Assembly: GCA_002009975.1 (NCBI GenBank)
Contig: MTLP01000005.1
Span: 1-50,306 of the forward strand
Length of the DNA: 50,306 nt
Source: Thermococcus sp. JdFR-02
GTDB lineage: Archaea > Methanobacteriota_B > Thermococci > Thermococcales > Thermococcaceae
Reading direction: 5' to 3'
The notes under the pieces were generated by a model, which saw only the letters and a program-made list of their open reading frames with translations, had not been told where the DNA came from and did no database searches. Position 1 is the stretch's first letter; the number at the start of each line of letters is the position of its first letter. This document shows, in pieces, positions 1 to 50,306 of this stretch. Both the position numbers and the translations under genes were made by a program.

Positions 1-1
1 G

Positions 2-91
2 GCTACGGTTATTTTGGCAATGGGTGACGGAAGAAAAGCGGCAAAAGCAATACACGAATACCTCCAAAAGAAGGCGAAGAAAAGTGCTTGA
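2..91 (+). CDS. 3' end of GltD/SudA-like flavoprotein (partial)
   Basis: Reads ATVILAMGDGRKAAKAIHEYL...stop, the typical C-terminus of glutamate synthase small-subunit / sulfide dehydrogenase alpha homologues. Confidence 0.75.
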   Translation, partial: ATVILAMGDGRKAAKAIHEYLQKKAKKSA

Positions 92-103
92 CTCTCTTTT
101 TCT

Positions 104-1204
104 TTAACTTTTGAAGCACTCTTCTAAAATTGGATCAGCGATTCTGTAGTAAACGTTCCTCCCCTCCTCAACTCTTTCTAAAAATGACGAATTAACCAAC
201 CCCTTAAGCAACCGTGAAAGGACACTGTCTGCTATTGTTTTTCCTTCACGCTCCTCAAGGTGATCTTTTATTCTCTCCCACGTTATCTTTCCATTTGCTA
301 CAGCTTCCATAACACGTGTATATCTCTCTTCTGCAGGCTTTCGCTTTTTTAGAAATTCATTAAACTCTTCAATTACCAGTAGCTTGGCTTCCTCAAACAC
401 TTCTTCAACCAACTCTTTTGAGGGTCTTTTTTCTAAAGATTTTATGCCAAAGAAGACGAGCCATCCCACTATACCGTCGAGTCTTTCCACAGCATATTCG
501 AGTATCTCTTCATCAACTTCACTGCCCATTTGCCTGAAGCCTTCTCTTAAAAAGTTGAGGCTTTCATCCTTGCTGAATCTCTCAAGGGTTATCTCTTTGA
601 AATATCTGCCATATAGAGGAGCTTTTGGGTTATCCATTCCTAAAAAATCATGGAGCAAACCAACTTCTGAACCTGTTAAAATCATCCTAATGTCTGAGTA
701 ATCATATAGATGAGCCAAGAGCCCTGAAAATTCTTCTCCCATTGGTCCCCGCAGATTTTGAACTTCATCAAAGGCTAAGACCACATCATATTTTTCGAGT
801 TCTTTGAATAAAGCAGCTAAATCTGTTTTTTCTTTTTTCCATGAAAAGTTAACCCCTGTTCCTAAAATTTCAAGTCCGCTTATGCTTTTTAAAACCTCTT
901 TTACACTTTCCCATATCGTGCGGTTTTGCTGGAAAAAGGTGTTCACAGCAGATTCGATTTTTTTGTAAATGTCTCTCCTAGAGTTTGGGTTAATTCCGCG
1001 AAAGTCAACTAATATGTAAGGAACTTTCATCTCGTTTAAACCCACAAGCAATAGAGAGGTTTTTCCGAGTCTTCTGACACCGGATATGACTGTTAGTGGG
1101 TTTCTCTGCTTAAGTGATTTCTCAAACTCCTTGAGTTCTTTTTCTCTGTCATATAAATCCTCCTTCCGTCTTTTCGGTCTTATATCGAAATATATAACTA
1201 CCAC
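104..1204 (-). CDS. Archaeal AAA-type ATPase (Pyrococcus/Thermococcus paralogous family) with C-terminal wHTH
   Basis: Walker A GVRRLGKTS, Walker B AFDEVQ, ILTGSEVG and PLYGR motifs; N-terminal 'DLYDREKE'. Confidence 0.85.
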   Translation of the reverse strand: MVVIYFDIRPKRRKEDLYDREKELKEFEKSLKQRNPLTVISGVRRLGKTSLLLVGLNEMKVPYILVDFRGINPNSRRDIYKKIESAVNTFFQQNRTIWESVKEVLKSISGLEILGTGVNFSWKKEKTDLAALFKELEKYDVVLAFDEVQNLRGPMGEEFSGLLAHLYDYSDIRMILTGSEVGLLHDFLGMDNPKAPLYGRYFKEITLERFSKDESLNFLREGFRQMGSEVDEEILEYAVERLDGIVGWLVFFGIKSLEKRPSKELVEEVFEEAKLLVIEEFNEFLKKRKPAEERYTRVMEAVANGKITWERIKDHLEEREGKTIADSVLSRLLKGLVNSSFLERVEEGRNVYYRIADPILEECFKS

Positions 1205-1282
1205 CCCAGTAGTTAACTACTGGGGCGGAAGTATATATAACTTTCGAAAAGGTTTATCAACATTCTGAGAAAAGCACTTCAT

Positions 1283-1339
1283 GGGCGATGAAGAGCTCTA
1301 GGGTATCTGAGAGATGATGAAGGTCAACAAGCTGAGCCT
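1283..1339 (+). ncRNA. C/D-box methylation guide sRNA
   Basis: Box C GCGATGA 1285-1291, D' CTGA 1307-1310, C' ATGATGA 1314-1320, D CTGA 1332-1335, short GGC/GCC terminal stem, then a T-tract; intergenic. Confidence 0.8.
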
Positions 1340-1402
1340 TTTTAGCTATCTTGGGAAAAGTATTTACATGACAAGAATTAATTATCCTTAGATGATGGAA
1401 AA

Positions 1403-2086
1403 ATGACCTCAAAAAATCACGAAGTGTTACGTGTATGTAGGACCAAGGCTCAGGCGAAAAAAGCCTACGACAGGATCAGCCGGTTTTACGATTATTTTGC
1501 CGGTGTCTTTGAGCGGAAGTATAGAGACAGGGCATTGGAGCTGTTGGACATTAAAAAAGGGGAAATTGTTTTAGAGATTGGCTTTGGAACAGGGCACTGC
1601 TTGAAGAAAATGGCTGAGCTGGTAGGTGAAGAGGGGAAGGTTTACGGTATTGATATTTCTTCTGGGATGTTAGAGGTTAGTAAAAAGAGACTCCAAAAAG
1701 CTGGGCTTTTGGATAGGGTCGAGCTGTACTGTGGAGATGCATCAAAGCTGCCCTATGAAGATAACAAATTTGATGCTGTTTTCATGAGCTTCACCCTTGA
1801 ACTTTTTGACACACCCGAAATTCCGAAAGTTCTTAATGAGATTAAAAGGGTCTTAAAACCTGGTGGAAGGCTTGGAGTAGTCAGCATGTCAAAAGAAGGT
1901 GGGGGATTGTTGATGAGACTGTATGAGTGGCTCCATGAAAAGCTTCCCCAATATATTGACTGCAGACCAATTTATGTTGAGCAATCAATAAGAGAAGCTG
2001 GATTCGAGATAAAGTACAAAGAAGAAGTGAGATTATTCGGGCTGCCAGGAGAGATCGTTATTGCTGTAAAGCCATCCAAACTGTAA
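1403..2086 (+). CDS. Class I SAM-dependent methyltransferase (UbiE-like)
   Basis: VLEIGFGTG, GIDIS, GDASKLPY, RVLKPGGRL motifs. Confidence 0.85.
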   Translation: MTSKNHEVLRVCRTKAQAKKAYDRISRFYDYFAGVFERKYRDRALELLDIKKGEIVLEIGFGTGHCLKKMAELVGEEGKVYGIDISSGMLEVSKKRLQKAGLLDRVELYCGDASKLPYEDNKFDAVFMSFTLELFDTPEIPKVLNEIKRVLKPGGRLGVVSMSKEGGGLLMRLYEWLHEKLPQYIDCRPIYVEQSIREAGFEIKYKEEVRLFGLPGEIVIAVKPSKL

Positions 2087-2164
2087 AAGGAACAAACAAA
2101 ATGAATGACACAAATACAACAATGTTATATACTCTTTGAGCCAACAAAAGCACGGGAGGTAAAA

Positions 2165-2826
2165 ATGCCAAAAGAGAACTTCTTTCCGGATATAATTACA
2201 AATCTGCCAAAAGCGGATATTCCAATTGAAGATATCCACTTTGTTCATTAGGGTGGCTGTGAAATGGTACATGGTCGCCAGCCTTATAGTGCATCTTTGT
2301 AATCATCGATTTTTCACCAACAGCCAACACGTCAAACGAAACTCCTTTAAACTCCCTCTTTTTAGCATCCTGCCTTTTTACTATCTCTCCACACAGCGCT
2401 CTTGGTTGTGTAGTCTCTTTTGCCTTATATCTATCTTTTTGATTAAATAAAGTCAAATCTTTGTAGCCTTTCTTAATCTTCGCACTGTGCTTGACACCTT
2501 TGGGAATAAAATATGTGTCGCCTTTTTTGAAAATGTATTTCTTGCCGTCTATGGTTAATTCGATTTCGCCATCCAAAATAACGCCCCACTGTGCCTCATG
2601 CGAATGTTCTGGAATTTCTACATCCTTTTCAAAGTTCATGAAAAGGATTTGCTGGTTTTCACCTTGAAAAAGGTACGCATGCAATCGTTGTTTCTGGAAG
2701 GATTCGATTGAGATTCGGGGAATATGATGAAATTCTCGAAGCTGGGGATAGCTATTCAATACCAGCGGGCATGGAGCATAGCGTTGATGCACTGGAAGAC
2801 TCGATAGTAATAGATTTCTTTGTTCC
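2165..2826 (+). pseudogene. Double-cupin gene disrupted by an internal inversion (2232-2686) and an IS607 insertion; the last codons lie at 4677-4698
   Basis: + strand MPKENFFPDIITNLPKADIPIE after RBS GGAGGT. The - strand carries LHAYLFQG..EHSHEAQWG..KHSA and ..FHSHPNEQSGY. The + strand resumes at 2687 with VVSGRIRLRFGEYDEILEAGDSYSIPAGMEHSV..DFFVP, and PREDYL* follows the IS. Confidence 0.85.
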
Positions 2827-2960
2827 GTTCTGCCTACCCGTTAATTGTGTGTAGTGTGTTAATTTCGTAACGGGTAGGCTTCCAGCCTCCCATCTTCATC
2901 GGCTGGCTTTCGGGGGGAACGGTGACTCCCCACATCTTCAGGGCTTTCAAGCGAATATTC
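2827..2960 (-). ncRNA. Putative TnpB omega-RNA / sense-overlapping RNA scaffold
   Basis: GC-rich hairpins in the tnpB 3' end (GGGGAGTCACCGTTCCCCCC; CCAGCC..GGCTGG) running to the IS right end; position as expected for TnpB systems. Boundaries approximate. Confidence 0.5.
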
Positions 2961-4015
2961 CAACTTCCAACAACGTCCCTATCGGCTTCAAAACCACAGT
3001 TTGAACACTTCAAAACCCTGTGCCCATTCGGGCTTAATTTACTCCCACATATCGGGCACAGGGAGGAAGTGTGAGCGGGATTTACGAAAACAACCTTAAC
3101 ACCCTTCAGTTTAGCCTTGTACTCAATGATTGATTGAAGTTTGCGAAAACTCCAGCGGTGAAGTCTCCCATTCATTTCAGCAGAGTATCTGATTGAATCC
3201 CTAATTTCAGTCAAATCCTCTAAAGCAATACCACCGTATTTCTCTGCCAACTCCACGATTTTATTCGCAAGTTTATGATACAAGTCGTTAAGCCTATTCC
3301 TCTCCCTCTCACCGTATTTTTCAAGGAGTTCTCTCCTCCTTTTGCCAGTCTTAAGTTTTTTCTGAATCTTCCTCCTCTTTACAAAATAACCCGTCCTAAT
3401 TTCCCTCTCGTGAGTTATGATTTGGACAAACTCGCCATTCGGAAGGCTTAAAGTAACATTATTCTCATTCAAGTCCACTCCAACGAAAGTGAATGGCTCT
3501 CCGATTTCAACCTCTTTTGAAAAGACCACGTTAATGAAAACTCCCTTAGGTGTTTTGATAAGCCAAGCCTGTCCAACCTTCCAGTCCCTTAACTTCTCGT
3601 GATACTTGGCTGGATAGAATTCAAAGAAAGTCCTCCCTTTGGGAGTGGAAAGTTTGATTATTCCCTTTTCAAGGTTGAGTTTGAACAAGTGGTCGTCCAG
3701 CATTATAACTTCCTTCTTAAAAACAGGCTTACCGTTGGCTTTCCCTTTCCTTTTCCTCTTCCTGTAACTCTTGTAAATTGATGTAGCCATTTGGCAAGCC
3801 GTGTAAAGGTAGTGGCTCGGTAATTGTGGGTACTTCCCTCTTAACTTTTTGTAAGTCTCTTTCTTGAGCCTTTTAAAACTGGTTATGTTGTTCTCGAAGG
3901 CAAAAGTTATGAGATAATTCACAATCTCACGGTAAGTGGAGAAAAGGTTATTTAACTCTTCAGAAAATTCCTTAAGTTTGAATTTTGCAGTGAGTTTAAT
4001 CGTCTCTGAGGGCAT
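2834..4015 (-). CDS. tnpB: TnpB RNA-guided nuclease
   Basis: RuvC motifs VGVDLN, IALEDL, ADRDVVGSWNI; zinc ribbon CPICG..CSNCG. Confidence 0.93.
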   Translation of the reverse strand: MPSETIKLTAKFKLKEFSEELNNLFSTYREIVNYLITFAFENNITSFKRLKKETYKKLRGKYPQLPSHYLYTACQMATSIYKSYRKRKRKGKANGKPVFKKEVIMLDDHLFKLNLEKGIIKLSTPKGRTFFEFYPAKYHEKLRDWKVGQAWLIKTPKGVFINVVFSKEVEIGEPFTFVGVDLNENNVTLSLPNGEFVQIITHEREIRTGYFVKRRKIQKKLKTGKRRRELLEKYGERERNRLNDLYHKLANKIVELAEKYGGIALEDLTEIRDSIRYSAEMNGRLHRWSFRKLQSIIEYKAKLKGVKVVFVNPAHTSSLCPICGSKLSPNGHRVLKCSNCGFEADRDVVGSWNIRLKALKMWGVTVPPESQPMKMGGWKPTRYEINTLHTING

Positions 4016-4604
4016 TCTTTACCGCCTCTACAAGACGCTTTTTCTTATGAGAACGCATTCCATAAAGTTTTCCAGCAAATGAAGTTACGATGGCTAACAA
4101 ATCCTCTACGAGTTCTTTTTCTGGCGTTTTCTCTTCATCATCGAAGATTACCTCGATTTCAACACCATGAGAGTTGAAGTATTGTTCGAGGTATTTGAAT
4201 CCAAAGCGTGTGAGTCTATCCCTGTAAGTTATGACGACTTTCCCAACTTCTCCACCCTCAACCAATTTGAAGAGTTGTTTTAATCCCCTTCTGTTCTCGT
4301 TCAAGCCTGATGAAATGTCGGTAAGAATTTTCACAACTTGATAACCCTTGGAGGAGCAGTAGTTTTTGAGATATTCAACCTGTCTCTCCAAGTCCTCTTT
4401 CTGGTCTCTGCTCGAAACTCTGGCATAAATGACGACCTTATCAAGAGTTTTTCCTTCAAGTAGTCTTTTGATTTCACTTTCGGGAATACGGTATTCTTTT
4501 CCAACACGATACGCTTTAATCTCGCCAGATTTAATCTTTCTAATTAGTGTTGGTTTGCTGATACCCAAGAGTTGTGATGCCTTACCTGTTCGATAGAGCC
4601 TCAT
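3996..4604 (-). CDS. tnpA: IS607 serine-recombinase transposase with N-terminal HTH
   Basis: N-terminal HTH (YRTGKASQLLGIS), catalytic YARVSS, DISSGLN, RDRLTRFG; ATG 4604 after GGAGGAG. Confidence 0.93.
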   Translation of the reverse strand: MRLYRTGKASQLLGISKPTLIRKIKSGEIKAYRVGKEYRIPESEIKRLLEGKTLDKVVIYARVSSRDQKEDLERQVEYLKNYCSSKGYQVVKILTDISSGLNENRRGLKQLFKLVEGGEVGKVVITYRDRLTRFGFKYLEQYFNSHGVEIEVIFDDEEKTPEKELVEDLLAIVTSFAGKLYGMRSHKKKRLVEAVKNALRDD

Positions 4605-4879
4605 ACAGCACTCCTCCAAAATAAATTATGAAATGAAAATATTTAAACTTTACGCTTTTAACTATTTATGAAACAGCCCTAGAGAGGACTATCTATGAAG
4701 TAACTGCTGTTTAGGAGTACTATTACCAATTAAAACCACAAGCTAATCAAGTACTGCATTTATAAACACATCCATCATTCAATATAAATTGAAAAGTTTG
4801 GGGAGGAGTACATAGAGTACATGAAAAACAAAAAAATTAATTCCTTACCTATACTAAGTGAATGGGGAAAGAAAGAAGC

Positions 4880-5284
4880 TCAAAGGCTCTCCAAATATTT
4901 GGCATAAGCTTCGGCATCCATTAGGTTCTTTAAATCTTCTTCAAGATTCTCTGGCTTAATCTTTGCAATCCATGCTTCGTATGGCTCTTCGTTAATCTTT
5001 TCTGGGGCATCTTCAAGTTCGCCGTTAACTTCAACAACTTCACCACTAACTGGGGCATATACTTCGCTCACAGCTTTAACGCTTTCAATTTCACACAAAA
5101 CTTCAAATTGCTTAACTTCTTTTCCGACCTCGGGAAGCTCAACGTATGCGACATCTCCAAGCTCTTTTTGGGCATAATCGCTGATACCAACTAAAACGTT
5201 GCCATCTTCCAAAACTTGAACCCATTCATGTTCTTTTGTATAGTAGAGACCTTCCTTAACTTTGTACTCTCCTACTTCGATCAT
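4880..5284 (-). CDS. gcvH: Glycine cleavage system H protein
   Basis: YTKEHEWV, GISDYAQKELGD, lipoyl motif IESVKAVSEVYAPVSG. Confidence 0.95.
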   Translation of the reverse strand: MIEVGEYKVKEGLYYTKEHEWVQVLEDGNVLVGISDYAQKELGDVAYVELPEVGKEVKQFEVLCEIESVKAVSEVYAPVSGEVVEVNGELEDAPEKINEEPYEAWIAKIKPENLEEDLKNLMDAEAYAKYLESL

Positions 5285-5463
5285 GAGAAACCACCAAAGC
5301 ATTTTAGGAATATAAAAGATTTAAAGCTTTCCATGAGACAGAGAGATTTACTTTCCTCTTTTCACCTTGAATATTGTTTCACAAAAGATGTTAAGGTACA
5401 AGAACTTGTTGAAGTTTTCTGTAAAACTGAAGATTTTTAACGTTTAATCTTGAAAAGAAGAAT

Positions 5464-6333
5464 ATGAAGCGCCAAGAACTTGCTTACATATACGGTATGT
5501 TAGCGGTCTTTCTATGGTCAACCGTAGCTTCGGCTTTTAAGCTATCCCTCAGATATGTGGGCTATGTTCATTTGCTGTTTTACTCTTCATTAACTTCTTT
5601 AACAGTTTTCTTTCTAATTTTGCTCTTTCAAGGAAAGCTAAGACTTTTGAGAGAAAACCCAAAAAGCCATTTTCGATCTGTAATTTTGGGCTTTTTAAAT
5701 CCCTTCTTGTACTACTTAGTCCTGTTTAAAGCATATTCCCTTCTTCCAGCCCAAGAGGCACAAGCTTTAAACTATACGTGGCCAATAATGTTGGCTTTAC
5801 TTTCAATTCCTCTGCTTAAGCAAAGGGTGACGACTAAAAACATTATCGGAATTTTAACCAGCTTTTTTGGAGTGTTAATAATCTCTACTAGAGGGGATGT
5901 GTTTTCTCTCCACTTTGCGAATCCACTAGGTTCATTGCTCGCTTTGAGTAGTGCAATCATATGGGCTCTCTACTGGATATTTAATTTGAGAGATGAGAGG
6001 GATGATCTTCTTAGAATGTTCCTAAACTTTACATTTGGCTTTATTTATACAGCTCTTGTTCTTATGATATTCTCAGGATTTTATCTTTCCCCACTGAAAG
6101 GGACTATTGGAAGTGTGTATGTTGGACTTTTTGAGATGGGGATAACATTTCTGGTTTGGCTGAAAGCCCTTAGACTCTCAAAAACAACAGCCCAAATAGC
6201 GAATCTCATATATCTAACTCCCTTTTTATCATTGGTCATTATTCATTTTGCCGTTGGAGAAAAGATTTTACCCTCAACGCTTCTTGGACTAGGTTTCATA
6301 GTTGGGGGCATAATAATAGGGCGCTCAAAATAA
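5464..6333 (+). CDS. DMT/EamA-family transporter
   Basis: About 10 hydrophobic segments in two repeats; LNYTWP and LIYLTP motifs. Confidence 0.85.
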   Translation: MKRQELAYIYGMLAVFLWSTVASAFKLSLRYVGYVHLLFYSSLTSLTVFFLILLFQGKLRLLRENPKSHFRSVILGFLNPFLYYLVLFKAYSLLPAQEAQALNYTWPIMLALLSIPLLKQRVTTKNIIGILTSFFGVLIISTRGDVFSLHFANPLGSLLALSSAIIWALYWIFNLRDERDDLLRMFLNFTFGFIYTALVLMIFSGFYLSPLKGTIGSVYVGLFEMGITFLVWLKALRLSKTTAQIANLIYLTPFLSLVIIHFAVGEKILPSTLLGLGFIVGGIIIGRSK

Positions 6334-6347
6334 AGAGAGAAAAGAAG

Positions 6348-7541
6348 TCACATCTCACGGAAGGCTCCATATTTCTTTGGATCATAGAATGGTGGTGCAA
6401 CTGTTAAAGCCTTCTTCTCCTGTCCCCTAATCTCTATCTCAATCTCAACCCCTGGCTTTGCGAACTCTGGCTTAACGAAAGCGATTCCAATACCTATACC
6501 TAATAATGGCGACATTGTTCCGCTCGTAACTTCTCCAATCAATTGACCATCCTTGTAGACTTTATAACCAGCCCTTGGAATTCCTTTATCAACCATCTTG
6601 AAGTGAACCATTTTACTTGGTAAGCCACGCTCTTTTTGCTTAAGCAAAGCATCTTTTCCAATAAATTCTTTATCCCAGAACAAAGCAAAATCCAAGTTAG
6701 CTTGTAAAGGAGTTACTTCATCAATATCTGTGCTTAAAAGTTGCAATTCTTTAGTTTCGTTTCCATACAATGTATAACCTGCTTCCAATCTCAAGGTATC
6801 TCTTGCACCCAAGCCACAGGGCTTAATGTCATACTTTTTCCCAGCTTCTAATATTTTCTCCCAGACATAGAGGGCTTTTTCAGGCTTTTCTCTCTTGCTT
6901 TCATCTGGGTGATATGGATTTGCATCTTCAAAATAAACTTCAAAGCCATTTTCTCCAGTGTAACCGCTCCTTGAGAGAATCATCTTTATTCCATCAAGCT
7001 CAACTTCTGTTGCTTTGAACCACCAAAGTTCATTAATATCAACACCAAATAGCTCCATAGCCAAATCTCTTGCTTTAGGACCTTGAATCGAGAACATAAC
7101 ATAATCATAAGTCTTATTTTCAATCTCAAGATCAAGCTTTGTGTATTGCTCAATCGCACCCTTTATACTTGTAAACCATGCATAGAGCTTTTCAAAGGCA
7201 TCGCTGTCACAAACCATCATGTAAGTATCATTACCCATGTTGAAAACTAAGGTTTCATCTTTAACAGCACCTCTTTCGTTCAAAACAAGGGTGTAGGTTC
7301 CACTAATTGCAGGTGGTCTCGAGATATCGTTTGTTGTTACATATTGCAAAAACTTTAGGGCATCTTTTCCTCTAAAGAAGATTTCACCCATATGGGATAC
7401 ATCAAAAATTCCAACGCCATTTCTAACAGCCAAGTGTTCTTCTTTAATGCTTGAATACCAAATTGGCATTTCCCAGCCAGCAAATTCTTCAACTTTTTTA
7501 GCATTTGCTTTATGCCAGTCAAAGATATGCACTCTCTTCAT
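6348..7541 (-). CDS. gcvT: Glycine cleavage system T protein (aminomethyltransferase)
   Basis: [38 protein letters not shown]. Confidence 0.95.
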
Positions 7542-7618
7542 GAGTATCACCGTAATGAAATAATTTATCCTTAATATAATACTTTCGGGTTTAAAAGAGC
7601 AAGAGAAAAGAAGAGCAC

Positions 7619-8998
7619 TCAAAATCCATAGATATGTCTTCCATATTTGACTAGTGCATAAACTGCATCAACACCATCTTCAACAGTTTCAAATACTGGA
7701 ACTCCACCTTTTTCGATTCTTCTTGCCATTCTCTCTGGATATTCTCCACCAGGAGCTACGAAAATTATTGGCTTACCGTACTTTTGCAATGCTGCAACTT
7801 TCTCAACTATTCCTTCATCAAGAGCTGGGCTTTGGAACAATGCAATAACCACAAGAGCATCGACATTTGGATCTTCTAAGGCATACCTCATAGCAATTTC
7901 ATACCTTGTGGAGGGTGCATCGCCTATAATGTCAATTGGGTTTTTATAGCTCATATGCTCTGGGAGCTTCTTCTCTTTAATATCCCTCTCAAATTTTTGT
8001 TTTGTTTCTTCACTAAGCTCTGCAATTTTCATTCCAGCTTCAATTATTCCATCGCTCATCATAACACCAGCACCGCCACCATTGGTAACTATTGCAATCC
8101 TATCGCCCTTTGCTGGTGGTTGCATTGCTAAGGCTTTTGCAAAATTAAAGAGTTGCCTCATTGACCTTGCGCCTAAAACACCTGTTTGTTCAAATGCTGC
8201 TTCATAAATTGCATAGCTTCCAGCCAGTGAACCTGTGTGTGAAGCTGCAGCTTTTGCACCTGCTTCAGTTCTTCCACTCTTTAAGACTACAACTGGCTTG
8301 ACCTTTGTTGTATCTTTAGCGGCTTTTAAGAACTTTTTACCATCCTTAACTCCCTCTAAATACAGTGTTATGACTCTTGTCTTCTCATCATCTTTTAAGT
8401 ACTCAATAAAGTCGCTTTCATCCAAATCCGCCATGTTACCTAAGCTAACGAACTTGCTCATTCCTACCTCATGCTTTGCAGCCCAGTCAAGAATTGCAGC
8501 ACCAAAAGCGCCACTTTGGCTCATGAAGGCTATTGTTCCAAAATGTGGTCTTGCTTGTCTCTCTGGTGGGTTAAAGTTACAATCAAAGCCATTCTCTAAA
8601 TTCGTCACACCTAAACAGTTTGGACCGACTAATCTAATTCCCCATTTTCTTGCCCTTCTTACCAATTCTTCTTCTAAATCCGCTCTTCCAGCCTCTTTAA
8701 ATCCAGCGCTTATAACAACTGCACCTTTGACACCTTTTTGACCACATTGGTCAATAACATCTGGAACGAACTTTGCTGGAACTGCTATGACTGCAACATC
8801 AACTTTCTCTGGAACATCTAAAATGCTTTTGTAGGCTTTTAATCCTAAAACTTCTTTCTCTTTGATGTTTATTGGGTAAACCTTTCCATTAAATTCCCGT
8901 AGAATTGACTTCATTATTGAATTCCCGATTTTTCCCTCTTTGTTTGAAGCCCCTATGACAGCAACACTTCTCGGATAGAACAAGAAATCCAAGTTCAT
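7619..8998 (-). CDS. acdA: ADP-forming acetyl/acyl-CoA synthetase alpha subunit
   Basis: [19 protein letters not shown], phospho-His motif [18 protein letters not shown]. Confidence 0.9.
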
Positions 8999-9188
8999 AC
9001 TTCCACCCCCTCTTTAATTAAGCCTATGCTCCCTTAAGGTTATCGTCTATACATGATTTTACACATGCCGATGTATGTTGGGGTTTCGTACCTTTACATT
9101 TATAAAATTTTTCTAAATTGGATATCTTGTCCATTTTTTATAGAATTCTTTTTATCTTTCAACTTCCTTTATTTTAGTGGTGGTGAAC

Positions 9189-10874
9189 ATGCTTTACAAG
9201 GACTTGGCTGAGCTCTATAAAAGGTTGGAAAAAACTACACTTAAAACACTTAAAACTCGCCTTGTTGCAGAGTTTTTAAGAGAAGTTGATAAGCCCGATA
9301 TTTTAGAAATCGTTCCATATCTAATTCTTGGAAAAGTTTTTCCAGATTGGGATGAGAGAGAATTAGGAGTTGGAGAGAAGCTTTTGATTAGGGCAGTATC
9401 AATGGCTACTGGAATTGAAGGGAGTTGGATTGAAAATTCTGTAAAAGATACTGGTGATTTAGGTGAGAGCGTTGCTTTAGCCTTACAAAAGAGGAGGCAA
9501 AAAAGCTTCTTTGGTCAGCCTTTAACAATTAAAAGAGTTTACACAACTTTTGTTAAGATTGCAGAGACACAAGGAGCGGGAAGTCAAGATAGAAAGCTGA
9601 AATATTTAGCCAATATTTTCATGGATGCCACACCGGAGGAGGGAAAATATTTGGCAAGGACGATTTTGGGGCAAATGAGAACTGGTGTTGCTGAGGGACT
9701 ACTAAGGGATGCAATAGCTCAAGCATTTAGCGTTAAAGTTGAACTTGTCGAAAGAGCTTACATGCTCACAACCGATTTTGGATATGTGGCTAAAGTAGCA
9801 AAGTTTGAGGGAAACGAAGGATTGTCAAAAGTTGAGATACAGGTTGGGAAGCCCATAAAGCCAATGTTAGCCCAAATGGCTACTAATGTTAGAGACGCTT
9901 TAGTGGAAATGGGTGGAGAAGCCGAGTTTGAAATAAAATATGATGGCGCGAGAGTTCAGGTTCATAAAGATGGGGATAGGATTATAATATACTCGAGAAG
10001 GCTGGAAAACGTTACGAAGTCTATTCCCGAAGTTGTTGAGAGGATTAAAAAGCACTTAAAGCCCGAAAAAGTTATTGTTGAAGGTGAACTGGTAGCAATA
10101 GGTGAAGGTGGAAGACCAAGACCTTTCCAATACGTTTTGAGAAGATTTAGAAGGAAATACAACATCAAAGAGATGATTGAAAAAATACCCCTTGAGCTTA
10201 ACCTTTTTGACATTCTCTACGTAGATGGAGAGAACATGATCGATACGATTTTTATTGAGCGCAGAAAAAGGCTTGAAAGTGTTGTAAATCAAGGAGATGG
10301 AGTAAAGCTTGCTGAGAATATAATTACAAAGAGTCCTGAGGAGGCTGAAGCTTTCTATAGGAAAGCTTTGGCAATGGGTCATGAGGGATTAATGGCAAAA
10401 CGTTTAGATGCAACCTATGAGCCTGGAAACAGGGGAAAAAAGTGGTTGAAGATTAAACCAACCATGGAGAACTTAGATTTGGTTATTATTGGAGCAGAAT
10501 GGGGAGAAGGTAGAAGGGCTCACGTTTTAAGCTCCTTCTTACTTGGTGCCTATGATCCAGAAAAGGGTGACTTCGTTCCAGTTGGTAAAGTTGGTAGCGG
10601 GTTTACAGATGAAGATTTGATTGAGTTTACAAAAATGCTTAAACCTTTAATAAGGGAAGAAAAAGGCAAGGAAGTAAAAATCGAGCCTAAAGTCGTCATA
10701 GAAATTGCATATCAAGAGATCCAGAAGAGTCCAAAATATGAAAGCGGCTATGCCTTGAGATTTCCAAGATACGTTGCTTTGAGGGAAGATAAGAGCCCAG
10801 AGGATGCTGATACAATAGAGAGAGTTGCCCAGCTTTATGAACTGCAAGAGAGAATGAAGGCTGGAAAGGGTTAG
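9189..10874 (+). CDS. lig: ATP-dependent DNA ligase
   Basis: EIKYDGAR (motif I), EGELV, LFDIL, EGLMAK, KWLKIK, LRFPR. Confidence 0.97.
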
Positions 10875-10941
10875 CTTTTTAAACTCTTTTCTGTTTAACT
10901 TCTTTGACATTTTGCTTAGCTTTAACATTTTGGTGGTAAAA

Positions 10942-11490
10942 ATGAAGGAAGAACTGATAAGACTGATCTTTAAAGAAGGTTGTATAAGGTTCGGTCATTT
11001 TGTCTTGACTTCTGGAAAGGAAAGTAACTATTACATTGACATCAAAAAGCTCATAACTAATCCCAGAGCATTAAAGTTGATTGCTAAGCTCATTAAAGAA
11101 AAGACTCAAGAGATGAATCTTGAATTTGATAAAGTGGCTGGTCCAGAGCTTGGAGCAGTGCCGATAGCTACAGCTTTATCTTTAGAGACTGAAAAACCGC
11201 TATTAATTGTGCGCAAGAAAAAGAAGGATTATGGAACCGGAAAGCAAATAGAGGGAGAGGTCAGAGAAGGAGACATGGTTATTCTTGTAGAGGATGTAAC
11301 AACAACTGGTGGAAGTGTCCTGAGGGCAGCAAAAGTTATTGAAAGCGAAGGTGCAAAAGTAAAGGCTATCTTTGTTGTGGTTGATAGGGAGGAGGGTGCA
11401 AGAGAGAGTTTGAAAAAAGAAGGATACCGTCTAATTCCATTAGTAACTGTTGGAGAATTATTTAAATATAAAGAAAAACTGGGCGGATAG
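10942..11490 (+). CDS. pyrE: Orotate phosphoribosyltransferase
   Basis: [16 protein letters not shown]; PRPP-binding motif [11 protein letters not shown]. Confidence 0.95.
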
Positions 11491-11498
11491 AGGAGAAA

Positions 11499-11708
11499 TT
11501 AAAGATAGCTGTTCAAATTTTTAGCTTTAACCATTATTGAAGCCTTTTCTTTACCATAGAATACTTCTACCAATCCATCAGATTCTAACTTTTTTAACAG
11601 AAGCATTAGAGAGGGCATTGAAACATCGAAGGTCATGGAGAGTTTTTGTAAGGATGTGTCCCCATTTTTAGATAAAAACTTGTAAAGCACTTCGGGGGAA
11701 ACTTGCAT
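11499..11708 (-). CDS. Small winged-helix protein
   Basis: 69 aa with the wHTH pattern SLQKLSMTFDVS..LKKLESDGLVEV. Confidence 0.55.
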   Translation of the reverse strand: MQVSPEVLYKFLSKNGDTSLQKLSMTFDVSMPSLMLLLKKLESDGLVEVFYGKEKASIMVKAKNLNSYL

Positions 11709-11845
11709 AAGGTACACCAAATCTATATTCTCATTGAATATTAATAAGCATTGCTGAATAGGTATTGGCATAATGTCAAATTTTCTGCTTTATTATACAG
11801 TAATGTTCCATAGAATTTATAAGCAGAGCTCTTGAATGAAAACTT

Positions 11846-13099
11846 ATGAAGGTACAGATTGAGAAATATGACGACAATGGATTTGGGATAGCCAAAATAG
11901 GTAAAAAGGAGGTTAGTGTTCCATTCACCTCTGTTGGAGATGTTGTCGAAATTAGGAAGTGGGGACGAGAAAAGAGGAGAATTGTGGCTAAAGATTTTGA
12001 AATTATTGAATATTCTCCCCATAGGGTTCAACCGAGATGCGCTTATTTTGGAAAATGTGGGGGCTGTTTATGGCAACATATTCCCTACAAAGAGCAGATT
12101 AAAATAAAGGAGGAAAAACTCAGCAAGTTATTGGATTTAGAGATAGGAGTTTTGCCTTCTCCAAAAACCTATGGACATAGGAATAGGATAGATGTTGCTG
12201 TAACAACTCAAGGCATAGGATTTAGGGAGAGAGGTAAATGGTGGAAGACTGTTGATATTGAGAAGTGTGAAGTATTTGGAGACAAAAGTGAGCTTTCACT
12301 AAAAAGGCTACGTGAATTTATGGAAGATTTCAACCTTAAGCCGTGGGATTTAAGAAAAGGAGAGGGATTTTTGAGGTATATAGTTTTAAGAGAAGGGAAG
12401 TTCACCGGTGAGTTGATGGTTAATCTAGTTACTTACGAAGGAACTTTGCCAGAGGAAGTTGAGAATTATTTTAATTTTGCTGATTCTTTGTATTGGAGCA
12501 TTAACGCAACAAAAAGTGATGTTTCTTATGGCGACCCAAAGAAGTTTTGGGGAAGTGAGTTCATAACTGAAATGCTTGATGATGTAGTCTATCTTATCCA
12601 TCCCAACAGTTTTTTCCAGACTAATTCTTATCAGGCTGTGAATTTGGTGAAAATGGTCTCTAAATTTGTTGAGGGTGAAAGGATTTTGGATCTTTATGCA
12701 GGTGTGGGAACTTTTGGAATTTACTTGGCAAAACGCGAGTTTAAAGTAGAAGGCATTGAAATCAACCCATTTGCAGTGGAAATAGCCAATAAAAACGTCG
12801 AAATGAATAAAGTGGAGGCTATTTTTAGAGTGGGTGAAGATAAGGATGTTGAAAGCTTGAAGGACTATGATACAGTAATAGTTGACCCACCAAGAGGTGG
12901 TTTGCATCCAAAACTCATAAAGAAAATTCTTAGGGATAAGCCGTCTAATATTGTCTATGTCTCATGCAATCCCAAAACATTAAAAGACAACCTGAATATC
13001 TTAAAGCAACAATATAAAATCGATGCAGTGGTAGGATTAGATATGTTTCCCCACACGCCTCATATTGAATCGGTTGTTAAATTAACTCTTAAAGTTTGA
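11846..13099 (+). CDS. RumA/TrmA-family RNA (uracil-5)-methyltransferase
   Basis: CAYFGKCGGC Fe-S motif, SFFQTN, DLYAGVG, VDPPRGG, YVSCNP, DMFPHTPHIE. tRNA versus 23S specificity cannot be determined here. Confidence 0.9.
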   Translation: MKVQIEKYDDNGFGIAKIGKKEVSVPFTSVGDVVEIRKWGREKRRIVAKDFEIIEYSPHRVQPRCAYFGKCGGCLWQHIPYKEQIKIKEEKLSKLLDLEIGVLPSPKTYGHRNRIDVAVTTQGIGFRERGKWWKTVDIEKCEVFGDKSELSLKRLREFMEDFNLKPWDLRKGEGFLRYIVLREGKFTGELMVNLVTYEGTLPEEVENYFNFADSLYWSINATKSDVSYGDPKKFWGSEFITEMLDDVVYLIHPNSFFQTNSYQAVNLVKMVSKFVEGERILDLYAGVGTFGIYLAKREFKVEGIEINPFAVEIANKNVEMNKVEAIFRVGEDKDVESLKDYDTVIVDPPRGGLHPKLIKKILRDKPSNIVYVSCNPKTLKDNLNILKQQYKIDAVVGLDMFPHTPHIESVVKLTLKV

Positions 13100-13165
13100 G
13101 TCATAAACCAAAAAGTTCAAAAACTTAATATATTAGATTTACAAAGTTTTGGATGAGGTGAAAAA

Positions 13166-13594
13166 ATGACAGTGGATGAGAGGGATAGGATAATAATCGA
13201 CATTTTGGCTAAGGATTCAAGGACTCCATTTACAGAAATTGCAAAGGTCTTAGGGATAAGTGAAACAGCGGTTAGAAAGAGGATTAAATCCCTAGAGGAA
13301 AGGGGAGTAATAAAGAAGTACACAGTTGAAATTGAACCGTCAAAATTGGGCTATGGGTTAGTTTCAATAACGGGTGTTGATACATTACCAGAGAAAATAT
13401 TCGAGGTCGCTGAGGAGCTTAAGAAGTACGAATTCGTGAAGAGTCTATATCTAACGAGCGGGGATCACATGATAATGGCAGAAGTATGGGCAAAGGATGG
13501 AGAGGACTTAGCAGACATAATTTCGAATAAAATAGGCAAAATTGATGGGGTAACTAAGGTCTGTCCGGCAATAATACTTGAACGGTTGAAATGA
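13166..13594 (+). CDS. lrpA: Lrp/AsnC transcriptional regulator LrpA
   Basis: Closely resembles Pyrococcus LrpA ([20 protein letters not shown]; GDHMIMA; KVCPAIILE). Confidence 0.9.
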
Positions 13595-13705
13595 TCAATT
13601 TTGAGAAAACGGTAATTAAGCTAAGAAAGGTTATTTTGGAGTTTCGTGTTTTGTTTAAAACAGCGAAAGCTTTAAATTTACCCCTCCTTCTAATTATCTA
13701 ATGAT

Positions 13706-13783
13706 GCGGTGGTAGTCTAGTCTGGTCTAGGACAGCGGCCTCCCGAGCCGCTGACCCGGGTTCAAATCCCGGCCACCGCACCA
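13706..13783 (+). tRNA. tRNA-Gly(CCC)
   Basis: Cloverleaf; anticodon arm GCGGC-CTCCCGA-GCCGC; GGTTCAAATCC; encoded CCA. Confidence 0.95.
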
Positions 13784-13841
13784 AATTTTCTATTAAACCA
13801 AAGTATGCTACTTCTATGGGCTGATTAAGGGGTGGGAGAGT

Positions 13842-14933
13842 ATGGACGACATGATTAAAGCTGCAAAGGAGTTCTATGAAGATGAATACAGCGATTCAGC
13901 ACTTTATGCTCAGCTGGCAAAATATGAGAAGAATGAGGAGCTAAAAAGGGAATTCTTAAGGCTTGCAAATATTGAATCTGCCCATGCTAAATTTTGGCAC
14001 GATTTTTTGATAAAAAGAAATGCTAAGCCCCCAAAAGCTAAAATTAGCAAATTTAAGATTAATATAGTTAAGCTCTTGAGAAAAGCATTAGGTCCTGGAG
14101 CAGTTGCATCTCTTTTAGAGATGGGTGAAAACTCTGCTATTCAAAAATATTACAGCTTTTTAAGCTCTTATAGGTTGAGTGAGGATGAAAAAGCTGAGCT
14201 GGCAAAGGTTATTGTTGATGAGCTTGAGCATGAACGATTTTTCTATGAGAGCAAAAAGAAGTTTCACGTTGAAAACGTTAGGGATTTAGTTTTGGGAATG
14301 AATGATGGTTTGGTAGAAATTTTAGGAGCAGTTACTGGTTTATCTGCCGTCTATGTGAATAACCCCTTTTTAGTTGGTGTTAGTGGTTTAATTGTTGGTG
14401 TTGCTGGTGCCCTTTCAATGGGAATTGGAGCTTTTATTTCGGTTCGCTCTCAAAGACAGGTAAATGAAGGAATTAGGCAAAGATTGGAGATACTCTTTAG
14501 TGTTTCTCCAGAAAAGGCAAAGGAGGAGCTTTTGAATAAGCTGAGTGACTATGGGCTACCTCTGGAAGTTGCACAAGAAATAGCTGAAAAGCTCTCAAAA
14601 GGTAAGAAGACACTAATAAAGATGTTGATTGAAGAGAGTGAAGAGAATGAAATACGCTCTGCCCTCTACACTGGATTAGCCTATCTATTGGGTGTTTTCT
14701 TCCCAGTTGTGCCATACTTCTTTGCAGGCTCTTCTTTAACTGCACTGCCCTTTTCAATACTTTTTGCTGGAAGTGTTTTAGCTATAGTTGCCACGATTGT
14801 TTCAATACTCTCAGGGATTTCAATAAGACAGAAAGTCTTTGAAATGGTGACTACTGGGCTAGGAGCGGCTTTCTTGTCATACATGTTTGGAAGGCTAATG
14901 GAATCTTTCTTTGGAGCTTCATTTGGTCTTTAA
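13842..14933 (+). CDS. Ferritin/rubrerythrin-like domain fused to a VIT1/CCC1 metal transporter
   Basis: ExxH motifs (IESAH, ELEHE), then RDLVLGMNDGLVE and AGALSMGIG. Confidence 0.85.
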   Translation: MDDMIKAAKEFYEDEYSDSALYAQLAKYEKNEELKREFLRLANIESAHAKFWHDFLIKRNAKPPKAKISKFKINIVKLLRKALGPGAVASLLEMGENSAIQKYYSFLSSYRLSEDEKAELAKVIVDELEHERFFYESKKKFHVENVRDLVLGMNDGLVEILGAVTGLSAVYVNNPFLVGVSGLIVGVAGALSMGIGAFISVRSQRQVNEGIRQRLEILFSVSPEKAKEELLNKLSDYGLPLEVAQEIAEKLSKGKKTLIKMLIEESEENEIRSALYTGLAYLLGVFFPVVPYFFAGSSLTALPFSILFAGSVLAIVATIVSILSGISIRQKVFEMVTTGLGAAFLSYMFGRLMESFFGASFGL

Positions 14934-14935
14934 TT

Positions 14936-16066
14936 TTAACTTTTTGTGTAAACCCATTTCAATAGGGGTGGGGTGATTAGAGTTGTTATAATTACCATAA
15001 AGACGGCTATGGTAAGCATATCTTGACTCGCAACTCCACTTCTTATTGCTATGGAAAGCATTGCTAACTCTACACCCAGTCTTGGTATCATTCCTACTCC
15101 TATCCTAATAGCCTCCTTTGGAGTAAACTTTGCCAAGTAAGCTCCCAAACCACAGCCAAAAATCTTGCTTATTATCGCTATTATTGTATAAACAACGGCG
15201 AAAGCGCTTGCTTTTAAAAAGTATCCGAGTTCTATACTCATTCCAACTTCTACAAAAAATATGGGGATAAAAAGGGAATAACCTATAGTGGAAACTTTCT
15301 CAATGATTTGCCTGCCATAGAACGTTTGCCCTAATACCAAGCCAACCATATATGCTCCAAGAATTGAAGCTATGTTTAGTTCTTCTGCTATAAAAGCAAT
15401 TAAAATTGCAGATATCAAGGCAAAACTTGTAACAGTTTCTGGTAAATGTATTCTGCTGACTGTATGGAAGAGTTTATTTGCAACGGGAACACCAAACTTC
15501 AAAAGGATAATTAGGAATAGAGAAACTTCAATTAAAATTTTAAGTATGTTGATCACGTTTACAGTGTGTTCCTTCAATATTGAAATGATTATAGTTAACA
15601 ACAAAATTGCTAGAACATCATCTATTACTGCTGCAGCCAATATGGTTGCTCCTTCTTTTGTTCTAAGACTTCTAAGCTCCATTAAAACCCTAACAGTGAT
15701 GCTAACGCTTGTTGGAGTCATTATTGCTCCAAATAGAAGAGCCTCTCCATAGGAGTAATGGAAGGGCAAAGCAATTAAAAATCCAAAAATGAATGCTATA
15801 AAGACTCCAATGGTAGCAACTAAGACACCTGGGACTCCAACGCTTCTAAACTCTTCAATATCGCTTTCAAGACCTGCTAAGAATAGCAAAAGCAAAACAC
15901 CCATAATGGAAAAAGCCTGAATTATCTCATCACTTTTAAGATAAAGCCCAATTAAAATGCCTCCCAATATCTGTCCCAACACGGTTGGTTGCTTTAATTT
16001 GTCAAATATCCAGCCCCCAATTTTTGCCGTTGCAAGCATTATTGCTATAATGAGCAGATCTTCCAT
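14936..16066 (-). CDS. Cation:proton antiporter (NapA/CPA2)
   Basis: LFLAGLE, TSVSIT, AAVIDD, GMIPR. Confidence 0.9.
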   Translation of the reverse strand: MEDLLIIAIMLATAKIGGWIFDKLKQPTVLGQILGGILIGLYLKSDEIIQAFSIMGVLLLLFLAGLESDIEEFRSVGVPGVLVATIGVFIAFIFGFLIALPFHYSYGEALLFGAIMTPTSVSITVRVLMELRSLRTKEGATILAAAVIDDVLAILLLTIIISILKEHTVNVINILKILIEVSLFLIILLKFGVPVANKLFHTVSRIHLPETVTSFALISAILIAFIAEELNIASILGAYMVGLVLGQTFYGRQIIEKVSTIGYSLFIPIFFVEVGMSIELGYFLKASAFAVVYTIIAIISKIFGCGLGAYLAKFTPKEAIRIGVGMIPRLGVELAMLSIAIRSGVASQDMLTIAVFMVIITTLITPPLLKWVYTKS

Positions 16067-16067
16067 T

Positions 16068-17216
16068 TTACTCCCTCGAAAATGCCCATTTTAAGAGCGG
16101 AGGAGTTAGGATAGTTGTCACTATCACCATAGCCACAGAAACTGAAAAAACTCCTCTATCAAATACTCCCTCAGTTAGGGCTATATTTGCCATAATTAAT
16201 GCAACTTCCATTCTTGGTATCATTCCTATTCCAACTCTCAGAGCTTCTTTCAAATTAAACCTAGATAACATTGCACCCGCACCACATCCTACGATCTTTC
16301 CAATAATTGCTATCATAGAATAAATTATGGCAAACTTTCCGGCATGGCTAAATATTCTAATATCGCTGTTGACTCCGATTCCAACTAAGAATACTGGAAT
16401 AAAGAGGGAATAGGCAATCGTTATCATTTTATCGCTAATTCTCCTTGCTTCATCAGTTTGTCCTAAAATTAATCCTGCTAAAAATGCTCCAGTAATTGCT
16501 GCAATTCTAACCTCTTCTGCTAGATATGCAAATATCAAAACAATTGCAAAGGCAAAGCTCGGAACTGCCTCAGGCAGAACAACATTAATTCTATTTGAAA
16601 GCTTCATAAGGCGTTTTACAAGAGGTACCCCAATAAAGATGCTAAATACAAAGAAGGAGATAACCTCAATGAATAAGGTGGCAATCTCCCTAATGCTAAT
16701 ACTCCCTGTTCTGTTCAAAGCGACAAAGACCGTTAACAACAAAATTGCTAAAACATCATCCACAACAGCAGCAGCTAAAATGGCAGTTCCCTCTTTTCCT
16801 CTAAGCTTCTTCATTTCCATTAAGATGCTTGCAGTTAAACCAACACTTGTTGCAGTTAAAACACCACCTAAGAAGAGTGCTTGGGTTTTGGGATACCCAA
16901 AAGCTATCGCAATCCAGTATCCTAAAATAAAGGGAACTATTACACCACCTCCAGCTATTAAGAAAGCTGGGACTCCAACTCTCTTGAATTCATCCAAATC
17001 TGTTTCAAGTCCAGCCAAGAAAAGCAACAAAACGACACCAAGGGAGCTTACGAGTTCTATGGCTTCATTGAACTCAACAAGACTTAAAAGAGAGGGACCA
17101 ATTACAATTCCTCCAATAATTTCACCCAATGCTGAAGGTTGCTTTAATTTTGTAAACAAAAAACCAAAGGTCTTTGATACCAATAACATTAGCGCTATAG
17201 TTATGAAGATATCCAT
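16068..17216 (-). CDS. Cation:proton antiporter (NapA/CPA2), tandem paralogue
   Basis: LFLAGLE, ATSVG, AAVVDD, GMIPRMEV. Confidence 0.9.
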   Translation of the reverse strand: MDIFITIALMLLVSKTFGFLFTKLKQPSALGEIIGGIVIGPSLLSLVEFNEAIELVSSLGVVLLLFLAGLETDLDEFKRVGVPAFLIAGGGVIVPFILGYWIAIAFGYPKTQALFLGGVLTATSVGLTASILMEMKKLRGKEGTAILAAAVVDDVLAILLLTVFVALNRTGSISIREIATLFIEVISFFVFSIFIGVPLVKRLMKLSNRINVVLPEAVPSFAFAIVLIFAYLAEEVRIAAITGAFLAGLILGQTDEARRISDKMITIAYSLFIPVFLVGIGVNSDIRIFSHAGKFAIIYSMIAIIGKIVGCGAGAMLSRFNLKEALRVGIGMIPRMEVALIMANIALTEGVFDRGVFSVSVAMVIVTTILTPPLLKWAFSRE

Positions 17217-17266
17217 GCTCCCACCCCTTAATGTTTAAAGAGCTTTTGACCACTCTAAGCACCAGT

Positions 17267-17827
17267 CTAGGTGCTTACTATCCTAATAAGCCTGATAATA
17301 TCCTTAACTTCCAAAACTCCGTGAACTCTCTTGTTATTATCAATTACAGGCAAATGATGCTTTCCAGTTTCGATCATGACCTTTATGGCATGACCTAGAT
17401 TATCATCTATGTGAATCGTTATGGGTTTGGTGGTCATAACATCTCTAATTCTCGTTGCCCTGCTAACCCGATATTTCTTCAGTAAACCTAAACCAACGAC
17501 TCTATAACGCTGAAGAGGCTCAAAAAACTTTAGTAAATCTTTGACTGTTATGAAACCTAATAATTTGCCCTCTGAATCCAGAACAATTGCAGAAGTTTCT
17601 TCTCCTCTTAATTGTTCTATAAGTGTGACAATAGAATCTTCTGGATGAACAGTTAAAAATTCCCTATCCATAACAAGTTTTACCGGAACTTTTGATATGT
17701 ATTTAATATTGTGGCTTAATTCTTGTTTTCTCTGCATTTGTAAGTGTCTTCGTTTACCAACTATAATATGCATCTTTTTTCTCTTGCTCTTCTCAGATCT
17801 GCTTAGATTAAGGGCATCTTCAACCAA
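17267..17827 (-). CDS. CBS-domain protein
   Basis: Two CBS repeats (GKLLGFITVKDL; HLPVID..VHGVLEVKDI). Start uncertain. Confidence 0.85.
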   Translation of the reverse strand: MVEDALNLSRSEKSKRKKMHIIVGKRRHLQMQRKQELSHNIKYISKVPVKLVMDREFLTVHPEDSIVTLIEQLRGEETSAIVLDSEGKLLGFITVKDLLKFFEPLQRYRVVGLGLLKKYRVSRATRIRDVMTTKPITIHIDDNLGHAIKVMIETGKHHLPVIDNNKRVHGVLEVKDIIRLIRIVST

Positions 17828-17924
17828 CCTTGCTCCCCAGCATTAAATATGCAAAGTTAATGCGTTTAAAGATTTCGATAGAAATTTTTCTTGCATAAAG
17901 TGTTGCAGAAGAGCTTTGTTAATT

Positions 17925-17975
17925 TTTTGGTGGTCCCGCGGCCCGGATTTGAACCGGGGACCTGCGGATCTACAG
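17925..17975. repeat. att site, left copy (3' half of tRNA-Tyr)
   Basis: TTTTGGTGGTCCCGCGGCCCGGATTTGAACCGGGGACCTGCGGATCTACAG, identical to 26457-26507. Confidence 0.97.
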
Positions 17976-18917
17976 AGCACAAATTCTCCAAACAAAGGTG
18001 ACAAACTCACTTACACACCAGTCAGAGAACAATTTATCCGGTATCTCGCTAACAGACTCAGTAAAAGTACTGCTGACGACTACATTAAGTACTTGGACAA
18101 ATACTTTGGTGATGCTGTCGTCAGGAGTCCAGAAGAATTGAAGCAACTCCTCGCCAAAGCAGATAATGGGAAACCTGGAAGGTGGAATTGGTTGATTAAT
18201 GCAATTCGTGTTTTGATACGCTTTCACTTGGAGACTGGAAGAATTACTCAGGATTTTGCATTCCAACTGAAGCGGGTCTTGAAAGAAAGACCAGAAGGTG
18301 TAGATGTGCGGTTGCCTAGCGACGAAGAAGTTAGACAAGCTCTTTCCAAAGTTGAAGACGAGAGGATGCTGGTTGTCGGGTTGCTCTGTTTGTTTGGTGG
18401 TATCAGAGTAAAAGAAGCTATCAAACTAGTCAATGAGTTTGACAGGAGCAAGCTTCACATAGAAGACGGAATAGCCTACTATGAGTTGGGTTGGAGGAGA
18501 AAGAGCAAGATATCCTACTATGTCTTCATGCCAATTGAGTTAGCGGAAAGGTTAAGGAGATTCAGAGTGACGTATGATGGAGTTGGAGGATACTTTGTTA
18601 AGCGAGGTCTCCCACTGAAATACGCAAGAAAATGGTTCATAAACAAGATGATAGAAAGCGGTGTTCAGGAGAGTGTTGTGAAGTTCATGATAGGTCATAG
18701 CCAAGGTGGTGACATCTTAGCAACCCATTACATCAACCTCTTTCACCAGGCAAGAAAAGCTTACAAAGAGAATGTGGAGAGGCTAAAACAAGCCCTTGAT
18801 TTTCCCACCATTCTTGCCTCTTACAACCAGCACTCAATGACAAAAAACCGTGAAGAAACAAAGGTTACCAGTACTCCAATCCCCTCAAGAACTCTAGTTG
18901 CCTATCAATGTCCCTGA
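17925..18917 (+). CDS. int: Tyrosine integrase, C-terminal fragment Int(C), SSV1/pTN3 type
   Basis: Catalytic set GGIRVKEA (R), RRKSK (K), LKYARK (KxxR), MIGH (H), ATHY (Y); the att is translated in frame as FWWSRGPDLNRGPADLQ. Confidence 0.92.
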   Translation, partial: FWWSRGPDLNRGPADLQSTNSPNKGDKLTYTPVREQFIRYLANRLSKSTADDYIKYLDKYFGDAVVRSPEELKQLLAKADNGKPGRWNWLINAIRVLIRFHLETGRITQDFAFQLKRVLKERPEGVDVRLPSDEEVRQALSKVEDERMLVVGLLCLFGGIRVKEAIKLVNEFDRSKLHIEDGIAYYELGWRRKSKISYYVFMPIELAERLRRFRVTYDGVGGYFVKRGLPLKYARKWFINKMIESGVQESVVKFMIGHSQGGDILATHYINLFHQARKAYKENVERLKQALDFPTILASYNQHSMTKNREETKVTSTPIPSRTLVAYQCP

Positions 18918-19083
18918 TTTCAGCGTCGATAAATTTTATTTCCTGAATAAGCCTCCTCCTCTCCTCTAGCAGTTTTTGCCTCTGTTTTTCCAGTTTTTCA
19001 ATCTTTCTGAAGTATGCACTGGTCTGGCGGACTTCATCAAGAGCACTTCTGGCAACTTTCCTCCCAAAGAGTAATCTCAACAT
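18865..19083 (-). CDS. Small coiled-coil protein (element)
   Basis: RBS AGGTGG; heptad pattern IEKLEKQRQKLLEERRRLIQEIKFIDAEIRDIDRQLEFL. Confidence 0.65.
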   Translation of the reverse strand: MLRLLFGRKVARSALDEVRQTSAYFRKIEKLEKQRQKLLEERRRLIQEIKFIDAEIRDIDRQLEFLRGLEYW

Positions 19084-19123
19084 CTTGACCACCTAAAAAA
19101 GAAAGTTTCAAGGGGAGAGGAGT

Positions 19124-19444
19124 TCACTGCCTCTGATAATAGCCTGCTCCCCCGAATTGCTGAACGACATTCCACAAGGCGTAGATAATCATTATCAAGA
19201 AGAACAGTAGGATTACTGTTGCTCCTATGCTCATAGCGTTGTTCAAGGGCTGGAAGACTCCACCAAAGACTGGAAGTGTGGTAATGTCTGTGACGTTTAT
19301 GTTGTCCAATGTAACTTTTGCTGTGTATCCTAGGAAGATAAAGGTCAATGACAAAATCCCAATATACATCATAGCACGTCCTGCTATTTCAATGTCGGTA
19401 AAGGCACTGTCTTTACTCAAGAGCCACTTCAAAAACACTATCAC
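19124..19444 (-). CDS. Two-helix hydrophobic protein; candidate capsid/matrix/pilin subunit
   Basis: Strong RBS GGAGGTGGTG; two long hydrophobic helices joined by a polar loop with an N-V-T sequon. Function is inferred. Confidence 0.6.
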   Translation of the reverse strand: MIVFLKWLLSKDSAFTDIEIAGRAMMYIGILSLTFIFLGYTAKVTLDNINVTDITTLPVFGGVFQPLNNAMSIGATVILLFFLIMIIYALWNVVQQFGGAGYYQRQ

Positions 19445-19545
19445 TTTTCACCACCTCCTAAGGTTGTTGTGGTTGTAGGGGGAGGACAGGGACAGAGAAT
19501 TGTCCCCTCCTCCCAATATTCACTAAATTTTCAATCTTTACAGGA

Positions 19546-19742
19546 TTTTTGGACGGTTTTCATAGTGTTTTAGACGGAGAAACACTATCATAGCCCTCTG
19601 TTTCTTGTCATTGTCGTCAGTGTCTAGTCAGAAATCTTAACATTCAGAGTGAAAGTTAAAAGTTCTTACCAGGCTTTTCTTAACTTTCAAACTGATATCT
19701 AGCGAATGTTAAGAAAACAGAGAGCTGAAAACCGTCCAAAAA
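19546..19742. other. Structured non-coding domain 1 (nested inverted repeats)
   Basis: 17-bp perfect closing IR 19546-19562/19726-19742 enclosing several internal stems. Confidence 0.8.
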
Positions 19743-19796
19743 GTTTACTAACAGTAAGTAGGACTTAATATCAGTAAAGGGCGGAGGTGAAACGAG

Positions 19797-19967
19797 ATGG
19801 GGAAGGAAGAAGAAATCAAACGACTTGTAAGGGACTTGAAAACCAACCTCTACAGTATCCGAGCGACAAAGGTGTCAAAGTACTGGAAAGGTGTTGGAAG
19901 GAATGTCGAGGAGGCTATCAACCTTGTTGAGACCTTAGAGAAAGAGTTAGGAGGTGAGAACAAATGA
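19797..19967 (+). CDS. 56-aa hypothetical protein (not in the ORF track)
   Basis: RBS GGAGGTGA; MGKEEEIKRLVRDLKTNLYSIRATKVSKYWKGVGRNVEEAINLVETLEKELGGENK; ATGA overlap with the next gene. Confidence 0.7.
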   Translation: MGKEEEIKRLVRDLKTNLYSIRATKVSKYWKGVGRNVEEAINLVETLEKELGGENK

Positions 19968-20203
19968 AGCCAAGATTACAGTTCGAGAAGTACCTAGGAG
20001 CCAAGGTCAGCATAAAAATGGATGATGGCAATGTGTTTGTTGGCACTCTTGAGAATGAGGATTGGCAATTCTTGCACCTCACTAATTGCAAAGTGAAGAC
20101 ACCCAAAAGCAGAAAATTCACCAGCAGACCTGCTGCAGTGGTGAGAAAGTTGTTCATACAGAACTTGGTTGTCCTTGAAGATTCAAGAGGTGAGGCGAGA
20201 TGA
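19964..20203 (+). CDS. Sm/LSm/Hfq-fold protein A
   Basis: Sm1-like YLGAKVSIKMDDGNVFVGTLENEDWQFLHLTNCKV; Sm2-like AVVRKLFIQNL; RBS GGAGGTGA. Confidence 0.75.
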   Translation: MKPRLQFEKYLGAKVSIKMDDGNVFVGTLENEDWQFLHLTNCKVKTPKSRKFTSRPAAVVRKLFIQNLVVLEDSRGEAR

Positions 20204-20463
20204 GCACTAACTGGGCTGAGTTTAGCCACTTCTGGCGAAAGAAAGTCATTGTCATGGACAGGTCTAAGAAAACCACGTATGTTGGGAAACTTGTTCAGGA
20301 GACCAATCAGTTTATCACACTTAAGGACGCTAAGGTTGTAGTTAACGGCAGGGCGAAGGAGTCAGAATATCTAGCAATTTGGAAAGGAAGAATTGCTGTT
20401 ATTAAGTTGGCAGAACAACAACCAGGAGAAGGTGAGGACAATGCAAACACCAAAAATCCCTAA
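20200..20463 (+). CDS. Sm/LSm/Hfq-fold protein B
   Basis: KKVIVMDRSKKTTYVGKLVQETNQFITLKDAKV; Sm2-like LAIWKGRIAVI; ATGA-coupled to protein A. Confidence 0.65.
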   Translation: MSTNWAEFSHFWRKKVIVMDRSKKTTYVGKLVQETNQFITLKDAKVVVNGRAKESEYLAIWKGRIAVIKLAEQQPGEGEDNANTKNP

Positions 20464-20809
20464 ACCTGAAGGCCCGTATTACTCTCCACGGGAAATAGCC
20501 AAGATTCTTGGCACTTCGGTTGACGCCATTTACGTCTGGATAGAACAGGGGAGAGTTGCAACACTGAAAATACACTATGGGATGAGAGTGTATCATTGGA
20601 TACCGAAAGAAGAAGTTAAAAGGCTCAAGAAGGAGAAACCTCCAAAAGACAGAGTGTTAAGTACTCGTGAAGCCGCTGAAATTCTTGGCGTTAGACAGGA
20701 AGACGTGGTGCAGCTTATTCATTCCGGCAAACTCAGAGGCATCAAAGTAGGATTGTACTGGAAGATACCTGAAAGTGAAGTCTTGAGGTTGAAACAAACA
20801 GAGGGATAA
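20441..20809 (+). CDS. Tandem excisionase/MerR-type HTH protein (two HTH domains)
   Basis: YSPREIAKILGTS..WIEQGRV..WIPKEEV and LSTREAAEILGV..IHSGKLRGIKVGLYWKIPESEV. Confidence 0.85.
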   Translation: MQTPKIPKPEGPYYSPREIAKILGTSVDAIYVWIEQGRVATLKIHYGMRVYHWIPKEEVKRLKKEKPPKDRVLSTREAAEILGVRQEDVVQLIHSGKLRGIKVGLYWKIPESEVLRLKQTEG

Positions 20810-20843
20810 GCACTTGAAAAAGAAAAGTTGGAGGGAGACAGAC

Positions 20844-21113
20844 ATGGCAGCACTCCTCTACGCCTTTCAAGGAAATGAGATTGCCATAGAGTATGACCCC
20901 AATAAGATGTTTGCCTTTCCACATACAAAGGCATTTTGGTACACTCCCGAAATCCCAGAAACCGACAGATTGTCCTGTTCCTCTCAAAAGCCCACAGCAT
21001 CTCCCTTCTTTGGGTTTTTGAAAAACAACAAGGAGACAGGAGGACTTGTGGAACAACCGGTGAACATGGCTTCTTTTTCTACCCCTTTGTTTTCTTGCCA
21101 GATTTTGGTATGA
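20844..21113 (+). CDS. Possible hypothetical protein or degenerate ORF overlapping hairpins
   Basis: RBS-like GGAGGGA before the ATG; the 3' half coincides with a stem-loop; no recognisable motif. Confidence 0.3.
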   Translation: MAALLYAFQGNEIAIEYDPNKMFAFPHTKAFWYTPEIPETDRLSCSSQKPTASPFFGFLKNNKETGGLVEQPVNMASFSTPLFSCQILV

Positions 21114-21168
21114 ACAACCAGACCTCTACAGTTAAGATTTTGGAAGTTTGCTAAGGGTGGTGGTGAAG

Positions 21169-21390
21169 ATGGGGAGGCAGTATTTCACCATTAAAGAGTT
21201 CGCCAAAGCGTTCATGACGTCTGAAGGAGAAGTACTATGGGCAATCACATGGGGCAAAATCAAGGCAGAGAAAGTGGATGGTAAGCTCATGATTCCGAGG
21301 AGCGAGATACTCAGATTACTAAGAAAGGTGAATCCCAACCTAACTGACAAAGACTTGGACATCTGGGAAGAAGCAAACTTTGGGAAATGA
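21169..21390 (+). CDS. Excisionase-type HTH protein
   Basis: YFTIKEFAKAF..ITWGKIKAEKVDGKLMIPRSEI. Confidence 0.8.
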   Translation: MGRQYFTIKEFAKAFMTSEGEVLWAITWGKIKAEKVDGKLMIPRSEILRLLRKVNPNLTDKDLDIWEEANFGK

Positions 21391-21489
21391 TAAGCCTCTC
21401 CTGTTCTTTCTTTTTCTTGGTAGGCTGGTGAAAACACTCCAAAAAGTATATGTAATGAGATAAAGAGATAAAGATTTGAGGGAGGAAGC

Positions 21490-21714
21490 ATGCAGAAGAA
21501 GGAGTACTATACAACTGGAGATGTTGCAAGATTGTCAGGCTACCACTACACTACTGTCCAGCTTTGGATTCAAACAGGAAAGATAGAAGCAAAGAAAATC
21601 GGTGGCTGGTGGAGAATACCCAGAAGTGAAGTTATCAAGATTCTCAAAGAGAAACTTGGCTTAACTAATGAGGAAGTCAAAAAGCTCCTAGGTCAAGAGG
21701 AAGTAAAAAACTAA
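21490..21714 (+). CDS. Excisionase-type HTH protein
   Basis: YYTTGDVARLSGYHYTTVQLWIQTGKIEAKKIGGWWRIPRSEV. Confidence 0.85.
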   Translation: MQKKEYYTTGDVARLSGYHYTTVQLWIQTGKIEAKKIGGWWRIPRSEVIKILKEKLGLTNEEVKKLLGQEEVKN

Positions 21715-21734
21715 AACAGAAAAGGTGAGACCAG

Positions 21735-23591
21735 ATGACCAAGAGCACAGCCCCCAATAGTGGATATGCTGGAACTCCTACAAAGGGTTTATGGAGGGTT
21801 CCGGTAACTGTCTACCGAGCACCAGCAGGTTCAGGGAAAACTACTTACATGGCAAGGCAAGTGAAAGAATGGTGGAAGAAGAATCCAATAAACCGGAAAA
21901 TTGTACTCATCCTTTCTGATAATCACAAAAGTCTTGAAGAAGTTGAGAGGAAACTAATTGAAGCTGGTATTGACCCTAAGCTCATTTTCCACTACTATGG
22001 ACACTCCCAACTGTGCCCTGTTGTTCACTTGAAAAACTTCAGACCAGTCATTGCTTGTAGCATCTGCGAGAAGTTCTATCCGCAAACTGCCCAAAACTGC
22101 CTGTACAAAGAGAGAGTTGAGAAGTTTAGGAGAGGTCACTACAAAATCCTCATAGCTCCTTTTGAAGTCATAAACAACAGAACCTTCAGAGAGATTCAGG
22201 ACAGAATAGCATTCATCTGGATTGAAGAAGACCCTTTCAAAACAAGACCACTGAAAGAGCCAACACCTCAAGTAATTGCAGGGCAATCAAAAATCTACGG
22301 CAGAATGCTTACAGAAGATGACTACATCAACAGAGCTACTGAAATTGAAAAGAAGATAGTGGAAATTTTGTTTCCTTCCAATCTTGACCCTCAAGAAGTA
22401 CCTGCTAGAGCAGTCCTCTTAGCTCAAATCTTCAATCCATCACCAAGAGAGATAGGGTACTACTACAAAATGAAACAAGCAGGTCTTAGTACTTGGCTAA
22501 TCAAACAGTGGTACATCCTTGACGTCATTGAAATTGCAAAATCAAACCAAGCTCCAATCTACATAACTAACGCTTCATTTGACATGAACAAGTGGCTAAA
22601 TGTAGATGTTATTTACTTTGCCATTCATGGAGAGCGCCTCCCAGTAAACCTCACAATTGACAACACTATTTTCTTTAATCCTAGCCCATCTCCCAACATG
22701 ATTGTAAGACTACATTTTGAGGCTTGGTATCCTAGAAACTCCTTCAACAACAGAAGAACAGTGAAGGAAATTGCAAAAGAGATAGTGATTCTTGCTAGTA
22801 AGTTCAAACAGCCAGTTATTCCGGTTATCACTTTCAAGACTCTTGCTGATACCCTGAAAGCTGAGATAGAGAATGAAATCTCCAAGATAAGAATGAAGGA
22901 AGGCAAAGAACTCAAACACTACAATGCTGAGGTCAAGGTCATGACATTTGGAAGTTTGAAGACAAGAAATGACTTTGAAGACTACAAAGTTGGATTCATT
23001 GTCGGCAGTTACAACATTGGGAAAGAGAGCTTGAAAAAAGCGATTGAAAAAGAGCGTGGTCCAGTATTCGATGATAAGGACTTTGAAACAACAAAAGTGC
23101 CAGGACTTGGTTACATCTACACGAATGCTGAGATTGAGGAATTCAGACAAGCGGAAGAAGATGAGGAGCAGTATCAAGCAATCATGAGGTTCAGACCTAA
23201 GAAAAAGCCTACTCTTGTTTTCATCTGGGGCAGAGTTCCCGAGAGAGCTATAAAAGAGTTCAACAGGTATGTCGAAGAAGATAGTGCACTAACTTTCATC
23301 ACAACTTGGCTCAGCCCAAGAAAAAGAAAACTCCTCAAACCCTACATCACAGAATTCACACTGGATGACTTGGTGAAAGTTGGTGAGGCTTATCTCCTCG
23401 ACAGGAAAAACAAAGGGGCAAAGAAAGTTGCAGTTTCAGAGGTCAGGAAATTCTTGGTCAGGCACTTCAAGGTTGACAACAAGAAAATCAACAGAGCTAT
23501 GAGAACACTGAAAGAGAAGTATAGGGTAGAGCAGGTCAAGAAAGGAAAAACTTACAAGGAGTTTTTTGACCTCTCCGACTCAAAGAATTAG
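21735..23591 (+). CDS. Helicase-like putative replication protein with a four-Cys cluster
   Basis: Walker A APAGSGKTT, degenerate Walker B IWIEEDP, LCP..CSIC..NCLY, motif-VI-like QAIMRFR, basic C-terminal wHTH-like tail. Confidence 0.65.
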   Translation: MTKSTAPNSGYAGTPTKGLWRVPVTVYRAPAGSGKTTYMARQVKEWWKKNPINRKIVLILSDNHKSLEEVERKLIEAGIDPKLIFHYYGHSQLCPVVHLKNFRPVIACSICEKFYPQTAQNCLYKERVEKFRRGHYKILIAPFEVINNRTFREIQDRIAFIWIEEDPFKTRPLKEPTPQVIAGQSKIYGRMLTEDDYINRATEIEKKIVEILFPSNLDPQEVPARAVLLAQIFNPSPREIGYYYKMKQAGLSTWLIKQWYILDVIEIAKSNQAPIYITNASFDMNKWLNVDVIYFAIHGERLPVNLTIDNTIFFNPSPSPNMIVRLHFEAWYPRNSFNNRRTVKEIAKEIVILASKFKQPVIPVITFKTLADTLKAEIENEISKIRMKEGKELKHYNAEVKVMTFGSLKTRNDFEDYKVGFIVGSYNIGKESLKKAIEKERGPVFDDKDFETTKVPGLGYIYTNAEIEEFRQAEEDEEQYQAIMRFRPKKKPTLVFIWGRVPERAIKEFNRYVEEDSALTFITTWLSPRKRKLLKPYITEFTLDDLVKVGEAYLLDRKNKGAKKVAVSEVRKFLVRHFKVDNKKINRAMRTLKEKYRVEQVKKGKTYKEFFDLSDSKN

Positions 23592-23785
23592 CAATATGCG
23601 TTAATCTCTTCTATCTACCGAGTTCAACTTGATTGCTTGGTTTTCTGGCAACTTTGTTTCCAAAGATGCTTAAAATAATAATAATGTAACAACAATCTTT
23701 TTCGTTGTCCTCCACCACTCCTAGCATACTCCTTCTTTTCCTAGAAAGAAGAGATTTCCTCCTGACCTAACGCATATTGCTAATT
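23586..23785. other. Structured non-coding domain 2 (candidate replication origin)
   Basis: 18-bp perfect IR AATTAGCAATATGCGTTA/TAACGCATATTGCTAATT plus an inner 14-bp stem (1 mismatch) and an AT-rich core. Confidence 0.75.
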
Positions 23786-23818
23786 TTTTGCCCTATACTC
23801 CTCACACAGAAAACTCAC

Positions 23819-24000
23819 AAACATAATTTTCGTCAGTGAGGTGGAAAGCTGTGGGGGATGTTGAAATCCTTTCCAAACTTCCGACTTTGATTTCAACAAG
23901 ACTCTATTATTATATAGTATGGCAGAAATCAAACATACCAGAAAATAGCCTCCTCTTCACAAGCACCAAGAAAACTTCCGCACTGACGAATATTATGTTT
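23819..24000. other. Structured non-coding domain 3
   Basis: 20-bp IR with 1 mismatch (23819-23838/23981-24000); inner 10-bp perfect stem 23859-23868/23889-23898. Confidence 0.75.
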
Positions 24001-24046
24001 TGCCAAACTGTAGTCCTGATAAGAAAGCTGTTGGGAGGTGGTTTGT

Positions 24047-24241
24047 TTGTTTGACTACTTGATAAACAGTTTAGTTGGGAAGAAAGTTCTTATTAAGACT
24101 ATCAAAGACATCACTATCAAGGGTGTCCTCAGAGACTACTCTCCAGATTTCCTTTGGATTCAGGATGCAGTGATGGGAGGAGTTTATGTCGGAACTGTCT
24201 TTGTGCCAAGAAACACAGTTATTGACATTCTTCCAGTCTGA
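24047..24241 (+). CDS. Sm/LSm-fold protein C
   Basis: SLVGKKVLIKTIKDITIKGVLRDYSPDFLWIQDAV; Sm2-like GTVFVPRNTVIDI; RBS GGAGGTGG with a probable TTG start. Confidence 0.72.
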   Translation: MFDYLINSLVGKKVLIKTIKDITIKGVLRDYSPDFLWIQDAVMGGVYVGTVFVPRNTVIDILPV

Positions 24242-24399
24242 TTCTCTTTTGTTCCACTCTTCCAATCTCAGCTGATGCTTTCTTTCCTCAGTTTTCCCCA
24301 CATTTTCTCCTGTTTTCACTCTACCAGTAATCTACCCTCTCCCCCTCCAAAAAGTAGATGTAGAACTTCCAATTAACAATTTTACACAGAGGGAGAGGG

Positions 24400-25326
24400 G
24401 TGAAGATTGTGGGCTTGTCTCTGCTCTCAGGTAAAGAGCTTCTGGCAAAAAACGGAGGAGAATTACTTGACCGCTTTCTCAGCAGAAACCCAGCATACGG
24501 TGGTAGACTTGGCATGATTACAGGAGAGCAAGGAAGTGGAAAAACCTCCTTGCAACTACTCTTTGCCAAGAACTTTGTTGGTGGGGAGTATGTCATCTGG
24601 AGAGGCAGATTCTTGGCACAGTGGCATAAGTTACCAAACTGGGGAAGCAAGGTAAGGATACTTGTTCACAAGGACGACAGTATAGAATTCTTGAAGTTAC
24701 CTTATGACGGTAGTAGGTCTGAAGTACTTAACATTCCAGTGGTCAGATATGAGAGTGCCAGAGATGTACTGAAGAAGTTAGACAAGAACTACATTAATGT
24801 GATTTACGAACCACCTGGCTACAGAATTTCACAAGAGTTGGTGGAAGATGTCAAAGAGAGGACAGGATTAGTAATCTCGCCCGACAAACTTGAGGAGGAG
24901 AAGCCTGCGTTCTTTTGGTTCGAGATGTTATACCGTCTGCTCACCAGAGAAGACAGAGATTGGTACGCTGTTTTCATAGATGAGGTGGACGACATTTTCC
25001 CAGAGACACCGTCGGGCCCTCAATTCGCCCTCCAAGCGTGGGTGAAAGACATACTCAAAGACCTGAGGAAGGCGTTGGTGTCGCTGATAGTTTCAACTCA
25101 CACAATCCGCAATGTTGACTGGAGGATTCGCACTAAGATACCGACATATATTTACCTGAGAGGAGCAGAGGTGAGGCCGGGGTCTAAAATAAAACAACAG
25201 TATGTCCTCCTCATGGACCCTGGGTATGCTTACATTGAGTGGGGGCGATATGGTGTATTCAAATTCAACTATCTTCCCCAACCAAAATACGACATCCTAG
25301 TACGGAGAGGTAAGAAGGAGGGGTGA
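24400..25326 (+). CDS. HerA/FtsK-superfamily-like P-loop ATPase (candidate packaging/extrusion ATPase)
   Basis: GEQGSGKTS, VFIDEVDD, LRKALVSLIVSTH, VDWRIRT. Confidence 0.75.
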   Translation: MKIVGLSLLSGKELLAKNGGELLDRFLSRNPAYGGRLGMITGEQGSGKTSLQLLFAKNFVGGEYVIWRGRFLAQWHKLPNWGSKVRILVHKDDSIEFLKLPYDGSRSEVLNIPVVRYESARDVLKKLDKNYINVIYEPPGYRISQELVEDVKERTGLVISPDKLEEEKPAFFWFEMLYRLLTREDRDWYAVFIDEVDDIFPETPSGPQFALQAWVKDILKDLRKALVSLIVSTHTIRNVDWRIRTKIPTYIYLRGAEVRPGSKIKQQYVLLMDPGYAYIEWGRYGVFKFNYLPQPKYDILVRRGKKEG

Positions 25327-25569
25327 CACAGAGAGGGAGTACTTTTAATATTTACTATGTCCCGCCTACATAGTCTGCCTCTCGCTCTTCTCTCTTGCGG
25401 GTTGGCCGCCTGGTACCCTGGGTGTTTGTCAACTTTGTTTTCAAGCATGAAAGTTCTTTGAGGATTCAAGTGAACATTCAACTTTCAACTGTTTTACAAA
25501 CAGAAAAGCCTATAAGTGTCAAAGAAGAATACTACAGGTGACAACCTGTTTTTCTGGGAGGTGTTAAGG

Positions 25570-26217
25570 GTGGCAAGATGGGTTCAGGTCTTGAAGGATG
25601 GAGACTGGGCAATGGTACGTGCGGAAGCCATAGATAGTTTTTGGATTACTGAGCGCAAGGATGAAAAGGTTGTCAACTTTGATGTCAATGGTCAGACCTA
25701 CTATCTCCTTTACCCAAGGAAGCGTCTTGTTCCAGACATTTCCGACATTCGCAAGTGGCTTGATGTCGACTATGATGGGGTCTTGACACTCTGGCACTTC
25801 TATGTACTCCCAACACGGTATGATGTCACAGAATTTGTTGTTTCCGTTGCTCTGACTGATTACCTCCACTCTTTCTCGAATTTCAAGAGCTTCAAGAATA
25901 GAGAAGTGGTGCGTCAGGGAGTTGAAGAAGCATTAGAGGAGATTTCGGAGAGAGGAGAAGCGCTAGATTTTGGCTTCACCTTGCCATTGTTTGGTCCAGG
26001 GTGGTGGGAAGATTTGACATTTCCGAAATCATTGCTCTTGGAAGAATGGAATGGTTTCAAACTTGTTTTGAAGTCACACTTTGTGCAAATTATCCCAAAA
26101 CTTCAAGGTGAGGAAAAAATCTCAGATATAGCAGACAGAATTGCCGGTACTATTGTTAACTACTACAACCTTGTTAACTTTGTGAAAAGGAAGTATCCAA
26201 AATTCTGGATTCTTTGA
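25570..26217 (+). CDS. Hypothetical protein (element)
   Basis: RBS GGAGGTG before GTG 25570; BRE/TATA-like AAAAGCCTATAAG at ~25504; no motif recognised. Confidence 0.65.
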   Translation: MARWVQVLKDGDWAMVRAEAIDSFWITERKDEKVVNFDVNGQTYYLLYPRKRLVPDISDIRKWLDVDYDGVLTLWHFYVLPTRYDVTEFVVSVALTDYLHSFSNFKSFKNREVVRQGVEEALEEISERGEALDFGFTLPLFGPGWWEDLTFPKSLLLEEWNGFKLVLKSHFVQIIPKLQGEEKISDIADRIAGTIVNYYNLVNFVKRKYPKFWIL

Positions 26218-26336
26218 CTCTTCCTTCTTTTCTTCCGGTTTGGCAAAAAGATTTAAATCTTGATTTATATCAGTTACTATTGCTTGTGGTATTGTTGCCA
26301 TAGGAGTTATAGGCTCTATAGTCGGAGGCGCTGGCA

Positions 26337-26507
26337 ATGGGTGTTGAATCCGGAAGGAAAACGACAATCTGGGTGAGTGTGGAGTTGAGGGAGGAGTTAC
26401 GGAAGATTGGCAGAATGGGAGAAACTTACGAGCAGGTTATCTGGCGTCTGCTAGAATTTTGGTGGTCCCGCGGCCCGGATTTGAACCGGGGACCTGCGGA
26501 TCTACAG
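26337..26507 (+). CDS. int: Integrase N-terminal fragment Int(N) with a ribbon-helix-helix-like motif (ORF continues to 26693, antisense to the tRNA)
   Basis: 40 codons and then the att, in the same frame as Int(C); KTTIWVSVELREELRKIGRMGETYEQVIWRLL. Confidence 0.88.
26457..26507. repeat. att site, right copy (within the intact tRNA-Tyr)
   Basis: Identical to 17925-17975. Confidence 0.97.
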
Positions 26508-26540
26508 TCCGCCGCCGCTCCCAGGCTAGGCTACCGCGGG
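26463..26540 (-). tRNA. tRNA-Tyr(GTA)
   Basis: CCCGCGG..GCGGA-CTGTAGA-TCCGC..GGTTCAAATCC..ACCA. Confidence 0.96.
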
Positions 26541-26599
26541 ACCCTACAGCCTAGCCCTCATGATGTAGTCATCGATGATGGATTTATAAACTTTTCCAT

Positions 26600-26871
26600 A
26601 ACAAACTTCGCCTTCGCGAAGTTTGATCAAGGTTTGTGTATCATTTCAGAAACAGTCGTTTTTAGAGGTTTTTCTATTAAGGCGATATCTTAGAGTCTGT
26701 TTCAAACTTTCACTCGCTCTAGAACGCAATAATAACGAAACAGCGGCAAAAAGCTAAGTTAAAACTAAAAAACGCATCTGAGCTTTAACATTTGAGATGA
26801 TACACAATGTATTTGTGTTCATTAAGAAGTCAACATACTTTTGATCAAACTTTTCTGACGAAAAGTTTGTT
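26600..26871. repeat. MITE/REP-like element with hairpin-forming terminal inverted repeats
   Basis: AACAAACTT-N10-AAGTTTGATCAA at the left end and its inverse at the right end, same 10-nt spacer length, non-coding interior. Confidence 0.6.
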
Positions 26872-26872
26872 G

Positions 26873-26950
26873 TGGTGGGGCCGCCGAGATTTGAACTCGG
26901 GTCACGGGATCCCGAATCCCGCAGGATAGTCCAAGCTACCCCACGGCCCC
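26873..26950 (-). tRNA. tRNA-Pro(CGG)
   Basis: GGGGCCG..CGGGA-TTCGGGA-TCCCG..GTTCAAAT..ACCA. Confidence 0.95.
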
Positions 26951-27035
26951 CCAAGAATAATGCTCAAAAAAGCAATTATAAAGATTATCCTCAAAAGATA
27001 TAAAGCATGGGTAAAATATCCAATCTGGTGAGGCA

Positions 27036-27731
27036 ATGAAAAACTTACTCCCCTTCCTTACGAGAGTTCCATTAAAAGGAGACTTTGAAAAAGCGAGAGA
27101 AGAGTTATGGAGTTTGCCCCTATTAGCGATTGTTACATCCTTTTTACCTTGTTCAATCATTTATTTCAAAGTGCCCTTATTTAACGTGCTTTCACTTTTA
27201 GCACTTTACTGGATTATAGGTCTTCTGCATCTCGATGGATTAGCGGATTTTGCCGATGGAATTATGGTTAAGGGAGACAAAGAGAGAAAAATTAAGGCAT
27301 TAAAAGATGTTAACATTGGGATAGCGGGAGTTTTTGTCGTCGTTATGGTACTCCTTTTACAGGTTTACTCTTTAAGTATTGTTCCTTTTTACGCTCTCTT
27401 TTTAGCTGAACTAAATTCAAAATTTGCGATGCTTTTAGCTTTGGCTACAAGAAAGCCTCTTGGCAAGGGTTTGGGAAGATACTTCATGGAGAAGATGAAT
27501 AAAAAGCAGCTTTTGGTTGGCGCTGTAATTTACGTTTCTCTTCTCTTAATAGTTTTCTTTTTTGATTCAACAGCCTTCTTATCTCTTTTAGCAATCCCAT
27601 TTGTTCTCTATCTAATTACACTCTCCCTTAACAACTTTGGAGGGTTAAATGGGGATTGCATTGGAGCTATCGCTGAGCTTACACGAACTTTTACGCTTTT
27701 AGTATTTGCTTTGGCTGGTGAGATAATATGA
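27036..27731 (+). CDS. cobS: Adenosylcobinamide-GDP ribazoletransferase
   Basis: [30 protein letters not shown]. Confidence 0.93.
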
Positions 27732-28267
27732 TAATCATAATGGCTGGCGGAAAATCAAGGCGAATGGGTAAAGAAAAGACCGTTTTAGAGGTTAATGGAA
27801 AACCTATGCTTTTAAGGGTTTATGAGCAGGCAAAAGAAATTGATGAGACTTTAGTTACTTTGAGCAAAAACACGCCAAAAACTAAGGAGCTATGCATAAA
27901 GGAAGGAATTGATTTTGTAGAAACATCTGGAAAGGATTATGTAAGCGATGTTCAATGGCTTTTAAGGGAATTTGGCGAATTTATAAGCGTTGCGGGAGAT
28001 CTGCCTTTTATAAAAGCAAGCGACATTTATGAGATTAAGAAAGCCTTTAAGGGAAAAAGCTTGACTGGTGTTTTGCCTCTCTCAATAATCCCCAAGGATT
28101 TAAAGCCTCTAATTTACAAGAATTATGCAATAGTTGGCTTAAATGCTGTTTCATTTGAAGGTAATGCATTTTTTGAGCTTAGAAACTTCTTGCTGGCTTT
28201 AAATGTTAATACACCAAAAGAGCTTAAGCTTGCAAATAGAATAGCTGAGCTTATTGAAAAAGCATAA
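27728..28267 (+). CDS. cobY: GTP:adenosylcobinamide-phosphate guanylyltransferase
   Basis: [27 protein letters not shown]; lies in the cob cluster. Confidence 0.85.
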
Positions 28268-28303
28268 AAACAAAAGAGAGCTTATCTTTTAGGAGGGTTT
28301 GGC

Positions 28304-29371
28304 ATGATTTCAATCATCGTTCCAACTTACAATGAGCGTGAAAATTTGGAGGAACTGTTTAAGAGAATTAGTGATGCTTTAAAGGATTATGAGTATGAAA
28401 TTATAGTTGTTGACGATGATTCTCCAGATAAAACCTGGGAGAAAGCTCAAGAGTTATCAAAGAGTTATCCAGTTAGAGTTATCAGAAGGACGAAAGAAAA
28501 AGGGCTCTCTTCTGCAGTTATTAGAGGATTTAAAGAAGCAGAGGGAGAAATTTTTGTCGTTATGGATGCAGATTTGCAACACCCTCCAGAGATCATTCCA
28601 AAACTTCTAAATGCTCTTGAAAAAGCTGACATTGCAATTGCTTCTCGCTATGTAAAAGGGGGAAAAGTCGAGAACTGGTATTGGTGGAGGAAGATAATCT
28701 CTAAAGGTGCAATAATGATTGGAAGAGTTGCATTGCCTAAAATTAGGGGTATAAAAGACCCTGTGAGTGGTTTCTTTGCTTTGAGGAGAGAAGTTGTTGA
28801 AAACGTTAACTTAAATCCAGTTGGCTTCAAAATCTTGCTTGAGATTCTCATCAAAGGCAATTACTCAAAAGTAGTTGAAGTTCCATTTACTTTTGGCTTG
28901 AGGTTCGCTGGAGAAAGCAAATTGGGAAAGAAGCAGATCTTCAATTACTTGAAGCATTTATACCGTTTGATGAGATGGGAAGGCGAAATTGATAGATTCC
29001 TCAAGTTTGCAATCGTAGGAACAACGGGAATATTTGTGAACCAATTTTTCCTTTGGCTTTTTGTGGAGAAGATTTTTGGAAAAGGTGCAAGTCTGGATTA
29101 TCTCATAGCTAATATCCTTGCAACAGAGTTGGCTATATTAAATAACTTTACCTGGAATGATCTTTGGACTTTTAAAGACTTAAGGAGAGCACCACTATAC
29201 AAGCGGCTCTTTAACTTCCATTTAGCTGCTTTAACTGGGGCAATTGTTCAATGGGTAATCTTCATAATTCTGTTGCAATTTGGAATTCACTACCTAATAG
29301 CCAACCTAATAGGAATTGGTTTCTCTTTTGTGGTCAGATTTCTCGTTAATAGACATGTTACATGGGGATAG
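28304..29371 (+). CDS. GT2 polyprenol-phosphate mannose synthase-like enzyme with a GtrA membrane domain
   Basis: [28 protein letters not shown]; C-terminal four-helix GtrA-like region. Confidence 0.9.
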
Positions 29372-29373
29372 GC

Positions 29374-30825
29374 ATGGGAAAGGCTTTAATGATTCAGGGG
29401 ACTTCATCAGGTGCTGGAAAATCTCTGCTAGCTTTAGCCCTTTGCAGGATTTTCTCTAATCTGGGCTATGACGTAGTTCCCTTTAAAAGCCAAAACATGA
29501 GCCTAAATTCAGCACCGAGCATTGAAGGCGGGGAGATTAGCAGAGCTCAATATTTACAAGCTTTAGCATGCAGAAAAAAGCCATCCATAAAGTTTAACCC
29601 AATACTTCTGAAACCTGAAGGAAATATGAAAAGCCAAGTGGTTTTCATGGGAAAGCCAATTGGAAGTGTTTCTGCTAAAGAATACATGTTCAGCAAAAAG
29701 GAGGAGCTCTTTTCGAAAGCTATGAATGTTTTAGATGAGCTTTTAGAGAAGCATGATTTGGTAATAATTGAAGGTGCTGGAAGTCCAGTTGAAATAAATC
29801 TGAAAGACTATGATATTGCCAATATGCGAGTTGCAAAGCACTCAAAATCCAAGGTGATTTTAGTTACAGATATTGACAGAGGGGGGAGCTTTGCATCAAT
29901 CGTTGGCACAATGGAGCTTTTAGATAAAGAAGAGCGTGATTTGATCCTTGGTTTTGTATTCAACAAGTTTAGAGGTGATAAAAGCCTTCTTGAGCCAGGA
30001 TTTGAGTTTTTAGAAAATCGCTATAGAAAGAGGGTTTTAGGTGTTATACCTTATGTCGAACATAAACTCCCAGAAGAGGATTCTCTAGTTGAATTTCCAA
30101 AAGTTAAGGGAGATTTGCACATTCAAATAGTTAAGCTACCGCATATAAGCAATTTCACGGACTTTGAACCTTTGCACTGGGCTAATGGAGTGGATTATGT
30201 AACAAAGGCTGAAGAGATTAAAGGAGACCTGATAATTATTCCAGGGAGTAAAAACACTGTTGGTGATTTACTTTGGATGAGAGAGAACGGAATCGAAGAT
30301 GCGATAATTCAAGCCTATAAGGAAGGAGCATTTATTGTGGGAATCTGTGGTGGCTTCCAAATGCTTGGGGAGAAGATAATAGATAATGTTGAGAGTAAAG
30401 CTGGAGAAATTAAGGGAATTGGGATTTTAAAGGTTAAAACTACATTTGCAAACCAAAAAAGGACTAATCATTTAAAGGGTGAGCTTTTGTGGGAACCTTT
30501 CAAAGGCATGACAGTTGAAGGTTATGAAATTAGATTTGGGAGGAGCAGAACAGAAAAACCCTTCTCTATAATTAGGGCAATTAACGAAAAGCCAGCATTT
30601 GAGTATGATGGGGCTATTGGAAAGAGAGCTTTTGGAACCTATCTGCATGGAATCTTTCACAATTTTGCATTTACACAAGGGTTCTTGAACATGCTCAGAA
30701 AAGAGAAAGGACTGGAAAAGATAAGCTTGGAAGAATGGAGTATAGAAGAGGAGATAGGGAGATTTGCAAAGATAGTTGAGAGGAATATTGATGTTGATTA
30801 TATCTTAAATGTCCTTGAGCTTTAG
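29374..30825 (+). CDS. cobQ: Cobyric acid synthase
   Basis: [39 protein letters not shown]. Confidence 0.95.
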
Positions 30826-30871
30826 GAAACCTTTTTTATATCTTTGTCTTCTAATTTTTTAGGTGTTCGGT

Positions 30872-32560
30872 ATGAGGCGTTTTTTGAAAGAAGCTGAGGA
30901 ATATTTTAACGTTGATGGAGCTTTAGGAAACATAGCAGACATAACAAAATTCCATAGGATTCAAGGATCAAAAGAGCTTGTTGAGGCTGCAAAATATATT
31001 TTGGAAGAACTTTGGCTTTTAGGCATGAAAGCAGAGCTTTTGGAAGATACCTATGATGGTGAGAGATTGCATTTGACCTTAAAATCACCAATAGCATGGG
31101 ATGTTATTGAAGGTTTTGTCGAAATAAATGGAAAAAAGCTCACAACCCTAAAAACGCCCCTTGTTGTCATGGCACATTCTCCAAGTGGAGAAGCTGAGGG
31201 AGAAGTTGTTCTAATTGAAAGTGAAGATGAGTGGGAAAAAGCAAAGGGAAAAATAGTTTTGGTTGGAAAAGAATGGAGAGAGAATTATGAAAAGGCAAAT
31301 AAAAATGGTGCAATTGGCTTTATTATTTATAAAAAGGGTTCTGGGAAAGCAATACCTTACGTTGGGCTTTTCTTGACTAAAAAAGATTTGGAATGGGCAA
31401 AAATTCCAGCTGTGGCAATAAGTGAGGAATGGGCTGAAGAAATTATTGCAAAGCTGAAAAAAGGCGAAAAAGTTGAAGCAAAAATAAAAACTGTTACAGA
31501 GATTAGGGAAAAACAGACTTTGCCAATAGTTTATGCTGAAATTGGAAAAGCGCCTTACATTCTTTTCACAGCACATATTTGTCATCCAACGCCTGGAGCA
31601 AATGATAATGCGAGCGGTAGTGGACTATTGCTTGAAATTGCGAGGGTTTTAAATAATTTATACAATGAAGAATTCCGCTTTGGCTTTGCTTTCCTTTGGG
31701 TTCCAGAATATCATGGAAGTCAAGCGTTTATAGAGAAGTTTGCAAAGCTTGAGAATTATTACGTTTCAATGAACCTTGACATGGTTGGAGGGAGTGAGGA
31801 CAGGACAAATTCGACTTTAATGCTTATTAAAACACCTCTTTCAAGATTTTCAATAGTTAACGGGCTTTTGGAGTACTTTGTTAATCTTTTGAACTCCCAA
31901 GGGAAGAGTTTTGGAGGAGAGGCTTTGCCAAAGCTTAAGTTTAAAGCTTACAGCTATGAAGCAGGAAGCGATCACGATGTATTGAACTTTTTTGGAGTTC
32001 CCTCCCTAATGCTGATAACATGGCCCGATAACTATTACCATACAAGCGAAGATTCTCTTGAAAAGCTCAGCAAGGATTCTCTTGAAATAGTTGGAAAAAG
32101 CATTGTTGCAACAGTTTTGGCTTTGGCAAAGGCAGAGAGGAGTGAATTGAAGAGGTTTGTAAGGGGTTACATTATGAAGTATCTGGGAGAGCTTGGGTTG
32201 GATAGGGATATAGAAGTTTCAGAGAAACTTATCATGAGCGGATTGTTAAGAGATTCAAAGTTTTTGGGGGTTAATTTAGGTCATGAGTTTAAGCCTAATC
32301 CTTGGCTTAGATGGGAAAGAAAAGGCATAATCTCTGTAAAAGCAATAAAGGAAATTGATGAAGAAGTTGCAGAAGAGCTAAGGAAGCTCTTTAAAGATTC
32401 TAAAATTTACCATATATATGAACTCTTAATGCTTGGCGAAGCTTTGCCAAAGGAAGAGAGCTTCAAAGCTTTAGAAGAGGAGTTTGGCAAAATTGAGAGA
32501 GAAAAGCTTGAAAAGGTTTTAGAGCTTTTAAGTAGAATCGGCTTCGTGTCTTTTGTTTAG
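30872..32560 (+). CDS. M28-like aminopeptidase with PA domain (DUF4910-like)
   Basis: AHICHP, GANDNASG, NLDMVG, GSDH, YYHTSED. Confidence 0.8.
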   Translation: MRRFLKEAEEYFNVDGALGNIADITKFHRIQGSKELVEAAKYILEELWLLGMKAELLEDTYDGERLHLTLKSPIAWDVIEGFVEINGKKLTTLKTPLVVMAHSPSGEAEGEVVLIESEDEWEKAKGKIVLVGKEWRENYEKANKNGAIGFIIYKKGSGKAIPYVGLFLTKKDLEWAKIPAVAISEEWAEEIIAKLKKGEKVEAKIKTVTEIREKQTLPIVYAEIGKAPYILFTAHICHPTPGANDNASGSGLLLEIARVLNNLYNEEFRFGFAFLWVPEYHGSQAFIEKFAKLENYYVSMNLDMVGGSEDRTNSTLMLIKTPLSRFSIVNGLLEYFVNLLNSQGKSFGGEALPKLKFKAYSYEAGSDHDVLNFFGVPSLMLITWPDNYYHTSEDSLEKLSKDSLEIVGKSIVATVLALAKAERSELKRFVRGYIMKYLGELGLDRDIEVSEKLIMSGLLRDSKFLGVNLGHEFKPNPWLRWERKGIISVKAIKEIDEEVAEELRKLFKDSKIYHIYELLMLGEALPKEESFKALEEEFGKIEREKLEKVLELLSRIGFVSFV

Positions 32561-32863
32561 TTCTTCCTCAATTTCACTTATCCTTTTAACTATATTTTCC
32601 TTCAGCCTTTCTAGGAGTTCTGTTGGCGAGATTGCTGTGTAAACGTAACCTAACCAGCCTTTTTGGATTAGTTGTCTCTTTAAAAATCCTCTACGATATA
32701 AATTTAGAACATGTTCTCTAACGCTTCTCTCGCTTATTCCAAGCTCCTTTTGAATTTCTGTTATTCTCATCGGCACTTCTCTCTCTAAAAGCAGTCTATA
32801 AATCTTGATCTCTGTTCTCTTAACGCCTAATGACCTCAATAGGTTCTCAAACTTTTCATGCAT
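32528..32863 (-). CDS. TrmB-like HTH transcriptional regulator
   Basis: LGVKRTEIKIYRLL..ITEIQKELGISERSVREHV. Confidence 0.8.
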   Translation of the reverse strand: MHEKFENLLRSLGVKRTEIKIYRLLLEREVPMRITEIQKELGISERSVREHVLNLYRRGFLKRQLIQKGWLGYVYTAISPTELLERLKENIVKRISEIEEELNKRHEADST

Positions 32864-32982
32864 TACTCTCACCATTTCGATATTTGTTTAATTATGCTAT
32901 CTAACCCACCTATGCAAATTTATTTTCATACGTTTATGTTCATAAAACTTGCGGTTGGGATTGACAACTTTCTGATAAAATT

Positions 32983-33654
32983 TTAAAAATTTGAATAACT
33001 GTCGAATTTTATACTTCCCAAATAGGTTCCATCTGGTAAAAAGACCTCCCCTTCTTTGCTATTTTTCAAAAAGGGAATCATTTTAATACCTTCTCTAATT
33101 TCAAATCCTTCAAGGTATGGATTTATTGTAGGCATGATTAGAAATTTGCTGATCTTAAGAAAGCACTTCGCTTTTCTAACAACGCCTCCAACTTTAACAC
33201 TTACAGCTGGGTGTATATGACCTAAAACGGCTTTTTTAAACTCCATGTCTGGCAAATTTTGATGCCCATGAATGAATAGAACATCATCTAAGAGGAAATG
33301 ATTCACAACTTTAACATTTGGAAATTCCGTTATAATCTCTTCAATCAAGCCATCGTGATTCCCCTTCGTTATAATAATCCTAAAATCTCTCAAATTACTA
33401 AAAAACTCTAAGAGAAGTTTCTTTGTAAATGTGCTCATCCCTATGGGCTCTTTAATGTCTCCAAGCAAAATAACTAGGTCTGGGTTATTTGAGTTAATAA
33501 ACTCTGCTAACTTTTTCTCAAAGTAGGTTCTTATCCTAATTCCACGTGAGAGCTCAAAAGCAATGTGCGGATCAGCTAAAATAAGGGTTTTTCCAAGTGA
33601 AGTTTTTAGTTCCAAAGAAAGTTTAGAAAAGCTTTCAAAATTCATATTTTGCAC
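32983..33654 (-). CDS. Calcineurin-like metallophosphoesterase
   Basis: ADPH, LGD, GNHD, HGH, GHIHP. Confidence 0.88.
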   Translation of the reverse strand: MQNMNFESFSKLSLELKTSLGKTLILADPHIAFELSRGIRIRTYFEKKLAEFINSNNPDLVILLGDIKEPIGMSTFTKKLLLEFFSNLRDFRIIITKGNHDGLIEEIITEFPNVKVVNHFLLDDVLFIHGHQNLPDMEFKKAVLGHIHPAVSVKVGGVVRKAKCFLKISKFLIMPTINPYLEGFEIREGIKMIPFLKNSKEGEVFLPDGTYLGSIKFDSYSNF

Positions 33655-33681
33655 CTTAAGAGAAATGAAAAAGGGAAGTCT

Positions 33682-33795
33682 TCAAATGATTCCTCTTTCC
33701 TTCTTCCTTTGTCTCTTCAGTCTCCTGATTCTCTTTTTAATCCACTTCCACCTCATCCTGCCCTTCTTTTTCCATTTCCTTGGTCTCCTCTTCAT
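33682..33795 (-). CDS. rpl41e: Ribosomal protein eL41 (L41e); 37 aa, not in the ORF track
   Basis: [48 protein letters not shown]. Confidence 0.88.
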
Positions 33796-33844
33796 GATGA
33801 TCACCCCTATAATCGTTCCGCCTTAAGCTTTTTCAAGTATCTTT

Positions 33845-35698
33845 TTAAGCTTTTCTCCTCAAGAGGAATGAACCTATAACAATTCCCACAAAAAGCGATG
33901 TAAAGGCTATTATGCTGGCTTTGTCGATTGGGAGCACTTCCTTTTTTACTATCTTTTCAACGGGAGCATAAACGATCTTAGTTATGTTTTGGGGCTTGCA
34001 TTGGCTTTGATTGGTCAATGTGATAGTTTGAGTTGCATTTTCTGGGCATACTTCTTTTTCAACAATTTTCTTAATTAATTGTGTTGTTACAGGTGAGTAA
34101 ACTTGAATCACTGCACTGTCAAGGGTTTTTTCAATAGGAAATACGCTTTTGAGGGCTATGGTTAGATTGCCCTCTTTTAGGGGGATGGCTTCCAAGCTAA
34201 TAACACCCTTTGATGGAGAATCAATAAATACTCTATTAGAACCTTTGATAAACAATTCTCCAGTTAGCTCTAAAACCACGGAGCTGTTATAGCTTGAAGA
34301 TGCTTCATAGTTAACTTTCAATGTGAAAGGCTTACCAAGAGTTATATTTTTATAATCGCCAACTATCTTTGCATTGAGAGTTAGCTCTGGGTCTGTAACG
34401 GATATCTGTCTCGTTAAAACATTCCTATAAATTCTTCCCCTTTCATCTTCGTATATTAGTTCAACTGTAACTTTTTGGTATCCTTTCTTGTTCATTGTTA
34501 TGTTGCCTGTGACTGAAAAGCTCCTTCCAGGGTTGAGTCTCAAAAGCGACTTCCTTAGAATTAATCCATCTGTATAAACAAGTACCTCCAAGTTATTTGC
34601 CTTTCCATCCCCTTTATTTTCAAAGGAAATCTTCAATGGGATGATTTCTCCTATATGGGAAGTCTCTTTCAAATCTATGTTTACATCGATTATTGGAAGG
34701 GTAACATTGCCTTCCTCTTGATACAGCAATTCCTCATCTGCAAAAATGATTACATGAGCTAAGTTGTGTGTAACACCGCCGAAACCGTAATCAAACTTAA
34801 TCGCTACTGGTGGGTGCACTAAATATGGATCATCCAAAGTTAACACTTTTTTGTCTACCATAATGCCAGCTCTGTAAAGGGTAATCTCTACCCTTTCCTC
34901 GCTGATGAATTTTGAGAGCTCAACTTCGTAAATCTTGGATATCCTAACCTTCTCTCCCTCTATTAAAAATCCTTCAAAAAAGGGAAGTTCTTTTATCTCC
35001 AGATAGGCTCCATCCACTAAATCAAGCCTAACAACTGCTTCTTTTGTGTTGAAATCTAAAAGCGTCATTAGAGTTGCATCGTCGATATAAACGCTCTCTC
35101 CCCTACCAAGTTTGTAAGTTTTTTCATTCACAACTAAAACAGCCTTTCCATTGCTGATTCCTTCATATTTCACATATCCTTCTTCTCCTTTTTTAATAGA
35201 TGCCTTAAAGATATAATCATAGGAATCGAGCTTTATTTCAAAATTCTTGTCTTTATAGTAAGTGTTTTCCTTATTTAGTTCAATGACAGTGTATCCAAGG
35301 TCTATCTTTGCATAGCTTTGATTAGCCTTTACAATGCGAATTTCTTTATCTTTAAGCTTTATTTTCTGCCCGGTTTTAAAGTATGGTACATCTATCTCAA
35401 AAAGAACAGATGGGTAAATCTCTGACTTAAAACTATCTTCAGCCCATATTAGAAGGTTATCAACTAAAGTTCCGTTACCTATTGGGAGCGTGTCTATTCT
35501 ATACAACTGCCCATATTTGTATGTATGCAATAGGGCTTTTGTAAAGTCTCTATCCACATCTGCAAGTTTTATCGTGTATTCATCTATAACGATGCTATCA
35601 CCAATCTTAATCCATGTAAACAGCTTTCCTTGATCGATAGCACTCACTGGATTAGAGATAAGAAGGAGAAGAGCAATAGTAATTAAAACTTTTTTCAT
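33845..35698 (-). CDS. Exported, C-terminally anchored beta-rich surface protein (CARDB/S-layer-like domains)
   Basis: Signal peptide, ISFENKGDGKANN Ig-like motif, Thr-rich linker, TM helix followed by RRK. Confidence 0.7.
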   Translation of the reverse strand: MKKVLITIALLLLISNPVSAIDQGKLFTWIKIGDSIVIDEYTIKLADVDRDFTKALLHTYKYGQLYRIDTLPIGNGTLVDNLLIWAEDSFKSEIYPSVLFEIDVPYFKTGQKIKLKDKEIRIVKANQSYAKIDLGYTVIELNKENTYYKDKNFEIKLDSYDYIFKASIKKGEEGYVKYEGISNGKAVLVVNEKTYKLGRGESVYIDDATLMTLLDFNTKEAVVRLDLVDGAYLEIKELPFFEGFLIEGEKVRISKIYEVELSKFISEERVEITLYRAGIMVDKKVLTLDDPYLVHPPVAIKFDYGFGGVTHNLAHVIIFADEELLYQEEGNVTLPIIDVNIDLKETSHIGEIIPLKISFENKGDGKANNLEVLVYTDGLILRKSLLRLNPGRSFSVTGNITMNKKGYQKVTVELIYEDERGRIYRNVLTRQISVTDPELTLNAKIVGDYKNITLGKPFTLKVNYEASSSYNSSVVLELTGELFIKGSNRVFIDSPSKGVISLEAIPLKEGNLTIALKSVFPIEKTLDSAVIQVYSPVTTQLIKKIVEKEVCPENATQTITLTNQSQCKPQNITKIVYAPVEKIVKKEVLPIDKASIIAFTSLFVGIVIGSFLLRRKA

Positions 35699-35756
35699 GT
35701 TCACCACCAATGTTATTAGGTCTTAAGCTTATTAATAATTTGTCGTGGTGATGGAA

Positions 35757-36551
35757 ATGAAAATCGGGTTTATTCAAATGGAACCAAAGCTTTTGGATTT
35801 GAACACTAACTTAAGCAAAGCAGAGAAGTTTTTAAAAGAAGCCGCTAAAAAAGAAACAAAGCTTGTTGTTTTGCCAGAGCTTTTTGACACGGGATACAAC
35901 TTTTATAGCAAGGAGGAATTGGAAGAGATTGCTCAGCAAGTTCCAGATGGTGAAACTACCCAATTCTTAATTGAACAGGCAAGGGAGCATGAAATGTTTA
36001 TTATCGCTGGAACTGCAGAGAAAGATGAAAAAGGGAGAATATATAACTCAGCAGTAATTGTTGGTCCTATTGGATGGGGCTACATTGGAAAATACCGCAA
36101 GATACATCTCTTTTACAGGGAAAAACTATTCTTTGAGCCTGGAAATTTAGGATTTCACGTCTTCAACATAGGTATAGCTAGAGTTGGGGTAATGATTTGC
36201 TTTGATTGGTTCTTCCCTGAAGCAATGAGGACTTTAGCTTTGAAAGGCGCTGATATAATTGCTCATCCTGCTAACCTAGTCATGCCTTATGCTCCAAAAG
36301 CTATGCCAATTAGGAGCTTGGAGAACAGGGTTTTCAGTATTACGGCAAATAGGATTGGAGAGGAGAGAGGATTGAGGTTCATTGGAATGAGCCAAATTAA
36401 CTCGCCAAAAGCTGAGATTTTGCTTAGGGCAAGTGAAGACAAGGAAGAAGTTGGAATTGTGGAGATTGGCTTAGAAGAAGCGAGAAATAAAAAGATAAAC
36501 GAGTTTAACGACATTTTCAAAGATAGGAGACCAGAGCATTATATGCTTTAG
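35757..36551 (+). CDS. Nitrilase / carbon-nitrogen hydrolase
   Basis: Catalytic E-K-C: LPEL, YRKIHL, ICFDW. Confidence 0.92.
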   Translation: MKIGFIQMEPKLLDLNTNLSKAEKFLKEAAKKETKLVVLPELFDTGYNFYSKEELEEIAQQVPDGETTQFLIEQAREHEMFIIAGTAEKDEKGRIYNSAVIVGPIGWGYIGKYRKIHLFYREKLFFEPGNLGFHVFNIGIARVGVMICFDWFFPEAMRTLALKGADIIAHPANLVMPYAPKAMPIRSLENRVFSITANRIGEERGLRFIGMSQINSPKAEILLRASEDKEEVGIVEIGLEEARNKKINEFNDIFKDRRPEHYML

Positions 36552-36555
36552 CTTT

Positions 36556-37359
36556 TTAATTTTTGGAAAACAATGAAATAAACATCATTACAATTGGCAA
36601 ACCTATTAATAGAGCAACCAAGATTGGCAAATGATTAACTGGGAAGATATGAGTGCTGTTTAAGTTGAACCAAAGCATGTCGAGGAAGGAAATAAATTGA
36701 AGGAACATTACAGAGAGAAGTAAATTAAGCGTCCATTTCCTTGTTTTCTCTGGATTTTTTGAATAAATAGATATGTAAACCCTTCTAAAAGGCTCTTTTG
36801 CAAGGTAGATTAAACCTAAGAGAAGAAGCATCGTTAGAGAAGGAAGAATTAGCGCAAAAATTAGCTTTGAACCAAAGTTATCTGGAACTCCTGAGGAGTT
36901 AAAGTGAATTGCTATGATTTCGGGAAGCTTTGGATAAGTGTATAAAAGGATGAGTAAATAGGCTGCAAAGATTATACTTCCAGCAAAGAGCCAAGGCTTG
37001 ACATTAAATTCTTTTAAAGGCTTTACTTCACCTTTAGCTGGCTTAAAGGTTTCTATTTCAAGGGCTCTCTTTGATACGTAAGTACCTATTAAAATAACCG
37101 CAACTAGTCCAAACACGCTTACAGACACTACCTGATTCTCGTCTAAGAAAAAGCCCATAATAATTACAGCAATTCCAAGGATCATTAACGCTATTCCAAC
37201 AAATGTGTTTCCAACTTTCCAAGCTTCTGGAGAAGCTAAGGTATAGGGGATTCTAAAGCCAATCCTTAACCCATATTTAAATTCAGGCTTGTCCCTAAAT
37301 GCATAGCTTATAACTCCCGCAAAAAATATTATTACTCCTAAAAGCTGGACTTCATTCAT
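36556..37359 (-). CDS. SdpI/DUF1648-type membrane protein
   Basis: IGFRIPYTL..EAWKVGN (SdpI-like) and LPEIIAIHFNSSGVPDNFGSK (DUF1648-like). Confidence 0.75.
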   Translation of the reverse strand: MNEVQLLGVIIFFAGVISYAFRDKPEFKYGLRIGFRIPYTLASPEAWKVGNTFVGIALMILGIAVIIMGFFLDENQVVSVSVFGLVAVILIGTYVSKRALEIETFKPAKGEVKPLKEFNVKPWLFAGSIIFAAYLLILLYTYPKLPEIIAIHFNSSGVPDNFGSKLIFALILPSLTMLLLLGLIYLAKEPFRRVYISIYSKNPEKTRKWTLNLLLSVMFLQFISFLDMLWFNLNSTHIFPVNHLPILVALLIGLPIVMMFISLFSKN

Positions 37360-37711
37360 TTTCCCACCCCAACTTTTCAAATATTTTGGTTATGAATGAA
37401 AGCTCATTTTTCAGTTCATTTAAAACATCCTCTCCAAGGGGCGTGATTTTATAATACTTCCTTGCTCTCCCCCCAATTTCTCCCCAAAAGCTACTAACAA
37501 GCTTATATTTCTCCAAACTTTTGAGCAGGTCATAAAGTGTCCCTTCGCTTGGAACTAATTTTCCTTCGCTAAGCTCTTCAAAAGCCCTTCTTATTGCATA
37601 ACCATGCATAGGTTTCTCTTTAAGGAAGGATAAAATTATGAGAGAGTAAGTTCCAGCCCTAAGTTCTTTCCTCAGCTTCTTGAGAGCTTTTTCCTTAGCA
37701 TCACCAAACAA
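37352..37711 (-). CDS. PadR-family regulator
   Basis: PMHGYAI, SEGTLYDLL, RARKYYKIT; probable TTG start. Confidence 0.88.
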   Translation of the reverse strand: MFGDAKEKALKKLRKELRAGTYSLIILSFLKEKPMHGYAIRRAFEELSEGKLVPSEGTLYDLLKSLEKYKLVSSFWGEIGGRARKYYKITPLGEDVLNELKNELSFITKIFEKLGWENE

Positions 37712-38822
37712 TCTTCTCTTCCTCCTTCTCTTCCTTTGCTTTAGGCAATGCATAGTGGAGCAGTATTAGGGCAGTGATGATTAAAGAGCTATATGTCAAA
37801 ATTAGGCTTATTTGGGACTGTGTTAGCTGATAGTGAGCGGCAAATGTGTCTATGATTCCATGAGCAATGCTTAAACCTAAAAGTGCTTTCCTTCCAAAGC
37901 CATTTTTGTAAGCGTAAGCTAAAACCATTGTAGTTCCAGCATGGAAGAGCGTTGCTGAAAATCTCTCTATCATGGATAAAAAGCTCATGCTGATTGAAGA
38001 GACTGACAAAGGAGCACCAAGTATAGAATAGAGCACTGATAAGAGGGGGATTATTATTGCTTCTCCAACTCCAAAGCCTAATCCTATAAAGAGCGCAACT
38101 TTAACGCTTCTATTTCTTGAAAAGAAGTACTTCAACCCTTCTTGGAAAAAGCCTGCGACAAAGCCTAGCCAAATCGAAGCAAAAATAATGAATTCTGTTC
38201 CCCTCGCAACAACATCAACGTTAGATTTTATGCCCATTGCTAAAAAAGGTAGCTGTTGAAAGATCGGCTGAATGAAGAGAGTTATCATTACCAGGAAGAA
38301 ACCTAATATGATCTCCGCCCATCCTATTTTTTTGAATCCAAGTGCATAGAAGGTTAAAAATGCTAAAATTCCACCAAGCATTGGAAAAGCCACTGCTATA
38401 GGTGTTGGAATGCTTTTTTCTTTTCCCTTCAGATTTACAGCATCTATCCAAAGTCCAGAAAGCTTGTATTGCCCATTAACTTCCCTAAAAACGAGTCTTA
38501 AAGTCAAGTCGGCTTTTTCAAATTTAAAACGATAGTATGCTAAGATAAATTCGCCTTTTTTCCCTTCTTTAACGAATTCGTAGCTCTTAAGATCTCCATA
38601 CTTTGAAGTTAGCTGATCCCTAAAGGCTTCGAAATAGCTTTCTGTAAATGCTTTTTTCATTTCTCTGTCTAGGTATGGCTCCAAAATTGAATAATCCCCA
38701 CTTTTTAAACTTTCAAATGTTGCCTTAGCAGCTTCATCATAGGGTTTTTCAGAAATCACAAGGCTTGATATCAAGAGGATTCCAATCAATGGAATGATTG
38801 CTTTCTTCATATTCATCACCAT
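37701..38822 (-). CDS. YhfC/PrsW-like intramembrane metalloprotease with an extracellular N-domain
   Basis: AGFFQEGLKY, GLGFGVGEA, ERFSATLFH, AHGIID. Confidence 0.75.
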   Translation of the reverse strand: MVMNMKKAIIPLIGILLISSLVISEKPYDEAAKATFESLKSGDYSILEPYLDREMKKAFTESYFEAFRDQLTSKYGDLKSYEFVKEGKKGEFILAYYRFKFEKADLTLRLVFREVNGQYKLSGLWIDAVNLKGKEKSIPTPIAVAFPMLGGILAFLTFYALGFKKIGWAEIILGFFLVMITLFIQPIFQQLPFLAMGIKSNVDVVARGTEFIIFASIWLGFVAGFFQEGLKYFFSRNRSVKVALFIGLGFGVGEAIIIPLLSVLYSILGAPLSVSSISMSFLSMIERFSATLFHAGTTMVLAYAYKNGFGRKALLGLSIAHGIIDTFAAHYQLTQSQISLILTYSSLIITALILLHYALPKAKEEKEEEKIVW

Positions 38823-38894
38823 ACCTCGGACCTCGATGTATTACTTTTTCACAAATATTAAAAGGTTTTTGCTTTAAATAGAAGCGGTGAGAAA

Positions 38895-39923
38895 ATGCAC
38901 GAGATTCATGAAAGAGAGATATTAGAAAAGCTTAGAGAACTTAATGCTAAAAGAGTATTAATTCAAACCCCTGAAGGCTTAAAGAAGGAAGCACAGTATT
39001 TAGCAGACTTTTTGGAAGAGAATGGAATTGAGGTTATTATTAGCGGAGACATTAATTATGGTGCTTGTGATCCTGCTGATAGGGAAGCAAAGCTTCTCGG
39101 TTGTGATGCTTTAGTTCATTTGGGGCATTCGTATATGCAGCTCAATTTGGAAGTTCCAACTATTTTTGTGCCAGCCTTTGCAAAAGTTGATATTGTTAAA
39201 GCTTTGGAGAAAAATCTTGAGCAAATTAAAAAGCTTGGTAAGAGAATAGCTTTGGTTACAACTGTTCAGCACATAAAAGACTTGCCTAATGTAAAAGAGT
39301 TCTTAAGAAGCAAAGGTTTTGAAGTTTTCATTGGAAAAGGTGATAACAGGGTTTCTTTTGCAGGTCAAGTCTTAGGGTGCAACTTCACTGCTGCAAAGGT
39401 TAGTGAAGAAGTTGATGGCATTTTATTTATCGGTGCAGGCTATTTTCATCCAATAGGCGTAGCATTGGCAACTAAAAAACCTACTTTAGCCATTAATCCC
39501 TACAGCGGAGATGCCCTGTGGATGGATGTTGAAGTTGGGAGAATAATAAGGAAACGCTGGGCTCAAATTGCTAAAGCTTACGATGCAAAGAAGTTTGGGG
39601 TAATAATAAGCACAAAGAAGGGACAACTGAGATTAAATGAAGCTAAGAGGATTGTCAAGTTATTGAGAGAGCATGGGAGGGAAGCAAAGCTCATTGCAAT
39701 GAACTACATAAATCCAGAAGCACTGGAAGGTTTTGATTTTGATGCTTACGTAGTAGTTGCCTGTCCAAGGGTTCCAATTGATGATGTTGAGAGGTGGAGA
39801 AAAGCAGTTCTAACGCCTAAAGAGGTTGAAATTTTGCTTGGTTTGAGGGAAGAATATCAGTTCGATGAAATTTTGGGAGGAGAAAGGAAAAAAGATGAAC
39901 CTTTAGGAATTAGTTTAAGGTGA
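38895..39923 (+). CDS. dph2: Diphthamide synthesis enzyme Dph2
   Basis: QTPEGLK, YGACD, GQVLGC, VACPRV. Confidence 0.95.
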   Translation: MHEIHEREILEKLRELNAKRVLIQTPEGLKKEAQYLADFLEENGIEVIISGDINYGACDPADREAKLLGCDALVHLGHSYMQLNLEVPTIFVPAFAKVDIVKALEKNLEQIKKLGKRIALVTTVQHIKDLPNVKEFLRSKGFEVFIGKGDNRVSFAGQVLGCNFTAAKVSEEVDGILFIGAGYFHPIGVALATKKPTLAINPYSGDALWMDVEVGRIIRKRWAQIAKAYDAKKFGVIISTKKGQLRLNEAKRIVKLLREHGREAKLIAMNYINPEALEGFDFDAYVVVACPRVPIDDVERWRKAVLTPKEVEILLGLREEYQFDEILGGERKKDEPLGISLR

Positions 39924-39927
39924 TTTG

Positions 39928-40542
39928 ATGAAGAAGAAGCATCTTGCAATTATTCTTTCTAAGCTAAAGGGCTTTGAGAATCCAAAAATAGAGTTGGAGC
40001 AATATAGAACACCGGGAAACGTTGCAGCTGAAATGCTTTGGTTAGCCTATTCTTTAGGCGATATTGAAGAAAGGATTATAGCGGATTTAGGTGCTGGGAC
40101 TGGAGTTTTGAGTGTTGGGGCTTGTCTTTTAGGTGCAAAGAAAGTTTATGCTGTTGAGATTGATGAGAAAGCATTAATGATAGCTAAAGAAAATGCTAAA
40201 AACTTAAATTTAGAAGGCTGTGTTGAGCTAATTTTATCTGATGTTCGCTTTTTTGATAAAAAGATTGACACAGTCGTTATGAACCCTCCTTTCGGCTCTC
40301 AAAACCCTAAAGCAGACAGACCTTTCCTAATGAAAGCGTTTGAAATAAGTGACGTTATTTATTCGATTCACCTAGCAAAGGAAGAAGTTAGAAGGTTTAT
40401 TGAAGCTTTTGTAAATGATAATGGTTTCAAAATTACGCATCGCTTAACATTAGACTTTGAAATTCCAGCTCAATTTTTCTTCCATAAAAAGAGATTGGAA
40501 CGGATAAAAGTTGATGTTTATAGATTTGAGAGGGAAAAATAA
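39928..40542 (+). CDS. METTL5-family RNA adenine-N6 methyltransferase
   Basis: LEQYRTP, DLGAGTG, MNPPFG. Confidence 0.88.
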   Translation: MKKKHLAIILSKLKGFENPKIELEQYRTPGNVAAEMLWLAYSLGDIEERIIADLGAGTGVLSVGACLLGAKKVYAVEIDEKALMIAKENAKNLNLEGCVELILSDVRFFDKKIDTVVMNPPFGSQNPKADRPFLMKAFEISDVIYSIHLAKEEVRRFIEAFVNDNGFKITHRLTLDFEIPAQFFFHKKRLERIKVDVYRFEREK

Positions 40543-40606
40543 TTGTTTAAGGGTCAAAATCTTCCAAATTAATCATAGTTGAGATTTTCACTTTTATAGT
40601 TATCAA

Positions 40607-41671
40607 TCATTGTTCTTTCTCAATTCTGACTCTGAGCTCCTCTGCAAACCAGTTCACTCTTTGTGGGAATGGAATTTCGATTCCTTCTTTATCTAAAGCC
40701 TCTTTGACCCTTTGAACTATTTGAGTTCTAACATCAAACCACTTTTCACTTGGCGCCCATGCTCTAACCGAGATGATAATGCTATTATCAGCGAGCTCAT
40801 TAACAAAAACTGTTGGCTCTGGCTCGGCTAAAACGTAAGGCATTTCATCGAGCGTTTTCTTTATAACCTCAATAGCTTTATTTACATCCTCTCTGTAGGC
40901 AATGCCAATTTTAATGTCAACTCTCCTTGCTGGATACCTCATTAGATTTCTAATTTCAGAATTGAAGACTTTTTCATTTGGGATTCTTACTAGAGTTCCA
41001 TCCCATGTCCTGATTCTTGTTGATAGAATTCTAATATCGTTTACAATACCGCCATAGCCCGCTATCTCAACTGGATCACCAATTTTTAAGGGTCTGTCAA
41101 AGTACATGAAAATACCAGACACAAAGTTTGCTATAACTGTTTGAGCTGAAAAACCTAAAACTATGCCCGTTATTCCACCTGCAACTAAAAGGGAGTCGAT
41201 GTTCTCTAAAAAGCCAGCAACGTCAAGAGATACAATTAATGCAGCAAAGACTATTATGTAATAGAAAAGCTTGGCTTTAATCTGAGCTTCTTCAACTTTT
41301 CCCTTTTGAACACCGCTCATTAGTAGATAGTCTTTTGATTTTTTGGCGATTAAATATGAGAAGTAGAAAACTACAACAGCGGAAATGATGTTTCTAATTG
41401 TAGTCCCTGCTATCTCGTAAGAAAGAATTCTTTCCCCTAAAACGCTTAGCGAACCAACTAGTGATAAAATAATTATGAATTTAAAAGTCAGGTTTGCTGT
41501 ATCCTCATTTATTATCCAAACATAGCGGGTAGTCCTTGATAGAGAAATTAAGTAGGATTTGAGGGCTTTTGCAAGAATGATGCCAATTAAAAGAATAATT
41601 AAAGCTTTAGCTATCATTAAAAAAGTTATTCCACTGATAATTTGCTGGTTAAACAAGTTTGTGACATTCAT
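40607..41671 (-). CDS. mscS: Small-conductance mechanosensitive channel
   Basis: GIVLGFSAQTVIANFVSG, IRTWDGTLVRIPN, GIEIPFPQR. Confidence 0.92.
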   Translation of the reverse strand: MNVTNLFNQQIISGITFLMIAKALIILLIGIILAKALKSYLISLSRTTRYVWIINEDTANLTFKFIIILSLVGSLSVLGERILSYEIAGTTIRNIISAVVVFYFSYLIAKKSKDYLLMSGVQKGKVEEAQIKAKLFYYIIVFAALIVSLDVAGFLENIDSLLVAGGITGIVLGFSAQTVIANFVSGIFMYFDRPLKIGDPVEIAGYGGIVNDIRILSTRIRTWDGTLVRIPNEKVFNSEIRNLMRYPARRVDIKIGIAYREDVNKAIEVIKKTLDEMPYVLAEPEPTVFVNELADNSIIISVRAWAPSEKWFDVRTQIVQRVKEALDKEGIEIPFPQRVNWFAEELRVRIEKEQ

Positions 41672-41673
41672 CC

Positions 41674-42312
41674 TCACCACCTCATTAGGAAGTTCGGTAA
41701 AGCTAAAAGCTCCATTGTGGCGTTTAATCCCTCTTTGGGAGGTTTCCCTGTGTTGTTAACTTCTAGGATGTTGTTCTTTATCGTTACAACTAGGAGAGGA
41801 TAATAGGCTTTGTCGTTTGAATAAAACATCACACTGTTTTTTATTGGAAAAACTATTCTTTCAAGCATTTTCCAGTCTTTTGATGGATTACTTACAATTA
41901 TTTTTGCAGTTCCTAAAGCTTTAGGTTCTTCTAAGTGAAAATCGCTCACATGATAGCGTGTTATCACTCCAACATCAACAGTGCCATACAGAGCGTATTT
42001 TTCCCTTCCAATGTTAAAGTGATCAATAATTAGCTCACCAACCTTTACATCAACTTCAATTGGAGCTTCAACAAATCCTGTTAAGACATTTTTTGGAGGC
42101 ACAACTATGGGCTCTTTAAGCTTGAGCATCATCAAGTCAACTCCATAACCTACAGCTGGAGATGGAAGAATTCTTGGAGTTTCTTCACCTTTTTTAATAA
42201 TCCTCCTAACTTCATCCCGCTTGTAGATAATTATGTCTCCTTTTTCTTCAAACTCTATCTGATAATTGCCGACTAAAAATCTTTGAGCTTTAAGCTCTAT
42301 ATCTCCAAACAT
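41674..42312 (-). CDS. DUF432-like protein
   Basis: KYALYGT..G motif and the usual position upstream of mscS. Confidence 0.65.
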   Translation of the reverse strand: MFGDIELKAQRFLVGNYQIEFEEKGDIIIYKRDEVRRIIKKGEETPRILPSPAVGYGVDLMMLKLKEPIVVPPKNVLTGFVEAPIEVDVKVGELIIDHFNIGREKYALYGTVDVGVITRYHVSDFHLEEPKALGTAKIIVSNPSKDWKMLERIVFPIKNSVMFYSNDKAYYPLLVVTIKNNILEVNNTGKPPKEGLNATMELLALPNFLMRW

Positions 42313-42425
42313 AAAGAAAGATAAGCATTAAAGGATTTAAAGTTTGTTAAAATGAATGAACGTCCGAATGAGATTTAAAGGATGAACTCAAATTTTGCTT
42401 TAGGCGAATTAAAGGAGGTGTTTAG

Positions 42426-43196
42426 ATGTATGAGAGAGAAAAGCTTTTAGGTGAAATAAGAGAGCTGATGGAAAATGAAGAGCTTTTTAAACTTTTCAAA
42501 GAAGCTTTTGAAAGGTATGAGTGTTATTTCAACACAACAAATTACATAGTTTTAAACATTTATCGCTTTAACGATCATGGAGTGATTCACGTTTTGCTAA
42601 CAGTGAGAAGAGCTTTAGAAATTTTGAGAATACTTAAAAAGTTTGGCATTAGCACTACAGCTGAACAATTAGGAAAACCTTTTGAATGGAGCAAGTTCAT
42701 AGTTGCTTTTGGAGCATTGTTCCATGATATTGGAAACTCAATTCATAGGGAAAACCATTATCTATTCAGCGTTTTATTGGCAGAGCCTATAATTGATGAA
42801 TTTGTGAAGAAATTTGAAAGAGAAGACTGGCTTTTGCTTAAAGCTTTAACCTTAAACGCAATTTATACTCATGACGAGGCAATGCAGTGCACGACCATTG
42901 AAGGGAGCTGTGTAACAATTGCGGATGGCTGTGATATGGAGGAGGGAAGGAGTAGATTAGCTTATAAGAGGGATAAAGTTGATATTCATGCCGTTTCAGC
43001 ATTGGCTATAAATAAGGTTGAGATTAAAGAAGGAGATGAGAGAACTCCAATCCTAATTGAAATTTGGATGAAGCATCTTGCAGGAATATTCCAAGTTGAT
43101 GAAATTCTGACCAAAAAAGTTAAGCATTCTCTTTTAAGCGGAAAAGTCATGATTAAAATTCATGCAGAGAATCAAATTTTAGAAAAGATAGTGTGA
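42426..43196 (+). CDS. HD-domain phosphohydrolase
   Basis: NDHGVIH, FHDIGN, IADGCD. Confidence 0.85.
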   Translation: MYEREKLLGEIRELMENEELFKLFKEAFERYECYFNTTNYIVLNIYRFNDHGVIHVLLTVRRALEILRILKKFGISTTAEQLGKPFEWSKFIVAFGALFHDIGNSIHRENHYLFSVLLAEPIIDEFVKKFEREDWLLLKALTLNAIYTHDEAMQCTTIEGSCVTIADGCDMEEGRSRLAYKRDKVDIHAVSALAINKVEIKEGDERTPILIEIWMKHLAGIFQVDEILTKKVKHSLLSGKVMIKIHAENQILEKIV

Positions 43197-43197
43197 G

Positions 43198-43851
43198 GTG
43201 ATATTTATCCTCTTTGATGCGTATAGAGACTTGAAGTATCTCCTTAATAGGGGCTATAGAAAAAGCATTGCCCTAAATTTTGTGGCTAATCATTATAAGC
43301 TTAGACTTAAGGAGAGACATCTCTTGGCTAGATGTGTTTTTAGCGATGAGGATATAGAGACTAGGATGAAAAAAATAAAGCCTATGTGTTTTATAGAAGG
43401 TAAAACACTTGCAGTTGATGGATTCAATGTTTTGATAACCCTTGAGTCCGTTCTTGAAGGAAAAGCCGTTCTTTGTGAAGATAATATAGTTAGGGATTTA
43501 AAATACCAAGGAGGTTACAAGCAAAGGAAAAACACTGCAAAAACACTTGAACTTCTAATATCTTTTATTTCCAAATTTAGTCCAAAAGAAGTGGTTTTTT
43601 TCTACGATGCTCCAATAAGCGGAAGCGGAAAAATTGCTAAGCTAACTGAGGAAATTTTAAGAAAGTTCAACCTTCTCGGTGAGGCTAAGACTGTTAAAGG
43701 AGTTGATAAAGAATTAAAGCGGTTCGAAGTAGTCGCTACCTCTGATATTGGCGTGATAGACAAGGTCCCCTATATTATCGATTTGCCTTTTGAAATTGCA
43801 AAAAATAGAAGCATTAAAATAAAAAAGCTTGAAGAAATACTGCAATCTTAA
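43198..43851 (+). CDS. DUF434-like protein (PIN/NYN-like fold)
   Basis: YLLNRGY, VDGFNVLIT, DAPISGSG, ATSD. Confidence 0.75.
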   Translation: MIFILFDAYRDLKYLLNRGYRKSIALNFVANHYKLRLKERHLLARCVFSDEDIETRMKKIKPMCFIEGKTLAVDGFNVLITLESVLEGKAVLCEDNIVRDLKYQGGYKQRKNTAKTLELLISFISKFSPKEVVFFYDAPISGSGKIAKLTEEILRKFNLLGEAKTVKGVDKELKRFEVVATSDIGVIDKVPYIIDLPFEIAKNRSIKIKKLEEILQS

Positions 43852-43893
43852 TACCGCATTTTGAGTCTTGTTCTAAAGATAAAATAAAAAAGA

Positions 43894-44895
43894 TCAGTTG
43901 TCTTTTTTGAGTTCTTTGTATTCGTAGGACACGCCTTCATCAACGATTGTATAAACTTCACTTGATCCTGTTTCATAATGCATTATAGGTTTGTCAAGTA
44001 GCTCAAAGGCTTTTCTTAAATCATCTTTTGTAGCTAATGCTATTTTTTTGTCAACTCTGTTTGGAATCCCTTCGATTATATACTGTCTCAAATCCTTTAA
44101 CTCGTCTTTCGGAGCTTTTCCTTTTGCGGTATACACCATGCCAAAGAGAGGTATACCCGTAAAGAGCATTAACACTGAGAACAATATTTTTCCTGTTCTA
44201 ACTTCTACAGACCTCCCAAGAAATGTTAAGAAATTTTGCTGTTCTTTGCTTTCAATTATGTTTTTTCTTGTAACTTTCTCCTCATTTGTGAAGTATATAA
44301 GTCCAGTTGCTGTGTCTTCAACAAGACCGATACTTTGAGTAAAGTCCTCTAGTATATTTTCATTGGCAATGATTCCAGAGGGTTTTGTATGAAATACTAA
44401 CCTCACTTCACGTGAAAGTCTTGGAATTTTAAGCGTCTGCTTTATCTCCGCGGATCTTGCATTAATGACTTGTAAGTTGAAGAAAACTGCTTCACTTGCG
44501 GTTCCATTCTTTAAAATTCCTTCTTTCTTTAAGATGCTTTCATCCCAAAGCACTATCTTCTCGTTCCCCTTTGAGACGTAGTAGATTGTGATAATCTCAA
44601 GCGTGTAATTTCCGTTAACATTTTCTCTAGGAGAAAAAGAGTACCTATAAACTCCTGAAATGTTTTTAGTTATATCTCGAGGGTAATATTCCATGCTTTG
44701 AGGGGTTTTGTAAAGTGAATTATTTGAGAAAATACCCTCATGATGAAAAACACCTTTCTGCGTATAGCTTCCTACTGCTGTATTTACCATTAAAACTGAG
44801 TCCTTTTGAAACGCCATAATTGTTAGCGTTGAAAAAGATAGAAAAAGAAACAAAAGAGTTCCTAGCGCGATTTTTTTCTTTTTAACTTTTTTCAT
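43894..44895 (-). CDS. DUF5305-like membrane-anchored protein
   Basis: N- and C-terminal TM helices, tail ..DKPIMHY..YTIVDEGVSYEY; end of the signal-peptidase cluster. Confidence 0.6.
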   Translation of the reverse strand: MKKVKKKKIALGTLLFLFLSFSTLTIMAFQKDSVLMVNTAVGSYTQKGVFHHEGIFSNNSLYKTPQSMEYYPRDITKNISGVYRYSFSPRENVNGNYTLEIITIYYVSKGNEKIVLWDESILKKEGILKNGTASEAVFFNLQVINARSAEIKQTLKIPRLSREVRLVFHTKPSGIIANENILEDFTQSIGLVEDTATGLIYFTNEEKVTRKNIIESKEQQNFLTFLGRSVEVRTGKILFSVLMLFTGIPLFGMVYTAKGKAPKDELKDLRQYIIEGIPNRVDKKIALATKDDLRKAFELLDKPIMHYETGSSEVYTIVDEGVSYEYKELKKDN

Positions 44896-44917
44896 TTTTT
44901 AAACACCTAGTTTAATC

Positions 44918-45829
44918 TCAATTATCCGTCACAATAACAGTTATAGGGCTTGTGACAATCCCATAATTTGTTAGATTTGCACCATCATTTAGGTTGTAGA
45001 TACCGGGGCTTGTGTACCCTATGTGACAGCAAGATTGGTGTCCACAGTGACATTTTTCTCTTGTAGTGACAGTAATGTTCATATGAGCTGAAGTACCTGC
45101 AGGGAGATCAAATGTCCATGTTATCTTTGTTGCGCCTAGACCATGACAATTCCCCATTTTAACAGCTGTATAGTTTCCTACACTTACTGAAGTCTGAGCT
45201 AAGTTCACTTCAAGTTCAGCTGGAATTGTATCCTTTACTATCAAGTTGTTTTTATCTCCACCATTGTTTACGACGGTTATTCTCATCATCCAAGTTTGGT
45301 TTGTATTTACTGGAAAGACCGTTGGTCCTGATATTAGATCCTTTGTTATTGTAATTAGAGGTCCGATGACATTAATCCTTAGAGGGCATGTGCTGACTTC
45401 TGCATCCCCCGTGTTCCAAGTTCCATAGAGAGTTAGAGGAACCTCATAATCCCCTGTGACATCACCAGCACTTATGACTCCAGTGAAAGTGTACGTATCT
45501 TGATCATATAAGAGAATCCACTCACTCTCAATGTCTACATCAAGTGAGGGAGGTAGGGATGAATAATCTCCTTCAATTCTAAGGTTTAAGTTCTCTCCAA
45601 GTTTGTTTTCTACTGATAGGACATCAAAAACTCCTGACGAATTAGCTTCTATAGTCACAATGTTTGACGAATTTTGATACTCACAGTAATAGCTTATGTA
45701 TGAGGAATTTCCAGCGACGATATCAATTTGGAAATTCCGTTTGCTATCATATTCTCTGAAAGTTCCACTGGAGCTAATTAGTATTAAAAAGCTTATTGCT
45801 AACAGAAATAGTAGTTTAAGTATTTTCAT
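44918..45829 (-). CDS. Exported fibre-tip/adhesin-like protein with a Cys/His-rich loop
   Basis: Signal ending SSGTFREYDSKR; Ig-like DUF11-type domain (ITKD..ITVVNNG..VKDTIP); CHCGHQSCCH. Confidence 0.55.
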   Translation of the reverse strand: MKILKLLFLLAISFLILISSSGTFREYDSKRNFQIDIVAGNSSYISYYCEYQNSSNIVTIEANSSGVFDVLSVENKLGENLNLRIEGDYSSLPPSLDVDIESEWILLYDQDTYTFTGVISAGDVTGDYEVPLTLYGTWNTGDAEVSTCPLRINVIGPLITITKDLISGPTVFPVNTNQTWMMRITVVNNGGDKNNLIVKDTIPAELEVNLAQTSVSVGNYTAVKMGNCHGLGATKITWTFDLPAGTSAHMNITVTTREKCHCGHQSCCHIGYTSPGIYNLNDGANLTNYGIVTSPITVIVTDN

Positions 45830-46902
45830 AGTCTCATACCCCTTCTTATTCTTTTAAAAATCCCAAAAGTTCCAGAACGATGAACCCGATATCTAATTAC
45901 CTCTTCATTTCCAACTCCTGCAATGAGATGTAACAGCAAAAACAACAATGCAGCTTCTCCAATATATGCGATAAATGGCAGATATGGACTTTTGGAGTAA
46001 AGAACGCCAATTATGCTAATTGGGACTATTGGAAGGTAAGCATACACATCGATTTTTTCAGTAAAGAGTCTTGTTTCCTTTGGAACATTAATAGTTAATT
46101 TAATGTCCTTGTTTTCCCCACTAGAAATTTTGAAGGAATTCTCTCCATTTATCTGTATTCTGTCGCCCCGTGGTTCTATGAAGTAATAAAATGGATAAAC
46201 CGCTCTGTTTTGCAAAGAAAGTTCTTTTTCAAAGGTAGATTCCGGAAGATACCATCCCTCATTTTGTCCTCCCGCAAGAGTTGAGGAATATCCAAATGAC
46301 AAAGTTCCCCAAGACAGCATCATTGAGAGAATCAAAATTGCTATTGTCAGAGCAGATGTGATTATATAAACAGTTTTAAATTTAATTTTGATAACTTTCT
46401 GTCTTTTTCTTTTCTTCTCATTTTTGTCGTTAAGTGTTACCAAAACACCTCCAAAAATTAAGAGTGCTGCAGCAACATAAAAGTTTGATATTTTATTTGA
46501 TATCGTCTTAACATAACCTCCAACTTTTGGCACCGTTAGAGGTGTCCCTTTAATAACTATAACCTTGCCAATTATATCTTTTGATTTTATCTCAGGATTT
46601 TTGCCCTCTTGTTGATCTGTAGCGATATTGTTATCCCCTTTTGTTATATATCCTTCAGCCCCTTTTGCATAAATTCTGTGTACCGTCCACTGACCTTTCA
46701 TATTATAAACGATTATATCTCCAACATCTCCTTTTGACAGTGGATTTATGAAGAAAAAGTCTCCTTTTTTCAAGGTTGGATTCATGCTGTCCGAATAAAC
46801 ATATGATACAAGAACGGGCATATCCAAAATAAATCCTGCTATAGATGCAAACAAAAATACAACTATGATCCCTGTTAAAACTCCTTCAAGTATCTTTATC
46901 AT
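45826..46902 (-). CDS. Signal peptidase I (Sec11/SipW type) with a C-terminal extension
   Basis: SDSMNPTL (Ser), TVHRI (His), TKGDNN..D. Confidence 0.88.
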   Translation of the reverse strand: MIKILEGVLTGIIVVFLFASIAGFILDMPVLVSYVYSDSMNPTLKKGDFFFINPLSKGDVGDIIVYNMKGQWTVHRIYAKGAEGYITKGDNNIATDQQEGKNPEIKSKDIIGKVIVIKGTPLTVPKVGGYVKTISNKISNFYVAAALLIFGGVLVTLNDKNEKKRKRQKVIKIKFKTVYIITSALTIAILILSMMLSWGTLSFGYSSTLAGGQNEGWYLPESTFEKELSLQNRAVYPFYYFIEPRGDRIQINGENSFKISSGENKDIKLTINVPKETRLFTEKIDVYAYLPIVPISIIGVLYSKSPYLPFIAYIGEAALLFLLLHLIAGVGNEEVIRYRVHRSGTFGIFKRIRRGMRL

Positions 46903-47396
46903 TCACATGCACCTTCAAAAGCTTGTATTTTAATTGTTCCAGAGGCATTTCCAATGTTAAAGTTTGTAGTGTTTATTTGCATCCCAATATTCATAATTTC
47001 GTTGGCTCCGAGAGTTATTGCAATGCTTTCACTTGGATTATTATCTAAGTAGTAAAATTTCAATCCAGTCATTTGAGATGTTACAATTACGCAGATAACA
47101 TCTGCTCCGGTTTTAGTTACATTATTTTCAACAAACATAACATCATCGAAAGTGTAAGTAGAATCCTTACTAAGTCCTTCCCCATAGTTGGGATAAAGAG
47201 GACTTTGTGAGCTTATATCAATTGTTAAGTTCTCTCCGTGATAGAGAAAAGCATAGGGAGGAAGTGGTGTTTCAATATTATCCGGAGTATCAGAAACATT
47301 CCCATCAAAGGCATAAGAAATTGGAATAGGCTTACTAACACTAATTCCAAAGAATAACATGAATACAATGATTAATAATGCGATTTTTATGTTCAT
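46899..47396 (-). CDS. DUF1102-like exported protein, paralogue 3
   Basis: LPPYA, GEGLSKDSTYTFDDVM motif shared with the neighbours. Confidence 0.65.
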   Translation of the reverse strand: MNIKIALLIIVFMLFFGISVSKPIPISYAFDGNVSDTPDNIETPLPPYAFLYHGENLTIDISSQSPLYPNYGEGLSKDSTYTFDDVMFVENNVTKTGADVICVIVTSQMTGLKFYYLDNNPSESIAITLGANEIMNIGMQINTTNFNIGNASGTIKIQAFEGACE

Positions 47397-47473
47397 TGTT
47401 TTTTCTCTCCACAAAGTTAAGGTATTATGAAGAGCAAAGGCTCTTCCAAATCTTCAAAATTCTAGTATTTTCA

Positions 47474-48019
47474 CTATGGGCATGCGCCAGCAACTGCTTC
47501 TATGTTCATTTGTGTTTGGTATGATCCCAAGCTCATGTTTGTATTGTCGAATATAAATCCGATCTTAACTGGACTTCCATGATTTACTGTAAAGGTTATG
47601 CTATCACTTGGACCAGCTGTTGGAGCGTCATAATCACCTGCAAATATTTCAACATCGTATGCTCCTGCAACGCTAATTGTTACACAAATTGGGTAAGCAG
47701 TTTTATTGTTTTCCCAAAGGTCGTTACTGACTTCAAACATTTCCTCAAAGACATAGGTTGTGTTTGGGCTTAATCCAGTTCCTCCCCAAGCAGGTCTATT
47801 TGGGTTGTACTGACCGATGTCAATGTAAAGTTTTCCACCGCTCAGCCTTGCATATGGCTGGATTGGAGTTAAGTCGATGAGTTCGTTGTCGTCTGCAACT
47901 ATTGCAACTGTAATGTCTCTCTCGGCTTCGTAATATCTAAAGTTAGCGCCTGCGCCAACTGCTAAAACCATCCCTATTAGAAGTAGGGCTAAACCAATAA
48001 GTTTATTCATTTTTCTCAA
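47474..48019 (-). CDS. DUF1102-like exported protein, paralogue 2
   Basis: GAGANFRYYEAER, DDNELIDLTPIQPYA, GLSPNTTYVFEEMFEVSNDLWE. Confidence 0.7.
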   Translation of the reverse strand: MRKMNKLIGLALLLIGMVLAVGAGANFRYYEAERDITVAIVADDNELIDLTPIQPYARLSGGKLYIDIGQYNPNRPAWGGTGLSPNTTYVFEEMFEVSNDLWENNKTAYPICVTISVAGAYDVEIFAGDYDAPTAGPSDSITFTVNHGSPVKIGFIFDNTNMSLGSYQTQMNIEAVAGACP

Positions 48020-48035
48020 TCCTCCTCAAAATTCA

Positions 48036-48626
48036 CTATTGTCCGCACTTTCCTACGAGCTCTGCTGGTTCTGTTCCTAGTCTGTAAGCCTTAATGCTCA
48101 TGTGCTCATCCCAAACGTCTCCTGGGGTGTCACCGTCTGTACTGATATCTATTCCCACTTTAACTGCATCGTTTGGACCAACAACAAAACAAACGTCTTC
48201 GTCTGCTACATCTGAAGAACTAACGACTGTTCCGTTTGCAACTTCATGAACGTCTCCTTCGTGTCCATAGAATTCAATTCCAGTAACACTTGAAGTTATT
48301 CTGACAACTATTGTCATATTGTCTTCCCAAAGATCATTGCTGACTTCAAAGACCTCATCAAAGTTATATTCTGCTGATGGACTTATGCCGTCCCCATATC
48401 CTGGATAGTTTGGATTCTCAGTTGAGAAGTCTATCACTAAAACACCTGCATCACTTATGTATGCATATGGTTGAAGTGGCGTTAAGTCAATAAGTTCATT
48501 GTCGTCCGGAACAATTTCCCAATGGACGCTTCTGCTGGCATTGTAGTCACTAAAATTTGCCCCCGCTCCAAGAACGAGCCCAAAGGCAACTAAAAGACCA
48601 AAAATACCAAGTATTATTTTTCTCAT
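48036..48626 (-). CDS. DUF1102-like exported protein, paralogue 1
   Basis: GAGANFSDYNASR, DDNELIDLTPLQPYA, GISPSAEYNFDEVFEVSNDLWE. Confidence 0.7.
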   Translation of the reverse strand: MRKIILGIFGLLVAFGLVLGAGANFSDYNASRSVHWEIVPDDNELIDLTPLQPYAYISDAGVLVIDFSTENPNYPGYGDGISPSAEYNFDEVFEVSNDLWEDNMTIVVRITSSVTGIEFYGHEGDVHEVANGTVVSSSDVADEDVCFVVGPNDAVKVGIDISTDGDTPGDVWDEHMSIKAYRLGTEPAELVGKCGQ

Positions 48627-48733
48627 TTTTTCATCTCCTTAAAAAATTTCGAGCCCTCATACAAGGGCATCATCTAGAGAGTTAGTCATTGTTGTATATA
48701 GGTAATGAGAACAATACTGGGGGTAATGGAGAA

Positions 48734-49180
48734 TTACTCTCCGTTTTTTAGGAGTAAATGCTCCTTTGATCTGTGAATTATTGAGAGACTTAGGAAAACC
48801 ATTGATATGAAAACTCCATGCCAGTTCGTTATGGCATAGCTTATAATTGCTGAACTTAAAGAAAGAAGAATATAGAAAGTTGACCATCGAATGTCATTTT
48901 CTCTTACAATTTCCAAATAAACACTCACATTTTCAGGAACCTTGATAAGTCGAACTGTTCCTGCCCTATAGGTTATTACTCCTTCTCTTTCCATCTTAGG
49001 GAGATGGGTTTGGATTAAACTTACATATATGCTCTTTCTATGCTTCCTATCAGTCTTACCTTCCCTCTCAGCTATGTACTCAACTACATCCCTAAGATCC
49101 GCATACCCACTTGATTTTTGAAGAAACTCTACCACAAACATTCTTCTATCGTTTCCAAGGAGCATTGCTGAAGTATTCAT
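48734..49180 (-). CDS. Membrane-anchored wHTH regulator
   Basis: LGNDRR, IYVSLIQTHLPKM; two C-terminal TM helices. Confidence 0.7.
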   Translation of the reverse strand: MNTSAMLLGNDRRMFVVEFLQKSSGYADLRDVVEYIAEREGKTDRKHRKSIYVSLIQTHLPKMEREGVITYRAGTVRLIKVPENVSVYLEIVRENDIRWSTFYILLSLSSAIISYAITNWHGVFISMVFLSLSIIHRSKEHLLLKNGE

Positions 49181-49407
49181 TATGTTGACCTCAATCTATA
49201 ATGCTTTCTGTGATTGCTGTTGATATAATATGCCTCAATTATCTCCTTTCCAATAAGGTCTCTTAGAACCCTTTCGACCTTTTGTCGTGTGCAGGGTATG
49301 CCTCGTTCATTTAGTCTTCGTGTAAGAATTGCTACTGTAGAAGAGTCCTCCATACTTAAAATATTAATAATCTCATGTATAATAGATGCTGTCATCATAT
49401 TTATCAT
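49180..49407 (-). CDS. Small wHTH protein
   Basis: TVAILTRRLNERGIPCTRQKVERVLRDL..RKHYRL. Confidence 0.6.
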   Translation of the reverse strand: MINMMTASIIHEIINILSMEDSSTVAILTRRLNERGIPCTRQKVERVLRDLIGKEIIEAYYINSNHRKHYRLRST

Positions 49408-49762
49408 ATACTCACCTTATAGCGTAATTATTTCCTTATATTATAAATACTTTTCTAAGATTGCTTACTTTTGCTAAATGGGGTATTTCAACTATCTATT
49501 GCTAAAAATCGGTTGTATTATCTTGCTATTATTGTCTAAACCATGATTTAAAAAATAAAAGGGTTTGCAAAGTTCTTAAAATTTTGGAAAAAATTCAATA
49601 AATTTTAGGTTTATGATTTGATATAAGCTATTTTCTAATGACATGTTATATTTTCAATATAAAATCCAAAAGAGCATATTACGTTTAAATATATAACATA
49701 AAGAACTAATAGAACTTGGTTTAGTTTAAAAATTTTTGTATCATGAAAATATAACATGTGAT

Positions 49763-49838
49763 TGGTAGCCCCGCCGGGATTCGAACCCGGGTCAGGGGAT
49801 CCAGAGTCCCCCATGCTTGGCCGCTACACCACGGGGCT
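49763..49838 (-). tRNA. tRNA-Gln(CTG)
   Basis: AGCCCCG..GGGGA-CTCTGGA-TCCCC..GGTTCGAATCC..ACCA. Confidence 0.95.
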
Positions 49839-49929
49839 ACAATAACAAATAATACTCCGTAGCTTTTAAGGTTTTGCGGAATATAGAAAGCTCCCAAACA
49901 ATGGCATGATATGAAATTAAGAACGATTC

Positions 49930-50007
49930 TGGCGGGCCGGCCGGGATTCGAACCCGGGACCACCGGGTTAAAAGCCCGGTGCTCTAACCAGGCTGAGCTA
50001 CCGGCCC
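49930..50007 (-). tRNA. tRNA-Lys(TTT)
   Basis: GGGCCGG..CCGGG-CTTTTAA-CCCGG..GCCA. Confidence 0.95.
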
Positions 50008-50122
50008 ATGTCGAATACCAATAAAAGGGATTGTTTTATAAATTTTATGGTCTGTTTGAGAACAAAGCATAACCCAATTTGAATTAATAACTCTGAGAAT
50101 TTTTAAGAAACGATGTAAAAGT

Positions 50123-50200
50123 TGGCGCCCGGGTCGGGATTTGAACCCGAGTCGCGGGAGTGACAGTCCCGCATGATGGGCCGGGCTACACCACCCGGGC
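50123..50200 (-). tRNA. tRNA-Asp(GTC)
   Basis: GCCCGGG..CGGGA-CTGTCAC-TCCCG..GCCA; directly downstream of the 5S rRNA. Confidence 0.95.
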
Positions 50201-50207
50201 ATTTGAG

Positions 50208-50306
50208 TGGCCGGCGGCGTCCCCGGTTTCCCGCCCCCTCTCGGAGGGCAGTACTGCCGGGATCGCTGGCGGGCTTAACTTCCGGGGTCGAAACGAGTCC
50301 GGGTGT
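50208..50306 (-). rRNA. rrf: 5S rRNA (5' end outside the window)
   Basis: ACACCCGGACTCGTTTCGACCCCGGAAGTTAAGCCC..AGTACTG..GGGAAAC conserved 5S motifs. Confidence 0.93.

Follow-up and report, generated by a model that had tools for sequence, protein, structure and literature searches.

Which kind of mobile element occupies a tRNA gene of the archaeon Thermococcus sp. JdFR-02, and could its few genes give rise to a virus particle? The window (the whole stretch of DNA analyzed, 50,306 nucleotides) carries an intact 8.5-kb element in a tRNA-Tyr gene of this member of the Thermococcales (Table 1). Our best reading, to which we give an even chance, is an integrative plasmid-virus hybrid, probably a helper-dependent satellite that encodes a capsid protein and an ATPase and borrows its attachment function.

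The integrated element and its family

The element is bounded by a 51-nt perfect direct repeat with the copies spaced 8,532 bp apart, the same repeat and predicted circle that an earlier note on this DNA had proposed. The repeat extends from the tRNA-Tyr anticodon loop to 4 nt beyond the tRNA 3' end, and it occurs nowhere else in the 2.36-Mb assembly. The G+C content is 42 to 46%, compared with 38.1% for the genome. As noted earlier, the element is compact, being far smaller than pT26-2-type elements, PAV1, and TPV1.

The integrase gene, also recognized in the earlier note, is split by integration, and only excision as a circle restores it. Int(C) matches Pfam PF16795 (Phage_integr_3; E 1e-39) and phrog_5127 (E 4e-52) and is 66 to 75% identical to the integrases of sibling elements. 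In the circular form, Int(N) and positions 17976 to 18917 share a frame across the att and give a stop-free 370-aa ORF, and the circle ORFs of the element and two siblings are all stop-free at 370 to 373 aa; in the integrated state the Int(N) ORF extends to 26693. Against two siblings, 36 of the 40 Int(N) residues before the att are identical, but only 9 of the 16 that are att coded. In genome G004, two integrase fragments separated by about 1.3 kb look like a remnant and span much less than the family elements.

Table 1. Features of the integrated element and its target, in window coordinates
Feature	Position	Strand	Remarks
Int(C), C-terminal catalytic part of split SSV-type ("suicidal") tyrosine integrase	17916..18917	+	Reads through attL
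attL, left copy of 51-bp direct repeat	17925..17975		Perfect match to attR
75-aa coiled-coil protein	18865..19092	-	Directly downstream of capsid-type gene, same strand
106-aa alpha-helical hairpin membrane protein, PAV1 ORF121 homolog	19124..19444	-	tblastn E 8e-16
Divergent intergenic region	19445..19796		Perfect 17-nt inverted repeat, 19546-19562 / 19726-19742
56-aa conserved small protein, no assigned function	19797..19967	+	Kept in relatives
79-aa tentative Sm-like protein (weak support)	19964..20203	+	LSM E 5e-4, below Pfam cutoff
87-aa paralog of 79-aa protein	20200..20463	+	hhalign probability 81%, E 1e-5
Protein with two HTH_17/excisionase-type domains	20393..20809	+	PF12728 E 4e-19, two stretches; TIGR01764 E 6e-18
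Two overlapping small ORFs (99 and 72 aa), different frames	20814..21154	+	DNA conserved in siblings; used frame ambiguous
80-aa HTH_17 protein	21148..21390	+	PF12728 27.9 bits, cutoff 27
74-aa HTH_17/MerR-type protein	21490..21714	+	PF12728 E 5e-12; TIGR01764 E 3e-9
618-aa SF2 helicase, presumed replication protein	21735..23591	+	XPD/DinG ranked first
Noncoding stretch, candidate replication origin	23581..24000		Two 23-nt inverted-repeat pairs
67-aa possible Sm-like protein	24038..24241	+	DUF2642 E 1e-4, LSM E 0.01
308-aa HerA/FtsK-superfamily P-loop ATPase	24400..25326	+	phrog_22963 E 1e-90
233-aa ORFan, element specific	25516..26217	+	Matches only itself among 5.8 billion proteins
Int(N), N-terminal 57 codons of integrase	26337..26507	+	Ends in attR
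attR, right copy (tRNA-Tyr 3' part)	26457..26507		Perfect match to attL
tRNA-Tyr(GTA), integration target	26463..26540	-	Gene stays intact after integration

At least five relatives share the gene order: four in the genomes of species, including one that runs off the end of its contig, and one on a metagenome contig. Including the element studied here, the four complete genome-borne elements measure 8,532, 8,190, 8,606, and 8,751 bp from att to att, span three genera with size and gene order conserved, and are each bounded by 47- to 51-bp tRNA-derived repeats. The element belongs to a conserved family of 8.2 to 8.8 kb, which the literature examined records at most as unclassified. The unclassified integrated Thermococcales elements of Badel et al. 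2020 and of a 2026 pangenome preprint likewise have an SSV-type integrase, with tRNA targets that include tRNA-Val(TAC) and sizes from 8 kb upward; the main texts give no gene-level description, and the comparison is by description only.

The small size, the finding that only 2 of 25 PAV1 proteins have a homolog in any family member, and the short G004 fragment pair would fit a larger PAV1-like or pTN2-like element that has decayed and lost its mobility. We regard this as very improbable, with both att copies perfect and the integrase ORF intact in the circle, and reject it because the size is kept across the four complete elements and dN/dS is 0.03 to 0.23 in six genes whose synonymous sites are nearly saturated, values that indicate strong purifying selection. 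Synteny was found only with relatives that the literature examined does not characterize.

Replication and regulatory genes

The helicase-like protein of the earlier note proves to have an SF2 fold, with Walker A (GSGKT, residues 32 to 36) and acidic (EED, 164 to 166) motifs. Between the two lie exactly four cysteines (94, 108, 111, and 122), which are invariant across the family, as in the Fe-S domain of XPD/DinG, and the C-terminal ~80 residues are modeled as a helix plus beta-hairpin domain. The protein has no tblastn match among 72,556 plasmid records. Relatives G075, G049, and L023 also code for the SF2 helicase, whereas G092 and G094 have a TIGR01613 P4-family primase-helicase (E 1e-57) in its slot, and the family replication module is swappable. 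In the candidate origin, inverted repeats pair 23581-23603 with 23768-23790 and 23819-23841 with 23978-24000; L023 has a 22-nt inverted repeat that shares the word AATTAGCAATA at the equivalent position downstream of an 82%-identical helicase. We propose that the circle would replicate from this region with the adjoining SF2 (XPD-like, Fe-S) helicase, which may recruit the host replisome. The element itself codes for neither primase nor polymerase.

Scans of 16 ORFs against Pfam or PHROGs, and of 14 element ORFs against NCBIfam, gave no family of polymerases, primases, Rep proteins (including DUF7845), lectins, or T4SS components. The absence of polymerase, primase, Rep, adhesin, and T4SS core genes reported earlier therefore holds, with the caveat of the 233-aa ORFan, which has no assigned function, no family in Pfam, PHROGs, or NCBIfam, and no Atlas lead.

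The three Xis-type HTH proteins described previously are borne out, with four HTH_17 domains among them and TIGR01764 excisionase-domain matches; the ORF at 20393, listed at 138 aa, has an internal ATG at codon 17. They may control excision and the divergent promoters, and the divergent intergenic region, 80 to 83% identical in two siblings, probably contains promoters and operators. The earlier claim of three Sm-like proteins fares less evenly: the 79-aa and 67-aa proteins have LSM and DUF2642 matches, respectively, but the 87-aa protein has no family match of its own, PDB profile matches of the candidates to Sm D3 and LSm4 are nonsignificant (E 0.07 to 1.3), and no counterpart of the 67-aa protein was found in siblings.

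Capsid-type protein and packaging-type ATPase

The 106-aa protein has the two hydrophobic segments that led to its earlier description as a two-helix membrane protein; what went unrecognized is its capsid homology. Its entire length can be aligned with ORF121 of PAV1 (Pyrococcus abyssi virus 1; proposed family "Osirisviridae") at 30 to 35% identity, and it is a homolog of this spindle-virus capsid protein. ORF121 is described as a protein shown to be structural in the virion (PMC3543421). The coiled-coil ORF noted earlier is present, with weak family matches to coiled-coil proteins, and is kept in all relatives for which the left part is available (dN/dS 0.14 to 0.18).

The HerA/FtsK-like nature of the ATPase was also correctly noted, but not its orthology to PAV1 ORF375 (38% identity) and to the ATPases of plasmids pP12-1 (50%), pTN2, and pIRI48 (both 40%). 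Its structure model (pLDDT 92.4) matches HerA (Z 17.8), STIV2 B204 (16.0; rmsd 2.5 Å over 183 residues), TrwB (15.7), and VirB4 (15.1), and its best viral-library matches include the PH1 ATPase, corticovirus NTPase, A32-like ATPases, and Zot. In the model the protein folds as a HerA/FtsK-type translocase and resembles viral packaging ATPases. New here, then, are the capsid-type identity of the membrane protein, the ATPase relationship to PAV1 ORF375 and pTN2, and the four-cysteine SF2 helicase.

The element could instead be an integrative plasmid that never forms virions, a reading we consider possible if somewhat unlikely. In it the family would have a plasmid-like core of integrase, regulators, helicase, and HerA/FtsK ATPase, the ORF121-like protein would be cargo from a PAV1-like virus that might serve in superinfection exclusion or membrane-vesicle export, and the ATPase would partition or transfer DNA, its presumed role in the pTN2 plasmids. 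By profile search the capsid gene is absent from G075 and L023, two of the five relatives with the left part available, with all else kept; it is thus dispensable for persistence of the family, and this also counts against a helper-dependent hybrid. The ATPase is common to the capsid-less plasmids pP12-1, pTN2, and pIRI48, Hfq/Sm-like genes are described as already known from thermococcal plasmids (PMC3543421), and the 2026 preprint sees no obvious specialization for virion production in intermediate-sized plasmids. Against cargo status, the capsid-type gene is under strong purifying selection (dN/dS 0.03 to 0.11) and is retained in three elements in three genomes despite saturated synonymous sites, its product aligns end to end with a virion protein, and the nearest compact structural match of the ATPase is a viral genome-packaging enzyme, STIV2 B204.

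The pTN2-family plasmids share its size class (~8 to 13 kb), small Sm/Hfq-like genes, and a helicase-based replication module, but their SF1 helicase has no match in the element, their ORF137 and ORF153 have no homolog there, and the element differs in having an SSV-type integrase and a capsid-protein gene. PAV1 also has a Thermococcales host, but is episomal and has ConA-like lectin proteins, the ORF137/ORF180b cassette partners, an ORF153-like regulator, and the DUF7845 Rep, all missing from the element, which is integrated and has the SF2 helicase instead. Integrases are said to be present in some osirisviruses, with a replication locus described as swappable (PMC12934983). pSSVx and pSSVi of Saccharolobus and the 2.7- to 9.0-kb haloarchaeal SRCEs are described as having plasmid replication genes together with a capsid protein, an ATPase, or both (bioRxiv 10.1101/2025.02.15.638363). 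Like the element they are small replicons with plasmid-type replication and an incomplete morphogenetic module, and pSSVi reportedly can integrate; the element differs in host order and in its chromosomal integration with a tRNA att. The ATPases of fuselloviruses, pSSVx, and SRCEs are described as AAA+ type, a different superfamily from the HerA/FtsK type here, which also counts against a helper-dependent hybrid. Helper packaging is shown for pSSVx and is proposed for the element.

Helper candidates and mobility

In the satellite reading, the HerA/FtsK-type ATPase would move DNA into a particle assembled with the PAV1-type hairpin capsid protein that the element itself encodes, and infectious particles would most likely require a coinfecting or resident spindle virus, since the element lacks the two lectin adhesins, which are described as belonging to the core of each of the four spindle-virus families proposed for Thermococcales (PMC12934983). 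A candidate helper is the resident 23.7-kb TPV1-like provirus, which has an MCM gene and a lectin protein 51% identical to that of TPV1. Its candidate capsid protein has no detectable relation to that of the element, including in a genome profile search, and this is counted against the helper-dependent reading; a helper of the PAV1 type would be a better fit, and the studied genome has none. Among 99 genomes of the order, the TPV1-type lectin was found in 5, and not in the other four that host a family member; of those four, G075 alone has a different lectin-domain ORF next to an integrase. A lectin-bearing resident was thus found in only two of five host genomes, again counting against this reading, as does G094, where the small element has the sole SSV-type integrase.

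An autonomous minimal virus, for which capsid protein, coiled-coil protein, and ATPase suffice for budding or extrusion and entry is lectin independent, is improbable in our judgment. It would accord with the element having its own integrase and replication helicase besides, with genome G094, where a capsid-bearing family member is the only element with an SSV-type integrase, and with the modeled likeness of the ATPase to Zot and to packaging ATPases of membrane-containing viruses, a general fold resemblance that is the sole basis for the "minimal extruded virus" alternative of the earlier note. However, the core lectins are absent, capsid-less siblings exist, the element has about half the length of PAV1 (18,098 bp), and no other gene of the PAV1 structural module has a homolog.

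Read coverage, proposed earlier as a check, gives a divided answer. In one independent metagenome (X3), where all element and flank contigs match with 0 mismatches, element contigs have depths of 51.8 to 92.6 and flanks of 24.6 to 29.9; this 2- to 3-fold excess weakly hints at extra element copies, in line with the helper-dependent hybrid and also with an autonomous virus. In two other runs, possible sources of the assembly, element and flank depths are equal (78 versus 82 and 16 to 17.5 versus 15 to 20), in favor of an integrative plasmid. The suggested spacer check was negative, with none of the 82 CRISPR spacers of the genome matching the element, and public contigs contain neither a circle junction nor an empty site. 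The equal depths, the spacer result, and the lack of a circle junction or empty site are all counted against the helper-dependent hybrid.

Capsid-forming PICIs are integrated satellites with their own capsid protein and packaging function that take only the attachment apparatus from a helper; they belong to the bacterial domain, have no homology to the element, which lacks tailed virions, and the analogy is functional only, although the SRCE authors also draw the comparison (bioRxiv 10.1101/2025.02.15.638363). If the helper-dependent reading is true, the element would be a satellite that supplies the capsid protein and the ATPase itself and takes the means of attachment from its helper.

Integration site, split integrase, and gene content

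The element is integrated into a tRNA-Tyr(gta) gene identified with ARAGORN, the 3' part of which is the target and is regenerated, and it is bounded by two copies of a perfect direct repeat with a spacing of 8,532 bp (see the table). The repeat covers the tRNA from its anticodon loop onward, extends four bases beyond the 3' end, and has no further copies in the 2.36-Mb, 44-contig assembly, in which the window is contig C14. The element has a G+C content of 42 to 46%, compared with 38.1% for the genome. The ORF coding for the C-terminal integrase part, Int(C), has an archaeal SSV-type integrase domain (PF16795, E 1e-39, profile positions 3 to 160 of 161) and matches phrog_5127 in PHROGs at the domain level (E 4e-52). 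This ORF crosses attL, and the N-terminal part, Int(N), crosses attR in identical codon phase; both att copies begin at a codon boundary in one frame, and joining the halves in the circle gives a stop-free 370-aa ORF. The layout is that expected of an SSV-type ('suicidal', type I) system, in which attP would lie inside the integrase ORF, integration splits the gene, and excision rejoins it in frame. An earlier note, made from the sequence alone, had proposed the att repeat, the circle size, and the split integrase, all of which hold up, and every ORF that it named is present.

The integrase residues preceding the att-coded segment are identical to those of two siblings at 36 of 40 positions and those following it are 70 to 78% identical, whereas the att-coded segment itself matches at only 9 of 16, in keeping with a switch from tRNA-Val to tRNA-Tyr. 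On these identities the integrase is a sibling of those of the other family members.

Locations of the element's features, its relatives, and other loci discussed
Feature	Location	Strand	Size or spacing	tRNA gene and repeat
Solitary HTH_17-like coding stretch	window 4413-4616	minus		
Int(C) ORF	window 17916-18917			
attL	window 17925-17975		51 nt	tRNA-Tyr(gta)
Capsid-like protein gene	window 19124-19444	minus	106 aa	
Helicase gene	window 21735-23591		618 aa	
High-depth piece of run X4	window 22207-22529		323 nt	
ATPase gene	window 24400-25326		308 aa	
Int(N) ORF	window, from 26337			
attR	window 26457-26507		51 nt	tRNA-Tyr(gta)
tRNA-Tyr(gta)	window 26463-26540	minus		
Sibling element, genome G075			8,190 bp	tRNA-Val, 51 bp
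Sibling element, genome G094			8,606 bp	tRNA-Val, 47 bp
Sibling element, genome G092			8,751 bp	tRNA-Val, 47 bp
Sibling element, genome G049 (L028)	G049:C97		partial, cut by contig end	Int(N) overlaps tRNA-Gly(gcc)
Sibling element, metagenome (L023)			complete on 9,878-bp contig	tRNA-Val
Host provirus (L030, L031)	C7:21147-44885		23,693 bp between repeats	tRNA-Gly(gcc), 46 bp
Third integrated element of host	C9:80006-94859		14.8 kb	tRNA-Gly(tcc), 48 bp
Host SSV-type integrase gene	C19:1361-2215			
Host SSV-type integrase gene	C11:38834-39712			
Host CRISPR spacer match	C8:79546-79583		38/38 nt	
Larger element of G075 (L032/L033)	C1:1969080-1998622		29.5 kb	tRNA-Tyr(gta), 55 bp
Second element of G092 (L034/L035)	C1:603860-613800		9.9 kb	tRNA-Glu(ttc), 44 bp
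Integrase pair of genome G004	C1:1190792-1192550		~1.3 kb apart	

Scans with Pfam, PHROGs, and NCBIfam find no lectin, primase, polymerase, HUH Rep, or DUF7845 Rep in the element, the largest ORF of which is 618 aa, bearing out the earlier report that a polymerase, primase, Rep, and large adhesin are missing. The three HTH proteins hold four HTH_17 or excisionase-type domains (Pfam and NCBIfam). The three ORFs described as Sm-like are there, but their Sm-like assignment is weak; even so, it agrees with the occurrence of Hfq-like genes in thermococcal plasmids (PMC3543421). A 233-aa ORF has no homologue among 5.8 billion proteins and no Atlas lead (best score, 0.88), and is an ORFan. We also note a solitary HTH_17-like coding stretch elsewhere in the window, 36 to 41% identical to the excisionase-type proteins of the family and distant from any att.

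A family of compact elements in Thermococcales

The host belongs to the Thermococcales, and relatives were sought in 99 species genomes of the order, among which the host is the sole member of its genus. The 618-aa and the 106-aa membrane proteins each have matches in three of these genomes and the ATPase in six (E up to 1e-5), the host included in each case; the ATPase match in G069 is a distant, split homologue. Sibling elements are present in four other genomes and on one metagenome contig, and a gene order is common to all members. It runs from Int(C) through a coiled-coil protein on the opposite strand, a capsid-like gene in some members, small proteins, Sm-like proteins, HTH_17 proteins (two to four), and a single large replication protein to a protein of 246 to 292 aa, the ATPase, a small variable gene, and Int(N). 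The 246- to 292-aa protein is missing from the window's element, where a 67-aa ORF fills the slot upstream of the ATPase; in the siblings this slot has the unrelated 246- to 292-aa protein. Pairwise dN/dS values in six genes are 0.03 to 0.23 with synonymous sites at or near saturation, which together with the shared order argues for old, functional, and size-constrained elements rather than deletion remnants. The idea that the element is the deleted remainder of something larger, an outcome that the earlier note listed as refuting its reading, runs against the conserved size and order and the purifying selection in six genes, and we regard decay as very improbable. The element is an intact member of a conserved compact family.

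A search with the ATPase alignment recovered five metagenome loci and two genome loci, of which only L023 and L028 are family members; the others (L024 to L027 and L029) were rejected, as they have the ATPase homologue with neither the capsid nor any other common gene. Single-protein and alignment scans of IMG/VR gave no match to the capsid-like protein or the ATPase, and the capsid-like protein alignment has no match in JGI metagenomes. In G004 a DNA search also located two stretches close together, one matching the Int(N) region at 83% identity and the other Int(C) at 73%; the pair may represent a solo integrase or a relative that has undergone extensive deletion.

Badel et al. 2020 (PMC7253208) describe 47 elements of 8 to 38 kb with related integrases, including eight fuselloviruses recognized by capsid protein and six "without known relative," and one unclassified element targets tRNA-Val(TAC); a 2026 pangenome preprint likewise mentions unclassified families of integrated elements. 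We found no described 8- to 9-kb Thermococcales element that combines the capsid protein of PAV1 with this ATPase and a helicase of the XPD-like kind, although the supplementary tables of PMC12934983 and PMC7253208 may list one.

Capsid-like protein, ATPase, and the replication slot

The capsid-like protein has two hydrophobic segments and aligns end to end with ORF121 of the spindle-shaped virus PAV1 (tblastn E 8e-16, 30% identity). According to Krupovic et al. 2013 (PMC3543421), ORF121 has been shown to code for a structural component of the virion. The element thereby shares with PAV1-like viruses the ORF121-type capsid protein, a hydrophobic alpha-helical hairpin. Ten homologues (62 to 100% identity) are present among 5.8 billion proteins, and some are labelled by their sources as Thermococcus paralvinellae and Thermococcus sp. 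M39, which suggests that cultured strains carry such elements. Three of the capsid homologues (P0006, P0004, and P0007) lie on contigs of 8,440, 12,241, and 20,667 bp, respectively. A profile built from the ten matches the window's element and those of G092 and G094, with no match in the G075 or L023 elements and nothing else significant in the host genome.

The ATPase matches phrog_22963 (E 1e-90) and is 50% identical to gene 10 of plasmid pP12-1, about 40% to the homologues of plasmids pTN2 and pIRI48, and 38% to PAV1 ORF375. Its function has been called "obscure," with a relationship to ABC ATPases (Krupovic et al. 2013, PMC3543421), and a PDB profile search gives only P-loop-level matches. 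A structural model from nine sequences (pLDDT 92.4, pTM 0.90) matches HerA (Z up to 17.8), the STIV2 B204 genome-packaging NTPase (Z 16.0, rmsd 2.5 A, 183/197 residues), TrwB (Z 15.7), and VirB4 (Z 15.1), and among its matches to predicted viral structures are the PH1 ATPase, a corticovirus NTPase, Zot proteins, and A32-like packaging ATPases. The Walker residues G45, G47, K48, T49, D194, and E195 are invariant. The modeled RecA-like core, its HerA/FtsK topology, and the Walker A and B motifs place the protein in the HerA/FtsK superfamily, and the four structural matches to known proteins vindicate the "HerA/FtsK-like" label of the earlier note. The most economical function, judged from the fold, would be DNA translocation or packaging, and the fold thus proposes such a role for an ATPase common to PAV1 and the pTN2 plasmids. 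Outside Thermococcales, homologues of 39 to 41% identity (L025, L027, and L026/L029, the last on a contig titled MAG Candidatus Mnemosynella biddleae) stand apart from any further family or PAV1 gene, so the ATPase travels with other elements too.

The 618-aa protein has no Pfam family above noise, no match in plasmid or phage collections, no direct tblastn match in pTN2, pP12-1, or pIRI48, and no PDB match by sequence. A word-index search returned three proteins, and a profile search of 1.84 billion representatives gave 127 homologues at E up to 0.001, 68 of them at E up to 1e-10. Thirty homologues were scanned, and Pfam domains were recognized in just two: a weak match to a viral SF1 helicase in one, and BT4734-like_N together with ResIII in the other. 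The remaining 28 gave none. The structural model is moderate (pLDDT 64.5, falling below 50 at residues 284 to 340 and 506 to 540). In Foldseek the first nine ranks all have probability 1.0; ranks 1 to 8 are XPD entries (E 3e-10 to 4e-7), and rank 9 is a DinG complex. VIA-align gives Z scores of 13 to 15 to many SF2 motor domains and does not single out XPD; the model is that of an SF2 two-lobe motor. The protein has exactly four cysteines (94, 108, 111, and 122), invariant in four sequences down to 30% identity, and they fall between the Walker A motif GSGKT (32 to 36) and an acidic EED (164 to 166). The 4Fe-4S domain of XPD and DinG lies between helicase motifs I and II, the position that these cysteines occupy, and we infer that the protein binds a 4Fe-4S cluster.

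In the G092 and G094 elements the helicase slot is filled by a 502-aa protein matching the model for the P4-family primase C-terminal region (SF3 helicase, E 1e-57), and the slot is thus an exchangeable replication module; such a module is also found in Thermococcales spindle viruses (2026 survey, Catchpole et al., PMC12934983). Two pairs of 23-nt inverted repeats (within 23581-24000) lie directly downstream of the helicase gene, and L023 has a 22-nt inverted repeat at the same place with a common core word, making this region a candidate origin. Among archaeal mobile elements, a replication protein of the XPD-like Fe-S helicase kind may be new, as the literature consulted gave no other.

Candidate helpers and the lifestyle of the element

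The host genome contains what looks like an intact TPV1-like spindle provirus, integrated on contig C7. Its products include an integrase of the SSV type, an MCM helicase of 929 aa extended at the N terminus, a protease resembling ClpP, a DUF2341/PEGA protein, and a lectin protein 51% identical to that of TPV1, and the provirus has many TPV1-type PHROG matches. Its hydrophobic 136-aa protein, a candidate capsid, shows no detectable relationship to the capsid protein of the element (BLASTP E 3.4). The host has five SSV-type integrases in all, one of them in a third integrated element and two others with no flanking repeat on their contigs. A larger element of G075 has a 599-aa ORF with a Laminin_G_3 domain beside its integrase, and its att contains the last 47 bases of that of the window's element; one target site therefore serves two unrelated elements. 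The TPV1-type lectin was found in five of the 99 genomes, and the other four genomes that carry a family member are not among them. No lectin-bearing candidate helper was found in G092, G094, or G049 by TPV1-type lectin search or by a PF13385 scan, but the latter missed the lectins of the host's own C7 provirus and is insensitive, and its negatives carry little weight. G094 has no SSV-type integrase besides that of the small element, and the second element of G092 has no lectins and a PAV1 ORF180a-like gene but otherwise none of the family's genes. Coresidence thus does not appear to be the rule, and any helper that the element needs would in most cases be external.

Seven of nine sequencing runs, none of the nine being RNA, contain the window or part of it, and four (X1 to X4) were compared at the contig level. 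No contig bridges the excised junction or the empty site and no joint crosses the att. Element and flank depths are similar in the two possible source runs, X1 (78 and 82) and X2 (16 to 17.5 and 15 to 20), while in X3, from a different study, the element has a depth of 51.8 to 92.6 against 24.6 to 29.9 for the flanks, with no mismatches in any contig. This 2- to 3-fold excess hints weakly at additional copies, which may be episomal or belong to other strains. A loose end at 17969 in X3 was rejected as attB or attP, as it has no match to the remainder of tRNA-Tyr. X4 has only short pieces of the element at uneven depth, and one piece inside the helicase gene has a depth of 580, compared with 6 to 89 for the others; it may be a fragment common to an abundant relative.

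Comparison of 82 CRISPR spacers from the host genome with the element, the related elements, and the C7 provirus gave no match of at least 24 nt. Searching the element DNA against the 99 genomes, by a method not designed for spacers, gave homologous elements and integrase fragments plus one 27-nt match (96%) in G012, which falls inside the integrase gene and is not read as a spacer. One spacer of the host array on C5 matches a site on C8 perfectly and another matches C40 (28/31 nt); these may reflect self-targeting or targeting of other mobile elements in the assembly.

Among 25 PAV1 proteins compared with all family members by tblastn (E up to 0.05), only ORF121 and ORF375 are matched. PAV1-like viruses ("Osirisviridae") differ in having two ConA-like lectin membrane-anchored proteins in their core, and neither these (ORF676 and ORF678) nor the rest of the PAV1 structural module (ORF109, ORF158, ORF293, ORF214, ORF140, and ORF138) is matched in any member; PAV1 also has its own Rep, DUF7845 (PMC13107129). 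Two lectin-domain proteins are core to all four proposed Thermococcales spindle-virus families (Catchpole et al. 2026, PMC12934983), and by that measure the element falls short of full membership in each. It is improbable, in our judgment, that the element, together with the G092 and G094 siblings that bear the capsid gene, represents self-sufficient minimal viruses or 'plasmidions' with no lectin adhesin, in which the hairpin capsid protein, the coiled-coil protein, and the HerA/FtsK-type ATPase suffice to wrap and export the 8.5-kb circle. Were this so, spindle-type archaeal viruses would include one whose genome is roughly half as large as that of PAV1, and the ORF375-type ATPase would be the DNA-packaging motor of PAV1-like viruses.

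A purely plasmid lifestyle we consider unlikely, although less so than an autonomous virus. Of the tandem ORF137/ORF375 cassette of pTN2-like plasmids the element has an ORF375 homologue, and tblastn gave no match to ORF137. The 618-aa protein has no tblastn match to their SF1 helicase, and the ORF153-like coiled-coil and wHTH regulator, 'absolutely conserved' in those plasmids (PMC3543421), is unmatched at the BLAST level (PAV1 ORF153 as query). The anatomy fits an integrative plasmid-virus hybrid spreading as a satellite of spindle-shaped viruses, a reading that we favor at about an even chance. Judged from its genes, the element answers to the description of pSSVx- and SRCE-type satellites, small replicons combining a plasmid-type replication module with an incomplete virion module. 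Haloarchaeal SRCEs are 2.7 to 9.0 kb and code for a capsid protein and/or ATPase together with plasmid replication genes; they are proposed to be satellites like pSSVx and are likened to capsid-forming PICIs, and before them pSSVx and pSSVi were the only described archaeal virus satellites (Zhou et al., bioRxiv 10.1101/2025.02.15.638363). In the available text of PMC12934983, satellites are mentioned in a reference title only.

The family would provide a testable satellite system in cultivable hyperthermophiles, in which the sharing or hijacking of spindle-shaped capsids could be followed, and it points to a possible function for the PAV1/pTN2 ATPase. Capsid-bearing and capsid-less members, otherwise alike in architecture, constitute a natural experiment on the plasmid-virus transition discussed by Krupovic et al. 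2013 (PMC3543421).
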